Position numbers and translations under genes: made by a program. A DNA stretch of 64,000 nt from Bacilli bacterium (GTDB lineage Bacteria > Bacillota_I > Bacilli_A > RFN20 > CAG-826): assembly GCA_017447165.1 (NCBI GenBank), contig JAFSOD010000004.1, forward strand, positions 179,267 through 243,266. The letters are read 5' to 3'. The notes beneath the pieces are model-generated. The model worked only from the letters and a program-made list of their open reading frames with translations. It ran no database searches and was not told the DNA's origin. Below, piece after piece: positions 1 through 64,000 of the stretch (position 1 is the first letter of the stretch; each line of letters opens with the position of its first letter).

Positions 1-126
1 ATTGAATTCGACATAATGCTGCTTTTTAATCATCTCAAATCGATGAGGGTCATTCTCTTCAATATATTCAAAAGTCTTATACTCATCTAAAAATTTTTGC
101 GTTATTTCTGCGTTATATGTAGCCAT
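1..126 (-). CDS. N-terminal part of an unidentified protein (gene runs off the window)
   Basis: Reverse complement of 1-126 reads ATG GCT ACA TAT AAC... giving MATYNAEITQKFLDEYKTFEYIEENDPHRFEMIKKQHYVEFN with no stop before the window edge. It is not in the ORF track because it is under 60 aa within the window. Confidence 0.3.
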   Translation of the reverse strand, partial: MATYNAEITQKFLDEYKTFEYIEENDPHRFEMIKKQHYVEFN

Positions 127-195
127 AAATCAACATATCCCTTCTTATTTATAAATTAACACTTATATCGAAATAAATATCTATTTAAATTATAT

Positions 196-226
196 CAAAA
201 AGTCGCCACTATGGACGACTTAATTT
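196..226 (-). terminator. Rho-independent terminator downstream of fic (copy A of a duplicated hairpin)
   Basis: On the minus strand the sequence is AAGTCGTCCATAGTGGCGAC followed by TTTTT. It is near-identical to the hairpin at 1445-1475. Confidence 0.5.
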
Positions 227-383
227 TCATTGATTTTAGCCCTTGCTTTCTTTAATCTTCTGGTTTTACATTGTTTCTATGATAATCATGAATAAGACTA
301 ATAAAATTGAAACAAAGAAAGATTGATACGGCCAATAACGCTACCCCTGCAATTAGAATAGCAATATCAAAAAACCAAAATAA

Positions 384-1355
384 TTATAAGATCTCCCAAT
401 AGCCAAATCTTTTGCCGTTAATTCTTTTGATTTTATTATTTTTAACCAAGGTAGCAGTGACGTTTTTAATGGTTCGTGGAGATACTCCAATTTTATTTGC
501 TAATTCATCGATGCTTATTTTTGGATTTGCTTTAATTAATTCGACAACACGCAGCTCTCTTGGTAAAGGTGCATCATTCTTCCTATCAATGCTGATACGT
601 AAATCTCTATTTCTTAATGAGTTATGTTCGTTAAGAAGTAAATTTCTTAAAAATAAAATCAAATAGGATTTGTCATCATTGATCCCTTTTCCAATGAATC
701 TAAAGTTCGCTCTCACCAAGGCGTTTCTAAAATACCACGCATTTTTAGCAAAGACATCATTAGTAACATCGAAACCCAATCTTCTTAAATATTTGATAAA
801 GAATACCGCAGTAGTTCTAGTGTTGCCTTCTTGAAATGCATGAATCTGCCAAAGATTTGAAACGAAGGTTGCTAAATGTTCGATAATTTCATCTTTTGAT
901 AAACCAATATAATTAAATTTTCTTTCAGAATCAAAATCGTATTCTAAAGTCGATTGAAGTTCATGATAATCGCCATAAATTACAGATCTTCCATCAAGAA
1001 CCCATTCCTTTTTAATATAATTAAAATCTCTTAATTTTCCAGCGTGATTAAACACACCATCAAACAAACGTTTATGAATACTAACCAGCTGACCTACTGT
1101 AAATGTGAAAGAATCATCTGAAATGATTTGAGCAATTCTATTTGAAACAATGTCGGCTTCTTCAGTTCTTTCATCTTCGCCAGGTTTATTTTCATAATAT
1201 GAATTAATAATTTTGTCTAACTCATCCAAAGATATCTTTCCATTAATATATTTGTCTGCTTGTGACAAAAAATAAGATGAGTTTTTTAATCCATCAACAT
1301 CTTGTAGTCCGATTCCTGTTTCTATAAGGTATTTATTAGAATATTTATTTTCCAT
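384..1355 (-). CDS. Fic/DOC family protein with C-terminal winged-helix HTH
   Basis: 323 aa. The Fic motif HxFx(D/E)GNxR is present as HAFQEGNTRTT, and the C-terminal segment KISIDELANKIGVSPRTIKNV is HTH-like. Confidence 0.75.
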   Translation of the reverse strand: MENKYSNKYLIETGIGLQDVDGLKNSSYFLSQADKYINGKISLDELDKIINSYYENKPGEDERTEEADIVSNRIAQIISDDSFTFTVGQLVSIHKRLFDGVFNHAGKLRDFNYIKKEWVLDGRSVIYGDYHELQSTLEYDFDSERKFNYIGLSKDEIIEHLATFVSNLWQIHAFQEGNTRTTAVFFIKYLRRLGFDVTNDVFAKNAWYFRNALVRANFRFIGKGINDDKSYLILFLRNLLLNEHNSLRNRDLRISIDRKNDAPLPRELRVVELIKANPKISIDELANKIGVSPRTIKNVTATLVKNNKIKRINGKRFGYWEIL

Positions 1356-1444
1356 AGGAAAATATTATCATAGTTTGTCCCAAAGTGCAATTCCAAAGTG
1401 CAATTATTAGATTTTTGCCCTTTGAAATAAAGTGATGTTGTTAT

Positions 1445-1475
1445 AAAAAAGCCGTCCATTTTGGACGACTTAATT
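1445..1475 (-). terminator. Rho-independent terminator downstream of rpsR (copy B of the duplicated hairpin)
   Basis: On the minus strand the sequence is AGTCGTCCAaaaTGGACGGC followed by TTTTTT. Confidence 0.5.
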
Positions 1476-1492
1476 CAATTGTCTGATTTTAA

Positions 1493-1720
1493 TTAATCAG
1501 CAACATATGGGAGAAGAGCCATGAATCTCGCATTTTTAATTGCGACAGCTAATTCTCTTTGATGTTTTGCACACGTACCAGTTGTTCTACGTGGAGAAAT
1601 TTTTCCATTAGAAGCAATAAACATTTTCAATGTTTCAACATCTTTATAATCGATGTGGGTAATGTTATTTTTCTTGAAGTAACAGACCTTCTTGTGTGGT
1701 CTAACTTTTTTAAACGCCAT
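1493..1720 (-). CDS. rpsR: 30S ribosomal protein S18
   Basis: 75 aa containing [63 protein letters not shown], the canonical S18 sequence, in the rpsF-ssb-rpsR arrangement. Confidence 0.95.
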
Positions 1721-1736
1721 TATTTATCTTCCTTTC

Positions 1737-2171
1737 TTAGAATGGGAGATCGTCATCAGTAATTTCAATACTGTCTAAGCTCTTTGATTCGTCGGCTGGA
1801 ACCACATCATCAAATGGTGGAAGTTCGATTTCTTCGTTTGCGACTTCTTCTGCTCTCTTCTCTAAGAATTGAACAGAGTCACATAACACTTCGATGACAC
1901 TGGTTTTAGAACCATCTTGACGGATGAAGCTTCTTTGATTAAGACGACCTTCGACTCCAACTAATAAACCCTTACGGGCAAATTTAGAAACTGTTTCCGC
2001 GGTGGTTGTAAAGGCGGTACAAGGAATAAAGCTTGTGCCTTTGCTTCCATCAGGATTTTTCATTCTGTTGTCTAAGGCAACTGTGAATGTACAGACAGAG
2101 TTTCCAGATGTTGTTTTTCTTAATTCTGGGTCTCTAGTTAAGCGACCCACTAAAACGACACGATTAATCAT
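1737..2171 (-). CDS. ssb: single-stranded DNA-binding protein
   Basis: MINRVVLVGRLTRDPELR OB-fold N-terminus and acidic C-terminal tail DDDLPF, located between rpsF and rpsR. Confidence 0.95.
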   Translation of the reverse strand: MINRVVLVGRLTRDPELRKTTSGNSVCTFTVALDNRMKNPDGSKGTSFIPCTAFTTTAETVSKFARKGLLVGVEGRLNQRSFIRQDGSKTSVIEVLCDSVQFLEKRAEEVANEEIELPPFDDVVPADESKSLDSIEITDDDLPF

Positions 2172-2185
2172 TTAAATGATCCTCC

Positions 2186-2476
2186 TTATTTGTGTTCTAC
2201 AACAATAAGATGACGTAGGACACTTGGGTTGATACGGACTAAACGATTGAATTCACTAATCGCTTTGTTATCCATACTGACCTTAAGTACAACATAGTAG
2301 CCCTTAGTTTGTTCCTTAATTGGATAAGCAAGTTCACGTAAGCCCATGGATTCGCTGGTTTCTTCAACCTTACCACCATTATCAGTGATAATCTTAGCAA
2401 GCTTTTCCATAACTTCTTTACGTTGTGCTTCTTCTAAGTCGGCTCTTAAAATGTACATAATTTCGTATTTGCGCAT
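2186..2476 (-). CDS. rpsF: 30S ribosomal protein S6
   Basis: MRKYEIMYILRADLEEAQRKEVMEKLAKII matches the S6 N-terminus. Confidence 0.95.
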   Translation of the reverse strand: MRKYEIMYILRADLEEAQRKEVMEKLAKIITDNGGKVEETSESMGLRELAYPIKEQTKGYYVVLKVSMDNKAISEFNRLVRINPSVLRHLIVVEHK

Positions 2477-2578
2477 TTTCTTTTCCTCCTTGGTCTAACG
2501 GCTATTAACTTTAATTAATAGCAGAGTATTTGCTAACTTTAGCATATGTATTATACATATCGCGCATAATCTTGTAAA
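2477..2578 (-). promoter_or_regulatory. rpsF promoter (-35 TTTACA, 17-nt spacer, -10 TATAAT) plus a structured 5' UTR that may be an S6:S18 leader
   Basis: On the minus strand the promoter reads TTTACAAGATTATGCGCGATATGTATAAT. The UTR has hairpins GCTAAagTTAGC and CTATTAAttaaagTTAATAG ahead of SD GGAGG. Confidence 0.4.
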
Positions 2579-2987
2579 GAAACAAATCCTACGTCAATAA
2601 ATCACCTTATTTATCTATAATGGCGGAATAAATATATCTACTAGGTGATAAGTGTTGACAATTACCCAGTTATGGTTTACTTTATTGCTGTTGAGTGAGC
2701 CTAGCTATGCTAGTGCTTTTTTATTATGTATACCAGGTAACATAACAAAGCTAACACTATAATGAAGTCATTCATTAATAGCACCTCCTTTAACAACCCC
2801 TTAGCCTTATCCTCCAAAAGGACCAGATAAGCCCAAAAGAAACCATTAAAAGAAACAACTTATTGACGCCCATGGGCATCAGTTAAGAGTAAGAAGTAGC
2901 CTCTAGTTGCGTCCAACTATAATAACTACCACTCATATATATAAAGACGGAAAAAATCGGCTTCCTTGTGAAAAAAAGTTTAAAAAG

Positions 2988-3022
2988 TTTTATTAAAAAA
3001 AGAAAACTGGCTGAAGCCAGTT
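2988..3022. terminator. bidirectional palindromic terminator after mscS
   Basis: AACTGGCTgaaGCCAGTT is flanked by A and T runs. Confidence 0.6.
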
Positions 3023-3890
3023 AGTTTTTGATATTTCTATCAGTGGAACAAGGGATATAAATTCCTTTTTCCTTAAATGCAAGATACACTCTTTCAGTTA
3101 ATTGGTTATATAATGTCCAATAATCTTCAAACTTGGTCCAACATCTAAGCCTCATATTAATCGAATATTCTTTGAAGCTTTCCGCGTACACCATTGTCTT
3201 TTCTGGATTAATCACTAATGGCTCATCTTTAATGACTGAGGCCAATGCTTCTTTTACTACTTCAAGGTCGCTATCATAGCTCACTCCAACATCAAAGTCG
3301 ATTCTTCTTTCTCCTGTGGCGGTGAAGTTAGTGATAACCGCACTGGCCATATTCTTATTAGGAATGATAATCTTTTGACCTTGGAAGCTAGTTAAGATAG
3401 TTGAAAAGAAATGGACTCTTTTAACAATACCTTCACATTCTCCAAATGCGTTTTTAACTAAAATGTGGTCGCCTGTTCGGATAGTCTTTTGATTTATAAT
3501 CAATAAGCCTGAGAAGAATGATCCCACTAAATCTTGTAAAGCTAAACCAAGGGCGACACCAACAGAGGCGATGATTCCGCCCATTCCTGATAAATTGATT
3601 TTTAAAACACTACAAACAATAAAGCCAACAGCAATCCAAATTAAGAATTTAATTAATCCTAAGATAATTAGTTTAGCAGAAACATCAATATCAGGTCCTC
3701 TTTTGACCTTAAATAGTTTTTTAAGTAGTGGGTTAAATAATTTAAGAACCAGCCAAGTAAAAATGATAATAGCAATCGCTACACCAATACGAGAAAGATA
3801 GTTAATACCAGAGTCATCAGGTTTCCAGAAAAAATCTGCAAACTTTTGCCAGAAATCTACCCATCCTTGCCAAGCATCTAATGTTTTCAT
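3021..3890 (-). CDS. MscS-family small-conductance mechanosensitive channel
   Basis: 289 aa with N-terminal TM helices and the MscS beta-domain region (IIIPNKNMASAVITNFTA...). Confidence 0.85.
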   Translation of the reverse strand: MKTLDAWQGWVDFWQKFADFFWKPDDSGINYLSRIGVAIAIIIFTWLVLKLFNPLLKKLFKVKRGPDIDVSAKLIILGLIKFLIWIAVGFIVCSVLKINLSGMGGIIASVGVALGLALQDLVGSFFSGLLIINQKTIRTGDHILVKNAFGECEGIVKRVHFFSTILTSFQGQKIIIPNKNMASAVITNFTATGERRIDFDVGVSYDSDLEVVKEALASVIKDEPLVINPEKTMVYAESFKEYSINMRLRCWTKFEDYWTLYNQLTERVYLAFKEKGIYIPCSTDRNIKN

Positions 3891-3972
3891 AGTGTTATTA
3901 TTTTATTAATAAATAGTGTTTTTCGCAACAAAAAATACGACCATTGGAGGCCGTATCTTTTTTGAAAAAGAA

Positions 3973-4512
3973 TTAATAATTTTTAGCTTGTCTTTCGAAA
4001 TAGCTCTTTGGATGTTTACAAGTTGGACAGAGCTCAGGAGCTTCTTTACCAACGTGGATATGTCCACAATTTCTACATTTCCAAATGACAACATCATCAG
4101 CCACAAAGACTTTTCCTGATTTCACTTTTTCAAGTAAAGCAAGATATCTTTCTTCGTGTTCTTTTTCAATCTTACCAACTAATTCGAACTTGCAGGCAAT
4201 TTCAATAAAACCTTCTTCACGAGCGACTGCTGCCATTTCTTTATACATTTCAGTCCACTCATAGTTTTCACCTTCAGCAGCGGCTTTTAAGTTCTCTTCT
4301 GTAGTAGGAACAGCACCACCATGGAGGTATTTAAACCATAATTCAGCGTGTTCTTTTTCATTATCTGCTGTCTCTTGGAAGATTGCAGCGATTTGCTCAT
4401 ATCCTTCTTTTTTAGCTTTAGAAGCAAAGTAAGTATATTTGTTTCTAGCTTGAGATTCGCCAGCAAAAGCGATTTCTAAATTCTTCTCAGTACGACTACC
4501 TTTTAATTCCAT
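3973..4512 (-). CDS. rbr: rubrerythrin
   Basis: Ferritin-like di-iron motifs (EHAELWFKYL, EKEHEERY) and a C-terminal rubredoxin-like segment CRNCGH...CPTCKHP. Confidence 0.9.
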   Translation of the reverse strand: MELKGSRTEKNLEIAFAGESQARNKYTYFASKAKKEGYEQIAAIFQETADNEKEHAELWFKYLHGGAVPTTEENLKAAAEGENYEWTEMYKEMAAVAREEGFIEIACKFELVGKIEKEHEERYLALLEKVKSGKVFVADDVVIWKCRNCGHIHVGKEAPELCPTCKHPKSYFERQAKNY

Positions 4513-4527
4513 ATGTTAATTTCTCCT

Positions 4528-5697
4528 TCACTTATTATAAATAACTTTTGGTCCACTGTCCTTAACAAATATTTCTTGAACATTATTTTCTCCGTAGTGT
4601 TCTTTCATTTTTACTAAAACTTTTTCTAGTTTAGAAGTAGGAACTAAAGCAATAACACTTCCTGCAAAGCCACCACCATTAATTTTGACAGCCCCTTGAT
4701 TATCGCTATATTTCATTAATAAATCACACGCTTCTAAAGGTGAACCTTCGTAGTTAGATCCCACCATCATATTTTTTAAATATTTAGTGGAAGATTCTCT
4801 TGATTCATTAATCATTTTTAAAAATGTTTCTTGTTCATTATCCTGTAGTGCTTTAAAAGCATTTCTCACTCTAGAATTTTCTCCATAAAAATGTTTAGCT
4901 CTTAAATAAGCCATCTCACTCATCTCACTTTTATGAGCTTCTACTTCCTCAAAAGTACCTTCGACTAAATAATTATGTCCACACGCTTTAGCGGCTTCAT
5001 ACATATCACTAGGTATAGAAGAATATAAATCACTGAGAGATGAATGATCTCCACCAGTATTTACTAAAACAAAGTGTAAATCTTTAAATGGGAATTCAAT
5101 TTGTTCAACTAGAGGATCATCAATATTTTTAAAGTCAATTTTTACAACTCCACCAAAACCAACTCCAATTTGATCCAAAAGACCACTTTTCTTTCCAAAA
5201 TATTCATTTTCTGCGTATTTTCCAGCTTTACAAAGTTCTAATTTAGAGATCTTGCCATTATTAAATAAAACATTAAAAATGTGTCCCACTAAAAGTTCGA
5301 AAGCAGCAGAGCTAGATACGCCCGCTCCTTTAAAGATTGTGGATTCGCTATAAGCGTTAAATCCTCCAACTTTGTAGCCATGTTCTTTTAAATAAGCAGC
5401 AACTCCTCTTATTAATCCTTTTGAAGTTGCGTATTCTTTTTCATTCGCGTTTAAATCAGATAAATCTACTTCATCTAACTCAAAACCTAGAGATTGAAAT
5501 AAGACTTTATTAGAGTCGTTTTTACTAACTGAAGCAACAATTTCTAAATTACAAGCACTGGCTAAACATAGACCGTGGTTATGATCTGTATGATTGCCTA
5601 AGATTTCAAAGCGTCCACCACAGGAAAAAACATGTTCAGTGTCACTAACAAATATCTTTTTATATTCAGATAATAATTTAGAAACGTTATCTTCCAC
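4528..5697 (-). CDS. galK: galactokinase (GHMP kinase)
   Basis: Galactokinase signature GGRFEILGNHTDHNHG and GHMP motif GAGVSSSAA. Confidence 0.8.
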   Translation of the reverse strand: MEDNVSKLLSEYKKIFVSDTEHVFSCGGRFEILGNHTDHNHGLCLASACNLEIVASVSKNDSNKVLFQSLGFELDEVDLSDLNANEKEYATSKGLIRGVAAYLKEHGYKVGGFNAYSESTIFKGAGVSSSAAFELLVGHIFNVLFNNGKISKLELCKAGKYAENEYFGKKSGLLDQIGVGFGGVVKIDFKNIDDPLVEQIEFPFKDLHFVLVNTGGDHSSLSDLYSSIPSDMYEAAKACGHNYLVEGTFEEVEAHKSEMSEMAYLRAKHFYGENSRVRNAFKALQDNEQETFLKMINESRESSTKYLKNMMVGSNYEGSPLEACDLLMKYSDNQGAVKINGGGFAGSVIALVPTSKLEKVLVKMKEHYGENNVQEIFVKDSGPKVIYNK

Positions 5698-6254
5698 TAT
5701 TTGATTTTTCTTCCTTCTGAAAATGCTTGTCCAACTTTTTTACCCACAACATAATAGCCATGGTTAAAAGGATCATATGAAATGATTTGCATTTTTTCTA
5801 AATCAACTTTACCGTTTTCATCTAGATATTTATCATCCACTAAGAGTTGAACAATATTACCAATAATTCCATAGTCCTCTTTAAAACATTCAAGTGTACA
5901 CTCTAAAGAATAAGGTAAGTCATCTAAAATTGGCGCGTCCACTAATTCACTCTTATGAGCTTTCCAACCAGTTTTTTCAAACTTCTTTGGATCATTTTTA
6001 CTAGATACAACACCAACAAAATCCGCTGGAACCATATTGCTAACATTAGCCAAAGAAACAGTAAAGGCTTTTCTTTTTCTAATATTCTCAGTTGTGCGAT
6101 GAGAATCAGAAATATTAAGTTCGATTTGTTTTGTGTCAAATGCGCATCCCCAAGCCGCGTTCATTACATCGATAGAACCATCATCATTGTAGGTTGCTAT
6201 TAAAATTACAGGCATTGGGAATATTGCTGGGCAAATATTCATTTTCTTTTTCAT
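5697..6254 (-). CDS. flavin reductase-like FMN-binding protein
   Basis: 185 aa. The segment PMPVILIATYNDDGSIDVMNAAW is typical of the flavin-reductase split-barrel family. Confidence 0.7.
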   Translation of the reverse strand: MKKKMNICPAIFPMPVILIATYNDDGSIDVMNAAWGCAFDTKQIELNISDSHRTTENIRKRKAFTVSLANVSNMVPADFVGVVSSKNDPKKFEKTGWKAHKSELVDAPILDDLPYSLECTLECFKEDYGIIGNIVQLLVDDKYLDENGKVDLEKMQIISYDPFNHGYYVVGKKVGQAFSEGRKIK

Positions 6255-6257
6255 AGA

Positions 6258-7418
6258 TTATTCCTCCTCATTTTCACATATATAATTCATTAATCTATTA
6301 CAAGCATCTATTAAATTGCTTCTTGGAGTAGCGATATTTAATCTAATATATCCTTCTGCTGATTTTCCATAGTTAATTCCAGGCGCAACAACTAAGCCTG
6401 TAGATTCTTTTAGTCTTTTTACAAATAACCTTGAATCTTTACTATAATAAGAAATATCAATCCATACTAAATAGGTATAAGTTCCGCTGACAATTTTAAA
6501 ATTCGGATGGTTTTTGCGCAAAAATTCAATCAAAAATGTTCTATTTTCATTTAAATATGAGTTTAATTGATCTACATACTCATCTCCACAAGTAAAAGCA
6601 GTAATAACCGGATCAACTGCAAAATAATTTGGTTCACCAATATCGTCTTGCCAAAACCCGTTTTGCACCATTTCTTTTAACTCGTTATTAGGGATAATAG
6701 CTACTGAAGAATGTAATCCAGCAACATTAAATACCTTACTAGGAGATAACAATGTAATTACTTTGTCGTATTGAGTGACTCCACTATTTAAAATAGAGAT
6801 ATATCTTCCTTTATTTAGATCAATATCGCCATGAATTTCATCAGATATTACATAGACATTATTTTGTTTACATAGGTTAATTATCTTATTTAATTCATCT
6901 ATTGTAAATTTTCTTCCTAGTGGATTATGAGGATTACATAATAAGAAAAATTCCGCTCCATGTAGTTGAGTTTCTAGTTTTTTCCAATCAATACTAAGAT
7001 CTTTATCTAGAATAAATTCACACTCCTTTAGAACTAAATTATTGTTTTTGATACAGTTAAAAAACACATTATAAACAGGGGTGAACATTACAACTTCATC
7101 TTTTGGTTCACCTAAATGTTTAAATATAGAATCAATTGAGGCCACAACTGATTTAGAAAATATAAACCAATCTTTTTCTAATGTTGTGCTATGTCGATCT
7201 CTCCACCAACGAATATATGCTTGGTAATATGAATCAGGGACAAATGTATAGCCATAGCAAGCTTGCTCTGCCCTAGCTTTAATTGCTTTTTTTATTTCTG
7301 GCATAGCCATAAAATCCATGTCGGCAATATCTAAAGGAAGTTCACCTTCATTTACATTCCAACGAATACTACATGATTCTTTTCTATTTATAGAAGCATC
7401 AAAATTATATTTGCTCAT
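6258..7418 (-). CDS. PLP-dependent aminotransferase class I/II, MalY/PatB-type C-S lyase
   Basis: 386 aa. PLP-lysine region LSPSKVFNVAGLHSS and overall MalY/PatB-like layout. Confidence 0.75.
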   Translation of the reverse strand: MSKYNFDASINRKESCSIRWNVNEGELPLDIADMDFMAMPEIKKAIKARAEQACYGYTFVPDSYYQAYIRWWRDRHSTTLEKDWFIFSKSVVASIDSIFKHLGEPKDEVVMFTPVYNVFFNCIKNNNLVLKECEFILDKDLSIDWKKLETQLHGAEFFLLCNPHNPLGRKFTIDELNKIINLCKQNNVYVISDEIHGDIDLNKGRYISILNSGVTQYDKVITLLSPSKVFNVAGLHSSVAIIPNNELKEMVQNGFWQDDIGEPNYFAVDPVITAFTCGDEYVDQLNSYLNENRTFLIEFLRKNHPNFKIVSGTYTYLVWIDISYYSKDSRLFVKRLKESTGLVVAPGINYGKSAEGYIRLNIATPRSNLIDACNRLMNYICENEEE

Positions 7419-8253
7419 TGATGATTATCTCCGTTTTAGAAACATCAATTTTATCTTTTTCTAATATTAACTTTTTTATGCCTTTGCATTCAATTCTTCC
7501 AGAGATTGGATTTTTAACTGAATCAATAACACTTTTGACTTTTATATCTAAACGAGAACAATATTCAAAACATAAATCAGAATCAATTAGTTCACAATTA
7601 ATCATTTTAACGTTATCCATATAGCATAATCCCTGGTGTGAAATGATTTTGCAGTTTATAAACGTCACATTTTTACTATTCCAAGCTAGATACTCTCCAA
7701 TAATCGTAGAATCTGTAACAACGACATTTTCGACATTCCAAAAAGCATCTTTGGTTTTCAAAACTGAATTATGGATCTTGATGTTTTTTGCCCCATCAAA
7801 GCCATAATTTCCATCTAAAGATAAATTTTCAATTTCTAACTCTTCAGAATTAAAACCAAAATAATCGCCTTTAACTTCAATATTAATTAATTTAACACCC
7901 TTACATTTCCAAAGTGTTTCATCTGCATGCGGTAATTTAACATTTATTAAGGATATAGATTCACTTCTTCTAAATGTTTTAGGAGCTTCGATTATTGTAT
8001 CTATTATTTCAATGTTTTTTGTGTACCATATTCCGCTTCTTGCGGTATATAACAATTTTGAATTTCTTACTTTAACATTCTGGCAATACCATAATGGGTA
8101 TTTCCATTGAAAAGTTGATTCAATTATTTGGATATCTTTGCTTTCCTTTAATGGAGACTCTCCATCATGAAAATAACATTTATGAAAAGTGGCCTCACTA
8201 GTCATAAACATCGCTCGCTCACCACTAAAAGACTGTTCGTTATAATATTTCAT
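7405..8253 (-). CDS. DUF3737-family protein
   Basis: 282 aa with repetitive beta-helix-like segments. Family assignment is from memory of similar clostridial proteins. Confidence 0.45.
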   Translation of the reverse strand: MKYYNEQSFSGERAMFMTSEATFHKCYFHDGESPLKESKDIQIIESTFQWKYPLWYCQNVKVRNSKLLYTARSGIWYTKNIEIIDTIIEAPKTFRRSESISLINVKLPHADETLWKCKGVKLINIEVKGDYFGFNSEELEIENLSLDGNYGFDGAKNIKIHNSVLKTKDAFWNVENVVVTDSTIIGEYLAWNSKNVTFINCKIISHQGLCYMDNVKMINCELIDSDLCFEYCSRLDIKVKSVIDSVKNPISGRIECKGIKKLILEKDKIDVSKTEIIINEQI

Positions 8254-8254
8254 A

Positions 8255-8932
8255 TTATTTACTTTGTTGAATTAAACTATCAAGATAGTTAATTAGGCTA
8301 TCAACACCTTCATTTTTTATAGAAGAAAGAGCAAATATTTTTGCTTCAGGATTTCTAAATAATATATTCTCTTTAGCCTTAGAAAGATCAAAATCAAAAA
8401 TATCAGCGACATCCATTTTAGAAATGACCGCGATTTTACTGACTTGGAACATAAGAGGATATTTTAATGGTTTATCGTGTCCTTCAGAAGTTGATAATAA
8501 CATCATGTTTATATTACTGCCTGTATCAAATTCAGCAGGACAAACAAGATTACCGACGTTTTCTAGTATTAATAAGTCTAAATCATCTACCCCAAAAGCT
8601 TTTAAGGCATCTTCCACCATTTGAGCGGTCAAATGACACGCTCCAGAAGTATGAACTTGAATGACTTTTACGCCGGTATTCTGACTAATTCTTTCCGCAT
8701 CAACATCCCCATCAATATCCGCCTCAAGAACACCAATACGGTATTTAGATTTTAAAGAATTAATTACTCTAGTTAATAAAGTAGTCTTTCCACTACCAGG
8801 GGAGGCCATGACATTAATAAAATAAATGCCTTTTTCTTTTAAAAATGCTCTTAAAGAGTCTGCTTTCTTATTATTTTCAATTAATATATCTTCTTTGACT
8901 TTAACAATTTGAATATCCATGTGTAATATCAT
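8255..8932 (-). CDS. hypB: HypB-type nickel-insertion GTPase (paralog 1)
   Basis: P-loop SPGSGKTTLL, CH metal motif HTSGACHLTA, ENVGNLVCPAEFDTG, NKxD-like SKMD. Confidence 0.8.
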   Translation of the reverse strand: MILHMDIQIVKVKEDILIENNKKADSLRAFLKEKGIYFINVMASPGSGKTTLLTRVINSLKSKYRIGVLEADIDGDVDAERISQNTGVKVIQVHTSGACHLTAQMVEDALKAFGVDDLDLLILENVGNLVCPAEFDTGSNINMMLLSTSEGHDKPLKYPLMFQVSKIAVISKMDVADIFDFDLSKAKENILFRNPEAKIFALSSIKNEGVDSLINYLDSLIQQSK

Positions 8933-8981
8933 ACCACAAAATAAAATATTTTATTTTAATATTTTTAATTTTCTAGATATA

Positions 8982-9665
8982 ATGATGAGGATGGAAAAAG
9001 TAAGAACTATTCTATTGAATCGTTCTGCCTATGCAGATAATGATCAAGAAGCTGATGAGCTAAGAAGCTATTTAAAAGACCACCAAACATTTGTGGTTAA
9101 TTTAATGTCTTCTCCAGGAGCGGGTAAAACCACTACTCTAATTAAATTAATCAACATTCTTAAGAAAGATTTTAAAATTGGGGTAATGGAAGCGGATATC
9201 GATAGTGATGTTGATGCAGTTAATGTCGCTAAAGAAACTGGAGTGACATCTATTCAATTACACACTAACGGAATGTGTCACTTAGATGCTGGCATGACTA
9301 AAACTGGACTAGACGGCATTAACTTCAATGATTTTGATCTTATTTTCTTAGAAAATGTTGGTAATCTTGTTTGCCCTGCCGAATTTGATACCGGGGCCTC
9401 TATGGATATGATGATTCTTTCTGTCCCTGAGGGCGATGATAAGCCAATTAAATATCCACTGGTGTTTGAAAAATCAAAACTAGTGCTCATAAATAAGATC
9501 GATGCTCTTCCATATTTCGACTTTAATATAGAGAAATGTATTTCTAATATTAAATACCGTAATAAAAATGCTACAATAATACCGATAAGTGCAAAAACAG
9601 GTAAAAATATCGATTTAGTCGCTAAATATTTCAAAGATATAGTTTCAAATTGGAGGAATAGCTAA
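8982..9665 (+). CDS. hypB: HypB nickel-insertion GTPase (paralog 2)
   Basis: SPGAGKTTTL, HTNGMCHLDAG, ENVGNLVCPAEFDTG, NKID. The ORF track starts at 8919, but an internal ATG near 8982-8991 after a TATAAT box is more plausible. The stop overlaps the next gene start (TAATG). Confidence 0.8.
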   Translation: MMRMEKVRTILLNRSAYADNDQEADELRSYLKDHQTFVVNLMSSPGAGKTTTLIKLINILKKDFKIGVMEADIDSDVDAVNVAKETGVTSIQLHTNGMCHLDAGMTKTGLDGINFNDFDLIFLENVGNLVCPAEFDTGASMDMMILSVPEGDDKPIKYPLVFEKSKLVLINKIDALPYFDFNIEKCISNIKYRNKNATIIPISAKTGKNIDLVAKYFKDIVSNWRNS

Positions 9666-12562
9666 TGCCAGAGAAATGTAAAAAACCAGAAGTCACATCA
9701 AAATATGATGGTGAAAAAGACTTTCATAAGAATTATGCGAAATTAGGTAAGAAAATTACTGATATTGTCCCACACAAATTATTTGGGGTGAAAAACACTG
9801 ACCCTGAATATTGGGGACTTAGAGAAGTATTAAATGAAGATCAAGTTAATTTCTTGCTTAAATTCAAACAAAGAAAATGGTATTTGATTGAAGACTTAAT
9901 TAAAAAGTTTAAAGGTCAATTTGAACCTGCTAGAGTGCAACAACTTTTAGATGAACTTTCTTATATTGGTTTTATTGAATATGACTATGGAGATAATTAT
10001 GCGGAAGATCATCCAATTAAAGACGCTCCAAAAATCAAAAGATATAGAATGTCTTATTTCGTCCCTGGTTCAGCTGAATTAATGAATTCCTCTATTGATA
10101 GAATTGAAAAAAATCCTGCAGTTACTAACTTCTTTGAAAGAATGACATTTGTTCCACTCGCGGGTATTACTGAAATGATTGGTCCAGGTGGTAACGGTAT
10201 TGGTATGCACACCATCCCAGTAGAAAAAGCTATTCAAGGAGAACAAAAATCTCTTCCAGTAGAACATATTTCCCACTGGTTAAATAAATATGAAGGTCAT
10301 ATCTCCGCTGGTATTTGTTCTTGTAGAGCAAGTAGAGCAAAATTAGGAGATGGATGTATCGACGATGTCGATGACTGGTGTATCCAAGTTGGTGATATGG
10401 CGGACTATACTGTTGAAACAAAACGTGCCCACTATATCACAAAAGAAAGAGCCTTAGAGATTCTTGAACTCGCTGAGAAAAACGGATTCGTTCACCAAAT
10501 TACTAATATCGACGGCAAAGACCATATCTTTGATATTTGTAACTGTGATGTTAAAATCTGTAACGCTTTAAGAACATCAATGTTATTTAACACTCCTAAC
10601 TTATCTAGAAGTGCTTATACCGCTAAAGTCACTACTACTAACTGTGTGGCGTGCGGACAATGTGTTGCTAACTGTCCTGCTGGAGCGGTTAAACTCGGAC
10701 AAAAATTATGTAAAGGCGACGGCAAAGAACAAAAATATCCAAGTCAACCATTACCAGATAAAATCCACTGGGGTAAATATGCTTGGGATGAAAATTATAG
10801 AGACACTGCTAGAGCCAGTGATACCTATCCAACAGGTACCGCTCCTTGTAAAGTGGCTTGTCCAGCTCATGTCCCAGTTCAAGGCTATTTAAAGATGGCT
10901 CATGAAGGAAGATATAGAGAATCCTTAGCATTAATTAAAACTCAAAACCCATTCCCAGCAGTCTGTGGTAGAGTCTGTAATAAACGCTGTGAAGATGAAT
11001 GTACTAGAGGAAAAATCGATCAAGCCGTCTCTATTGATGCGGTCAAAAAATTTGTCGCTGATTTAGAAATCAACTCTAAAGATAGATATATTCCTGAAAA
11101 GATTATCCCATCAGTTCACGGGGAATTTGACGAAAAAATCGCCATTATTGGAGCAGGTCCAGCAGGATTATCTGCTGCCTACTATTTAGCAATCGCAGGC
11201 TTTAGACCAACTGTCTTTGAAAAAAATGAGAAGCCAGGTGGAATGTTAAGATATGGTATTCCTTCTTATAAATTAGAAAAAGATGTAATCGATGCCGAAA
11301 TCGATGTCATCAAAGCGCTTGGTGTTGAAATCAAATGTGGAGTCGAAGTGGGTAAAGACGTCACTATCGAATCCTTAAAGAAGGAAGGCTATAAAGCATT
11401 CTATATCGCGATTGGCTGTCAAGGCGGAAGAAGACCTGGTGTTAATAATGACACCGCTAAAGGTACAGAGATTGCTGTCTCTTATTTAAGAGAAGCGCTT
11501 GATAAGCAAAAAGAATTTAAAGGCAAAGTGGTCGTCGTTGGTGGCGGTAACGTCGCTGTTGACTGTGCTAGAACTGCTCATAGATTAAAAGCAGAATCTG
11601 TTTCTATGTACTGCTTAGAAGATAGAGACCACATGCCTGCTAGTAATGATGAAATTAGAGAAACTCTTGAAGAAGATATTTCTATCAATAACTCTTGGGG
11701 ACCAAAAGAAGTTCTCGTTAACGAGAAAGGTGAAGTTAAAGGTATTGTCTTTAAGAAATGTACATCCGTTACTGATAAAGATGGTAAATTCAATCCTCAA
11801 TATGATGAAAACGACACTATTACCGTGGAAGCTGATAAGATTATCTTTGCTATCGGTCAAGCCATTGAATGGGGCGACTTATTAAAAGGCACTAAAGTTG
11901 AGTTCTGGCATGGCAATTATCCATTCGCTGATAAAGTCACATATCAAACTAACGATGATGATATCTTTGTAGGTGGCGATGTCTTCACCGGACCAAAATT
12001 TGTTATTGATGCAATCGCCGCTGGTCACGCTGTTGCTGACGCTTTAGCAAGACACGTAAGACCAAATGCTCACCCAACCATCGCCTTTAATAAGAGAGGA
12101 TTCACTCCACTTAATAAAGATGATATTACTCTTCCAGGATATGACGATGCTGGTAGACAAGAAGAAGGTATGGATGAGTCCATCGACTATAAGAATAGCT
12201 TCAAAGATGCTCATAAGACTTTAACTGAAGAGCAAGTGAAGATCGAAACTGGTAGATGCTTATCTTGTGGTGCCGCATTTGTTGATCCACATAAATGTAT
12301 CGGTTGTGGTATTTGTACCACAAAATGTGAATTTGATGCGATTCACTTAGTAAGAGACCATCCAAAAGCTTCTACTATGAGATTCGCCGAAGATAAAGTT
12401 ACTGGCTTACTTAAATATGCTGTACCAAGATGGTTCAAGATTATGTTTAACGCTGGTAGCAAAGAAGCCAGAATGATGAGAAAGAAACGTAAAGCATGGA
12501 AGAAACACTACAAAGTAGCAAAGAAGACCATGCCAGATACAGGTAACGCCGTCGATGCATGA
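9665..12562 (+). CDS. multidomain Fe-S flavoprotein oxidoreductase (YgfK-like), embedded in the hyp operon
   Basis: 965 aa. A Cys-rich N-terminal domain of about 330 aa is followed by 2x[4Fe-4S] (CVACGQCVANCP) and a GltD-like FAD/NAD(P) domain (AIIGAGPAGLSAAYYL, VVVVGGGNVAVDCA). A C-terminal 2x[4Fe-4S] ferredoxin (CLSCGAAF...CIGCGICTTKC) follows. The start overlaps the hypB stop and the stop overlaps the hypA start. Confidence 0.7.
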   Translation: MPEKCKKPEVTSKYDGEKDFHKNYAKLGKKITDIVPHKLFGVKNTDPEYWGLREVLNEDQVNFLLKFKQRKWYLIEDLIKKFKGQFEPARVQQLLDELSYIGFIEYDYGDNYAEDHPIKDAPKIKRYRMSYFVPGSAELMNSSIDRIEKNPAVTNFFERMTFVPLAGITEMIGPGGNGIGMHTIPVEKAIQGEQKSLPVEHISHWLNKYEGHISAGICSCRASRAKLGDGCIDDVDDWCIQVGDMADYTVETKRAHYITKERALEILELAEKNGFVHQITNIDGKDHIFDICNCDVKICNALRTSMLFNTPNLSRSAYTAKVTTTNCVACGQCVANCPAGAVKLGQKLCKGDGKEQKYPSQPLPDKIHWGKYAWDENYRDTARASDTYPTGTAPCKVACPAHVPVQGYLKMAHEGRYRESLALIKTQNPFPAVCGRVCNKRCEDECTRGKIDQAVSIDAVKKFVADLEINSKDRYIPEKIIPSVHGEFDEKIAIIGAGPAGLSAAYYLAIAGFRPTVFEKNEKPGGMLRYGIPSYKLEKDVIDAEIDVIKALGVEIKCGVEVGKDVTIESLKKEGYKAFYIAIGCQGGRRPGVNNDTAKGTEIAVSYLREALDKQKEFKGKVVVVGGGNVAVDCARTAHRLKAESVSMYCLEDRDHMPASNDEIRETLEEDISINNSWGPKEVLVNEKGEVKGIVFKKCTSVTDKDGKFNPQYDENDTITVEADKIIFAIGQAIEWGDLLKGTKVEFWHGNYPFADKVTYQTNDDDIFVGGDVFTGPKFVIDAIAAGHAVADALARHVRPNAHPTIAFNKRGFTPLNKDDITLPGYDDAGRQEEGMDESIDYKNSFKDAHKTLTEEQVKIETGRCLSCGAAFVDPHKCIGCGICTTKCEFDAIHLVRDHPKASTMRFAEDKVTGLLKYAVPRWFKIMFNAGSKEARMMRKKRKAWKKHYKVAKKTMPDTGNAVDA

Positions 12563-12899
12563 GTTAGGTATCGTCGTTCACGTTATTAATCAAATCGAAA
12601 AAATTGCCGAAGAAAATAAAGTTAATAAAGTCGTTGAACTCACTTTAGAAGTGGGCGAAGTTTCTGGGGTAGTTAAAGAATATTTTGTTGATGCATTCAA
12701 CTGGTCAATTAAAAAGACCAAGTATATGAAGGAATGTAAACTAAATTTTGTCACTATCAAAGGAATTACTTACTGCGAAAGTTGCGGTAAGACCTACTCC
12801 ACGACTGAGTATGGCAAAGAATGTCCATATTGTCACTCTGGTAAGACCTATCTAGTTACTGGAAAAGAAGTTTCAATTAAGGATATTAAAGTTATCTAA
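12555..12899 (+). CDS. hypA: hydrogenase/urease nickel-incorporation protein HypA
   Basis: MHELGIV start and Zn site CESCG...CPYCHSG. Confidence 0.85.
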   Translation: MHELGIVVHVINQIEKIAEENKVNKVVELTLEVGEVSGVVKEYFVDAFNWSIKKTKYMKECKLNFVTIKGITYCESCGKTYSTTEYGKECPYCHSGKTYLVTGKEVSIKDIKVI

Positions 12900-12905
12900 A
12901 TAAAC

Positions 12906-12934
12906 AAAAAGACGCAGGCTCCCGCGTCTTTTTC
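12906..12934. terminator. bidirectional terminator
   Basis: AAAAAGACGCaggctccCGCGTCTTTTT lies between convergent genes. Confidence 0.7.
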
Positions 12935-12951
12935 ATATATTTCAGCGCTTA

Positions 12952-13512
12952 TTATTCTGCTTTTTTATTGGTTGCTTTTATGCCATAAACAATAGCAGCA
13001 ACCCCAACCGTAATCGCTAATGCCCCCATCGTGATATAGACGATTTGTTTGAGAGTTGCGTGTCCTTCATAAACAAATGCTAAGATGCTTAAAGTAATAC
13101 CAACTGTTGCTAATAAGAAGTATAAGAAAATCCAACTCCTTTTATACTTAAATCTAATTCCAATAAAGGCCTTAGCTAAGAAGACAACACTAATAGCAAT
13201 CACGAATGCAGCAGAGAAGTAAATAAAGAAATCTCCAAGCATAAGTGGATATACAACAAAGACAACTCCTAGAGCGATAGCGATACATCCTAAAACTAGA
13301 GCTCCTCTAAAGAAGGACTTTGTATCTTTGATTAAATTAGCAATGATATGTAATAAGCCAATGATAAATAATCCACCAGCAATACAGTAACTCACAACCT
13401 TAATTGCAGAGCCCAAATCTACAATGCTTAAAATTAAATCAACTAAGCCAATCGCAAAAAGGATTATGCCATAGACTAGAATCATCCATTTTTGTTCTTT
13501 AAATGTTTTCAT
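12952..13512 (-). CDS. integral membrane protein (HdeD/DUF308-like)
   Basis: 186 aa with six hydrophobic helices. Confidence 0.5.
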   Translation of the reverse strand: MKTFKEQKWMILVYGIILFAIGLVDLILSIVDLGSAIKVVSYCIAGGLFIIGLLHIIANLIKDTKSFFRGALVLGCIAIALGVVFVVYPLMLGDFFIYFSAAFVIAISVVFLAKAFIGIRFKYKRSWIFLYFLLATVGITLSILAFVYEGHATLKQIVYITMGALAITVGVAAIVYGIKATNKKAE

Positions 13513-13602
13513 AATTTTTTCTCTCTTTTTCTTACCTTATTATTTTTTCTTTTTTTAAAAAGATTTACAATAAGAAAGATAACAACGAGGTAATTAAATA
13601 TC

Positions 13603-14826
13603 ATGGAATTAGAAAGATTAAAAGAATATGCTTCATTATTAGCCTTAAGAGGTCTTAATGTTCAAAAAGGAGAAGAAGTTTGGGTTAACTGTCAAACTCA
13701 CCAAATGGAATTTGTCCGTTTAGTGGTTGAAGAATTATATAAAGCAGGTGCAAAAAAAGTTAGAGTCAGATTATCTGATGATGAGATAACAAAAATCGGA
13801 TATAGGTACGCAAGTGCTGCTGTTTTAAGTAAAGTACCTAATTACACTATCGCTGAATATAAATATATGGTGAAACATAACCCAAGTATGTTACACATCA
13901 TTTCTAAAGATCCAGATGCATTTAAAGAAATCTCTCAGGCCAAGTTAAGCAAAGTAATGTTTTCTTTTAGAAAAAAGGTCAAACCATATAGAGATTTAAT
14001 GGACGGCAAATACAAATGGTGTATCGCTGCGGTTCCTTCAAAAGCTTGGGCAGAAAAAGTCTTCCCTAAATTAAAAGGTGAAGAAGCAATTGAAGCATTA
14101 TGGGAATCTATTCTTTCTTGTTCTAGAGTTGATGGACATGCAGTTAAAAACTGGGATGACCATAATGCTGAACTCATGAAACATAGAAAACAACTTGCGG
14201 CATTAGACCTTCAATATTTAGAATATAAAGCCTCTAACGGCACTAACTTCAAAGTCGAGCTTATGAAAGATGTCCTTTGGGGTGGCGGAGTTGAGTTTAC
14301 AGATAAAGGTTTATCTTATAATCCTAATATCCCAAGTGAAGAGGTTTTCACTTCTCCTAAAGCCGGCTCTATCGAAGGTATCGTCTATGCATCTAAACCA
14401 TTAAGCTATAATGGTCAAATAATTGATGAATTCTGGCTCAAGTTTGAAAATGGAAGAGTCAGTCAAGTAGGCGCAAAAAAGAATCAAAAATTATTAGAGC
14501 ATATGGTCGCAACTGACGAAGGTGCGCGTATGTTAGGCGAAGTAGCTTTAGTCCCTTATGACTCACCGATTCAAAATTCAAAAATCTTGTTCTACGAGAC
14601 TTTATTTGATGAGAATGCCGCCTGCCACTTAGCGTTAGGGCATGGCTTTAAAGAACTCTTCCCAGAAGGAGCGTCTATCTCAAACGAAGAAGCCAGAAGA
14701 AGAGGATTAAATGACTCAATGATTCACGTTGATTTTATGATTGGTACCTCTGATTTAGAGATTATTGGTACCTCCTTTAACGGTAAGAAAACAACTATCT
14801 TTAAAAATGGAAACTGGGCAATTTAG
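13603..14826 (+). CDS. aminopeptidase, M29 (AmpS/PepS) family
   Basis: 407 aa with the typical M29 N-terminus MELERLKEYASLLALRGLNVQKGEEVWV. Confidence 0.8.
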   Translation: MELERLKEYASLLALRGLNVQKGEEVWVNCQTHQMEFVRLVVEELYKAGAKKVRVRLSDDEITKIGYRYASAAVLSKVPNYTIAEYKYMVKHNPSMLHIISKDPDAFKEISQAKLSKVMFSFRKKVKPYRDLMDGKYKWCIAAVPSKAWAEKVFPKLKGEEAIEALWESILSCSRVDGHAVKNWDDHNAELMKHRKQLAALDLQYLEYKASNGTNFKVELMKDVLWGGGVEFTDKGLSYNPNIPSEEVFTSPKAGSIEGIVYASKPLSYNGQIIDEFWLKFENGRVSQVGAKKNQKLLEHMVATDEGARMLGEVALVPYDSPIQNSKILFYETLFDENAACHLALGHGFKELFPEGASISNEEARRRGLNDSMIHVDFMIGTSDLEIIGTSFNGKKTTIFKNGNWAI

Positions 14827-14838
14827 GGGGTTTTTGAC

Positions 14839-16038
14839 ATGGAATATGCTTTATTAGCGGTATTAATTGTAGTTTTTATCGGTTTGGTTATCTTAACCAT
14901 TTTCGTGATTAAACTTTCAAAAAAACCAAACAAAGTTGATGGGACAATTTCTGAAAAAGAATTAGGAATGTTGTCACAGCAAATTAAGTCTCTTGAAGAA
15001 GTTTTGAAGAAAGATATTGAAATCTCATTAGCGAAAGAAATGCTTCAAGTCAACGAGGCTAATAACCAAAAGTTAGAAAGATTCCAATCTAACATCATTG
15101 AACAAATGACTAATAGATTCGAAGCCATCAATCTTCAACTTGGTGAGAAAATGAAAGAGATTAATCAAAAGGTTGAAGACAAACTTAAAGAAGGGTTCCA
15201 GGGAACAAGCGAGACTATGGCTCAAGTTAGAGAAAGGCTTAAGGTCATTGATGAAGCTCAAAAGAATATGGAATCTCTATCGAAAGATGTTGTTTCATTA
15301 AGAAGCATTATGGAAGGCAACCAAACTAGAGGAGCATATGGAGAATATCAACTTAATATGGTTCTTCATAACGTTTTTGGAGACACAGTAGGATGCTACC
15401 AAGAACAATACACTATTAAAAAGGTAAAAGATGGTGATGATGTCCGTGCGGATGCAGTCGTTTTTATGCCTGAGCCAAACAAAATGATTTGTATTGATTC
15501 AAAATTCCCATTCCAAGATTATGAAAGACTAATGAAAGAGGATAATGAATCAGCAAAAGAAGAATATAAGAAACAATTTGCTGCAGCAGTTAAAAAACAT
15601 ATCACTGTTATTAAAGACAAATATATTATTGATGGTAAAACTGCTCCAGAAGCATTGATGTTTATTCCAAACGATGGAGTATTTGCCTATATTCATCAAG
15701 AATTATTAGATGTAGTTGATTATGCTAGAGAAAAGCGAGTAATTCTTACTTCTCCAAGTACTCTTCCAGCAATACTAGTAACCATTAATATGGTTAGAAT
15801 AGAAGCAGAAAGAGCGAAGAACGTTAAAGAAATATCTAAACAATTAGATTTCTTAGGTAGACAATTTGCGATGTTCTCTAAAGAATGGGATACATTCTCG
15901 AAACAACTTGAAACCGCTTCTAGATCAAGAGAAAAACTTGATACTAGAGTAAATCGTATTACAACAAAGTTTGATGCGATATCAACTAATAGCGACGTTG
16001 AAATTGAAGCTATAGAAGAAAACAAGGCTGATGATTAA
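14839..16038 (+). CDS. rmuC: DNA recombination protein RmuC
   Basis: N-terminal TM helix, long coiled-coil and C-terminal RmuC nuclease-like domain. Confidence 0.75.
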   Translation: MEYALLAVLIVVFIGLVILTIFVIKLSKKPNKVDGTISEKELGMLSQQIKSLEEVLKKDIEISLAKEMLQVNEANNQKLERFQSNIIEQMTNRFEAINLQLGEKMKEINQKVEDKLKEGFQGTSETMAQVRERLKVIDEAQKNMESLSKDVVSLRSIMEGNQTRGAYGEYQLNMVLHNVFGDTVGCYQEQYTIKKVKDGDDVRADAVVFMPEPNKMICIDSKFPFQDYERLMKEDNESAKEEYKKQFAAAVKKHITVIKDKYIIDGKTAPEALMFIPNDGVFAYIHQELLDVVDYAREKRVILTSPSTLPAILVTINMVRIEAERAKNVKEISKQLDFLGRQFAMFSKEWDTFSKQLETASRSREKLDTRVNRITTKFDAISTNSDVEIEAIEENKADD

Positions 16039-16223
16039 TCAACCTTTTTCTTATCTTCTTTTTTATCTTTGGCCTTAAATATCAGCCATCTTCTTTTCAT
16101 TTCTTTTTCGTTTTTTTCAGCAACTACTTTGCCAGTCACTAATACAGTAATAATAATCCCGATTATAATCAGAAGCACAATACCTGCAGTTGCGCTTAAA
16201 AAGACAATTAATCTAGTTTGCAT
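16035..16223 (-). CDS. small membrane protein
   Basis: 62 aa with a single TM helix and lysine-rich tail. Confidence 0.3.
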   Translation of the reverse strand: MQTRLIVFLSATAGIVLLIIIGIIITVLVTGKVVAEKNEKEMKRRWLIFKAKDKKEDKKKVD

Positions 16224-16226
16224 ATT

Positions 16227-17657
16227 TTATCTTTTGAGTTTTTCCAATGAGTCAACAATAGTCTGACTCTTAGCTTCCATGCCGTACTTATCAACATCAG
16301 CCTTATTTCTCACTTCGTGAGTTAGTGAACATGGTCCGCCAATGCAGCCGCCAGGACAAGCCATTCCTTCAATAAAGTTATAGTCTTTATTGCCTGCTTT
16401 TACCTTTAATAACGCTAAACGAATATTTTCTAAGCCATCAACTGGTAATGGCCTATAATCGAATTCTAATTCTCTTTCTTTGATAGCTTCTCTAACCGCA
16501 TCAGTAATACCTCTACTTCTTGCGAAGATTCTACCGAAATAAGAGGCATTATCAAATGGTGATTCCTCTAATTTAGAGGCATCTATTTCTCTAGCGTCAA
16601 TAAGAGCCTGCAACTCTTCAAAAGTTAAAGTAACATCAACGTAAGGTTTAACAGACTCTAATTTGATTTCATGTTTTTTAGAAATACATGGTCCTATAAA
16701 CATTATTTTCGCAGTTGGATAATGTTCTTTAATCCATTTGGCGATGCTCGCCATCGGAGACAAATTAGAAGATATGTGTTCTACTAATGTAGGAAAATTC
16801 TTTTTGATATAGGTAACAAATGTTGGGCAGCAACTAGAAGTCAAAAATCTTTTTTCAACTAATTCTTTAGCCTCGTTATATGCGACCATATCCGCACCTA
16901 AAGCCGCTTCCACTATTTCTGAGAATCCTAATTCGTGCATTGCTGAGGCGATTTGGCCTAAGGTTGCATATTTAAACTGAGTAGATATTGTTGGAGCAAC
17001 AATAGCGACAGTTGGATATTTTTTACCAAAATCACTATCCTTTAGGATATCGATAGCTTCTTTAATATAAGATTTATCCATGATAGCGCCAAATGGACAT
17101 TGATAAACACAAGCTCCACATTGGACACACTTCTCATCATCGATTTGGGCAGCATTATCTTCGCCCATGCTTATAGCATGAACTTTACATGCTTGTTCAC
17201 ATGGTCTTTGATAGTTTTGAATTGCCCCATATTGGCATGCTTTAGCGCACATTCCACAGTTGATACATTTCTCTTTATTAATACGCGCCGCGTGGGTAAT
17301 ATCATCAAAACTAATCGCATCTTTATGACATGCCATCTGGCATCTATGAGCGATACAACCTCTACACCTATTAGTGACTTCATATCCACCTAAAGGACAT
17401 TCATCACATGCCACTTTAATAACTTCAACAATGTTATTTATATCTTTAGATCCACCTAAGGCTAATTTCATTCTTTCTAAAACGATTGCTCTCTCTTTAT
17501 AGATACAGCAACGCATTGTTGGCTTTGGACCAGGAACAATCTTATTAGGAATAGAATTATAATCTTCTAAAAGGGTGCCATTAAAATAAGATTTCGCAAT
17601 CTCTTTAAGCACCTTATATTTAAGTTCTTGTACTTTGGTATCAAATACAGCGGACAT
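16227..17657 (-). CDS. [FeFe]-hydrogenase family protein (ferredoxin-like domains plus H-cluster domain, non-canonical motifs)
   Basis: Several CxxCxxCxxxCP ferredoxin motifs. H-cluster-like L1 TSSCCPTF, L2 GPCISKKHE, L3 EGMACPGGCIGGPC. Confidence 0.65.
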   Translation of the reverse strand: MSAVFDTKVQELKYKVLKEIAKSYFNGTLLEDYNSIPNKIVPGPKPTMRCCIYKERAIVLERMKLALGGSKDINNIVEVIKVACDECPLGGYEVTNRCRGCIAHRCQMACHKDAISFDDITHAARINKEKCINCGMCAKACQYGAIQNYQRPCEQACKVHAISMGEDNAAQIDDEKCVQCGACVYQCPFGAIMDKSYIKEAIDILKDSDFGKKYPTVAIVAPTISTQFKYATLGQIASAMHELGFSEIVEAALGADMVAYNEAKELVEKRFLTSSCCPTFVTYIKKNFPTLVEHISSNLSPMASIAKWIKEHYPTAKIMFIGPCISKKHEIKLESVKPYVDVTLTFEELQALIDAREIDASKLEESPFDNASYFGRIFARSRGITDAVREAIKERELEFDYRPLPVDGLENIRLALLKVKAGNKDYNFIEGMACPGGCIGGPCSLTHEVRNKADVDKYGMEAKSQTIVDSLEKLKR

Positions 17658-17736
17658 AACTTCAATAGTATTCTATCTATATTTATAGATAATAGCAATA
17701 AAAGAAAAGACCTTTCGGTCTAATCAATATTTTTAA

Positions 17737-17976
17737 TTAGTCTTCTTTAAACCAGAAGATGCGGCTATAGAGGATAATCCAGATAAGATCAAGGACCCAA
17801 CCAACTGTACCAGCGGCGATCACCCAGATGATGCCAAGAACCATATGGAGCCAGTTTTGTTTACTAGCGGCTCTTCCGATTCTATAGACTGCCCAAGTGA
17901 TATCAAGGATCCAGATACATAAAATAATTTTGACTAATCTAGAATGACCATCCATCCATTTAATGTAATTTGCCAT
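17737..17976 (-). CDS. small membrane protein
   Basis: 79 aa with two TM helices, followed by terminator AGACCtttcGGTCT. Confidence 0.4.
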   Translation of the reverse strand: MANYIKWMDGHSRLVKIILCIWILDITWAVYRIGRAASKQNWLHMVLGIIWVIAAGTVGWVLDLIWIILYSRIFWFKED

Positions 17977-18059
17977 ATTTGTCTCCTTTTATATTTGACG
18001 ATTTTAATATAGTCCACTTTTAGGGAAAATCAATAAAAAAATCGGCCGATCCGATTTTT

Positions 18060-18296
18060 TTATGCAGCGTAGATAATTTTAATTATCACCGCAATAAGGA
18101 AGAAGATGGAGGCGATGATAAGGGTAAGAATTGAGATAACTTTTTCAGCTCCTCTTTCTTTGGTCTTAACAAAGACGTTAAGTCCACCACCGGTAATCGC
18201 TCCAGAAGCACCTTCAGATTTACCACCTTGAAGCAAGCATAAAACAATGATGATTACACTAGTAGCCATTAATACCCAGTCATACCAAGCAAGCAT
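18060..18296 (-). CDS. secG: preprotein translocase subunit SecG
   Basis: 78 aa, two TM helices, GGKSEGASGAITGGG motif. Confidence 0.85.
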   Translation of the reverse strand: MLAWYDWVLMATSVIIIVLCLLQGGKSEGASGAITGGGLNVFVKTKERGAEKVISILTLIIASIFFLIAVIIKIIYAA

Positions 18297-18389
18297 ATTG
18301 TTTTTCTCCTTCTGCGTTTTTTTGCGCTGTTATATTTTAAGTAAAATAAATAAATTTATCAATTATTATTTTAGACTATATCAAATGGT

Positions 18390-20381
18390 TTACAAAATTT
18401 GCGCCTTTATTTCTAAAATAATGTCTCTAAGTTCTGCAGCTTTTTCAAAGTCATATTCCTTGGCAGCTTGTCGCATTTGCTTTTCAAGTTCTTTAACTCT
18501 AATTTCCATCTCTTTGCGACTTCCTTTTTTGGTGAGTTTAATCATATCAGAGATTTCATCATCACTATTATGGATTGGAGGTCTAATTTCTTTAACAATA
18601 GTTCTAGGGATAATACCATTTTCTTCGTTATAGGCTTCTTGAATCGCTCTTCTACGATTAGTTTCATCAATTGCAGCCTTCATAGAATCAGTCATATTAT
18701 CTGCATACATAATAACTAAACCGTTTTGGTTACGAGACGCTCTACCAATAACTTGGATTAAACTTCTTGTGCTTCTTAAGAAGCCTTCTTTATCTGCATC
18801 TAAAATAGAAATTAAAGATACTTCAGGAATATCTAGACCTTCTCTTAAAAGATTAATACCCACTAAAACATCATATTTGCCTTTACGAAGTTGATAAATA
18901 ATCTCACTTCTTTCAAGAGTTTTGGTCTCGTGATGTAGATAAACAACCTTAATTCCTCTTTCTTTTAAATATTGTGTGAGGTCTTCCGCCATTTTGACGG
19001 TTAAAGTCACTAGCATTACTCTTTCGTTACGTTCAGTTCTCTTTTTAATTTCAAAAAGAATGTCATCAATCTGGCCTCTAGTTGGACTAATTTTGATATG
19101 TGGATCAAGTAAACCGGTTGGTCTAATGATTTGTTCAGCGATTGGAGCGTCAGTTTTATTTAACTCGTAGTCTCCAGGAGTGGCGCTAGTGCAAATCACT
19201 TGAGGAATGAGTTTTTCAAATTCTTCAAAATTAAGTGGTCTATTATCTAACGCACTAGGTAATCTAAATCCATATTCCACAAGAGTCTCTTTACGGCTTC
19301 TATCTCCGTTATACATCCCTCTAATTTGAGGAAGAGAAACGTGAGATTCATCCACGAACAAGACAAAGTCTTCTGGAAAATAATCTAGCAAACAGAATGG
19401 TCTTTGACCTGGTTTTCTTTTATCGATATGTCTAGAGTAATTTTCTATACCAGGACACATCCCAAATTCTTCCATATTTTCCACATCTTGATTAGTTCTC
19501 ATCTCTAATCTTTCCGCTTCTAAAAGTTTTCCATTTTCGCGGAAATAATCTAAACGTTCTTTGAGCTCTTCTTTTATGGTTTTACAAGCTTCTTTGATTC
19601 TTTCTCTAGTTGAAGCATGGTCATAAGCAGGGAAAATTGGATAAGTATGATATGAGTGTTTAATCTCTCCGCTTAATAAATCCACTTCATAAATCTTTTC
19701 AATCTCATCACCAAAAGTATCGATACGGATTACAGTATGATCTTCAGCATTAGCAGGAACAATTTCAATGACGTCACCTCTCACTCTAAATGATCCTGGA
19801 GGGGTGTCTAAGTTATTTCTCTTGTACTGAGCATCCACAAGAGATTTATAGAACTCTTGACGATTGATTTCTTCACCAACTCTTATCTCAAATACTAACC
19901 TACGATATTCATCTGGATCAGTTAAACCGTAGATAGAGGCTACAGAGGCCACAACAATGGTGTCTCTTCTTTCTAAAATTGAGTTAATCGCGCTAGTTCT
20001 GAGCATTTCAATCTCATCATTCATCACTGCATTTTTATCAATGTAGGTATCGCTTTTAGGAATGTAGGCTTCAGGTTGATAAAAATCAAAGTTAGAGACA
20101 AAATACTCCACTCTATTATGAGGGAAAAGTTCTTTGAATTCAGAGTATAGTTGACCCGCTAAAGTTTTGTTATGAACCAACACCAAAGCAGGGCGTTGAA
20201 CGGACTGGATAATATTGGCCATAGTAAAGGTCTTACCAGTGCCAGTAGCACCTAATAATACTTGAAGCTTCTTTCCTTCGTTTAGACCTTTAACTAACTG
20301 AGTAATTGCAGTAGGCTGATCGCCTGTCGGTTTAAAGTTAGAAACGATTTCAAATTTATGTGAATTATCAATATTTTTCAC
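18390..20381 (-). CDS. uvrB: excinuclease ABC subunit B
   Basis: 663 aa. [18 protein letters not shown], helicase motifs and a C-terminal UvrB/UvrC interaction domain. Confidence 0.95.
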
Positions 20382-20390
20382 TCAAAACTC

Positions 20391-21335
20391 CTATTTTTTT
20401 ACTTTTTTATTCTTTTTAGTATGCTTTTTAAATCCTTCTCCAAAGACAGCGTTTGTTTGGGTATAAGTCACAAAAGCTTTAGGATCTACAGAAGCAATAT
20501 AGCGTTTAATTTTTTCATATTGCATCTTATCAAACACCACTCTTAAAATGACTCTTTCTTCTCCCTTGTAGCCACCTTCAGCGCGTATGATTGTAGCGCC
20601 TCTTTCAAGCTCATCTTGAGCGTATCTAGAAATGTCTTCCCACTTATCGGAAATAATATCAACTTGATAAGCAGTTTGATTCTTAATATAAACAATTTCA
20701 ATTAAAACAGCAGTGACAAAGCTAGATAAAATACCACATAATGCCGCAACCCAAAGCTGCATTGTAGCCATACCAACAACAATAACGAGTCCATCAATCA
20801 TAAATGAAGAAATTGATTCTTTAATACCTGCATATTTTGAAAGCAAAACTTGCACTACATCGACACCGCCTGTTGATCCTCCTCCAAGGAAAGTAATAGC
20901 GACACCACCACCAATGAAAACACCACCAAAAATACCACATAATATGAGGTTTCCTGCTGCTTGTTCACCGGCGAATGTAATTGCAAGTTCGTCGAAGAAA
21001 GCCACTCTTTTAAATAAGAATGTAAAGCCAATATATAAAGCAGAAGACAAAGCAGTTTTTAATGCAAAGTCTTTTCCAACAAATATTAAACCTAGTAACC
21101 AGAAGAATACTGTTAATCCTGCTACAAGATAATCGTAGATTTGTACATCGACAAAGTGCTGAATAATAATCGCAATACCACTAATTCCACCAGCAACAAG
21201 TTCGGCTTTGGTTAAGAAAATTACAGAGCCAAATGATAATAAGAATGTGCCAAGGATAACTGCAATATAATTTGATGTTTGTTTTAAGACTAATTTTTTA
21301 TCCATTTTTCTTTGCCTCCATTTGTAGATATGCAT
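20391..21335 (-). CDS. YitT-family membrane protein (DUF161 plus DUF2179)
   Basis: 314 aa with a multi-TM N-terminal domain and soluble C-terminal domain. Confidence 0.7.
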
Positions 21336-22402
21336 ATAAGAAGTTATCGATGTTTCCGTTCATTACTCCTTCAACATCAACTTCTTCATAATTTGTTCTA
21401 TTATCTTTCACTAATGTATATGGACAGAAAACGTACGAGCGAATTTGACTACCCCATTCAATGTTTTTCTTTTCACCGACAATTGAGTTAAGTTCATTAT
21501 TTCTTTTTTCGACTTCTAATAAATACAATTTGCTTTTCAACATCGCCATCGCAGTTTCTTTATTAGATAATTGGCTTCTTTCAACTTGGCAAGACACTAC
21601 TATTCCTGTAGGTAAGTGGGTGATTCTCACTGCGGTTTCCACTTTGTTGACATTTTGTCCACCAGCGCCACCACTACGGTAAGTATCAATTTTTAAATCC
21701 GATTCACTAATTTCAATATTAATTGAGTCATTTTGAAATTCAGGAATAACATTCACACTAGCAAAGCTAGTATGTCTTCTTTTATTCGCATCAAAAGGAG
21801 AGATTCTTACTAATCTATGAACACCTTTTTCTCCTTTTAATAAACCATAAGCGTGTTTACCGGCAATCTTAATAGTGACACTTTTTAATCCTGCTTCTTC
21901 ACCAGGTTCATAAGAGATAAGTTGCATCTTAAATCGATGCGCTTCCGCATATAAAACGTACATGCGATATAACATGTCCGCCCAGTCTTGTGCTTCTGTA
22001 CCACCTGCGCCTGGATGAATTTCAATAATCGCGTTAAGATTATCAAACTCACCACTAAATAAACGGTCTACTTCGAATTCATTAACTTCTTTTTTTAAAT
22101 CTTCAAAGGACTCGGAAATGGATTCAAGCAAAGATTCATCTCCTAAATCTAAAAGTTCCACTAAGTCAGTATAAGTGGAGGAAATAGATTTATAGGAATC
22201 ATAAGTTGATCGACTGGAATTGAGTCGATTAATAATCTCTAAAGCTTCGCTTCTTTTATTCCAGAAATCTGGAGATTCACTTTTTTCAGTTAATTCTTTA
22301 ATTTCAGTTTCTAATTTTGCGAGGTCAAAGAGAAGACCCGAGTTGACGGATTTTCTCGCCAACAGCACCAAGTTCCTGTCTTAAAGCAACAAGGTCTTTC
22401 AT
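21298..22402 (-). CDS. prfB: peptide chain release factor 2, with programmed +1 frameshift
   Basis: ATG at 22402 gives [25 protein letters not shown] then CTT TGA C at about 22325-22330. The +1 frame continues [12 protein letters not shown]... and carries the SPF and GGQ motifs. The start overlaps the secA stop. Confidence 0.9.
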
Positions 22403-24858
22403 TATTCTTTCTTCTCCTCGACTTCAGCGTCGATGACGTCACCTTTATTTTCTTGAGGTGCTTCTTCTACTGGTTTCTTTTCAACTTTAACATTAACAAG
22501 ATTTAAAACAGCATCAACAGAGGCAATGTTTAAACATTCTCTAAACATTTTATAGCCTTCGTTAACATAGTCTTGAAGTGGGTTGACATTCGCGTAGCTT
22601 CTTAAGTGAATACCTTCTCTTAATCTCGCCATCGCATCAATATGTTTGGTCCAGTTTTGGTCAATGCATCTTAAGATAAAGTTTCTCTCAATGTTTTGAG
22701 CGAGGTCTTCTGGCCATTCTTTTCTTCTTTCAAGATAATAATCTTGAATTGCCTCACCTAAATCTGGTCCACATTCTTCGGGATAAGATTCATCAAAGGC
22801 GACAGCGTTTAAAGATCCTGCTGGTAAGAAACGAGGCTCAACTTCTTTTAAGAGGAGTTCACCACTAACCAAGTTAGAGTTAGACCCCACTGGAACGGCT
22901 TTTTGAGATAAGAATTCGCCTGTAGTCTTAAAGACTTCATCAATAATGTCTTGAATATTCTTGCCTTCAATAATACGGTCACGTTTGTCATAGACAATTT
23001 GTCTTTGTTTGGCTAAAACGTCATCATATTCAAGTAAAGATTTACGAGTGTCAAAGTTTTGTCCTTCGATTCTCTTTTGAGCGGAGGTAATAACTCCAGA
23101 TACCAGTCTTGCTTCAAGAGCTTCTTCTCCGAAGTTCTTTTCAATATAGTTACGCATATTATCCGCAGCGAAACGAATTAATAATTCGTCATCAAAGGAA
23201 ACATAGAATCTGGAGAATCCTGGATCACCTTGACGTCCACTACGACCACGTAATTGGTTATCAATACGTCTAGATTCATGTCTTTCAGTACCCAAAACAC
23301 ATAAACCTGAAAAGTTGTAATAGCCTTTCTTCTCAAGCTCCTTTTTCTTATCTTCTGGGACTGTGGATTCTAAGTTTCTGACTTCGTCAACAATTTTAAT
23401 ATCAGTACCACGACCTGCCATGTTAGTAGCAAGGGTGATAGAACCTTTTCTACCAGCATCTTTAATAATTTCCGCTTCACGAGCGTGGTTTTTAGCATTC
23501 AACATTTCGTGTTGTAAGCCAGCCGCAGTTAATAAAGCAGAGATTTCTTCGGAAGATTCAACTGAGACAGTACCAATTAAAATTGGTTGACCGATTTCAT
23601 GTCTCACTTTAACTTCTTCCACCAAGGCTCTTAATTTTGGTCCTTTATGTGCATAGATATAATCAAGTGCGTCCACACGAGCGATAGGTCTATTTGGTGG
23701 AACACAAACAACACGCATGTTGTAGATTTTTCTAAATTCTTCTTCTTCAGTTTTAGCGGTACCAGTCATACCTGCCATCTTCTTATATAGACGGAAGAAG
23801 TTTTGATATGTAATAGTGGCTAAAGTTGTGGTTTCTTGTTTGATTTCCACATTTTCTTTAGCTTGAACAGCTTGATGTAAACCATCACTCCATTCTCTTC
23901 CCGGAAGGACACGGCCAGTAAATTGGTCAATGATTTGCACTTGTCCTTCGGCATCGACTAAATAGTCGACATCTCTAAACATAATATAGTTCGCTCTTAA
24001 AGCGTTATGGATTCTATGGACTAAATCAGCGAATTCTGGATCATATAAATTTTTGATGCCAAACATTCTATCTGCTTTAGCGTTACCTTCATCAGTTAAG
24101 TTAACAGTCTTATCTTTAACGTCAACAACAAAGTCGACATCTTTCTTTAAGGCCTTAACAAATCTATCGGCAACTGTATATTGAGAGGCGCTGGCTCTAG
24201 CACCACCAGAAATAATAAGAGGGGTTCTAGATTCATCGATCAAGATGGAGTCAGCTTCGTCAACAATACAGAAATTGAGCCCTCTTAAAACTCTATTTTG
24301 CATAGAAGTCGCCATGTTATCTCTTAAGTAGTCGAAACCTAATTCAGAGTTTGTGGTATATGTGATATCACATAAATAAGCTTCTTTCTTTTCAGAAGTA
24401 GTCTTTGTTCTTAAGTTAACTCCAACAGTTAAACCTAAGAATCTATAAATTTGGCCCATCCAGTTCGCGTCACGTTCTGATAAGTATTCGTTAACAGTAA
24501 CAACGTGAACGCCATTACCAGCTAAGGCGTTTAAATAAACTGCCATAGTGGCTGTTAAGGTTTTACCTTCACCAGTTTTCATTTCCGCGACATCGCCAGA
24601 ATGTAAAACTAATGAACCAATAATTTGAACTTTGTATGGGAATTCCGCAAGTGTACGTCTAGCTGCTTCTCTAGCGACGGCAAATGCTTCGATTTTGATA
24701 TCGTCTAAAGTCTTTCCGTTAGCGAGTAACTCTTTAAAGTATGGAGTCTTCGCTCTTAATTCATCATCGCTTAGGGCTTTCATCGATTCTTCTAAGGCGA
24801 TAACCTTATCCGCAATCTTTGAATATTTTTTAAGCGCCATTTTGTCAAATAAGCCCAT
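22402..24858 (-). CDS. secA: preprotein translocase ATPase SecA
   Basis: 818 aa with canonical SecA motifs (MKTGEGKTLTATM, DEAD-like) throughout. Confidence 0.95.
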   Translation of the reverse strand: MGLFDKMALKKYSKIADKVIALEESMKALSDDELRAKTPYFKELLANGKTLDDIKIEAFAVAREAARRTLAEFPYKVQIIGSLVLHSGDVAEMKTGEGKTLTATMAVYLNALAGNGVHVVTVNEYLSERDANWMGQIYRFLGLTVGVNLRTKTTSEKKEAYLCDITYTTNSELGFDYLRDNMATSMQNRVLRGLNFCIVDEADSILIDESRTPLIISGGARASASQYTVADRFVKALKKDVDFVVDVKDKTVNLTDEGNAKADRMFGIKNLYDPEFADLVHRIHNALRANYIMFRDVDYLVDAEGQVQIIDQFTGRVLPGREWSDGLHQAVQAKENVEIKQETTTLATITYQNFFRLYKKMAGMTGTAKTEEEEFRKIYNMRVVCVPPNRPIARVDALDYIYAHKGPKLRALVEEVKVRHEIGQPILIGTVSVESSEEISALLTAAGLQHEMLNAKNHAREAEIIKDAGRKGSITLATNMAGRGTDIKIVDEVRNLESTVPEDKKKELEKKGYYNFSGLCVLGTERHESRRIDNQLRGRSGRQGDPGFSRFYVSFDDELLIRFAADNMRNYIEKNFGEEALEARLVSGVITSAQKRIEGQNFDTRKSLLEYDDVLAKQRQIVYDKRDRIIEGKNIQDIIDEVFKTTGEFLSQKAVPVGSNSNLVSGELLLKEVEPRFLPAGSLNAVAFDESYPEECGPDLGEAIQDYYLERRKEWPEDLAQNIERNFILRCIDQNWTKHIDAMARLREGIHLRSYANVNPLQDYVNEGYKMFRECLNIASVDAVLNLVNVKVEKKPVEEAPQENKGDVIDAEVEEKKE

Positions 24859-24956
24859 AATAATACCTCCTAGTTTTCTTTAATTAATAAAGAATGGATT
24901 AAACATTCGCTAATTAATATATCATTTATGTATTAGTCTTGGCTAATACAAATTGT

Positions 24957-25583
24957 TTAATATTCTTCTTTCTTTTTCTTTTTGGTTTTCGCTATTACTA
25001 ATATTTCGATAGTTTTTGCTCCTTTGCTTCTTAATAAATCGATTGAAGTTAAAAGTGTGCTTCCTGTAGTCATAATGTCATCTACTAACAATATCTTTTT
25101 ACCCTTCATTGATATATTTTCATCTATTTCTAAAACATCATTTATCTTATGTCTTCCAAGTGAAGATTGATCAGACTGTTTATGCGCTGTTTTCTTCTTC
25201 AAAATGGGTAATTCTTTAAGCTTTAAACTCTCAAAAATCGCTTTTACGTGATTAAAACCACGCCGCTCATCATCAATGTGATAAGAAGGTATATAGACGA
25301 TATGATAACCATGATATTTTAACTTCAAAAAAGTTAGATATCGATCTAAGAAAACATCCTTTAATTCATAGTCATAACAACCTTTAAATTTATAGATTAA
25401 TTCCTTTATAAAATCTGTATATTCATAGACGGCTGTCCCTTTTATATTTCCTATTTCGAAAGACACAAATTTAGCCTGTAATTTACTAAAACAATCTCCA
25501 CATAAAATGTTCTTCCTTTTCAATAAGTTATATATGGAATTATCCGTTATTCTTTTAAAGCAAATTTTACAGAAATTATCCAT
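24957..25583 (-). CDS. comFC: competence protein ComFC (phosphoribosyltransferase-like)
   Basis: N-terminal CxxC...CxxC, C-terminal PRTase motif LLVDDIMTTGSTL. It overlaps the end of comFA. Confidence 0.85.
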   Translation of the reverse strand: MDNFCKICFKRITDNSIYNLLKRKNILCGDCFSKLQAKFVSFEIGNIKGTAVYEYTDFIKELIYKFKGCYDYELKDVFLDRYLTFLKLKYHGYHIVYIPSYHIDDERRGFNHVKAIFESLKLKELPILKKKTAHKQSDQSSLGRHKINDVLEIDENISMKGKKILLVDDIMTTGSTLLTSIDLLRSKGAKTIEILVIAKTKKKKKEEY

Positions 25584-26775
25584 TATCTAATGCCTCATTA
25601 TTCTTCTTTATTTCTTCTATAGATTCTTTAATATCGGAAGTCACTTTTTCGCATAGATAAATTACTTCTCCTTCTGGCGCATCAGCCTTTCTTCCCACTC
25701 GTCCTGCGATTTGAATTAAAGTGCCTTTTTCATATATTTTATGGTCAGTTTGACTGATAATTACCTGCAAATTCTTTACAGTTACCCCTCTTTCTAGTAC
25801 TGATGTAGTTACTAAATATGAAAATAAGTGATTACGAAATTCTTCGATTATTTCAGATCTATAATTCCTTTTAGAATGAACATAATTTCCACCTTTAACA
25901 AATAAGGAAATTACTCTATAGATTTTCTCACATAAATTAATGGTGGGAGCAAAAACAAATACAGGTTTGTTATTTTTCTTATATTCCTTTATTTTTCTAA
26001 TTAAATATAAGTATTGAAATAGCGTATTTCGTTTAACTATTTTGGGTATTGGAAGAGGATGACGATGAAAACGAACTTCTAATCTTAATATATCTTTGTT
26101 ATCTCCATGGAAATGATCTATTACTTCTTTAGATGGAGTGGCGGACATCATAACATAATGACCACACAAAGATTGATAGAACATGCTATGTAATGTTGGA
26201 TCATCTTTAAACGGAAAAGCGTCTATCTCATCTAGGATAATTAAAGAGAAATAATTCTTGTATCTATATAGTTGATGTGTGGTTAGGACAACTATATCGC
26301 CTTCTTTATCTTTTGTGTGCCCTCCATATAAGCAAACCACTTTGTTATATTTAAATATTTCTCTTAACCTATTATGTAATTCTATTGCAACATCTCTTCT
26401 AGGGAGCGCAAACGCGACCTTATCGCCACAATTAATTGCATATTTAATAATGTTGAGGCAAATTTCAGTCTTTCCTGATCCACATACAGCAAAAACAAGA
26501 CTATCTATTCCTTTCTTATAGTTCTCCACTAACTTATCGGATAATTCTTTCTGTTCTGGAGATAGCTCGTACTCTAAATGAATAGGTGCTTTCTTGGGAT
26601 AAGATGGCTTATGTTCTACTTCTTCACCACGAAAAGAGATACACCTACGACAATAGGGTTTGCCATTAAGATATCCAATTGAATGTATATCGGTGTTACC
26701 ACAAATAGGGCATTTATAAGTTTCTATGTTGCAACATCTCCTTTCTTTTGATTTAATATTTATACAACCTGTCAC
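25576..26775 (-). CDS. comFA: competence helicase ComFA (zinc finger plus DEAD-box helicase)
   Basis: 4-Cys zinc finger CPICGNTD...CRRC, Walker A AVCGSGKTE, DEID, SAT and helicase C motifs. The annotated start is GTG at 26775. The position that is ATG in the paralogous copies is ATA here (26725-26727). Confidence 0.85.
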   Translation of the reverse strand: MTGCINIKSKERRCCNIETYKCPICGNTDIHSIGYLNGKPYCRRCISFRGEEVEHKPSYPKKAPIHLEYELSPEQKELSDKLVENYKKGIDSLVFAVCGSGKTEICLNIIKYAINCGDKVAFALPRRDVAIELHNRLREIFKYNKVVCLYGGHTKDKEGDIVVLTTHQLYRYKNYFSLIILDEIDAFPFKDDPTLHSMFYQSLCGHYVMMSATPSKEVIDHFHGDNKDILRLEVRFHRHPLPIPKIVKRNTLFQYLYLIRKIKEYKKNNKPVFVFAPTINLCEKIYRVISLFVKGGNYVHSKRNYRSEIIEEFRNHLFSYLVTTSVLERGVTVKNLQVIISQTDHKIYEKGTLIQIAGRVGRKADAPEGEVIYLCEKVTSDIKESIEEIKKNNEALDNG

Positions 26776-26938
26776 GCAGAGCTAAATAGGCTCAGACAGG
26801 TTTTTATTTTAACTTAACAGGTTTTCTTCTTTTTATAATTCTTATTGTCAATCTATCATCAGGGTGTATTTTCATACCAATCAATTCTCTTGATCCAAAA
26901 TGCTTACGTTTACCCTGAACAGGTCTATTGTTCACAAA

Positions 26939-27127
26939 CTAAGCCTTAACTTTATTTTCGGTAGGATGTTTTAGTTTTGTCTGATGTCTATGTTGAGATG
27001 TTCCTGTGATAACAGCAATATAAATGTTCTTTTTATCATTCTTTAAAACAATTAAACCAGGGTGTTTGTTTACTATATAAAATTTTCCTTTTTCTAAATG
27101 TTTGTTATAAATCTTTTTCTTACTCAT
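26939..27127 (-). CDS. small basic protein, family A (short form), cassette 1
   Basis: 62 aa MSKKKIYNKHLEKGKFYIVNKHPGLIVLKNDKKNIYIAVITGTS..., homologous to the 29037-29441 product. SD AGGAGGAAAT precedes it. Confidence 0.5.
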   Translation of the reverse strand: MSKKKIYNKHLEKGKFYIVNKHPGLIVLKNDKKNIYIAVITGTSQHRHQTKLKHPTENKVKA

Positions 27128-27142
27128 ATTTCCTCCTTTCTG

Positions 27143-27424
27143 TTATGTATTTCGTGTTTTTGGGGATCCACATACGGCAAAAACTAAACTATCAATTCCT
27201 TTTTTATAATTCTCTACCAGCCTATCTGATAATTCTTTTTGCTCTGGAGACAACTCATATTCAAGATGAATAGGTGCTTTCTTTGGGTAAGATGGTTTAT
27301 GTTCTACTTCTTCGCCTCGAAAAGAGATGCATCTACGACAATAAGGTTTGCCGTTTAGATAGCCAATAGAATGAATATCAGTGTTGCCACAAACTGGACA
27401 AGTAAATGAAAGCTGGTTATCCAT
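27143..27424 (-). CDS. stand-alone ComFA N-terminal zinc-finger domain paralog (ends at the Walker-A position), cassette 1
   Basis: 93 aa. It is identical to ComFA residues 22-100 or so except K to R, yet its DNA differs at about 15-20% of positions, almost all synonymous. It ends ...AVCGSPKTRNT*. Its ATG overlaps the stop of the upstream small ORF. Confidence 0.6.
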   Translation of the reverse strand: MDNQLSFTCPVCGNTDIHSIGYLNGKPYCRRCISFRGEEVEHKPSYPKKAPIHLEYELSPEQKELSDRLVENYKKGIDSLVFAVCGSPKTRNT

Positions 27425-27821
27425 TTTTCTTGCCTTTCTTTTTATGTTTTGATTTAATACTGGTAGATGGTGTGCGCCCTTTCTGGGTTAAAGCTTCATT
27501 CGTTAGCTTTCCACCATTTTTTCTTTGCTCTTTAATTAGTGAAACATATACATCTATTTTTATTTCATCGGAAACTACTAAACGATACTTTTTAAGTTCT
27601 TGTCCTCTATGTCGGAGTTTATCTTTTCTTATATACTTTCTGAAATAAGATTTCTTGTCTGAATTGGGATTTGGATTTACATCAAATTCTTCATAATTTC
27701 CAGTTACAGTTGGACTATCAGTTATTTCGATATTTTCCCATGTTCCATCTTCTAGAACACTGATTTCTATTGATGGGTGGTATTTAGTTCTTTTGTTTTT
27801 AAATATTTTATATTTATTCAT
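27417..27821 (-). CDS. small basic protein, family B, cassette 2
   Basis: 134 aa. Shares motifs KxHPSIE..., NPNP and RKY(I/L)RKD...RGQ with the 28361-28687 product. Confidence 0.5.
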   Translation of the reverse strand: MNKYKIFKNKRTKYHPSIEISVLEDGTWENIEITDSPTVTGNYEEFDVNPNPNSDKKSYFRKYIRKDKLRHRGQELKKYRLVVSDEIKIDVYVSLIKEQRKNGGKLTNEALTQKGRTPSTSIKSKHKKKGKKNG

Positions 27822-27840
27822 GTATCAATTCCTTTCTATG

Positions 27841-28113
27841 TTATGGATTTGTTGTTTTTGGTGATCCACATACGGCAAAAACAAGACTATCTAAGCCTTT
27901 TTTGTAATTCTCAACTAACTTATCCGATAGTACTTTTTGCTCTGGAAACAGTTCGTACTCTAAATGAATAGGCGCCTTTTTAGGGTATGATGTTTTGTGT
28001 TCCACTTCTTCACCTTTAAAAGAGATACACCTACGGCAATAAAGTTTGCCGTTCAACATACCAATTGAATGAATATCAGTGTTACCACATACAGGACATT
28101 TATAAGGTTCCAT
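27841..28113 (-). CDS. stand-alone ComFA N-terminal zinc-finger domain paralog, cassette 2
   Basis: 90 aa MEPYKCPVCGNTD...CRRC...AVCGSPKTTNP*, about 90% identical to the ComFA N-terminus. It has its own SD AAAGGTGA. Confidence 0.6.
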   Translation of the reverse strand: MEPYKCPVCGNTDIHSIGMLNGKLYCRRCISFKGEEVEHKTSYPKKAPIHLEYELFPEQKVLSDKLVENYKKGLDSLVFAVCGSPKTTNP

Positions 28114-28142
28114 ATTGAATTATCACCTTTCTTTTGATTTAA

Positions 28143-28226
28143 AATAGCCATAGTCGTGGTCATCACTAGTTTGATGCCGGCCCACAGGAAGCTGTGTAGC
28201 TCCATTAACGGGGCTTTTTATTTTTA
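28143..28226. repeat. structured element copy 1 (two hairpins plus GC stem and U-run on the plus strand)
   Basis: GGTCATCActagttTGATGCC, then CACAGgaagCTGTG, then AGCTCCattaacGGGGCT followed by TTTTTATTTTT. It is homologous to 28975-29062 with compensatory changes in the middle stem. Confidence 0.5.
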
Positions 28227-28360
28227 CGGTTTTATAATATTTGCCATATATTGGGCATTTATAAGTTTCTATATTGCGTTACCTCCTTAATTTTGTTTTA
28301 ATATTTGTAGTTAGTGCTATCGGTTAATCCGACCAAAGCCCAAGTTTAGTAGGTTTTACA

Positions 28361-28687
28361 CTAACTTTTTTTGTTGTTTAAATAGTTTTCAATTTCAATT
28401 AAATCATCTTCTGATAGGTTGAATTTTTCCAAAAGTTGACCTCTTGTTTTAATTGGATCCTTTCTTAAATACTTTCTAACATATGCTTTATCATTTCTTT
28501 TTGGATTCGGATTTACTTTAAGCTCAATATATCTGTTCTTCTTAGTGGGGCTTGAAGTTACTTCTAAATTAATCCAAATAGTTCCGTTTGAATCTACTTC
28601 TATGCTTGGATGATTTTTTGTTTTTCTGTTTTTATAGAATTTGAATTTTTTGCTCATTTGACACCTCCTTTTTGTTATGGTTTTCAA
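28361..28687 (-). CDS. small basic protein, family B, cassette 3
   Basis: 108 aa. Same family as the 27417-27821 product. Confidence 0.5.
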   Translation of the reverse strand: MKTITKRRCQMSKKFKFYKNRKTKNHPSIEVDSNGTIWINLEVTSSPTKKNRYIELKVNPNPKRNDKAYVRKYLRKDPIKTRGQLLEKFNLSEDDLIEIENYLNNKKS

Positions 28688-28694
28688 GTCTTTG

Positions 28695-28952
28695 GTGATC
28701 CTTATATCGCATAAACTAAATTATCTATCCCTTTCTTATAGTTCTCCACTAACTTATCCGATAGTTCTTTCTGCTCAGGGGGACAACTCATACGATAAGT
28801 GAATTGGGGCCTTACGATATGAAGGCTTATGTTCCACTGCTTAACCCTTAAAATAGATACATCTTCGGGAGTAATGTTTGCCGTTTAGGTATCCTATTGA
28901 ATGAATACCAATGTTTCCACAAACTGGGCATTTATATGTTTCGATATTGCAT
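28695..28952 (-). pseudogene. degraded comFA 5' copy (zinc-finger fragment with frameshifts), cassette 3
   Basis: Nucleotide homology to comFA codons 1-90 runs through the conserved junction GGTGATCC..., but indels break the reading frame. The ORF track finds no ORF over 60 aa here. Confidence 0.55.
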
Positions 28953-28974
28953 CATCTCCTTAAATTTGATTTAA

Positions 28975-29062
28975 TAATGTCATGGTCGTGGTCATCACAA
29001 GTTTGATGCCGACTCGTAGGTAACTACGCAGCTCCATTAACGGGGCTTTTTTATTTTTTTGC
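28975..29062. repeat. structured element copy 2
   Basis: GGTCATCAcaagttTGATGCC, then CGTAGgtaaCTACG, then AGCTCCattaacGGGGCT followed by a T-run. It overlaps the 3' end of ORF 29037-29441. Confidence 0.5.
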
Positions 29063-29441
29063 GTTTTTTATAATAAGAACCGTAAATAGGATTACCTTTT
29101 TGTACTTTAATAATTAAATACATATCTTGGATGCTAAACGACATATCTGGATATTCTTTTTCTCCGTAATCATTTCTATCTCCTATAAAAGGTCTTTTCT
29201 TTATTAGCGATATTTCAACGTTACTATCGGTTGCATGTTTTAATTTGTAATATCCTTTTCTTAAACCTAGACGATCAAATTCTTCTTTGGTCATTGATCC
29301 AGTGATAATTGCATAGAAAGCTTTATCTTCATTATCAATTTTAAAAATTTGTCCAGGATGTCCACCTGGGCTACCATCTAAAACACGATAAAACTTGCCG
29401 ATTTCAAGTGTTATCTTGTGTTTTCTTTTCTTTTTACTCAT
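29037..29441 (-). CDS. small basic protein, family A (long form), cassette 4
   Basis: 134 aa MSKKKRKHKITLEIGKFYRVLDGSPGGHPGQIFKIDNEDKAFYAIITGS..., with a KOW/SH3-like G-x-x-Y-x-V...G...G-x-I pattern. The lysine-rich C-terminus is encoded by the terminator A-tract. Confidence 0.5.
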   Translation of the reverse strand: MSKKKRKHKITLEIGKFYRVLDGSPGGHPGQIFKIDNEDKAFYAIITGSMTKEEFDRLGLRKGYYKLKHATDSNVEISLIKKRPFIGDRNDYGEKEYPDMSFSIQDMYLIIKVQKGNPIYGSYYKKRKKIKKPR

Positions 29442-29478
29442 ATTTTCCTCCTTTCTTGTTATGTTTTTAGTATCTTTA

Positions 29479-29612
29479 GCGATTCACATACCGCAAAAAT
29501 AATCTATCAATTCCCTTCTTATAGTTCTCCACTAACTTATCTGATAGTTCTTTCTGCTCTGGAGACAGTTCATATGAAAGATGAATAGGTGCTTTCTTAG
29601 AATATGAATGTT
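29479..29612 (-). pseudogene. truncated comFA 5' copy (about 45 codons upstream of the Walker-A position only), cassette 4
   Basis: Homology to comFA covers only the segment ...HLEYELSPEQKELSDKLVENYKKGIDS.. and junction, then is lost. Confidence 0.5.
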
Positions 29613-29894
29613 ACTCTATGAAAAACGAAAACATTTCCTTCTTCATCAACGATATTTGCTGGGTGGTTGTTTTTTAAATAAATTCTGAAGTGCCTCCTGA
29701 AAGAACTATTTTTTGTTTTTGTTTCATTTTTTCTCCTTTATGTTATGTATTTATTTCTTGTAGATCAGGGCGGCCTTTATTTTTTTATAGGTTTTCTCCT
29801 TTTATAATTGATAAAAAACTCCCTACATTATATATAGAGTGGCTTTCTTCATTTTTTTGTGAAAAAAAGTTTAATAAATCTTTATAGGTATTAA

Positions 29895-29914
29895 AAAAAG
29901 GCCTATAGGCCTTT
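29895..29914. terminator. rpiB terminator
   Basis: AAAAAGGCCTATAGGCCTTT palindrome. Confidence 0.7.
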
Positions 29915-29935
29915 ATGTATTAAATATTTTTTAGA

Positions 29936-30373
29936 TTATTTTTCTAAGTCGTTAATCATCTCAACACGAGTTAAGTGTCTACCACCTTCAAATTCAGTGT
30001 TAAGGAAGATATCCACTCTTCTAAGAACATCTTCTAAAGCCATAAATTTTTGACCAAAGGAGATAACGTTTGCGTCATTATGTTGTCTCATTAATCTAGC
30101 AACTTCATCGTTATAGGCAATACCGCATCTAACGCCTTTGATTTTATTAGCCGCAATAGAGATACCCTCTCCACTAGTGCAGACAACAACACCAAATTGA
30201 CATTTTTTAGAAGCTACTTTTCTAGCTACTTCAGCGCCATATAAAGGATAATGGCAACTATCTAAAGAATAAGTACCAACATCAATTACTTCATGTCCTA
30301 ATTCTTTTAAATGTTCTGCGATCGCGTTTTTATATTCTAATCCGCCATGATCACTACCAACTGCAATTTTCAT
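29936..30373 (-). CDS. rpiB: ribose-5-phosphate isomerase B
   Basis: 145 aa. MKIAVGSDHGG, CTSGEGISIAANK, and catalytic Cys region typical of RpiB/LacAB. Confidence 0.9.
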   Translation of the reverse strand: MKIAVGSDHGGLEYKNAIAEHLKELGHEVIDVGTYSLDSCHYPLYGAEVARKVASKKCQFGVVVCTSGEGISIAANKIKGVRCGIAYNDEVARLMRQHNDANVISFGQKFMALEDVLRRVDIFLNTEFEGGRHLTRVEMINDLEK

Positions 30374-30384
30374 ATTGATACCTC

Positions 30385-30978
30385 CTATAAGACTTTCTCA
30401 ATATTTTTTAAAGATATAGGTCCCTCTCTAACAATTTTAACTTGTTCTCCAGTAAGGTCAACTATTGTTGAAGGAACTCCACCTAAAGCAAATCCTTCAA
30501 GTATATAACCTAGTTCATCATTAAATATCTCTTTTACTTCATACGAAGTAAGCGCAGGTTTACATCCACTTTTATTTGCGGAAGGAACTAATAAAGGAGA
30601 ACCCACAAATTGAATTAAGTCTTGAACTAGTTTAATATCAGGAACTCTAATTCCAATTACACCTGTATCATGAGTGACATAAGTAGGAACGTTACCTCTA
30701 CTTTTAAGTAAAACAGTAATTGCTCCAGGCATAAAAGCTTTAATAACTTTTAACTCTCTTTCAGACACATATGCATACTCTTGGATATCATCAACTGAAC
30801 CTAACATTAAAGTATAAGGTTTATCTTCTGGACGTCCTTTAATTTCGTTTAAAAGTTTGTAGGCAGTAAAGTCGTTATAATAAACTCCTAAGCCCATAAC
30901 TGTTTCAGTAGGAAAAGCGATGACTTTAGATTCATCAAGAGCCTTTTTAGCGAGTTCAAATTCCTTAGTTGAGTGCAT
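30385..30978 (-). CDS. tsaC: L-threonylcarbamoyladenylate synthase (YrdC/YwlC-type, short form)
   Basis: 197 aa YrdC fold (PTETVMGLG, KGRPEDKP), in the prfA-prmC-tsaC-rpiB arrangement. Confidence 0.8.
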   Translation of the reverse strand: MHSTKEFELAKKALDESKVIAFPTETVMGLGVYYNDFTAYKLLNEIKGRPEDKPYTLMLGSVDDIQEYAYVSERELKVIKAFMPGAITVLLKSRGNVPTYVTHDTGVIGIRVPDIKLVQDLIQFVGSPLLVPSANKSGCKPALTSYEVKEIFNDELGYILEGFALGGVPSTIVDLTGEQVKIVREGPISLKNIEKVL

Positions 30979-31831
30979 CAGTTAATTCCTTGTTATTAAT
31001 AATATATAAGAATCTAGTCTTTCCATACATATCTTTATCAAAACTATATAGCAGACCACTATAATTCTTCTCTAATAAATCAGTTAATTCTTCTTCCATA
31101 TCTTCCCCGATTTCAAAGGCAATTAAAAACTTGTTATCGTTTAATAACTGCCTATCAATAGAGGTTAATATCTCTTTATAGAATTTAATAGCAGGATCTG
31201 CAAATAAAGCAAGATGTGGTTCATACTTTAAAGTCTGTTCTGCCACAGTATCTTTACTTCTAATATATGGAGGGTTTGAGACAATTACAGATATATCAGA
31301 TTCATTAGATATTGGTTTTAACATATCACCTTCTCTAAAATCGATTTCAATATGATGTTCTTTCGCGTTAATTTTAGCAATATCTAGCGCTTTTGACGAA
31401 ATATCAGCGCAAATTACGGTGCTTTCTAGAAAATATTCTTTTAAATAGATTCCTAAAATTCCAGAGCCAGTACCAATATCCACGATCTTAATTTTAGGAT
31501 CTTTTCCAAATAGCTTTACAATCTTTGTCATCGTGGTAACTGCGAGTTGTTCTGTCTCTTGACGAGGGATTAAAACATCAGGGCTAACTATATAATTACT
31601 ATTAACAAAATAAGCATATCCTAAGATATATTGAAGTGGCTCTCCTGAGGTTAATCTATCGAGTTGATAATTAAGCTTATTCTCATCTTTAAGTTGTTCA
31701 TCAAAATGTTTAAGTAAATCAAAAAAATCTACAAATCCACCATTATCAATTAATAGGGATTTAATAGATGTTTGGTTGAGATATTGATTATCTAATTTTT
31801 TAAGTTCAAAAAACTTCTCGCGGTAAGTCAT
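30965..31831 (-). CDS. prmC: release factor glutamine N5-methyltransferase PrmC/HemK
   Basis: SAM motif VDIGTGSGILG and catalytic NPPY (VSNPPYI). Confidence 0.9.
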   Translation of the reverse strand: MTYREKFFELKKLDNQYLNQTSIKSLLIDNGGFVDFFDLLKHFDEQLKDENKLNYQLDRLTSGEPLQYILGYAYFVNSNYIVSPDVLIPRQETEQLAVTTMTKIVKLFGKDPKIKIVDIGTGSGILGIYLKEYFLESTVICADISSKALDIAKINAKEHHIEIDFREGDMLKPISNESDISVIVSNPPYIRSKDTVAEQTLKYEPHLALFADPAIKFYKEILTSIDRQLLNDNKFLIAFEIGEDMEEELTDLLEKNYSGLLYSFDKDMYGKTRFLYIINNKELTDALN

Positions 31832-32907
31832 TAATTCTCACCAGCCAATTTTAAAGATTGATCGTAATGTATCAATGCTTCAACGATCGAATCAAGTTCA
31901 CCCTCCATTACTCTATCGAGTTGTTGGATAGTAAATCCTATTCTATGATCAGTAACACGGTTTTGCGGATAATTATAAGTTCTAATCTTTTCACTTCTTT
32001 CACCAGTACCGATTTTTAATCTTCTTTCGTTACCAATTTCTTCTTGTTGCTTTTCAAGCATAGTGGAATACATCTTCGCTCTTAACATTTGCATAGCGAT
32101 TTCTCTATTTTGAATTTGAGATTTTTCGGTTTGGCAAGCAACTACAATTCCAGTAGGAATATGGGTAATACGGACAGCAGATTCAGTTTTGTTAACGTTT
32201 TGTCCTCCAGCCCCTTGAGAGTGATAAGTATCAACTTGTAAATCATTTGGATTGATTTCGACATCGATTTCTTCAGCTTCAGGCATTACTAAAACAGTTG
32301 CGGTCGAGGTATGGATACGTCCACTAGCCTCAGTTCTAGGAACTCTTTGTACACGATGCGCTCCACTTTCAAATTTAAGTTTGGAGTACACCATTTTACC
32401 TTTAATCATAAAAGATACTTGAGAAAATCCACCAGCCTCAGAAGGATATTCATCTAACATTTGAATCTTCCAGCCTTGAGATTCAGCATATCTTGTATAC
32501 ATTCTAAATAAGTCACCAGCAAAGATATTGGCCTCATCTCCTCCAGCAGCCCCTCTAATTTCCACAATGATGTTTTTATCATCGTTAGGATCTTTAGGGA
32601 TGAGCATGATTTTTAATTCTTCTTCGATTTGTTCGTTTTCTTTGGTGAGTCTTTTAACTTCTTCTTTACCCATTTCTGATAATTCTGGGTCAGAATCATT
32701 TGACATCTCATAAGCACCTTCAAGCTCTTCTAAGTTTTTCTTATATCTATTAAAAGCTTCAACTTGAGGTTCTAAGTTCGCTCTTTCTTTAGAAATATCA
32801 CGAAAATGACGAATGTCTTTCATCGTGTTTTCATCTAATAATTCTTGATCAATTTCTTCTAAACGTTTACTAGCAACGTTTAGTCTTTGAAACATGCTTT
32901 CTTCCAT
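31831..32907 (-). CDS. prfA: peptide chain release factor 1
   Basis: PST-equivalent and GGQ motif ([17 protein letters not shown]). Confidence 0.95.
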   Translation of the reverse strand: MEESMFQRLNVASKRLEEIDQELLDENTMKDIRHFRDISKERANLEPQVEAFNRYKKNLEELEGAYEMSNDSDPELSEMGKEEVKRLTKENEQIEEELKIMLIPKDPNDDKNIIVEIRGAAGGDEANIFAGDLFRMYTRYAESQGWKIQMLDEYPSEAGGFSQVSFMIKGKMVYSKLKFESGAHRVQRVPRTEASGRIHTSTATVLVMPEAEEIDVEINPNDLQVDTYHSQGAGGQNVNKTESAVRITHIPTGIVVACQTEKSQIQNREIAMQMLRAKMYSTMLEKQQEEIGNERRLKIGTGERSEKIRTYNYPQNRVTDHRIGFTIQQLDRVMEGELDSIVEALIHYDQSLKLAGEN

Positions 32908-33029
32908 AATTTTCTTTACCGCGAGTTATTGTAGCACACTATTTGAAAAACACAAAGATACTTAATATTTATATTAATTCTTCAAACTCAAACATTATTA
33001 AGTTATACTAGAAAAAGGTAATTTATCTT

Positions 33030-34742
33030 ATGGCATATAAAGCATTATATAGAACATATCGTCCTCAAACATTTGACGAAGTTGCTGGACAAGAACATAT
33101 TGTTAAAACTTTAAAAAATGCATTAGCAACTGGAAAGATCGCTCATGCATATTTATTTGCTGGTCCTAGAGGAACTGGTAAAACCACAATGGCGAAGCTC
33201 TTCGCTAAAGCTCTTAATTGTGAAGAAGGCATTGGTCATCAATGTAACGAATGTAAAAACTGTGTCTCTATTATTGAAGGCAATCATCCTGATGTATTAG
33301 AACTTGACGCAGCTAGTAATAACGGCGTTGACGAAATTAGAGAGTTAATTGATAAAGTCAAATATGGCACTATCCTTGGTAGATACAAAGTATATATCAT
33401 CGATGAAGTTCATATGTTATCCGCAGGAGCTTTTAACGCTTTACTTAAAACATTAGAAGAACCACCAGAACACGTAATCTTCATTTTAGCGACCACTGAA
33501 CCTCATAAGATTCTTCCAACTATTCTATCTAGATGTCAAAGATATGACTTTACAAAAGTAAGTGAAGTCGATATTAAAGAAAGGCTTAAGGCTATCTTGC
33601 TTAATGAAAACGTTGAGTACGTAGAAGACGCAGTCGAACTTATCGTCTCTTTAGCGGATGGTGGAATGAGAGATGCTTTGAGCATTTTAGAAAAAGTTCT
33701 CGCATATTCTAACAATAGGTTAATCGTAGAAGATGTTTTAAATATCTTTGCTCTTGAATCAAAAGAAGAAAAGATCAAACTTTTAAAATCTATCGTTAGT
33801 CACGATATGAGCGATGTCCTTTCTAGACTTAATAACTACGTTACTAAAGGAACAGATATCAAACGATTAACCGAGGACTTATTATCTATCTTAAAAGATA
33901 TAGTGATTTATAACTCTTCAAATATCGGCAACTATCTTGAATCCTTAAAAGAGGAAGAAGCCTCTGATTTAGCGAAGTATATCTCTAATGAACAAGCTTT
34001 AAAGATGATCGATATCCTTTTAGGTGCGATTAAAGACTATAAGAATGTCACCTCCATCAATCCTTTATTTGAGATTACTTTAATTAAACTCACTTCCTTA
34101 GATGACTCCGCTCCTAAAAAGGTAGTCGTTGAGACTCCAAAACCAGTAGAAAAGGTAGTCGTTAAAGAAGAGCCTAAACCAGTCATTGAGAAACCTGTCG
34201 AAGTTAAGGTTGAAGAACCAAAAATTGAAGAAAAAGTCATTGAAGAAATTATCGAAAACCCTACAGCAGCACGTGTTTTTTCCGATAATATCACCCCAGT
34301 TGATAGTGTTATTTATTTAAAAGATGCAGAGCAAGAAGATAACTTCGCCATTAGTGATGAGCTCATGGTTCAAGTCATGGCAATCTCCAAAAAAGAAATT
34401 AAATCCGAACTTGTTGATGGCTGGAAGAATATTAAGAGAATCTCCACCCATGAAATATATGGTAAAGCAGCGACTTTATTAATTGATGGACGTCCTTTAG
34501 TGGCCTCACCAAAAGTTTTAATCTTAGAATACCCGTTAGCTGAACTTGCCGAGAAGGTGAACGCAAAAGATATCCAATCTGAATTACAAACAGTTATTAA
34601 TCATATTTTCGGTAAACATATGTTTATCTACGCTGTTAGTAGAAATCAATCAATCGACTTACAAGCTTTATATATGAATCTTTTACAAATTGGCAAATTG
34701 CCAAAGGCAAAAGATGTGAATTTAGAATTTATAGGAGAATAA
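33030..34742 (+). CDS. dnaX: DNA polymerase III subunits tau/gamma
   Basis: AAA+ motifs GPRGTGKTT, zinc module CNECKNC, sensor motifs. Confidence 0.95.
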   Translation: MAYKALYRTYRPQTFDEVAGQEHIVKTLKNALATGKIAHAYLFAGPRGTGKTTMAKLFAKALNCEEGIGHQCNECKNCVSIIEGNHPDVLELDAASNNGVDEIRELIDKVKYGTILGRYKVYIIDEVHMLSAGAFNALLKTLEEPPEHVIFILATTEPHKILPTILSRCQRYDFTKVSEVDIKERLKAILLNENVEYVEDAVELIVSLADGGMRDALSILEKVLAYSNNRLIVEDVLNIFALESKEEKIKLLKSIVSHDMSDVLSRLNNYVTKGTDIKRLTEDLLSILKDIVIYNSSNIGNYLESLKEEEASDLAKYISNEQALKMIDILLGAIKDYKNVTSINPLFEITLIKLTSLDDSAPKKVVVETPKPVEKVVVKEEPKPVIEKPVEVKVEEPKIEEKVIEEIIENPTAARVFSDNITPVDSVIYLKDAEQEDNFAISDELMVQVMAISKKEIKSELVDGWKNIKRISTHEIYGKAATLLIDGRPLVASPKVLILEYPLAELAEKVNAKDIQSELQTVINHIFGKHMFIYAVSRNQSIDLQALYMNLLQIGKLPKAKDVNLEFIGE

Positions 34743-34743
34743 T

Positions 34744-35049
34744 ATGAATCCAATGCAACAAATGGTCATGCAAATGCAAAAAGCCCAAAGAGAACTTCAA
34801 AAAGCTCATGCTGAATTAGAGGCCAAAGAATTTAAAGTTAATAAAGCAGGCCTAGTAAATATCACTGTTCTAGGCTCCAAAGAAATCGTTTCTATTGAAA
34901 TTGAAGAAGATGGCTATGAACTTGATAATAAAGAGATGGTTGAAGAATTAATTAGAGACGGCTTAAACGAATTATTCTCTCAAATTGATGAATTAGCCGC
35001 CGAGATAGATGAAAAGATTGCTGGAAAATCTGGAGGATTAGGTTTCTAA
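34744..35049 (+). CDS. ybaB: nucleoid-associated protein YbaB/EbfC
   Basis: 101 aa. Canonical dnaX-ybaB-recR order and the MQQMVMQMQKAQRELQKAHAELEAKEF N-terminus. Confidence 0.9.
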   Translation: MNPMQQMVMQMQKAQRELQKAHAELEAKEFKVNKAGLVNITVLGSKEIVSIEIEEDGYELDNKEMVEELIRDGLNELFSQIDELAAEIDEKIAGKSGGLGF

Positions 35050-35645
35050 TGGAGAATTTAAAATCATTAGAAGCACTTCAAGAACAACTTTCTAAACTTC
35101 CAGGAGTTGGAAAGAAAAGCGCTGAACGTATGGCGTACGCTCTTTTAGATTTCCCAGACGAAGAACTAAAAGATATTGCTAAAGCTATTAGTTCTCTAAA
35201 AGAGAAAATCCACTTCTGTCCAATATGCGGAATGATATCTGATATTGATGGCTGCTATATTTGTGATGATTCAACTAGGGATCAAACTTCCTTAATGATT
35301 GTCTCTTACCCAAAAGACGTGATGTCACTTGAAAAGTCTCGTGCCTATAACGGTTTATATCACGTTCTTAACGGGGAAATCTCTTTATCTAAAGGATTAG
35401 ATGTTTCTAACTTAAACCTTGAATCTTTATTTAGAAGATTAGATGAAGGTAATATCAAAGAAATTATTCTAGCCACTAATCCTACAATAGATGGAGAAAC
35501 CACATCCGGTTATCTAAATAAACTATTAGAAAAATACGAAATAAAAGTTACTCGTCTAGCCTATGGTTTACAAATGGGAGGTAATCTCGACTATGTCGAC
35601 CCTCTCACTTTATCTAAAGCCCTAGAAGGAAGACACAAAATCTAG
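35049..35645 (+). CDS. recR: recombination protein RecR
   Basis: HhH, C4 zinc finger CPICGMISDIDGCYIC, and Toprim domain. Confidence 0.95.
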   Translation: MENLKSLEALQEQLSKLPGVGKKSAERMAYALLDFPDEELKDIAKAISSLKEKIHFCPICGMISDIDGCYICDDSTRDQTSLMIVSYPKDVMSLEKSRAYNGLYHVLNGEISLSKGLDVSNLNLESLFRRLDEGNIKEIILATNPTIDGETTSGYLNKLLEKYEIKVTRLAYGLQMGGNLDYVDPLTLSKALEGRHKI

Positions 35646-35656
35646 GAGGACATTGT

Positions 35657-36277
35657 ATGTTTATCACATTAGAAGGACCTGAAGGTAGCGGAAAAACCAC
35701 CGCTGTTGAAGCTGCTGTTAAAGAACTTGAAGCCAGAGGCTATCAAATCGTTAGAACTAGAGAGCCAGGTGGCACTCCTATTGCCGAACAAATTCGAAAT
35801 GTTATCTTAGATAAAGAAAACACTAAGATGGATCCTAGAACTGAGGCTTTACTTTACGCTGCTAGTAGAAGACAACATTTAGTAGAAAAAGTGTGGCCAG
35901 CTTTAAAAGAAGGAAAAATCGTCATTTGTGATCGTTATTTAGATTCCTCTTTAGCCTATCAAGGTGGAGCTAGAGGTTTAGGCATTGATAACATTTTAAA
36001 TGTTAATATGTTCGCTACTGAAAATACCTTCCCAGATTTAACTTTGTTATTTGATATCACTCCAGAAGAAGGCTTAAAAAGAATTGCCGCTAATGCATCT
36101 AGAGAAGTTAACCGTTTAGATTTAGAAAAACTAGAATTCCACCACAAAGTTAGAAACACTTTCTTGGATTTAGCAAAGCGTTATCCAGAAAGATATGTCA
36201 TTATAGATGCTTCTAAGAGCAGAGAAGAAGTAGCTTTAGCTACTTTAGAAGCAATCTTATCGAGATTATGCAAATAG
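35657..36277 (+). CDS. tmk: thymidylate kinase
   Basis: FITLEGPEGSGKTT, DRYLDSSLAYQG. Confidence 0.95.
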   Translation: MFITLEGPEGSGKTTAVEAAVKELEARGYQIVRTREPGGTPIAEQIRNVILDKENTKMDPRTEALLYAASRRQHLVEKVWPALKEGKIVICDRYLDSSLAYQGGARGLGIDNILNVNMFATENTFPDLTLLFDITPEEGLKRIAANASREVNRLDLEKLEFHHKVRNTFLDLAKRYPERYVIIDASKSREEVALATLEAILSRLCK

Positions 36278-37260
36278 ATAATTATCTAAAGAATAGACAA
36301 CCAATCATTTATCAAACATTTACAAATTCACTTAAGAATAAAAGTCTTTCTCATGCCTATTTATTAGTGGGTAATCCTGGCACTCCTTTATTAGAGACCG
36401 CCACATTCTTAGCAAAATCAATTTTATGCGATGATCCGAGTCCACTTGCGTGCTCTAACTGCATCACCTGTTTAAGAATTGAAAGCGATAACTATCCAGA
36501 TGTGATGATTTTAGATGGTAGTAAGGGCACTATCAAAAAAGAAGATGTCTTAAATATTGAATCTAGATTTGAAAAGACTGCTTTTGAAACAAAGGGCATT
36601 ATGATTTATGTTGTCCATTTAGTGGAGAATATGACTTTAGAGGCCGTTAACTCTATCCTTAAGTTTTTAGAAGAGCCAGAAGGAGAAGTATATGCCTTCT
36701 TAACCACTAACAATTTAAACAATGTGTTACCAACTATCATTTCTAGATGTCAAACTCTAAATCTAAAAAGTATTGATAGACAAACCATTATAGATGAGGC
36801 TATTGACTTATCAATAGAGCAAGAAGACGCTGAGCTATTATCTTATTTTTACAATGACAGTGAACTAATTTTTGATTTCTTGAAGGATAAAGAAGAAAGC
36901 GAAAATTATTTCATTTCTAAAAAAGCGATTAAAGGATTACTTGAAACTTTAGAAAATGGAAGTGATAAAGACGCTACATTCTATGTTCAAAAAGAAATCA
37001 TCCCTTTAATCAAAACAAAAGAAGAAATGAGATTCTTTGTAGACTTGCTAAGTGAAATCTTTGAGGATTTACTTAATCTTAAATGTAATAGAGATATCTA
37101 TTTAAAGAGTTATGCTACAATATTGTCTAGCTTAGTTAATAAGCTTCCACATATTGAACAATCTCTAGCGGAGATTTTAAAACAAAGAAATCTGGTGAAT
37201 ATGAATCTTAATATATCACTACAAATTGATCACATTATCTTATATATCGTAAAGGAATAA
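36268..37260 (+). CDS. holB: DNA polymerase III delta' subunit
   Basis: AAA+-like fold with HAYLLVGNPG, zinc module CSNCITC, and position after tmk. Confidence 0.85.
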   Translation: MQIDNYLKNRQPIIYQTFTNSLKNKSLSHAYLLVGNPGTPLLETATFLAKSILCDDPSPLACSNCITCLRIESDNYPDVMILDGSKGTIKKEDVLNIESRFEKTAFETKGIMIYVVHLVENMTLEAVNSILKFLEEPEGEVYAFLTTNNLNNVLPTIISRCQTLNLKSIDRQTIIDEAIDLSIEQEDAELLSYFYNDSELIFDFLKDKEESENYFISKKAIKGLLETLENGSDKDATFYVQKEIIPLIKTKEEMRFFVDLLSEIFEDLLNLKCNRDIYLKSYATILSSLVNKLPHIEQSLAEILKQRNLVNMNLNISLQIDHIILYIVKE

Positions 37261-37265
37261 ACATT

Positions 37266-38117
37266 ATGGAAAATACATTCGATTGCTATGTTGGAATTAA
37301 GTTCGTTTATGCGAATCATTGTTACTTTTTTGGAGTTAAAAATTTAGACCTTAAAATTGGTGATAAAGTGGTTGTAGAGACTACCCACGGACCAGAGCTT
37401 GGAGAAGTCCAAGTTAAGCCTATTTCTATTGAAGAATATCACTCTCAATTAGAGCTTAAACCAGTATTACGAAAAGCTACTGATACAGACTTAAAATTAC
37501 ACGAAATTAATCTAAAAGATGCGGAAATTGCACTAGAAATTTGTAGAAATGAGGTAAAAAAGGCTAATTTGGACATGAATCCATTATCGTGTCAATACAC
37601 CCTAGATAAGAGCAAAGTTATCTTCACTTATGTCGCTGATGAAAGAGTGGATTTCCGTGAACTTTTAAAGGCTCTAGCAAGTCGACTTCATACCCGTATT
37701 GAACTACGTCAAATTGGTTCTAGAGACAAGGCAAAAATGATCGGTGGAATAGGCTTATGTGGGCTTCCACTTTGCTGTGCTAGCTTTACTACTGAATTTG
37801 ATAATATTTCCATCAACAGAGCAAAGAATCAAATGCTTGCAATAAACATTCCAAAACTCTCTGGTCAATGTGGTAAATTAATGTGCTGCTTAAAATATGA
37901 AGATGATGCCTACACTGACTTAAAGAAAGAATTCCCAGAACTAGGCGCCAAAGTCTTTATCGATAAAGTACAATATGAAGTTACAAGCATCAATGTTATC
38001 TCTAAAACTGTAAGAATTGATAACGAAGAAGACACTAAAGTGTTATCCTTAAAAGAATTCTTTGAACAAACCCATTATCGCTTAAGAAGAAACGACAATA
38101 AAAATGAAGAGAATTAA
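37266..38117 (+). CDS. ricT: PSP1-domain protein (RicT/YaaT)
   Basis: PSP1 C-terminal domain (GLCGLPLCCASF...GKLMCCLKYE) and tmk-holB-yaaT-rsmI synteny. Confidence 0.8.
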   Translation: MENTFDCYVGIKFVYANHCYFFGVKNLDLKIGDKVVVETTHGPELGEVQVKPISIEEYHSQLELKPVLRKATDTDLKLHEINLKDAEIALEICRNEVKKANLDMNPLSCQYTLDKSKVIFTYVADERVDFRELLKALASRLHTRIELRQIGSRDKAKMIGGIGLCGLPLCCASFTTEFDNISINRAKNQMLAINIPKLSGQCGKLMCCLKYEDDAYTDLKKEFPELGAKVFIDKVQYEVTSINVISKTVRIDNEEDTKVLSLKEFFEQTHYRLRRNDNKNEEN

Positions 38118-38946
38118 ATCTTTTGATAACTCTCATAATCTTTTATATTTAATCGCCACTCCTATAGGGAACTTGGGAGAGTTTTCTCCTCGTGCTCTTG
38201 AAGTGATAAATGAAATGGATTTAATTGCCGCGGAAGATACTAGAAATACTGGTGACCTCCTTCATAAGTTTAATATTAAAAAGCCACTAGTCTCTTTGAG
38301 AGAACATAACGAAGTTGAGGCTAGTTTAAATCTCATTAATCAAATAAAAGCTGGTAAAAAAATTGCCTATATGTCAGACGCCGGATATCCAGGAATCTCC
38401 GATCCAGGATATATCTTAACTAAACTTTGTTTAGAAAATGATATCGCAGTGTCCACTATTTCTGGTAGTTCTGCTTTTATTAACGCTTTAGTGAGATCAG
38501 GATTAGACACTACTCACTTCTATTTCCACGGCTTCTTATCTGCTAAAGAAAATGAAGCCAAAAAAGAATTGGAATCATTAAAAGTAAAATCTGAAACACT
38601 TATCTTCTATGAATCACCTCATAGAATAATGAAGACCTTAAAACTTCTTTTAGAAGTATTAGGGGATAGAAAAGTGTCTCTACAAAGAGAACTCACCAAA
38701 ATTAATGAAGAAAACATCATTGGCAATCTATCCGAATTAACAAGTTTAGAAGAATCCACCTTAAAAGGTGAAATGGTCATTATTGTTGAAGGAAATAAAG
38801 AAGAATCTGATTCTTTAAATGATGAGAAAGTTATTGAATTAGTTAATTCTTTAGTCACTAAAGGGTTAAGTAAAAAAGATGCGATTGATTTTGTTTCTGA
38901 TACCTTCAAAGTAAGAAAAAATCACATGAAAGATATTATTAAATAA
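38104..38946 (+). CDS. rsmI: 16S rRNA (cytidine1402-2'-O)-methyltransferase RsmI
   Basis: LYLIATPIGNLGEFSPRALEV, tetrapyrrole-methylase fold. Confidence 0.9.
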   Translation: MKRIKSFDNSHNLLYLIATPIGNLGEFSPRALEVINEMDLIAAEDTRNTGDLLHKFNIKKPLVSLREHNEVEASLNLINQIKAGKKIAYMSDAGYPGISDPGYILTKLCLENDIAVSTISGSSAFINALVRSGLDTTHFYFHGFLSAKENEAKKELESLKVKSETLIFYESPHRIMKTLKLLLEVLGDRKVSLQRELTKINEENIIGNLSELTSLEESTLKGEMVIIVEGNKEESDSLNDEKVIELVNSLVTKGLSKKDAIDFVSDTFKVRKNHMKDIIK

Positions 38947-39017
38947 TAATTATTCTTGAAATTAGCGAAAGTCTTTTCTATTATTGAAAAGATTTTTTGT
39001 AATTAGGAGGAATAATT

Positions 39018-40850
39018 ATGGAATTAAGGAACATCGCAATCATCGCTCACGTTGACCACGGGAAAACTACCTTAGTCGACCAACTTTTAAAATCCTCCGA
39101 AACATTTAGAAGTAATGAAGAATTATCTGATAGAGCGATGGACTCTAACGATATTGAAAGAGAAAGAGGTATTACCATTTTAGCAAAGACCACCTCTATT
39201 GTTTATAAAGGCACTAAGATTAATATTTTAGACACTCCAGGTCACGCTGATTTTGGCGGTGAAGTTGAACGTATTATGAATATGGTCGATGGCTGTTTAC
39301 TTTTAGTCGATGCTTTTGAAGGTACCATGCCTCAAACCAGATTCGTTTTAAAGAAAGCATTAGAAGCCCATGTAAAACCTATCGTTGTTATTAACAAAAT
39401 CGATAGAGCAAACATCAATATCGAACAAACCTTAGATGAAGTTTTAACTTTATTTATTGAATTAGGCGCTCCCGATGAATTCTTAGAATTCAAAACTGTC
39501 TATGCTTCTGCTTTAAAAGGTACAAGTTCTTTAGATAGTGATCCTGCTAGCCAAGTCGAAGGTATGGATGCAGTACTTCAAACTATTATTGATGAAATCC
39601 CTGCTCCTAAAACTGATGCTAATGGGCCACTTCAAATGCAAGTTGCTTTACTCGACTATAACGACTTTGTTGGCAGAATTGGTATTGGCACTATTAAAAG
39701 GGGCACTATCCACGTTAATGATAACTGCACAGTATCTAGATTAGATGGCAGCACTACTAACTTTAGAGTATTAAAACTCTTTGGCTTTCAAGGATTAAAA
39801 AGATTAGAAGTTAATGAAGCAAGCGCTGGAGATATTGTCGCTGTAGCGGGACTTGCGGATATTAACGTTGGAGAAACTATTTGTGCATTCAACAATGTTG
39901 ATCCACTTCCACTTATTAGACTTGATGAGCCAACCTTACAAATGACATTCGGTACAAACTCATCTCCTTTTTCCGGAAAAGATGGAAAACTATTAACCGC
40001 GAGAAAAATTGAAGAAAGATTATATAGAGAAACACAAAGAGACGTCGCTTTAAGAGTGGAAAGAATTCCAAATACCGAATCTTGGATTGTTTCTGGTAGA
40101 GGCGAACTCCATCTTTCTATTTTAATAGAAAATATGAGAAGAGAGGGTTTTGAACTCGAAGTCAGTAAGCCTCAAGTCATTATCAAAGAAATAAACGGGG
40201 TGAAATGTGAACCATATGAAGACTTATTAATTGATGTCCCTAATGAATATGTTGGAGATATCATGACCACGATCGGAGAAAGAAGTGGTGAATTAGTGAA
40301 TATGGACGCGAAAGAAACAGTCACTATCTTAAGATATGTTATCCCTTCAAGAGGTTTATTAGGTTATATGACTAACTTTATGACCTTAACTAAAGGGTAC
40401 GGCATTCTCTCTCACACTTATAAAGAATATAGACCAGTACAAACCTCCTCTATTGGAGAAAGAAATATCGGTGTATTAGTTTCTGTAGAAGCTGGACAAG
40501 CCACTCCATACGCCATTGAGCATACCGAAGAAAGAGGAACAATGTTCATTCTTCCTGGAACTGAAGTTTATGAAGGTATGATTGTGGGTGAACATCGTTA
40601 TGACTTTGATTTAGCGGTCAACGTCACTCAAAAGAAAAATCTCACTAATGTTAGAAGCTCTAATAAAGACAATACAGTGGTCTTAAAGTCCCCAAGAAAG
40701 ATGTCTTTAGAAGCTTGTCTAGACTACATCAATAGTGATGAGCTCGTTGAGATTACTCCTACTACATTTCGTATGCGTAAAAAGATCTTAAATACTGCAG
40801 AAAGAAAGAAGTATGAAGCTCACGTAAAAAGAGCACAAGAAAACGAATAG
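39018..40850 (+). CDS. typA: translational GTPase TypA/BipA
   Basis: RNIAIIAHVDHGKTTLVD, DTPGHADFGGEVER, NKIDR, and BipA C-terminal domain. Confidence 0.95.
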   Translation: MELRNIAIIAHVDHGKTTLVDQLLKSSETFRSNEELSDRAMDSNDIERERGITILAKTTSIVYKGTKINILDTPGHADFGGEVERIMNMVDGCLLLVDAFEGTMPQTRFVLKKALEAHVKPIVVINKIDRANINIEQTLDEVLTLFIELGAPDEFLEFKTVYASALKGTSSLDSDPASQVEGMDAVLQTIIDEIPAPKTDANGPLQMQVALLDYNDFVGRIGIGTIKRGTIHVNDNCTVSRLDGSTTNFRVLKLFGFQGLKRLEVNEASAGDIVAVAGLADINVGETICAFNNVDPLPLIRLDEPTLQMTFGTNSSPFSGKDGKLLTARKIEERLYRETQRDVALRVERIPNTESWIVSGRGELHLSILIENMRREGFELEVSKPQVIIKEINGVKCEPYEDLLIDVPNEYVGDIMTTIGERSGELVNMDAKETVTILRYVIPSRGLLGYMTNFMTLTKGYGILSHTYKEYRPVQTSSIGERNIGVLVSVEAGQATPYAIEHTEERGTMFILPGTEVYEGMIVGEHRYDFDLAVNVTQKKNLTNVRSSNKDNTVVLKSPRKMSLEACLDYINSDELVEITPTTFRMRKKILNTAERKKYEAHVKRAQENE

Positions 40851-40859
40851 AAATGAAAA

Positions 40860-40885
40860 AGAGACGCAGCACTGCGTCTCTTTTA
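40860..40885. terminator. bidirectional terminator
   Basis: AGAGACGCAGcactGCGTCTCT is a perfect 9-bp stem, followed by TTTT, between convergent typA and 40901-41293. Confidence 0.8.
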
Positions 40886-40900
40886 ATATTTTAGGCTTAT

Positions 40901-41293
40901 TTATTTCTTGCTTTTAATACGGCCTTTATTTGCCCCTTTGGAGTTATGAACTAACATACTGCCACCTTGGTTTTTAGCCATGACTTTGGAGTATTCAAGG
41001 GCTTCTTTTTGGGTGTCAAATAATTTAATAGCCTTTTGTCCGCCAGCAAACTTCACTTCCCATTTGCCATCACTTCTTTTAACGACGTGATAGGTTCTAG
41101 TTGCTTCTTTCTTTGCTGGTTCAGCTTTCTTAGCAGGTGCCTTTTTAACCGGCTCTTTTTTGGCTGGTGCTTTTTTAGCAGGAGCTTTCTTTGGAGCTTC
41201 TTTCTTTTTAGCAGCTTCTTTTTTCTTATCAGGTACTGCTTGTTTCACCGCTGGTTTCTTTTCTGGTTTAGCTTTTTTACTAAATAATCCCAT
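40901..41293 (-). CDS. lysine/alanine-rich (KAP-repeat, histone H1-like) protein with C-terminal DUF2188-like domain
   Basis: KKAPAKKAPAKKEPVKKAPAKK repeats and a C-terminal segment YHVVKRSDGKWEVKFAGGQKAIKLFDTQKEALEYSKVMAKNQGGSMLVHNSKG. Confidence 0.6.
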   Translation of the reverse strand: MGLFSKKAKPEKKPAVKQAVPDKKKEAAKKKEAPKKAPAKKAPAKKEPVKKAPAKKAEPAKKEATRTYHVVKRSDGKWEVKFAGGQKAIKLFDTQKEALEYSKVMAKNQGGSMLVHNSKGANKGRIKSKK

Positions 41294-41316
41294 AATAGTT
41301 TTTCTCCTTAATGAAT

Positions 41317-43011
41317 TTATTTACTAAACTTTCGTTTAATTAATAATAATCCAATTCCGAGCACACTTAAAGTACTTAAAATAATACTGGTAGCTTCTAC
41401 ACTACCTCCACAGCCTCCTCCAGCAGGTTGAGGAGCGACAACTTTTACTTTACAAGTTGCGGTAAGTCCACCATCTACTGTTTTTACAGTAATTGTAGCT
41501 TCACCTACACTTTTCGCACTTACTAAACCTAGGAATGAAACAGTAGCAACACTTTCATTACTTGATGACCACACTACTTCTTTATTATCTGCGTTTTCAG
41601 GTAATATAGTGGCTGTTAGTCGAACTTGTTCATTGAGCTTTAGTTCTAAGGTTTCTTTATCTAAAGAAATAGAAACAACATGAATCACTGGATCACTAAC
41701 TACAATATTATATGAAGCAGTTTTAGTAATCTCGTCTTCTGTATATGAAATATTAACTTTTTTAGTACCGGTAGAAGTCATGTCTGGCTCAGTTAAAGTA
41801 TATACTGTGTTAGATAATATTTTACTATCCCCAATAGTATAATTAGCAGTAACCACTAATCCTTCACTAGTGAAGGTATCGCCTAATTCAAAATTAGTTT
41901 TATAGCTTCCAGATAAGGTAATAGAAGATAATTCTTTAACTGGTTTAGCGTTAACAGTTACTTCACAAGTTGCGGAATAAATTTCATCATCAATAACTGC
42001 GGTTGCAGTAAGAGACGCATTCCCTTCTTGTAAAGCAGTAATAATAATCGGAGAATCTGACCTAGATGTTGTGGCGCTTAAACTTATCACATCCGGATTA
42101 TTATTCTCCCATGTAATAGAAGAACCATCAGAACTTGTCGCGGAAATAGTAGCTTCTGAGTCGACTTCTAAAGAAAGGGATTCATCCGAAATGGTAATGC
42201 CTTTAACAACTTCTCCACAAATTTGTTTTGTGGTTGCACTTTCATTACCCCAGATACGACACGCATATTCTGGATGGTCTACGAATGGATTTCTATTATG
42301 CTGATTACTATAAACAACATCATTTCTTCTCATATCATTAGAGTCTGGTTGATATTCTAAATGCCATCTAAGCATTGTTTCGATACTCTCAAAATTATCT
42401 TCTGGATCATAACCATACATTGCAGCCGCATACATTGTGGTTCTAGCAACAATTCCTCTTGCGACATTATGAGGGTCAAATAAATCTGATGTCTTTCTAC
42501 ATGTTGTTGGTTTTCCGTTATAGTCATTTACAACACTACCACCGGTAACAACACCCATTTTTATATTACTTCTTGCACCATTAACTTTGTTATCACTAGC
42601 GAAAATAATATGATTATCTTTTTCGGCTTTTGGATTAGATAACTTACTAGCAGGGAATGTATGTTCTCTATTCCAGCCAATACTTCCATGAACATGTTCG
42701 GTCTTTTTCACAGAATTTCTGGCATATATCAAAATCACGTTTGAAGAATTATTAGGATCCTCATCGGCAGCTTCGTATCTGGACCAATCATAATCGACAG
42801 ATACTCCACTTGAGTTGATAATAGACTTTAACTTGTTTAAAAGAGTATTACCAGTCATTGAATCATCAATTGAAGCATAATAATTCTCTGGAGCGTCCGC
42901 TAGAACAGGTGTAGATGTCTTTGCTTGTTTAAAAGAAAACGAACTAACAACCCCACCAATAGCAAAAGCACATAACAGCGATAAAGAAATAAATTTCTTA
43001 GATTTCATCAC
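41317..43011 (-). CDS. secreted endonuclease I-family (EndA-like) nuclease with Ig-like (Big_2-type) domains and C-terminal membrane anchor
   Basis: Signal peptide. Endonuclease-I-like catalytic region (EHVHGSIGWNREHTFPAS, ARSN) and tandem Ig-like domains. C-terminal PQPAGGGCGGS is followed by a hydrophobic helix and KRKFSK. Confidence 0.6.
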   Translation of the reverse strand: MMKSKKFISLSLLCAFAIGGVVSSFSFKQAKTSTPVLADAPENYYASIDDSMTGNTLLNKLKSIINSSGVSVDYDWSRYEAADEDPNNSSNVILIYARNSVKKTEHVHGSIGWNREHTFPASKLSNPKAEKDNHIIFASDNKVNGARSNIKMGVVTGGSVVNDYNGKPTTCRKTSDLFDPHNVARGIVARTTMYAAAMYGYDPEDNFESIETMLRWHLEYQPDSNDMRRNDVVYSNQHNRNPFVDHPEYACRIWGNESATTKQICGEVVKGITISDESLSLEVDSEATISATSSDGSSITWENNNPDVISLSATTSRSDSPIIITALQEGNASLTATAVIDDEIYSATCEVTVNAKPVKELSSITLSGSYKTNFELGDTFTSEGLVVTANYTIGDSKILSNTVYTLTEPDMTSTGTKKVNISYTEDEITKTASYNIVVSDPVIHVVSISLDKETLELKLNEQVRLTATILPENADNKEVVWSSSNESVATVSFLGLVSAKSVGEATITVKTVDGGLTATCKVKVVAPQPAGGGCGGSVEATSIILSTLSVLGIGLLLIKRKFSK

Positions 43012-43082
43012 TAATATTATAGACCTTTAAAAATATATGAAAAGGAGTGATTTTCTTCACTCCTTGTAAGTTATGTTAATAA

Positions 43083-45638
43083 TTATGCTGTTGCTAAATT
43101 AAAGACTGTTGGTGTAGTTGCCTTTTTAACAACTTGAGCGCCTGCTTCATAGGTTACAGTTAATAAGTTAGCAGCAACAGAGCCTTGGTAAAGACTGATA
43201 TTAATTGATTGATAATCTAAATAGCCATCAGCGAAGATTCTATAACCGTTTGCGAATTTAGACATATTAACGTCTGTGTCATAACTAGAGAACGTTGCTT
43301 TTAAAATGTTTTCAACAATTGTGTAAGTGAAGTGAACAACATATGGTCCAACTGCTTGAGTATAGTACACTCTTTCATAATATCCAGTTCCATCATCACC
43401 AAATACAAATCTATACTTTTGGACAACATTTCCACTTGTTCCATAAATATTACATTCATATGGGGTATTAGTTACTACTGATGTAGCAGGAACGCTACCA
43501 CTAACGGTAATGTTGTATGATGTGGTTTTAGTCACTCCGCTCTTGGTATAAGAAATAGTAACTGTATATTCACCTTCAATAGCCATATTATAGCCACTAA
43601 AAGTTAATTTACTAGCAGGAACTTCTTCATATTCGCTTGGGGTGCCTCCGCCAATAGAATAGAAGGCATAAACAGTTGGAGGTTCAAGAGTTTCATTAAG
43701 TTTATATTCAGTTTTTGGAGTTCCTTGGACGCTAATATGATCTAATACTTTAGGAGCGCCAGAAGTAGTCACTGTAATAGTGATATTCATCTCAGGCATT
43801 GTGAAGAAATAAACACCAAAACTATCCTTACTAATTTTAATTGAACTATCTTCAACAACATATGGTGTGCCAGCGGTCACTCCATCCACAGTAGCGATTG
43901 TGAACATAAATGGATCTTCGGCAGTGCATGGGTTTTCACTAGCAGCGTGTTTAGTAAATGTCACATATTGGACTTCCGCGAATGTCACAGTGTATTTCCC
44001 TAAGGCTGTAATTGAAGCGGAGAAAGTGACGTCTTTAGCAGGCATTGTAAATCTATAACCATTAGAAACGTCTGGGTTAATAGAGACGACAATAGAACTA
44101 TCTTCCACGATAAATGGAAGACCATTTAATTTATATCCACTATTAGGGGAAACAATAATTGTGACTAAAGAACCAGTTTGAACATTATTTAAATCAAGTG
44201 ATCCTGTTGCTTCAGCAATATAGGCATTAGAAACATCATCAATTGTTAATTTATAGGTTTCAGAAGCTACTTCAGTAACATTAGCACTGATAGCAACATC
44301 CTTTTCAGGCATAACAAATGAATAAACTGTTCCAGAAACTTGACTCACTGGAGTGGAATCGTTCACTAAGAATGGGGTACCCACTAATTGATAGCCTTCA
44401 TCAACTCTAATATAGAATTTAACAGAACTTCCTGGAGCGTATTGAGATTCACTAGTTCCTGAAAAATTCATAGTGGCATGAGCGACATTAGCAAAGCTAA
44501 CTGTGTATTTAGTAGTTGAAGATGATTTCACATTAACAGAGAAAGTGATGTCTTTAGCAGGCATCACAAATACCCAACCATTTTGAGCGGTATCACTCTT
44601 AGTAACTATAATAGAGGCATCACCAACGATAAATGGTTTACCATCAAGTTCATACCCAGCTTCAGGAGTAACAACGATAACTACAACTTGGTTTTCCACT
44701 AAATGGTCTAAATCTTCAACGGAATAATGTTTACTTAATGTGACGTGAGCGACATTATCTAAAGTACATTTATAAGTATCGGCTTGTCTTTCTACTATAG
44801 TTGCACTAATAGAGACATTTTTAGATGGCATAGTGAAACTATAAACATCATTTTTATTCTTAGAGATTGTAATAGAGCTATCGCCAACAATAAATGGAAG
44901 TCCACTTAATTCATAACCGTCATCTATAACAACTATAAACTCCACTGTTGTGCCTGGATAATTAGATTCTTTACTAGTTCCAGAGTATTCAAATCTAGCG
45001 TGTTCTACACTAGCAAATGTTGCGTTATATTTTTCTCCGTGTTCTCTAGCGCCTAAATAAACTGTTAAGTTACTCTTTGGCATTACAAAGGAGAATTCAC
45101 TTTCAGTGAGATCATATTCTTCAAATTGGTCGTAGAAAGAATCATCCACATTAGGTCCGGTAACAAAGAAACCTGTGTAATCGTATTCTTCTTTAACAGA
45201 GACTTTAATAGACACAGTAGCGCCATTTTTCGCACTACTAGGTAAAGTAGAATTAACTAAATCTAAAGCACTTAAATCTTGAGAGTTATTCACTAAATAT
45301 TGAATGGAATAATCTCTAACATCATCTTTGATTTTAACTGTAAAAGAAGTTGTCTTTTCTTTATAAGTGACTGTGATAGGTAAGGATTCTCTAACTACTG
45401 ATGAATCAAACCCGCTTAAAGAGTAGTCACTAACCACTTTATAAGTGCTATCATCATAGAAGGCGGTAACTTCTAAACCAGAGGCATCAAATTCTTCTCC
45501 GATAACATATTCCGTTTTGCTCGGTAAATGAGTAACGGCAATATAATCTAAATTAGGATCTTGAGGAGCATCTCCTCCGCAGCTGGTGATCGCTAAAACT
45601 GATAGTAGTGATGTAAATACTAGTGTTCTTAGTTTCAT
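43083..45638 (-). CDS. repeat-containing surface lipoprotein
   Basis: Lipobox LAITSCGG after MKLRTLVF (start moved from 45680 to the ATG with SD GAGGGGGG). Five tandem repeats of about 105 aa, each YxxTFAxVxHAT...PG(S/T)xVxF...VxxSxxTPxV. Confidence 0.65.
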   Translation of the reverse strand: MKLRTLVFTSLLSVLAITSCGGDAPQDPNLDYIAVTHLPSKTEYVIGEEFDASGLEVTAFYDDSTYKVVSDYSLSGFDSSVVRESLPITVTYKEKTTSFTVKIKDDVRDYSIQYLVNNSQDLSALDLVNSTLPSSAKNGATVSIKVSVKEEYDYTGFFVTGPNVDDSFYDQFEEYDLTESEFSFVMPKSNLTVYLGAREHGEKYNATFASVEHARFEYSGTSKESNYPGTTVEFIVVIDDGYELSGLPFIVGDSSITISKNKNDVYSFTMPSKNVSISATIVERQADTYKCTLDNVAHVTLSKHYSVEDLDHLVENQVVVIVVTPEAGYELDGKPFIVGDASIIVTKSDTAQNGWVFVMPAKDITFSVNVKSSSTTKYTVSFANVAHATMNFSGTSESQYAPGSSVKFYIRVDEGYQLVGTPFLVNDSTPVSQVSGTVYSFVMPEKDVAISANVTEVASETYKLTIDDVSNAYIAEATGSLDLNNVQTGSLVTIIVSPNSGYKLNGLPFIVEDSSIVVSINPDVSNGYRFTMPAKDVTFSASITALGKYTVTFAEVQYVTFTKHAASENPCTAEDPFMFTIATVDGVTAGTPYVVEDSSIKISKDSFGVYFFTMPEMNITITVTTSGAPKVLDHISVQGTPKTEYKLNETLEPPTVYAFYSIGGGTPSEYEEVPASKLTFSGYNMAIEGEYTVTISYTKSGVTKTTSYNITVSGSVPATSVVTNTPYECNIYGTSGNVVQKYRFVFGDDGTGYYERVYYTQAVGPYVVHFTYTIVENILKATFSSYDTDVNMSKFANGYRIFADGYLDYQSINISLYQGSVAANLLTVTYEAGAQVVKKATTPTVFNLATA

Positions 45639-45652
45639 ATAGGTCCCCCCCT

Positions 45653-47674
45653 CTAGAAATCTTGAGCGTATAATTGACATCTGATTTGCACTATACCTGT
45701 ATAGTTATTGATATCAATCTTGTCTAACGCGGTGATTGAGACATAAGAATTTTTATCTTCTAAAAAGAAATTGTAGACATTCATAATGGTGTTATAAACG
45801 CGGTTAGTGAAGCCGTATTCTTCAAGTTGAGAAGCAAATACCGATAAATCTTCTAAAGCGACATTATAGTCATCAATATAGAAGTTTGTAGGTGTTCCTT
45901 GATAGAACTTATATAAAGGATTAGAAGAATTATAAGCAAAGTTAGTAACTCTAGTTACTTCGCCACCAAATAATAGTTCTGGTAAGACTCCTTCTCCAAC
46001 ATAATCTTGAATAAATCTGTTATATCTAGAAACAGTGTTCACCGAAGTAGTTTCGGATACCATATATTCAACATAGAATTCACCTTGAGGATAATAATAA
46101 CCATAGGTTCTTCCATTATATGATTCAGTTGGTAAGTGATAAGTCATATAGACATCGTAGTTAATGATTCTTAATCCTTTTTCAATGACATAGCGATAAT
46201 GACAATCATCATTACCTACTTGAATATAGTTAGCAGCAATTAATTTATTACGGTAAGACTCTCTTAAATCACCACAAGAATAATCTGTGACATATAAATA
46301 TGTCCCTTTATAATTTGTATCCGCATCAAAATACATTGAATAGGACACTCCATCAATGAACGGAGGGACAACTCCACCATAATAAGTTGTGAAATATTCA
46401 ATATCAGTCTCACTCCACTCAGTTGGGGCGACAAAGATAAAAGATGGATCTTCAATATAAGACTCTAATGTTTCATCAATGACTCCACCGACGGTGACAT
46501 TTAAAGTACATTTACCTGGCTCATTAACCATTTCCCCTTTTTCACTATCCCAATAGATAACTCCAAAGTTAACAATAAGATTAAACTTATTATTGGCTTT
46601 ATATTCTGCGATAATACTCTCTGGAGCTTCTAAGTTAGCGGTTTGAGAGTAACCAGTAAAGTTACATCCAGTAGCGATAGAATAATAATTAGTGGTTATA
46701 AATTTTGTATGATCTTTTTCATCTTGAACCCATTTTGCGTTTAAAACATTTTCTATTACGACATCATAGATGTCACTGGCCATATGTTCTAAGGAAGTGG
46801 TATAGAAACTACCAATAGATAAGGCTTCAGTTTCTGCTGATTTTCTAAAGACTACAAAGCCTTGGTCTTTTTGATAAATAAAGCCACCATAAAGACCTAA
46901 ATCTTCATCGTAGTTATAATATGCTTTGTTATTGAGGTTGAAGTATTTAGCCTTTAATCTCTCATCAGTGTGATAGAAGATATAGGATTCTAAATCAATC
47001 GTGTAATTATGGTTTTCTAAAACATCATAAACAAGATTAGAGAAGGCTATTCCTTCATCATTATCGCCAAATACAGAATCATCTAAACCTTCAGGTTCTC
47101 TAACATAGATTTCAAATGTATCGAATTTTCCATCGTACTTAACTTTAACGGTTCTCACTCCTACAGTAGAAAGATCTTCCGCTCCTTCAATCGTAGCGAG
47201 TTCACTGACATCGAGAATAGAACCATCAGAAAATCTAGCGGTTACCACCATTCCCGTTGGATCGAATTCGTCCCCTGGAAAATAGTTAGTTTTAGTAGGT
47301 AGAACATCAACATCCACGGATTTTAATGATTTCACTGAGCTTCTTTCTTGAACATAAATCATAAAAGAATCAGAACATCCTTCATAAGTAATAGTGACTT
47401 TTCTATCACCTTTAGATATGGTGGTCGCCCCTTCAATCGTGCAATCAAAGATATCGACTGGATTATGGTCGTTATTTTTATAATAGGCTTCTATTTCAAT
47501 TCCATCAAAATTCACAGAATCGTTAACGTAATAATTAACTTTATCTGGTTCTTTTAAAATGGAAATATGGTCTAACGCGGTTGGATCAACTGGTTCGGGA
47601 TTCTCTCCACAGGAGGTCATAATAAAAGGCATAGAGAGAAGGACAGATAAGATAAATGAAATCTTTTTTCTCAT
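45653..47674 (-). CDS. surface lipoprotein with N-terminal Ig-like domains
   Basis: Lipobox IMTSCGEN and start ATG 47674 with SD AGGAGG. Two Ig-like modules (VEAYYKNNDH..., VTARFSDGSI...) are followed by a large Y/N-rich domain. Confidence 0.6.
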   Translation of the reverse strand: MRKKISFILSVLLSMPFIMTSCGENPEPVDPTALDHISILKEPDKVNYYVNDSVNFDGIEIEAYYKNNDHNPVDIFDCTIEGATTISKGDRKVTITYEGCSDSFMIYVQERSSVKSLKSVDVDVLPTKTNYFPGDEFDPTGMVVTARFSDGSILDVSELATIEGAEDLSTVGVRTVKVKYDGKFDTFEIYVREPEGLDDSVFGDNDEGIAFSNLVYDVLENHNYTIDLESYIFYHTDERLKAKYFNLNNKAYYNYDEDLGLYGGFIYQKDQGFVVFRKSAETEALSIGSFYTTSLEHMASDIYDVVIENVLNAKWVQDEKDHTKFITTNYYSIATGCNFTGYSQTANLEAPESIIAEYKANNKFNLIVNFGVIYWDSEKGEMVNEPGKCTLNVTVGGVIDETLESYIEDPSFIFVAPTEWSETDIEYFTTYYGGVVPPFIDGVSYSMYFDADTNYKGTYLYVTDYSCGDLRESYRNKLIAANYIQVGNDDCHYRYVIEKGLRIINYDVYMTYHLPTESYNGRTYGYYYPQGEFYVEYMVSETTSVNTVSRYNRFIQDYVGEGVLPELLFGGEVTRVTNFAYNSSNPLYKFYQGTPTNFYIDDYNVALEDLSVFASQLEEYGFTNRVYNTIMNVYNFFLEDKNSYVSITALDKIDINNYTGIVQIRCQLYAQDF

Positions 47675-47854
47675 ATACACACCTCCTTGTTAATAAATAA
47701 GCAACTTTTAACCTTATATAATAAGTTAAGTTCTCTTTATTTTACACGAATTTTTAGAAAATGACACTAAAGTAAAATAAAAGAGAAACAATTAGTTCGT
47801 CTGAATCGCTTTTTTTGCTTCTCTTTAATTAAGTTATATTTATTAAAAAATTAA

Positions 47855-49129
47855 TTATCTAGAAAAATTCGTGGCATCAGTGTTTTGGGAGCTGTAATTA
47901 TAGAGTGTTACAGAGAAAACACCATTTGCATAGTTCCCAGTTATCTTTGTTGTATTTGCGACTGGAGTAGATGATGAAATCCTTAAATTACTATAGTCAC
48001 TGTTGGTTGTTGTACCCGTACCACTAGTTGTCTGCTTCGTTCCAAAATTTACAAACGTTAAGGTTATAACATTGCTTTCATTTATTGTAAATTTTAAATT
48101 CATTGAAGCTGTAATAGCACCATTAGGGAATGTCCCGTTAGTAGTTTTTCTAGTATAGGTAGCGGTTCCGTCCTGGTTAAATGTAAAAGAATATAAATAG
48201 TGATAAACACCACCAGTACCAATTTCTACTCTATAAGAGTAAATTGTATATTGGAACGTGTCTTCTCCCTCTTCAGATACATTAATTACATATTCATCTG
48301 ATCTAGTTATCCCGCCTTCAGTGTATGAAACAGTAATTGTTTTTTCTCCAGCTGAAGACATATCAGGTTTAGTGACTGATGTTGGGGAAACAGTCGCAAC
48401 ACTTTCATCACTATAAGTTGCAGTAACTGTTCCATCAAAATCAAATTCATCTCCAACTGTGTATTCTGTTGTTGCACCAGTTACTGAAATAGAATTTAAT
48501 GTTTTCACCACAACAGGCGATGGACTATTTGAACAAGAGTAATTAATAGTCAATGTGTTAATATATGCAGGCCACATTCCAGAATATGTGATTTTAACGT
48601 ATTTAGCGCCATCAACAGATGTGTTTGTTCCACCTGCACTAGCAATTGTGCCTGCTGATGTCCATGAACTGCCATCAGATGAAGTATATACGTCTAGATT
48701 CCTAGATGTTTTATCTGATGTCATTGAAATGCTTGAAATGTGTTGAAATTCAAATAAAGATTCATTGGTTGCGGAGGCGTTTCCTGTAGTAAACGTTATC
48801 TCAGGATCTTTAGATGGAGAGTCAGTAGTTCCTGGCATAATAGCAACATAAGAAGATTCAAGACTAATAGTTGTACCATTAACATTTCTTAAATAAAAAG
48901 TAGTCCCACCTGATGTAACGGTGCTTGTGTAATTATAATCTGATAAGCGTGTAACAAGAGTGCCTGTCTCACGGCTTATTGTAGCAGAATAATTTCTTGG
49001 ATCATTAGAATTAAGCCTATGGATAATAGATGAAATTGATATGCCGCCAGTTGCGTTAAATCCAGCTACTGCTACGGCAACAATAGATAATAATCCACCT
49101 ATACCAAATAAATACCCCTTGTGTTTCAT
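47855..49129 (-). CDS. secreted/anchored protein with Ig-like domain
   Basis: N-terminal TM/signal segment, T/S-rich sequence, and an Ig-like segment ATYSDESVATVSPTSVTKPDMSSAGEKTITVSYTEGGITRSDEYVINV. Confidence 0.5.
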   Translation of the reverse strand: MKHKGYLFGIGGLLSIVAVAVAGFNATGGISISSIIHRLNSNDPRNYSATISRETGTLVTRLSDYNYTSTVTSGGTTFYLRNVNGTTISLESSYVAIMPGTTDSPSKDPEITFTTGNASATNESLFEFQHISSISMTSDKTSRNLDVYTSSDGSSWTSAGTIASAGGTNTSVDGAKYVKITYSGMWPAYINTLTINYSCSNSPSPVVVKTLNSISVTGATTEYTVGDEFDFDGTVTATYSDESVATVSPTSVTKPDMSSAGEKTITVSYTEGGITRSDEYVINVSEEGEDTFQYTIYSYRVEIGTGGVYHYLYSFTFNQDGTATYTRKTTNGTFPNGAITASMNLKFTINESNVITLTFVNFGTKQTTSGTGTTTNSDYSNLRISSSTPVANTTKITGNYANGVFSVTLYNYSSQNTDATNFSR

Positions 49130-49145
49130 AAAAGTATCCCCCTAA

Positions 49146-49748
49146 TTATGCACTCAAGGAGCAATCATAAAATAATTCCACTGATGTAACGTATTTATGG
49201 AACCCGTTGTTACTAACAATTCTAAAGTAAGTAACAGGGGATGCAAACTCCACTTTAGATGGGCTTGAACTTACAGCTACAGCGTAATAATTAGAATCGC
49301 TATAGTTAATTCCATCATTTGAATATAAAACATACATTGTAGAAGATGCTGAAGTTTTAATCTTGATTCCTGTAACACCTTGGAAGCAAGCTAAAGATTC
49401 TCCTTCTTTATCATTAGAGAAATAAATATATTCAATAGCAATAGAAAATGTTCCATCGTTAATGTCAGAAACATAGTTAGTTCCTGAAATACTTGTGTCG
49501 TTTTCAGAAATTAAATAGTAAGTGTTTCCACGACTTGTAGTTCCGGATACACATGTTTTCTTGCCATCACCACTGATGTCATAGAATTCGCCAGTTGCTC
49601 TAGAAAATATAATTGAGTCACTAATTTCGTTTGATGCAACGCCTTTAAATAGAGTTTTGCTATTTGAAAGAGTGAAGACCATTCCCATGGCACCTAAAGC
49701 CATAGCAGATGTTGTAGTAATAATTAATGTTTTCTTTTTTGCGTTCAT
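49146..49748 (-). CDS. secreted protein (unknown function)
   Basis: Start reassigned to MNAKKK (ATG 49748, SD AGGAGG), giving a signal peptide ...AMALGAMGMVFTLS. Confidence 0.5.
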   Translation of the reverse strand: MNAKKKTLIITTTSAMALGAMGMVFTLSNSKTLFKGVASNEISDSIIFSRATGEFYDISGDGKKTCVSGTTSRGNTYYLISENDTSISGTNYVSDINDGTFSIAIEYIYFSNDKEGESLACFQGVTGIKIKTSASSTMYVLYSNDGINYSDSNYYAVAVSSSPSKVEFASPVTYFRIVSNNGFHKYVTSVELFYDCSLSA

Positions 49749-49906
49749 AGTTTCCAACCTCCTATTATACGCGCGTATACACGAAGTCCGGGTAAATCCC
49801 GGAATTTGTATATTTGAGCAAGAGTGTAGCATTTATAAGAAAAAAAAGTCAACAAAAATAACCTATTTATACATATAAAATATTAGATTAAATATATATT
49901 TAAAAA

Positions 49907-50593
49907 TTAACTAAAAAATGGACAAAGAATATTAAATATTCCAATAAATTGAATAACCGCTGCGACTAAAATAAAGATGTGGAAATAGACATGAAACCAT
50001 TTGTTTTTCTTGCCTATTGCATATGAGATTGCTCCCACCGTATAGACAAGTCCACCACAAAAGATGAAGATAAAAACAGTAAAGTCTAAAACTTGCTTAA
50101 AAGGGTAGAAAAATATCACTGCCCAACCTTGAATGATATAGATGATATAGCCAATTAAGTCACATTTCTTGTTTCCTAAACCAAAAATAGTGATAAAGAA
50201 ACCAGCTATAGCAAGTGACCACTGAATCACAATTAAAGCGATTGAGATTGATTGATCAGAAATCGCTCTTAAACATATTGGAGTGTAGGTTCCAGCAACA
50301 AATAAATAGATACCACAATGGTCAAAAACTCGACAGATCACCCGTATTTTGCTATTTTGAGGGCATGAATGATATAAAGTTGAATTCATAAAAACCATAA
50401 ACATAAATAAAAAGTAAATATAAAAAGGATACATATATCTAAAACTGAGATTATGTTTAACTTGGATGGTGATTAGTATCCCTAAAACCGCAAAGGAAAA
50501 CACTACCCCTAGTAAGTGTGTAATTGAGTTCCATAGTTCTTGTTTATTTGTATATTGAGGTAGTGCTCTATTCATAAGACCACTACTATACAC
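49907..50593 (-). CDS. hlyIII: hemolysin III family (PAQR) membrane protein
   Basis: Seven TM helices and conserved His motifs (NSITHLLG, LYHSCPQN, HVYFHIF). Confidence 0.7.
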   Translation of the reverse strand: MYSSGLMNRALPQYTNKQELWNSITHLLGVVFSFAVLGILITIQVKHNLSFRYMYPFYIYFLFMFMVFMNSTLYHSCPQNSKIRVICRVFDHCGIYLFVAGTYTPICLRAISDQSISIALIVIQWSLAIAGFFITIFGLGNKKCDLIGYIIYIIQGWAVIFFYPFKQVLDFTVFIFIFCGGLVYTVGAISYAIGKKNKWFHVYFHIFILVAAVIQFIGIFNILCPFFS

Positions 50594-50654
50594 CTTTATT
50601 TTGTAAAATCAAAAAAAATATGTGGCTAGTTCATTACTTTTCCACATATTATTT

Positions 50655-51095
50655 TTATTCAATCACAGCAGGATGCTGTTTAGACATTAGTTCATTTGCT
50701 TGTTTCACTGAAAATACATGCATTCCACAATTCTTAAACCCTTTTTTATCATTTGTTACAATTGCATCAGCGAGTATTTCCTTTGCTGCAGTTATTTGAA
50801 GTTCATCCTCATAATCATTATTCTCGGAGTAAAGAGCTTCAATTGCTGCGTCTGCGCTTGTATCACAGATTTTACTTACAATATCATAAGTTTTAATTTG
50901 AATATCTCTAGAAAGATTACTGTCATGTAGCTTTTGTTGGGCAACATATCCGATATCTCTCATCGACATCGATGTAACATATATTTCGTTTCTTAATCGA
51001 TAACAATATTGGAAGAATAATCTAGCATCAATTCTACTTTCATCATTCCTAACAAAAAAATCTAAAAACACATTTGTATCAACTAAAAACCGCAT
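50655..51095 (-). CDS. PIN-domain toxin (VapC-like)
   Basis: MRFLVDTNVFLDFF and the conserved acidic residues of a PIN domain. Overlaps the upstream antitoxin gene. Confidence 0.7.
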   Translation of the reverse strand: MRFLVDTNVFLDFFVRNDESRIDARLFFQYCYRLRNEIYVTSMSMRDIGYVAQQKLHDSNLSRDIQIKTYDIVSKICDTSADAAIEALYSENNDYEDELQITAAKEILADAIVTNDKKGFKNCGMHVFSVKQANELMSKQHPAVIE

Positions 51096-51319
51096 TTTTT
51101 CTTAATTTCCCTTCCAATAATTTCATCATATTCTTCATCGCTGTAATTATCAGAAAGACATCCTTCTAATTCCATAAATTTAGCAAAGCTTTTATCTCTT
51201 GTATTGGTAATAATGGCAATACTCTTTCCATTTTTTGTTACACAAATATCCTCTTTACTAGATAATTCAAGATAATAACTTAAATTATTTTTTAATTCAG
51301 TTGAAGTTATTCTGCGCAT
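51083..51319 (-). CDS. Phd/YefM-like antitoxin
   Basis: 78 aa. MRRITSTELKNNLSYYLELSSKEDICVTKNGKSIAIIT is Phd-like. It is coupled to the PIN gene. Confidence 0.6.
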   Translation of the reverse strand: MRRITSTELKNNLSYYLELSSKEDICVTKNGKSIAIITNTRDKSFAKFMELEGCLSDNYSDEEYDEIIGREIKKKCGF

Positions 51320-51410
51320 TATTAATTACCTCAAATATATTGTACAATATCAAAATAAAAATATGTACATTTTTTCAATAATATTTTGTACATATTCTTA
51401 ACTATTTAAA

Positions 51411-51737
51411 TCATTCGAATTTTAATCCGGCGACATGACTGACAGGAAGGGCAAACACAATGCCTTGTCCTTTTGTTTCAATTCCTGCAACTTTATTAAC
51501 CGCCGACATAACTGCGTCTCTAATTGATTCATTAACTAGGATATAAAGCATTTCTTTAGAAGGAGTTATAACAACACCATATTTCTTTTCCATTTCTTTA
51601 TTAGCGGTGCCTCTAGCGTGAAGAATGGTACCACCTCTAGCTCCTACTTCTCTAGCAGCGTCCATGATGATATCACTATATCCTTCGTTAACAATGACCA
51701 CGATAACTTCGTGTTTATTAGTTTTCTTTTCTGCCAT
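51411..51737 (-). CDS. P-II (GlnB)-like signalling protein
   Basis: 108 aa ferredoxin-like fold with a T-loop-like segment RGTANKEMEKKYG, directly downstream of the DUF1538 membrane protein. Confidence 0.55.
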   Translation of the reverse strand: MAEKKTNKHEVIVVIVNEGYSDIIMDAAREVGARGGTILHARGTANKEMEKKYGVVITPSKEMLYILVNESIRDAVMSAVNKVAGIETKGQGIVFALPVSHVAGLKFE

Positions 51738-51738
51738 A

Positions 51739-52131
51739 TTATCCCCTCACAGTCTGAGTGAAAAATTTATATAATTTCACTCCCATAAATGAATCTAAAT
51801 CAATTGCAAAGCCAACCCCAGCATTTCTTTTGCTGGCAACAAAATAAGCTTCTAATTCTTTTTGTAAATCTGAAATATAATCTTCTCTAATCAAGGTATA
51901 TATCACTTCTTTACGATTGTCATCGATATTTAAAATATCTCTAATTTTATTAGTCGCTGTCCCTTCTCCAGCTTGAATAAATTGAGCGGTTGAATGATTA
52001 GCTTTTAAAATCCTGACTATGTTATCACCTTGACCAAAATTCACAATCACCACATAAAAGACGAGTTTCTTTAACTCATTTCTTTCTTCAAATGGAGTGT
52101 ACTTTGTTTCTACTTTCTTTACTTTTTTCAT
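51739..52131 (-). CDS. second P-II-like protein
   Basis: 130 aa. Same operon as the upstream P-II-like gene, separated by a 2-bp gap. Confidence 0.45.
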   Translation of the reverse strand: MKKVKKVETKYTPFEERNELKKLVFYVVIVNFGQGDNIVRILKANHSTAQFIQAGEGTATNKIRDILNIDDNRKEVIYTLIREDYISDLQKELEAYFVASKRNAGVGFAIDLDSFMGVKLYKFFTQTVRG

Positions 52132-52139
52132 AGCTATAT

Positions 52140-53732
52140 TTAATTAAAATGAATAATTTCATTATTCCTTGAATCTGTTAATTGTTCACGCATAACTTTA
52201 AGAGCGTACATTGTCTTAAACTTACTCATTAAACCTAATAATTGTATCGCGATAATTGGTGTTAAGGCAATTAAGGCCACAACACCAAAAGAAGTCTCAT
52301 AGAAACTAATATCAGACGTATATCCAGATCTCACGGAATATATACCGATAATTAAAGGTAAAACAAAGGATACCGCCATCGGACCAGAAGCTGTTCCACC
52401 AGAGTCAAATGCAATCGCGGAATATAAATCTGGGACAGCAAACATTAATAATAAAGATATTAAATATCCTGGAACCACTATATACATAATAGAGAACGAA
52501 TATAATGTTCTAATAACAGATAAGAAAATAGCTAAACCAACACCGATAGAAAGCGTTAATAAAACTGTTCTTTTCTTTAATTGACCATCACTTATATTCT
52601 CAATTTGTGTTGTTAATACATGAACTGCAGGTTCACACAAGATAGTGACCATACCAATAATAAAGGCAATAATAATGATCACATAATTTTCTTGTCCTGC
52701 TAATTGTTTCCCTACTAGTAATCCAATAGGAGACATAGCAGCGCTAACAGCCGTCAAGAATAAAGATAAACCAATAAAAGCAAAGCCAAAACCAATAAAT
52801 AATTGACCAATTTTCTTTGCCGGCAATTTAATAAATATAGCTTCATAAATAAAGAAGATTATTAAAATAGGCGCTAAAGCCATAAGCACTTCTATTAATG
52901 CTCCTAAATGTGAAGCGCCACTAGGAATTAATGCATGTAAGAAATTACCAAAAATATCTAATTCACTTGCTGGAACAGTTGCACTAACTGTATATGGTTC
53001 AAAAGCTGCTGGTTTAACTAAAATTAAGATAACCATAGTAAGAATTGGACCAATTGAAGCAAGTCCAACTAAACCAAAGGAACTATCACGAGATTTTCCA
53101 CCACCTCTAACCATAGCAACTCCAGCTCCTAAAGCTAGAATAAATGGAACAGTTGCACTACCGGTTGTCACTCCACCTGCATCAAAAATGAAAGGAAGAT
53201 AAACAGCGTTCCTTGGATCTATTTGTAACAAGCAAATAAATAAGAAGACAATCAAATAAAATAATACGTACCAAAGTTTTAAAGATTTATTAAAAACTAT
53301 TCTTAATAAACCAAAAACAACAAAGATACCAACTCCAATTGCGATAGAGCCAATAAGTAGCCAATTAGGAATACCTACTTGACCAGCAACAATTAAAATA
53401 CTAGGTTCAGCGCAAGTAATTAAAGCTCCTAATAAAAAAGCAAAGATAATCACTATCCAAAGATTTTTTTGTTTTGATAATGAAGTACCCATATATTCGC
53501 CAACTTTAATTAAACTTTTAGATGCTCCAATTGAAAATAGAGTTAAACCAAAAATCATCACAAAAGCGCCAACTAAAAGAAGTATATAATATTGCCATCC
53601 TAATCCAGACTTGGTAAATGTATCGCCTATAGGAGCTAAATTAGACAAAGATAAAATAATAACGATAATAACAATAGGTAATATCGATAGAGACGATGTT
53701 AATAAGGAATTTAAAAATCTATTTTTGCTCAT
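52140..53732 (-). CDS. DUF1538-family polytopic membrane protein
   Basis: 530 aa with about 12 TM helices in a two-fold repeat. The pairing with P-II-like genes is a known arrangement. Confidence 0.55.
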   Translation of the reverse strand: MSKNRFLNSLLTSSLSILPIVIIVIILSLSNLAPIGDTFTKSGLGWQYYILLLVGAFVMIFGLTLFSIGASKSLIKVGEYMGTSLSKQKNLWIVIIFAFLLGALITCAEPSILIVAGQVGIPNWLLIGSIAIGVGIFVVFGLLRIVFNKSLKLWYVLFYLIVFLFICLLQIDPRNAVYLPFIFDAGGVTTGSATVPFILALGAGVAMVRGGGKSRDSSFGLVGLASIGPILTMVILILVKPAAFEPYTVSATVPASELDIFGNFLHALIPSGASHLGALIEVLMALAPILIIFFIYEAIFIKLPAKKIGQLFIGFGFAFIGLSLFLTAVSAAMSPIGLLVGKQLAGQENYVIIIIAFIIGMVTILCEPAVHVLTTQIENISDGQLKKRTVLLTLSIGVGLAIFLSVIRTLYSFSIMYIVVPGYLISLLLMFAVPDLYSAIAFDSGGTASGPMAVSFVLPLIIGIYSVRSGYTSDISFYETSFGVVALIALTPIIAIQLLGLMSKFKTMYALKVMREQLTDSRNNEIIHFN

Positions 53733-53747
53733 GGTCGATAAATTATA

Positions 53748-54674
53748 CTATTTTATTTTTAGATTGGGGAACAAAGTTTGGAATTCTTTCGGAATAGGAG
53801 CTTTAAACTTCATCTCTTTGCCAGTAAAAGGATGCTTTAAAATTAGCTCATAAGCATGTAATCCAAGACGTTTAATTGGATTAGTAGGATTACCATACTT
53901 ATCGTCACCAATGACATTATGACTAATGTCTCCTAAATGGACTCTGATTTGGTTTTTTCTTCCTGAATCGATGTGAACATCTAGAAAAGAATAATTCTCA
54001 GTTTCCGCTAAAACTTTATAGTGGGTAACCGCGTATTGTCCATCTCCAGCTTTTTTGGAAGAATACATCATGTTTTGTGCATTTTTCTTTAAATATGAAG
54101 TCAAAGTGCCACTTTTTTTGTCTAATTTGCCATCCACTATCGCATAATAGCCTCTGGAAGAAACTAGATCGTTCCACTTATCTTGAAGGGCATCTCTAAG
54201 CTTTTCATTTTTCGCCACCATCAAAACTCCTGAGGTATCTTCATCTAATCTATGAACGACGTAAATTCGATTATGTTTATCCTTTTGTTGAACATAGTCA
54301 GTTAACATACGATAAGCAGTTGAACCCTTCTCTTTATCACTAGCGATACTGAGTAATCCACTAGGTTTATTAATGACGATAATTTCATCGTTTTCAAAAA
54401 TGATTGGTAAGTTACTTCTTGTCTTTTTATGAATAGGGGTTTTTGAGATAATAACCACATCTCCCTTGGTGAGTTTAAAGTTATATTGAGAAATAGGTGC
54501 CCCGTCCACTGACACTCGATGATTAGTTAAAATAGACTTTACAGAATTACGAGATTGTCCTTTTAAAGTTTCCAAAAGAAATTCTAAAAGTTCACAGTTT
54601 TTTGTTACTGGGTATTCCCTTATATCTTTATAGTCCTTTGATCTATGTTCAAATCTCTTTTTATTTTTATTCAT
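53748..54674 (-). CDS. RluA-family pseudouridine synthase (RluD-like, S4 domain)
   Basis: S4-like N-terminus and catalytic motif HRLDEDTSGVLM. Confidence 0.85.
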   Translation of the reverse strand: MNKNKKRFEHRSKDYKDIREYPVTKNCELLEFLLETLKGQSRNSVKSILTNHRVSVDGAPISQYNFKLTKGDVVIISKTPIHKKTRSNLPIIFENDEIIVINKPSGLLSIASDKEKGSTAYRMLTDYVQQKDKHNRIYVVHRLDEDTSGVLMVAKNEKLRDALQDKWNDLVSSRGYYAIVDGKLDKKSGTLTSYLKKNAQNMMYSSKKAGDGQYAVTHYKVLAETENYSFLDVHIDSGRKNQIRVHLGDISHNVIGDDKYGNPTNPIKRLGLHAYELILKHPFTGKEMKFKAPIPKEFQTLFPNLKIK

Positions 54675-55542
54675 AAATCTTTCTTTTAATCATTAAAGCG
54701 TATTCTTTAGCGACATTAATACCAGTCACTTTTTCAAATTCTTCAAAGAAGGCATTAGAGTTAATCTCACATAAGATTGGCTCTCCACTTTCTAGGAACA
54801 TGAAATCTATTCCAGCGTATTCAATATCTAGCTCTTTAGCGATATACTCCGCGAGTTTAAAACATTGATCTCCTTCTTTAAGAGGTCTAGAAGAGGCGTT
54901 ATCTCCAAAGTTACTTCTAAAATCAGTTTTGTTATATCGGATAAAGCCGCCTACTACTTGTTTATCTATGATAATGACTCTCGCGGACACTCCATAGGAG
55001 CTACCAACATATTTTTGAAATAAGATTGGGGCCCTACAATGTTCTTTATAAGCTTCGATTAGTTCTTCTTTAGTTTTAATGAGATACACTCCTAAGCCTA
55101 ATGAACCATACACTCTTTTAAGAATTAAAGGTAATCCAAGTTTATCGATTACGTCATCTAAAAACTCTAGATTCTCCTCTTTTAATTCAGGAGAATAAAA
55201 TAATGGTCCAGTAATCGTGTCTGGCATTTTAATGCCTTTAGAGGCACAAGCAATATTAGTTAAAGCCTTATCATCACATAGTTTGATAAAGTCCGCTTTA
55301 TTAAATAAACGGTATCCCACTTTTTCTAATATTCTAGCAAGATAAATATCTTTATCTAAGTAGATAACAAAATCACATTTAGGAAGATTTACCACTAATT
55401 CATTATCCTTAATCATCGCTAAAGTGCCATCATTAACAAAAACATCTAAGGAGATATCTAACTTAGAAAATTCTTCCTTGTATCTTTTGATTTTATAGGC
55501 GTTATGGCCTAGTTCTTGATTAATAATAATGATTCCGTTCAT
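54667..55542 (-). CDS. RimK-like ATP-grasp ligase
   Basis: 291 aa ATP-grasp fold. Its stop overlaps the start of the pseudouridine synthase gene. Confidence 0.6.
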   Translation of the reverse strand: MNGIIIINQELGHNAYKIKRYKEEFSKLDISLDVFVNDGTLAMIKDNELVVNLPKCDFVIYLDKDIYLARILEKVGYRLFNKADFIKLCDDKALTNIACASKGIKMPDTITGPLFYSPELKEENLEFLDDVIDKLGLPLILKRVYGSLGLGVYLIKTKEELIEAYKEHCRAPILFQKYVGSSYGVSARVIIIDKQVVGGFIRYNKTDFRSNFGDNASSRPLKEGDQCFKLAEYIAKELDIEYAGIDFMFLESGEPILCEINSNAFFEEFEKVTGINVAKEYALMIKRKIYE

Positions 55543-55779
55543 ACCAAATTAATTATATTGGAGTTGTATTATATAATACAATCTCAAATTTGGCCATTCT
55601 ATTTATTAGAGTCACCAAAAAGGTCTTAAACCATAAGGCATAGTACCGAACCCTTATTTAAAATGTAAATCAAGTATTACGGTAAATATATAGGAAACAC
55701 CCCTATCAAAATCAAATCTTAAAAATACTGGTAAATATATATTTATAATAAAGGGTGTTTGGTATAGAATTAATACATC

Positions 55780-55825
55780 GAAACGTTTGTTTGTTTTATA
55801 AAGTCGATGTTTTCATCGATTTTGT
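55780..55825 (+). promoter_or_regulatory. leader hairpin/attenuator upstream of the small ORF and EF-G-like operon
   Basis: TCGATGttttCATCGA perfect stem followed by TTTTG lies immediately 5' of SD GGAGG. A further long-range stem AAACACCC...GGGTGTTT lies upstream. Confidence 0.35.
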
Positions 55826-55840
55826 TAATGGAGGATTTTT

Positions 55841-56098
55841 ATGAGAAACACAAATGAATTTAGAACACTCGCCAAAGACGAAATCGCAAAGTTAGAGAAA
55901 GACGTCTATGGTCGTGATGTTAGTCACGAAGAGATTGAAATCGTCTTCATGTCCTATGTTATGGGATATATCAAAGGATTATTCGTCGTTGCTAGAAATA
56001 CCGAAGGTAGAATTTACGAGGTCTCCTCTAACCCAAGTAACGGAAAATTATATATTGATGTCTATAAAAAAGAAGGCAACAAAGTCGTTAGTCTTTAA
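55841..56098 (+). CDS. small protein of unknown function
   Basis: 85 aa, SD GGAGG, 21 bp upstream of the EF-G-like gene. Confidence 0.5.
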   Translation: MRNTNEFRTLAKDEIAKLEKDVYGRDVSHEEIEIVFMSYVMGYIKGLFVVARNTEGRIYEVSSNPSNGKLYIDVYKKEGNKVVSL

Positions 56099-56119
56099 TT
56101 TCTAGGAGATGATCAATTT

Positions 56120-58171
56120 ATGAAAACTGAAAATATCCGCAATGTTGTAATCCTTGGCCACCAAGGAAGTGGCAAAACCTCTTTAGTAGAATCTTTAGCC
56201 TATGTCGCTAAACTTATTCCTGCTAAAGGCGAAGTTGAAAAGAAAAACACATTATCTGATTACACCCCTGATGAACAAAAAAGAGGTGGATCAATCCAAA
56301 CCGCTGTTATTCCTTTAGAATACGAAGGTTATAAAATCAATTTAATTGATATTCCAGGTAACGATGACTTCATTTCTGAAACCATCGGAGTTACTGGTGT
56401 CGTTAAAGGGGCAGTCTTAGTCATCGACGCTTCAGTCGGTGTACAAGTTGGCACTATTAAACACTTCAATCACTTAAAGAAAAAAGGCGTTCCAACATTT
56501 ATCTTTGTTAATAAAATGGACAAGGAAGATGTCGAATTTGAATTAGTCCTAGAAGAAATTAGAGAAAAATTAGGTAAAGAAGTTATCTCCTTCTGTTACC
56601 CACTTGGTCACGATAAAGCATTTGATGGCTTTGCTAACGCTGTTGACCTAAAAGCTCATATCTATAATGGAAAAGAATGCGTTGATGCAGAAATCTATCC
56701 AGATAAGAGAGCAAAAATTTTAGAACTCCACAACACAATCGTTGAAGAAGTCGCAAAAACAAACGACGAATTATTAGAAAAATTCTTTAATGGAGAAGAA
56801 TTCTCCATGGAAGAAATTAGAGAAGCATTAAGAGTTGGCGTCTTAAAAGGCGAACTCACTCCTCTTATTGTTGGTAGCGCCACTAAAAATATTGGAGTTC
56901 AAACATTATTAAGTATGTTTATTAACTACTTGCCAAATCCTAATGACCTCAAACCACTTGAGGCTCATGATGAGGCTGGTAATGACAAAGTCGTTCCTAC
57001 TGATGTTAATCAACCATTCTCAGCTTATGTCTTTAAGACAGTAGTCGATCCATACGCTGGAACCATTAACTTATTAAAAGTTTGTTCTGGTGTCCTTAAA
57101 GTTGGAGACGAAGTCTACGTTAATGGCAGCTCTCAAAGAGTAAGTATGCTTTATAAAATGACTGGTAAAAAACTTGACGCTGTTAATGAAATTATCGCAG
57201 GCGATATCGGCGCAGTTACTAGACTAGAAAAAGTCTCTTCTGGAGATTCTTTATCTTCTCCAAAATCAGTGACTATCTATAAACCAGTTAAATATCCAAC
57301 TGCAGTTATCTTTAAGGCTATTGTATTAGCTAATAAAAACGATGAATCCAAATTAGGACCAGCACTTGCCAAAATGCAACTTGAAGATCCTGCTTTAGAA
57401 GTTAAACGTAATAATGAAACTAAACAATTATTATTAGGTGGATTAAGTGATTCTCATATCGCTTATGCCTTAGAAAAACTTAAAGGTGTTTATAAGATTG
57501 ATCTCACAACCGAAAAGATGAAGATTATTTATAGAGAATCTATAAAAGGTACTGCTGAAGGCGATGGAAGATACGTCAAACAATCTGGTGGTAGCGGATT
57601 CTATGGTGTCGTTAAAATGAGATTTGAACCAGCCGAAGAAAATGTCTTTGCTGAAGAAATCTTTGGTGGATCAGTTCCAAAGAACTACTTCCCTGCAGTT
57701 GAAAAAGGATTCTTTGAAGCCTTACAAAGCGGCTTATTAGCAGGATTCCCAGTAATCGGCGTTAAAGGTGTCTTAGTGGACGGCAAATACCATCCAGTTG
57801 ATTCTAACGAACAAGCCTTTAAGATGGCAGGTATTTTAGCCTTTAAAGATGCTTACTTAAAGTGTCGCCCAATTATTTTGGAGCCAATCATTAGAATTAA
57901 AGTTAACATTGAATCCAAATATACCGGTAACATCCTCTCTGATTTAAATACCAGAAGAGCGAGAATCCAAAATATTGAAGAAAAAGAACATGGCTATCAA
58001 GAAATTGAAGCTCTTGTCCCAGAAGCAGAGATTATTGACTATGTCACTCAACTTAAGTCCTTAACTCAAGCTAGCGGCTTCTTCAATAGAGAATTTGTTG
58101 CTTACGAAGAATTACCAGAATACTTAAAAGATAAAGTAATTCAAGAAAACGCGATTAAACAACAACAATAA
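56120..58171 (+). CDS. EF-G family translational GTPase paralog lacking the catalytic histidine
   Basis: G1 GHQGSGKTS and G4 VNKMD are present, but G3 reads DIPGNDDF instead of DTPGHxDF. EF-G domains II-V are present (683 aa). Confidence 0.75.
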   Translation: MKTENIRNVVILGHQGSGKTSLVESLAYVAKLIPAKGEVEKKNTLSDYTPDEQKRGGSIQTAVIPLEYEGYKINLIDIPGNDDFISETIGVTGVVKGAVLVIDASVGVQVGTIKHFNHLKKKGVPTFIFVNKMDKEDVEFELVLEEIREKLGKEVISFCYPLGHDKAFDGFANAVDLKAHIYNGKECVDAEIYPDKRAKILELHNTIVEEVAKTNDELLEKFFNGEEFSMEEIREALRVGVLKGELTPLIVGSATKNIGVQTLLSMFINYLPNPNDLKPLEAHDEAGNDKVVPTDVNQPFSAYVFKTVVDPYAGTINLLKVCSGVLKVGDEVYVNGSSQRVSMLYKMTGKKLDAVNEIIAGDIGAVTRLEKVSSGDSLSSPKSVTIYKPVKYPTAVIFKAIVLANKNDESKLGPALAKMQLEDPALEVKRNNETKQLLLGGLSDSHIAYALEKLKGVYKIDLTTEKMKIIYRESIKGTAEGDGRYVKQSGGSGFYGVVKMRFEPAEENVFAEEIFGGSVPKNYFPAVEKGFFEALQSGLLAGFPVIGVKGVLVDGKYHPVDSNEQAFKMAGILAFKDAYLKCRPIILEPIIRIKVNIESKYTGNILSDLNTRRARIQNIEEKEHGYQEIEALVPEAEIIDYVTQLKSLTQASGFFNREFVAYEELPEYLKDKVIQENAIKQQQ

Positions 58172-58260
58172 ATATCAAGCCAAACAAAATACCGCTTCAG
58201 ATTTGGGGTACCTTTCAACCTTTCATTCACTCGAGCGGTATTTTTTATTATTAATAATAA

Positions 58261-58761
58261 CTATTCAAATTTGAAGTGTTCTTCAAGAAGCAAATTAATA
58301 TAGTCGATTTTTAGTTCTCTATATGATTTCCAATCACTACCACATTTACGAGTTAATTCGTCTCGAAATTCATTGTATTGTCTAACTAAATGTTCGTGTT
58401 CTTTAAGTAAAGTGATAAATGCATTGTATTTATTAAAGATTTCAGAAGCATATACCATCACTTTAATGGTGACTCCATAGCCTAATACTTTTTTAGGGAC
58501 CACTAAAGTGGAACAATCATGTCCGTCTTCATAATTAATGAGTTTATATCCTTTTGATTGTAAACGAACCACAACAGCGGTTAGATCCGCTAAAGATTCT
58601 ACTGTAACTAAGATATCAACATTACGGTTACTACGTCCGTTTTTATAAGCAGTCGCACCGTAATGATTAATCGCAATCTTAAAGTTCTTCAAATAGTATT
58701 GAAGATTGTTTTTCTCTTCTTGAAAGGTTTTGCCCCAACCAGTTGGATCAAATCTTAGCAT
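58261..58761 (-). CDS. GrpB-family (nucleotidyltransferase-fold) protein
   Basis: 166 aa. The INHYGATAY...VDILVTV pattern resembles the GrpB IEHIGSTAV...DI motif. Confidence 0.4.
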   Translation of the reverse strand: MLRFDPTGWGKTFQEEKNNLQYYLKNFKIAINHYGATAYKNGRSNRNVDILVTVESLADLTAVVVRLQSKGYKLINYEDGHDCSTLVVPKKVLGYGVTIKVMVYASEIFNKYNAFITLLKEHEHLVRQYNEFRDELTRKCGSDWKSYRELKIDYINLLLEEHFKFE

Positions 58762-58763
58762 GA

Positions 58764-60047
58764 TTACGCTCCATCAATATGATTATCGCAAATATTTCCA
58801 TCATCTGCGACTTTATTAAATTTATTATTGCCACCATTTGAGCCGGAACTATAACCAACTCTTCTATTTACGTATTGGTGGAAGGTTTCCACTTCTTCTA
58901 CTGTATTAAATTTTGCCATAAAGAATCTATCACCCATAACACCCGATAATACTTTAGGGTATCTACCATGGTTGCAAATGTTGCTTTTATAGGTCCTCAT
59001 AACATCTTCATCAGAGTAGAAGTATTCAACATTATCTCTTCTAGCACCTGTTGGTAAATAGAACTTAGGTTCCATCTTTACTTCAGGGTGATTGTCCGCA
59101 ATAACTTGTCCATAGAGTTCATAACAATCAATGGAATTAGCGAAGTTATGCATATCAGGAGAATAACCTCCAGGAGAACGAACGTTAATCTCTAATCCGA
59201 CGATATCTCCAACCTTAAATAAGCCCTTTCTAGCCTTAGTAACTCTAAAGTATTCAATATGGAAAAATCTCTTCTTTAATTTAAAAGCTTTAATGGTGGT
59301 CTTACCTAATTCTGCAAACTTTTTATCTAAGAATGGATTACAGTAATAGAACATATCTCCACCCTCAATAAGGATGTCACTAATAGATGGTGGACACTCT
59401 AAAGAGGTGAAGTAAACCGCATTACTATTATTATCAGTTAACCCGTCAAAAGTCACGATGTCTCCGGTAACAAAAGTTTCGCAAATAAACTGGCAATTTT
59501 GGTCTTTTTTCTGGTAAAAAGCCTCTAATTCTTCATAATTATTAATTTTATAGCTTTCTTCAGCGCCCACTCCAATATCTGGTTTAACAAATAATGGATA
59601 TCCATATTTTTCTGCAAATTCTTTTAAAGATTCAAAATCATTTACAAGCATATAAGGAGCGACTTTCACTCCCGCTTCTTGAAAATGTTTTTTCATAAAA
59701 GACTTTCTTTGATAATCATCAAGTTCACATGAATGGAAACCAGTATCGATGGAAAATAGATCTCTTAAAATAGAGTCTTTTCTAAGCCAGTATTCATTAT
59801 TGCTTTCTAAAAAGTCGATGTGACCATATTTTCTTTCAAAATAACCTACTGCTTGCTTTTCTTCATCAAAATTATCTAAGTTAGAAACTTTGTAATATTC
59901 AGTTAAAGCATCTTTCAAAGCTGGGTTAAGTTCATCGTAAGGTTGATCTCCAACTCCAAGCACTCTAAAGCCTGCTTTTTTTAATCCAACACAAAATCTA
60001 TAGTATGTCTCTGGGAAGTTTGGAGAAATGAATACAAAATTTTTCAT
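58764..60047 (-). CDS. ATP-grasp domain protein
   Basis: 427 aa with a pre-ATP-grasp N-terminus and an ATP-grasp core. Confidence 0.55.
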   Translation of the reverse strand: MKNFVFISPNFPETYYRFCVGLKKAGFRVLGVGDQPYDELNPALKDALTEYYKVSNLDNFDEEKQAVGYFERKYGHIDFLESNNEYWLRKDSILRDLFSIDTGFHSCELDDYQRKSFMKKHFQEAGVKVAPYMLVNDFESLKEFAEKYGYPLFVKPDIGVGAEESYKINNYEELEAFYQKKDQNCQFICETFVTGDIVTFDGLTDNNSNAVYFTSLECPPSISDILIEGGDMFYYCNPFLDKKFAELGKTTIKAFKLKKRFFHIEYFRVTKARKGLFKVGDIVGLEINVRSPGGYSPDMHNFANSIDCYELYGQVIADNHPEVKMEPKFYLPTGARRDNVEYFYSDEDVMRTYKSNICNHGRYPKVLSGVMGDRFFMAKFNTVEEVETFHQYVNRRVGYSSGSNGGNNKFNKVADDGNICDNHIDGA

Positions 60048-60180
60048 GTGAATATTATATTCTTATTCGTTTATTTTGTTTAGTTTTAATAATTTTATAA
60101 ATCATTAAAGAAAATACTTACATTAAAAAATAATTAGTAATATAATACTTCCACTGACAAAGTAGTCAATTAAAAATATT

Positions 60181-60789
60181 ATGCCAAGAACAGTTGAACA
60201 AAACGAAATTATTAGAAATGAGAGAATCAGTAAAATTCTCATTGCGTCTTTATATTTATTCGCCAATAAAGGTTATGACGCTACTACTTTAGATGAGATT
60301 GCTAAGACTGCTGGATGCTCCCATGGTCTTTTATATCATTACTATAAAGATAAATATCATCTATACAATCATTTAGTAAACGAAGTAGCATTCCCAATCA
60401 TGAGAGATAGAATCATTAACGTTGACATTAATCAAAAAGCAAAATTTGTCTTAAGAGACGTAATGACTACATACATTAAAAATCTAAAGTCAAAAGATGA
60501 TAAATACTGCTGGGCTGTTAATTTATTAATTAGTGTTGAATTATCTGTTGTAGACGGTACTAAAACTATTAGAGTTTCTAAAGAAAAGAACGATAAAATC
60601 TTTCAGTGGTTCTTTAAAATCATTGAAAGAGCAAAACAAGAAGGAGATATCCCTCCTCACAAAGATTGTCGTGAATTAACTGCAATGATCATTTACATCA
60701 TGAAAGGAATGGCATATATCCGAATGAAATTAGGATATAAAAAGTTCATTAGTCCAGATGTAAGTATTATAATGGACATGGTCTTATAA
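60181..60789 (+). CDS. TetR/AcrR-family transcriptional regulator
   Basis: N-terminal HTH ATTLDEIAKTAGCSHGLLYHYY. Confidence 0.85.
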   Translation: MPRTVEQNEIIRNERISKILIASLYLFANKGYDATTLDEIAKTAGCSHGLLYHYYKDKYHLYNHLVNEVAFPIMRDRIINVDINQKAKFVLRDVMTTYIKNLKSKDDKYCWAVNLLISVELSVVDGTKTIRVSKEKNDKIFQWFFKIIERAKQEGDIPPHKDCRELTAMIIYIMKGMAYIRMKLGYKKFISPDVSIIMDMVL

Positions 60790-60790
60790 A

Positions 60791-62608
60791 ATGATTAAGA
60801 AATTTAAAAGAATTCTTCAAAGCGTCAGACAATATAAAAAATACGCAATTCTTACACCTTTATTCATGATCGGAGAAGCAGGATTAGAATGCGCAATGCC
60901 TTTCATTATGGGTATTTTTGTTGATGAAATTAAATTATTAACTTCTCCAGAAGGATTCTTCCACACTACTGATAAAGTTACATTCCCTATCTTTTATATA
61001 GCGTTAATTTTATTAGTTATGGCAATCGTTTCGCTTCTATGCGGATGGATTGGAGGTAAAACTGCCTCTATTGCTTCAGTTGGATTAGCCTGTAATTTAC
61101 GTGAAGACTTATATAAAAAGTTAAATAGTTTCTCTTTTGAGAATATCGATAAATTCTCTACTTCAAGTTTAGTTACTAGAATGACTACGGACATTAATAA
61201 TGTCCAAATGGCATTCCAAATGATGATAAGAATTGTTGTTAGAGCCCCACTTATGCTTATTTTCTCTGCAGTTATGACATTTGTTGGCGGAGGAGTAATG
61301 GGCTTCATCTTCGTTGGATTAATCCCAATCGTGGCTTTTGGATTGTTCTTAATCATCAGACACGCGATGAGAATCTTTATGCAAATCTTCAAAAGATATG
61401 ACTTCCTTAATCAATCGGTTCAAGAAAATGTTTCTGGCATTAGAGTCGTTAAATCATACGTTAGAGAAGAGTATGAGAAAGAAAAATTCACTAAAGCAAG
61501 CGACGCCATCACCACTGACTTTGTCAAAGCTGAAAAGATTGTCGCCTTAAATAACCCATTGATGAATACATCAATTCACTTGAGCAACATTTTAATTATT
61601 GGACTAGGTTCATATTTAATTTACACAACTGGTCACTTTGAATGGACCGAAAAAGGTGGAGATTATATTGGTGGAACCCTAACCTTAGGACAATTATCAG
61701 CCTTAATCACATATGGCATTCAAATCTTAATGTCATTAATGATGATTTCTATGATCATGGTAATGCTCGCTATGTCTATTGAATCTATTAAACGTATTTA
61801 TGAAGTATTAGAAGAAGAACCAACTATTGAAAATGGTGATGCTCCAATTATGGACGTTGATAATGGTGATATTATCTTTGATAAAGTTAACTTTAAATAT
61901 CGTAAAGATAGTGATAGAGAAGCTCTCACAGATATTAATTTAAATATCAAATCTGGACAATTCATTGGTATTTTAGGATCTACTGGTAGTGGTAAAACCT
62001 CAGTTATCAATTTAATCTCAAGATTATATGACGTCACTGATGGAGAAGTGAAAGTCGCAGGTCATAATGTTAAAGATTATGACTTAGAAGTACTTAGAAA
62101 TAACGTTGCTGTTGTTTTACAAAAGAATGTCTTATTTAGTGGCACGATTGAAAGTAACCTTAAATGGGGTAATTTAAACGCTAGTGAAGAAGAAATGCGT
62201 AATGCTTGTAAGATTGCCCAAGCCTTAGAAATTGTTGATGCTAAACCAGAAGGATTAAAATCCAGAGTTGAACAAGGCGGAGCCAACTTCTCTGGCGGAC
62301 AAAAACAAAGACTTTGTATCGCTAGAGCGATTTTAAAACAACCAAAGATTATGATTTTAGATGACTCTACCTCCGCAGTAGATACTAAAACCGATAGATT
62401 AATTAGAAAAGGCTTAAAAGAAGATTTACCAGAGATGACTAAAATCGTCATTGCTCAAAGAATATCTTCTATTGAAGATGCTGATCAAATCGTCATCATG
62501 GATAATGGTAGAGTTAACGCTGTTGGAACCCATGAAGAATTATTAAAGAATAACCACATCTATCAAGAAGTCTATTACACCCAAAATAGAGTAGGGGGTG
62601 ATAAATAA
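60791..62608 (+). CDS. ABC transporter ATP-binding/permease subunit (type I exporter half-transporter)
   Basis: Six-TM domain followed by NBD with Walker A GSTGSGKTS, signature FSGGQKQR, and Walker B ILDDSTSAVD. Confidence 0.9.
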   Translation: MIKKFKRILQSVRQYKKYAILTPLFMIGEAGLECAMPFIMGIFVDEIKLLTSPEGFFHTTDKVTFPIFYIALILLVMAIVSLLCGWIGGKTASIASVGLACNLREDLYKKLNSFSFENIDKFSTSSLVTRMTTDINNVQMAFQMMIRIVVRAPLMLIFSAVMTFVGGGVMGFIFVGLIPIVAFGLFLIIRHAMRIFMQIFKRYDFLNQSVQENVSGIRVVKSYVREEYEKEKFTKASDAITTDFVKAEKIVALNNPLMNTSIHLSNILIIGLGSYLIYTTGHFEWTEKGGDYIGGTLTLGQLSALITYGIQILMSLMMISMIMVMLAMSIESIKRIYEVLEEEPTIENGDAPIMDVDNGDIIFDKVNFKYRKDSDREALTDINLNIKSGQFIGILGSTGSGKTSVINLISRLYDVTDGEVKVAGHNVKDYDLEVLRNNVAVVLQKNVLFSGTIESNLKWGNLNASEEEMRNACKIAQALEIVDAKPEGLKSRVEQGGANFSGGQKQRLCIARAILKQPKIMILDDSTSAVDTKTDRLIRKGLKEDLPEMTKIVIAQRISSIEDADQIVIMDNGRVNAVGTHEELLKNNHIYQEVYYTQNRVGGDK

Positions 62609-64000
62609 TGCCACCTGTTCATATGAGAGAAAGAGGAAAAGCAAAAAAAGGTACTATGAAGAATCTTTTAAAGATGCTTTTTAAGCTCTACCCTGCTCAA
62701 TTAATCATTTCTTTAATATGCTTAGTCTTTAACGTTATCGGTAATTTATGTAGTTCAATATTTGTCGCTTTAGCTACAACCGCATTAACTGCAGCGGGTA
62801 TGTACGGCTTAAATCCTTTCGTAGATACTTATCCTGTACGTACTATCTTTGGATTTAATGTCACCACTAACGTTTCCTATTTATTAATTATTTTAGGATC
62901 TATTTATATTGTTGGTATCTTCGCTGCTTGGACATGGAATAGAACGATGGCCATTGTCACTCAAAGATTCATGAACTATTACCGTAAGGCGATGTTCTCC
63001 CATATGGAAGACTTACCAATCAAATATTTTGATACCCACGCTCACGGGGCAATAATGTCTTTATATACCAATGATATTGATACTATTAGACAATTTATCT
63101 CTCAAGCCTTACCAAGTTTAATTCAAACCGGATTAACAACAATATTTGTATTTGTCACCATGTTAACAGCATCAGTCTGGATGACTTTAGTCATCATTGG
63201 TGGCTTTATCATCATGTTATTCGTGGTAAAAATTATTGGCGGTAACGCCTCTAAATACTTCATTAAACAACAAGCCTCTTTAGCGAAAGTTGAAGGTATG
63301 ATTGAAGAATCAATCAACGGCTTAAAAGTTATTAAAGTATTCTGTCATGAAGAAAAGAGTAATGAAGAATTCATCGAATTAAATGAAGAATATAGACATA
63401 ACTCCACCCAAGCTAATATTCACGGTAATATCATGATGCCAATTATGGCTAATATTGGTAACTTCTTATATATCTTATGCGGATTAATGGGCGCCTTTAT
63501 CTTTGCCTTTGGATGGAGCAATTTATCTCTTTCTGGTTGGGCAAAATTTGAAGGAACAGAAGGAACCGCTCTATTTGCGGGTATGATTGCCTTATTCTTA
63601 ATGCAAAGTAGAATGTTCGCTAATAACGTTAACCAATTTTCTCAACAAATTACTTTTATCGTTATGGGCATGGCGGGAGCCTCTAGATGTCTCGAACTCA
63701 TGGAAGAAGAAAAGGAAAAAGACGAGGGCTACGTCTATTTATGTAACATTATTCGCCATGAAGATGGAACCTTTGAAGAGACAAGTGAACACACTCATGA
63801 CTATGCTTGGAAGTATCGTCATAAAGATGGTCAACTTGAATATAGAGAACTTAAGGGCGATATTCTTTTAGATGGTGTTGATTTCTCCTATAACGGAAAG
63901 AAATTAGTTCTTGAAGATATTCATATTTACGCGCATCCAGGTCAAAAGATTGCTTTAGTTGGCGCTACTGGTGCGGGCAAAACCACAATCACTAACTTAA
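62608..64000 (+). CDS. ABC transporter ATP-binding/permease subunit, heterodimer partner (C-terminus beyond the window)
   Basis: ATG overlaps the upstream stop (TAATG). TM domain, then the start of an NBD with GATGAGKTT at the window edge. Confidence 0.85.
   Translation, partial: MPPVHMRERGKAKKGTMKNLLKMLFKLYPAQLIISLICLVFNVIGNLCSSIFVALATTALTAAGMYGLNPFVDTYPVRTIFGFNVTTNVSYLLIILGSIYIVGIFAAWTWNRTMAIVTQRFMNYYRKAMFSHMEDLPIKYFDTHAHGAIMSLYTNDIDTIRQFISQALPSLIQTGLTTIFVFVTMLTASVWMTLVIIGGFIIMLFVVKIIGGNASKYFIKQQASLAKVEGMIEESINGLKVIKVFCHEEKSNEEFIELNEEYRHNSTQANIHGNIMMPIMANIGNFLYILCGLMGAFIFAFGWSNLSLSGWAKFEGTEGTALFAGMIALFLMQSRMFANNVNQFSQQITFIVMGMAGASRCLELMEEEKEKDEGYVYLCNIIRHEDGTFEETSEHTHDYAWKYRHKDGQLEYRELKGDILLDGVDFSYNGKKLVLEDIHIYAHPGQKIALVGATGAGKTTITNL

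What the first reader, a model, noticed from the sequence alone, without database searches (positions are those of the whole stretch)
28143..29062. 80-nt structured element at cassette 3' ends with compensatory base-pair changes (possible sRNA, terminator or attC-like site)
Two copies are present (28143-28226 and 28975-29062). Both share hairpin 1, GGTCATCA...TGATGCC. In hairpin 2, CACAGgaagCTGTG in one copy corresponds to CGTAGgtaaCTACG in the other. Both arms have changed while pairing is preserved, which is covariation. Hairpin 3, AGCUCCauuaacGGGGCU with a U.G wobble, is followed by a U-run on the plus strand. That makes it an intrinsic terminator for plus-strand transcription although all local genes are on the minus strand. 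Copy 2 overlaps the C-terminus of ORF 29037-29441, whose K-rich tail is encoded by the A-tract.

It could be an antisense or plus-strand small RNA, or a structured recombination site analogous to integron attC.
Basis: seen in the sequence. Interest (0 to 1): 0.6.

Follow-up and report, generated by a model that had tools for sequence, protein, structure and literature searches.

The report
Antisense small RNA facing toxin-like gene
The 80-nt element is a conserved, previously undescribed small RNA gene with its own promoter and terminator. It is transcribed opposite to, and overlaps the end of, an unannotated MazF-fold (toxin-like) protein gene in uncultured gut and rumen Bacilli, so it is probably an RNA antitoxin or regulator, not a recombination site.

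Summary
There are two copies on the + strand (28150-28225 and 28982-29057), each with three hairpins and a U-run.

The element is not specific to this window. A covariance model finds it directly after, and convergent with, every close homologue of the 134-aa gene 29037-29441 ('X'). That gives 26 hits and about 17 distinct variants, in at least five genomic contexts.

P1 and P2 pair in 99-100% of cells, and five pairs show changes on both sides. G·U wobbles fit only the + strand. A sigma-A-like promoter (TTGnnn, 17 nt, TGnTT(T/A)AAT) is conserved upstream in every context.

X has no Pfam family. Its confident AlphaFold model matches MazF/PemK/CcdB toxins best. No protein antitoxin or upstream repeat array is present.

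Best reading: an approximately 72-nt cis-antisense sRNA paired with a MazF-fold toxin-like gene. This resembles 3'-overlapping type I toxin-antitoxin pairs such as bsrG/SR4, but the toxin fold is one known from type II and III systems. Transcription, toxicity and neutralisation are all inferred.

The attC-like reading is not supported. The window array is a pile-up of such modules with displaced comFA 5' fragments. Copy 1 is an orphan sRNA that has lost its toxin-like gene.

The parts
28947..28975 (+). Promoter-like site of sRNA-A copy 2. It reads -35 TTGCAT, a 17-nt spacer, then TGA TTTAAT. It overlaps the SD/start region of the comFA-N' pseudogene on the other strand.
   Evidence: The pattern TTG-N17-TGNTTWAAH has 5 matches in 64 kb, all on the + strand and all in this array, against 1.03 expected. 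The same architecture occurs in non-comFA contexts L011, L026, L032, L035, L031, L033 and L034.
28982..29057 (+). sRNA-A copy 2 (P1 about 28984-29014, P2 29015-29028, P3 terminator 29030-29047, then the U-run). It is convergent with X and overlaps X's last ~7 codons (21 nt, 29037-29057), with X's stop codon in the P3 loop.
   Evidence: CM hit of 97.3 bits, E 3e-26. Fold z-score -2.9. Terminator scan.
29037..29441 (-). Gene X (type A), 134 aa. It is basic and has a MazF/PemK/CcdB-like predicted fold, so it is the putative toxin partner.
   Evidence: 129 homologues, no annotation. 57 clusters at 50% identity among 1.84e9 proteins. AF2 pLDDT 93.1. The best full-length Foldseek matches are MazF and CcdB and phage PemK/MazF endoribonucleases.
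28115..28143 (+). Promoter-like site of sRNA-A copy 1 (TTGAAT, 17 nt, TGA TTTAAA). Its -35 abuts the ATG (28111-28113) of the comFA-N' ORF on the minus strand.
28150..28225 (+). sRNA-A copy 1 (P1 28153-28182, P2 28183-28196, P3 28198-28215, then the U-run). This is an orphan copy: only the last ~13 codons of X remain next to it.
   Evidence: CM hit of 93.6 bits. Fold. Terminator scan.
28227..28273 (-). Recombination stub. A comFA start (SD + IETYKCPI) is fused to the X tail (YGKYYK...) through the CPICG/NPIYG microhomology.
   Evidence: Read from the sequence and compared with the X tails in alignment A2.
26729..26810 (+). Same promoter type followed by a different hairpin plus U-run ('sRNA-D', 26764-26810). 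It faces the X-like pseudogene 26804-27127 and sits just upstream of the resident comFA.
   Evidence: z -5.05. The same CACGCAGAGCTAAATAGGCTCAG core occurs in L017 and L023.
27430..27523 (+). Same promoter type plus a three-way hairpin and U-run, lying inside the 3' coding end of the type B gene 27417-27821.
   Evidence: Conserved in L042 and L044.
28274..28372 (+). Same promoter type plus a long hairpin and U-run ('sRNA-B'). It overlaps the stop codon of the type B gene 28361-28687.
   Evidence: The same RNA occurs in L038 and L039.

Best explanation
The element is a self-contained gene for an approximately 72-nt small RNA on the window's + strand, antisense to all local genes.

The proposed mechanism runs as follows. 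A sigma-A-type promoter (-35 TTGnnn, 17-nt spacer, TG-extended TT(T/A)AAT) fires about 6-8 nt upstream of P1. The transcript folds into three hairpins: a long bulged P1, a 5-bp P2, and the P3 terminator. It ends in the U-run. The RNA is convergent with gene X, a 134-aa basic protein with a MazF/PemK/CcdB-like fold. It is perfectly complementary to the last ~7 codons (copy 2) and the 3' untranslated region of X mRNA. I propose it acts as a cis-antisense repressor or antitoxin of X, in the manner of 3'-overlapping type I toxin-antitoxin pairs in Firmicutes such as bsrG/SR4 and txpA/RatA. In that model, a loop-loop contact leads to duplex formation, then RNase III-type cleavage and/or a block to translation.

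Shown here:
- the conserved structure with covariation;
- the strand on which it pairs;
- the promoter and terminator motifs;
- strict co-occurrence with X in several genomic contexts;
- the fold of X;
- the absence of a protein antitoxin gene or a repeat array.

Inferred, not shown:
- that the RNA is transcribed;
- that X is toxic;
- that the RNA neutralises X, and by which route.

Where the module sits next to comFA, the sRNA promoter overlaps comFA's SD and start codon. It may therefore also affect comFA expression.
For: 1. The structure is conserved. 16 distinct variants pair in 98.9% of P1 cells and 100% of P2 cells. Five pairs change on both sides, against 1.4 in shuffles (1 of 500 shuffles reaches this). 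Sliding the partners drops pairing to 30-42%. All 18 variants fold on their own into the same three hairpins.

2. The structure belongs to the + strand. Intermediates such as A-U > G·U > G-C in P1, G·U in P2 and U·G in P3 are wobbles on the + strand and C×A mismatches on the gene strand. 16 of 18 variants are more stable on the + strand, by 3.8 kcal/mol on average.

3. A promoter is conserved. TTG-N17-TGNTTWAAH precedes every copy, including those in contexts unrelated to comFA. All 5 window matches lie in this array on the + strand, with 1.03 expected. A terminator is scored in both copies.

4. The element is linked to X. All 26 strong CM hits (46-102 bits) lie directly 3' of, and convergent with, an X homologue or X remnant. 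The contexts include rpiB-X-comFA, Metallophos/epimerase, Big_2/Na-Pi cotransporter and Rce1-like. More distant X relatives (33-43% identity) carry different convergent promoter-hairpin-terminator units.

5. X looks toxin-like. The AF2 model has pLDDT 93.1. The only full-length structural matches are MazF, MazF-mt3, MazF-mt9 and CcdB (TM 0.45-0.58, probability 0.87-1.0), and phage 'PemK/MazF toxin' or 'endoribonuclease' models (E 4e-4 to 5e-3). One family member touches Pfam PemK_toxin at E 0.01.

6. There is a precedent. [quoted passage not shown]
Against: - No expression data exist, so transcription of the + strand is inferred from motifs.
- The -10-like hexamer TT(T/A)AAT lacks the usual A at position 2. 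The generic promoter scan did not call it.
- Type I toxins are normally small hydrophobic peptides (PMC6563280), and X is a soluble 134-aa protein.
- The structural match to MazF is moderate (TM about 0.5). hhalign against B. subtilis MazF was not significant. The catalytic Arg of MazF is replaced by an invariant His.
- A purely cis-antisense mechanism does not explain why the P1 sequence (86-87% identity) is better conserved than the X coding sequence (71-74%). That hints at a trans partner, either a protein or another RNA.
- X is a syntenic neighbour of comFA in many genomes and was not found on plasmids or phages. It may therefore be a housekeeping or competence protein rather than a toxin.
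Confidence: 0.55

Rival explanations
1. Type III-like mechanism. The same + strand sRNA neutralises X by binding the protein directly, as ToxI binds ToxN, rather than by pairing with X mRNA.
For: X has the MazF/Kid/CcdB-type fold that type III toxins also share (PMC5086642). The P1 sequence is more conserved than the X coding sequence, which a perfectly complementary cis pair does not need but a protein-RNA interface would. X has Lys/Arg-rich N- and C-terminal tails. No conserved pairing was found between the sRNA and the X 5' region.
Against: The defining type III layout is absent. That layout is tandem antitoxin repeats, then a terminator, then the toxin, all on one strand and driven by one promoter. 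No tandem repeats occur upstream of X, and the RNA is a single unit on the opposite strand. Binding cannot be tested here.
Confidence: 0.17
2. The convergent promoter-hairpin-terminator unit mainly controls the comF operon. It would act by transcriptional interference or promoter occlusion at the comFA SD and start codon, or as a roadblock to read-through from X. X would then be incidental.
For: In comFA contexts the -35 abuts the comFA start codon and the -10 lies just upstream of its SD. Units with different RNA bodies (A, B, D, and the one inside type B) all place this promoter at a comFA or comFA-N' start.
Against: The same sRNA and promoter follow X where there is no comFA at all: L011-13, L026, L032, L035-37. 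The RNA body would not need three conserved, covarying hairpins for interference alone.
Confidence: 0.12
3. The structure acts on the gene-sense strand, as a 3'-UTR or intergenic processing or stabiliser element of the X-comFA mRNA. Alternatively it acts as folded DNA, an attC-like or other recombination site that builds the cassette array.
For: The element lies at the 3' end of a gene in a repeated cassette array. The hairpins are inverted repeats, so they can form on either strand. One array junction (28227-28240) lies a few nt from copy 1.
Against: Wobble pairs become C×A mismatches on the sense strand, and 16 of 18 variants are less stable there. No U-run follows the hairpins on the sense strand. 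No integrase lies within ±10 kb. The loop 'core-like' sequence is not conserved. The element is single-copy at a syntenic site in most relatives. The nearby junction is explained by CPICG/NPIYG microhomology, not by the element.
Confidence: 0.05
4. It is a leaderless mRNA for a small hydrophobic peptide (MVVVITSLMP...) starting at the 5'-terminal AUG. On this reading the small gene, not X, would be the type I-style toxin.
For: 11 of 16 variants begin AUGGUCGUGGUCAUC..., right where the transcript is predicted to start.
Against: The AUG is ATA in three variants and ACG in two. One-nucleotide indels in the P1 loop break the reading frame (L017, L024). The stop position varies from 13 codons to none before the terminator. 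P2 changes are compensatory for pairing rather than conservative for coding.
Confidence: 0.03

Closest known systems
3'-overlapping type I toxin-antitoxin pairs of Firmicutes (bsrG/SR4, txpA/RatA, yonT/SR6)
   Same: A protein gene and a small structured RNA gene are transcribed convergently and overlap at their 3' ends. The RNA consists of several independent stem-loops ending in its terminator. There is no protein antitoxin. The modules occur in variable chromosomal spots (PMC3834814, PMC3531473, PMC6563280).
   Different: Known type I toxins are hydrophobic peptides under 60 aa, whereas X is a soluble, basic 134-aa protein with a MazF/CcdB-like fold. The sRNA here is shorter (about 72 nt against 180-220 nt). 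Neither toxicity nor pairing has been tested.
Type III toxin-antitoxin systems (ToxIN, CptIN, TenpIN, AbiQ)
   Same: A toxin of the MazF/Kid/CcdB structural class is controlled by a small structured RNA instead of a protein antitoxin (PMC5086642).
   Different: Type III antitoxins are tandem repeats upstream of the toxin on the same strand, separated from it by a terminator, and are processed by the toxin. Here the RNA is a single unit on the opposite strand, downstream, with its own promoter.
Type II MazEF/PemIK and the antisense RNA aMEF of mazEF (PMC8749433)
   Same: A MazF-fold protein, and in the aMEF case an antisense RNA that modulates the locus.
   Different: No MazE/PemI-like gene accompanies X in any context. 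X lacks the catalytic Arg of MazF, having an invariant His-Pro instead. It does not reach Pfam PemK_toxin significance.
Integron attC sites
   Same: An imperfect hairpin with bulged bases at the 3' end of genes in a tandem cassette array.
   Different: No IntI or attI is present, there are no conserved R''/R' core sites, the element has its own promoter and terminator, and it is single-copy and syntenic in relatives.

Membership tests
Type I toxin-antitoxin system | An antitoxin RNA is transcribed from its own promoter, antisense to and overlapping the toxin mRNA. | tested here: inconclusive
   The promoter motif, strand-specific structure, terminator and overlap with the X 3' end (21 nt in copy 2) are all present and conserved. 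Transcription itself cannot be shown with these tools.
Type I toxin-antitoxin system | The toxin is a small (usually under 60 aa) hydrophobic, membrane-active peptide. | tested here: not met
   X is 134 aa, Lys/Arg-rich and predicted to be globular with a beta-barrel plus helices. Rare non-membrane type I toxins such as SymE are known (from my own knowledge).
Type I toxin-antitoxin system | The toxin is growth-inhibitory and the RNA represses its synthesis. | not testable with these tools
   This needs expression and neutralisation experiments.
Type III toxin-antitoxin system | Tandem direct repeats encode the antitoxin upstream of the toxin on the same strand, followed by a Rho-independent terminator (PMC5086642). 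| tested here: not met
   TRF finds no repeat array near X in the window or in L011. The RNA is a single unit, downstream and on the opposite strand.
Type III toxin-antitoxin system | The toxin is an endoribonuclease with a ToxN/MazF/Kid-like fold. | tested here: inconclusive
   A MazF/CcdB-like fold is supported. ToxN-type chains were not among the listed top matches, and activity is untested.
MazF/PemK toxin family (Pfam PF02452), for protein X | A significant sequence match to the family profile. | tested here: not met
   X has no Pfam hit. One of 33 relatives matches at E 0.01, below threshold. hhalign against B. subtilis MazF gives probability 0.6%.
MazF/PemK toxin family (Pfam PF02452), for protein X | An SH3-like barrel plus C-terminal helix fold shared by MazF, Kid and CcdB. 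| tested here: met
   Foldseek against PDB: 9g2g_B, 9ikd_B, 5xe3_B, 5hk0_B, 6a6x_B, 5ck9_B and 7epg over 106-116 columns, with TM 0.39-0.58. Against BFVD: PemK/MazF and endoribonuclease models at probability 1.0.
Integron attC site | Association with an integron integrase and attI, in an array of promoterless cassettes. | tested here: not met
   The genes within ±10 kb are housekeeping genes (uvrB, prfB, secA, comFC/FA, rpiB, tsaC, prmC, prfA, dnaX, recR, tmk) and include no recombinase.
Integron attC site | Conserved inverse core sites (RYYYAAC ... GTTRRRY) flanking an imperfect palindrome. | tested here: not met
   The ATTAAC/GTTAAT loop is the only resemblance. It is replaced by GTATATT, TATTTA, TTATTAC and others in other variants.
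Rho-independent (intrinsic) terminator | A GC-rich hairpin directly followed by a U-run on the transcribed strand. | tested here: met
   P3 has 6 bp, 4 of them G-C, followed by T5-7 on the + strand in both copies. The stem sequence varies while pairing is kept across variants. No U-run follows on the minus strand.
Any Rfam 15 family | A covariance-model match. | tested here: not met
   There is no hit at gathering score in the window. Nothing overlaps the element at E ≤ 10 in 26000-30500.

The most novel reading that the evidence does not exclude
X, the type B gene and the type C gene, each with its convergent sRNA, could form an undescribed class of RNA-controlled toxin modules. These would combine a MazF-fold toxin with a type I-style cis-antisense antitoxin, possibly one that also binds the protein. 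The antitoxin promoter is physically interlocked with the start codon of the competence helicase gene comFA. On this reading the modules behave as addictive cassettes. They are swapped between lineages by recombination in comFA and pile up with displaced comFA 5' ends, which would tie a selfish element to the DNA-uptake machinery.
Probability: 0.2. Interest if true: 0.8.

Novelty: new variant of a known kind. Interest (0 to 1): 0.62.

Why it matters
RNA antitoxins are known for small membrane peptides (type I) and for ToxN-like nucleases with repeat RNAs (type III). A convergent single-unit antisense sRNA paired with a MazF-fold protein would bridge these classes. It would also show that the MazF/CcdB fold has been placed under RNA control more than once.

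Neither the RNA family nor the protein family is in Rfam or Pfam. Both are confined to uncultured rumen and gut Bacilli, so they would be missed by standard annotation.

The interlock with the comFA start, and the stacks of displaced comFA 5' ends with dS above 1, suggest repeated replacement of this locus from other lineages next to a competence gene. That is a tractable case for studying how small selfish modules spread by transformation.

Tried and rejected
- Rfam, at gathering score and at E ≤ 10: no family covers the element.
- DNA megablast of the array against phage genomes, and X protein against plasmids and phages: no match.
- Pfam, NCBIfam, PHROGs and PADLOC on all cassette proteins: nothing significant.
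- PDB sequence profile search with the X alignment: nothing.
- First AF2 run with a shallow alignment: pLDDT 50.8, unusable. It was rescued by adding distant relatives.
- hhalign of the X family against the type B family: it aligns the shared His-Pro motif over 73 columns but at probability 0.5%, so homology of types A and B is not shown. BLASTP of A against B: nothing.
- RNAduplex of the sRNA against the X 5' UTR and start region in 12 loci: z about 0, so there is no conserved trans site.
- Leaderless-peptide reading: rejected, because the start codon and reading frame are not conserved.
- attC reading: rejected (see the membership test).
- My early guess that 29600-29700 is a decayed comFA fragment was wrong. 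It is a fragment of a third small-protein type.

Full report
**What is in the window**

The window is a chromosomal stretch from an uncultured low-GC Bacilli/Erysipelotrichaceae-type bacterium. The same contig occurs in rumen and gut metagenome assemblies, and the nearest genome records are MAGs labelled Bacillales or Erysipelotrichaceae.

On the minus strand the gene order is uvrB, prfB, secA, comFC, comFA (25576-26775), rpiB (29936-30373), tsaC, prmC, prfA.

Between comFA and rpiB lies a 3-kb array. It holds five partial or complete copies of the first ~270 nt of comFA, which encode the Zn-ribbon up to the Walker A motif. These alternate with small Lys-rich genes of two kinds:
- Type A: 29037-29441, 134 aa, called X here; and a distant relative at 26804-27127 that carries an in-frame TAG.
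- Type B: 27417-27821 and 28361-28687.

The reported element occurs twice, at 28150-28225 and 28982-29057 on the + strand. In each case it lies between a type A 3' end and the next comFA-type start.

**Checking the observation**

Both conserved cores occur exactly twice in 64 kb, with none expected by chance. The two copies are 88% identical. P3 plus the U-run is called as a + strand terminator in both copies. The CACAG/CUGUG versus CGUAG/CUACG difference is a true double compensatory change. With only two sequences, however, it could not establish function.

**Related sequences**

X has 129 homologues at 60-96% identity. All come from metagenomes or MAGs and none is annotated. I fetched their contigs and scanned the genome and metagenome collections with an X alignment.

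In most relatives the order is rpiB - X - comFA - comFC - secA, with a single X (L007-10, L014, L038, L040). The element sits between X and comFA there too.

X also occurs in unrelated neighbourhoods: Metallophos/epimerase (L011-13), Big_2/Na-Pi cotransporter (L035-36), Rce1-like (L037), and others (L026, L032). The element follows it in each of these. The element therefore travels with X, not with comFA.

A covariance model built from 16 distinct variants gives 26 hits of 46-102 bits. Each hit is directly 3' of, and convergent with, an X gene or X remnant. It finds nothing else of note in 203 kb.

**Structure and strand**

On the 16-variant alignment:
- P1 pairs in 98.9% of cells and P2 in 100%.
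- Five pairs change on both sides, against 1.4 in column shuffles (1 of 500 shuffles reaches this).
- Sliding the 3' partners drops pairing to 30-42%.

The sequences are related and rather similar, so the number of independent events is small. The changes nevertheless follow the classic route through wobble intermediates. Examples are P1 A-U > G·U (four variants) > G-C (L014), and P2 A-U > G·U (L028, L037) > G-C.

These wobbles, and the U·G in P3 seen in 10 of 16 variants, are legitimate pairs only on the window's + strand. On the gene-sense strand they become C×A mismatches.

All 18 variants, including a 43%-identity relative's RNA from L031, fold by energy alone into the same three hairpins. 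16 of 18 are more stable on the + strand, by a mean of 3.8 kcal/mol. P3 stems differ widely in sequence (AGCUCC/GGGGCU, ACCCCU/AGGGGU, GUCCCU/AGGGAC, AACCCC/GGGGUU) but are always followed by a U-run.

**Promoter**

Upstream of every copy, on the same strand, the layout is TTGnnn, 17 nt, TGn, TT(T/A)AAT, about 6-8 nt, then P1.

In comFA contexts this stretch overlaps the comFA SD and start codon, so conservation there could have another cause. The TTG and the TG-extended hexamer persist at the same spacing, however, where no comFA is present: L011 TTGCTA, L026 TTGCTA, L032 TTGCCA, L035 TTGATT, L031 TTGACT, L033 TTGCAA, L034 TTGTTT.

In the whole window the pattern occurs five times. All five are on the + strand and inside the array, against 1.03 expected.

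One caveat applies. The hexamer has T rather than A at position 2, and the generic scan did not call it. A register shifted by 2 nt (TAATAT/AAATAT with a 19-nt spacer) is an alternative.

A 5'-terminal AUG in most variants raised the idea of a leaderless peptide. The AUG and the reading frame are not conserved, so I reject that idea.

**The partner protein**

- X has no Pfam, NCBIfam, PHROG or PADLOC match.
- An exhaustive HMMER search finds only 57 clusters at 50% identity among 1.84 billion proteins.
- With those distant relatives added to the alignment, AlphaFold2 gives pLDDT 93.1.
- The only full-length structural matches in the PDB are MazF proteins and CcdB.
- In BFVD the top five matches are phage 'PemK/MazF family toxin', 'PemK-like protein' and 'endoribonuclease' models.
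- The invariant residues Y18, H28, P29, D91 and G93 include a GHP motif. By my reading of the secondary-structure order (an inference), it sits where MazF has its catalytic Arg-Pro.

X is therefore a MazF/CcdB-fold protein of unknown activity. No MazE-like gene accompanies it in any context, and no tandem repeats lie upstream of it.

**Mechanism**

The anatomy matches 3'-overlapping type I toxin-antitoxin pairs of Firmicutes. In bsrG/SR4 the two RNAs pair at their 3' ends, starting from the antitoxin's terminator loop, and the duplex triggers decay and blocks translation (PMC3834814; PMC3531473). I therefore rank 'cis-antisense sRNA repressor or antitoxin of a MazF-fold toxin-like gene' first, at 0.55.

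Two facts keep a type III-like, protein-binding mode alive, at 0.17. First, type III toxins share this fold (PMC5086642). Second, the P1 sequence is more conserved (86-87%) than the X coding sequence (71-74%), which cis pairing alone does not require.

I found no conserved pairing between the sRNA and the X 5' region.

A role limited to interference with comFA expression is possible where the two genes abut. It cannot explain the non-comFA loci.

**The wider pattern**

The same promoter type heads four other kinds of + strand hairpin-terminator units:
- Type D upstream of the resident comFA (26729-26810). It faces the X-like pseudogene and is shared with L017 and L023.
- One inside the 3' coding end of type B genes (27430-27523), conserved in L042 and L044.
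- Type B overlapping the stop of the second type B gene (28274-28372), also present in L038 and L039.
- One inside the 3' end of a third protein type in L011, L016 and L022.

A further unit (GAUGAUU...GAAUCAUC-U run) lies in tandem behind sRNA-A in L011, L031, L033 and L035.

'Small basic protein gene faced by a convergent sRNA gene' is therefore a recurring design in these bacteria.

Copy 1 in the window is an orphan. Only the last ~13 codons of X remain. They are joined to a comFA start stub through the CPICG/NPIYG microhomology (28227-28273).

**Why it is not attC-like**

- No recombinase lies within 10 kb on either side.
- There are no conserved core sites.
- The element has its own promoter and terminator.
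- It is single-copy and syntenic in most relatives.
- The array units contain the element rather than being bounded by it.

**Verdict**

The plus-strand sRNA reading is supported and the attC reading is rejected.

The RNA and protein families are unannotated. The pairing of a MazF-fold protein with a convergent single-unit antisense sRNA is a new variant of known toxin-antitoxin designs, if function is confirmed.

Transcription, toxicity and neutralisation all remain to be shown.

Noticed in passing
window 26468-26727, 27143-27424, 27841-28113 (also 28673-28950 and 29494-29607): The comFA 5' fragments stacked upstream of comFA are 90-97% identical in protein but only 81-84% identical in DNA. 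dN/dS is 0.013-0.055 with dS 1.3-1.7. They are therefore not recent local duplications. They look like comFA 5' ends imported from diverged lineages, or else they are themselves under selection. Two are intact ORFs of 90 and 93 aa with SD sequences. Similar stacks occur in L015-17, L020, L022 and L023.
   Followed up: partly
window 26725-26727 (minus strand); L015, L016, L020, L027, L028: At the position where some copies and relatives have the comFA ATG, the resident comFA and several relatives have ATA (ATC in one pseudogene copy). A good SD lies 10 nt upstream and there is no other in-frame canonical start nearby. The ORF finder falls back on GTG at 26775. This may be a conserved non-canonical ATA start.
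   Followed up: no
window 26804-27127 (minus strand): An X-family gene of a distant subfamily (like P0139 and P0144) is interrupted by an in-frame TAG at 26936-26938. It is probably a pseudogene. It is faced by its own, different antisense hairpin-terminator (26764-26810, fold z -5.05).
   Followed up: partly
window 27417-27821 and 28361-28687; L042-L046: Type B small basic proteins have 111 unannotated homologues. In other genomes they occupy the same slot (rpiB - B - comFA), with the stop codon overlapping the comFA start. A conserved + strand promoter, three-way hairpin and U-run lies inside their 3' coding end (27430-27523). Homology to X is suggested by a shared F/Y...HP...I/V motif but is not significant (hhalign probability 0.5%).
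   Followed up: partly
window 29640-29700; L011 1695-2096; L016; L022: A fragment (HPANIVDEEGNVFVFHRVT) of a third small basic protein type is fused to a comFA fragment near rpiB. The full-length gene in L011, L016 and L022 also has a convergent promoter, hairpin and U-run inside its 3' end.
   Followed up: partly
L005 1-2865 versus window 29690-29770: In one metagenome contig the same X gene and array are joined, at 'acaaaaacaaaaaatag', to a DnaB_2-domain gene and murC instead of to rpiB. This is either a strain rearrangement or an assembly chimera. In the window, the corresponding site holds a 17-codon mini-ORF (MKQKQKIVLSGGTSEFI).
   Followed up: no
L011 6490-6600, L031, L033, L035 2990-3090, L011 1620-1700: Another conserved antisense-oriented RNA unit has the outer stem GAUGAUU...GAAUCAUC, two covarying inner hairpins and a U-run. 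It lies in tandem just behind sRNA-A or the type C antisense promoter. Its function is unknown.
   Followed up: no
L032 2501-2696: An intact sRNA-A lies next to a badly truncated X (only residues 14-50 are recognisable). Like window copy 1, this is an sRNA that has outlived its protein partner.
   Followed up: no
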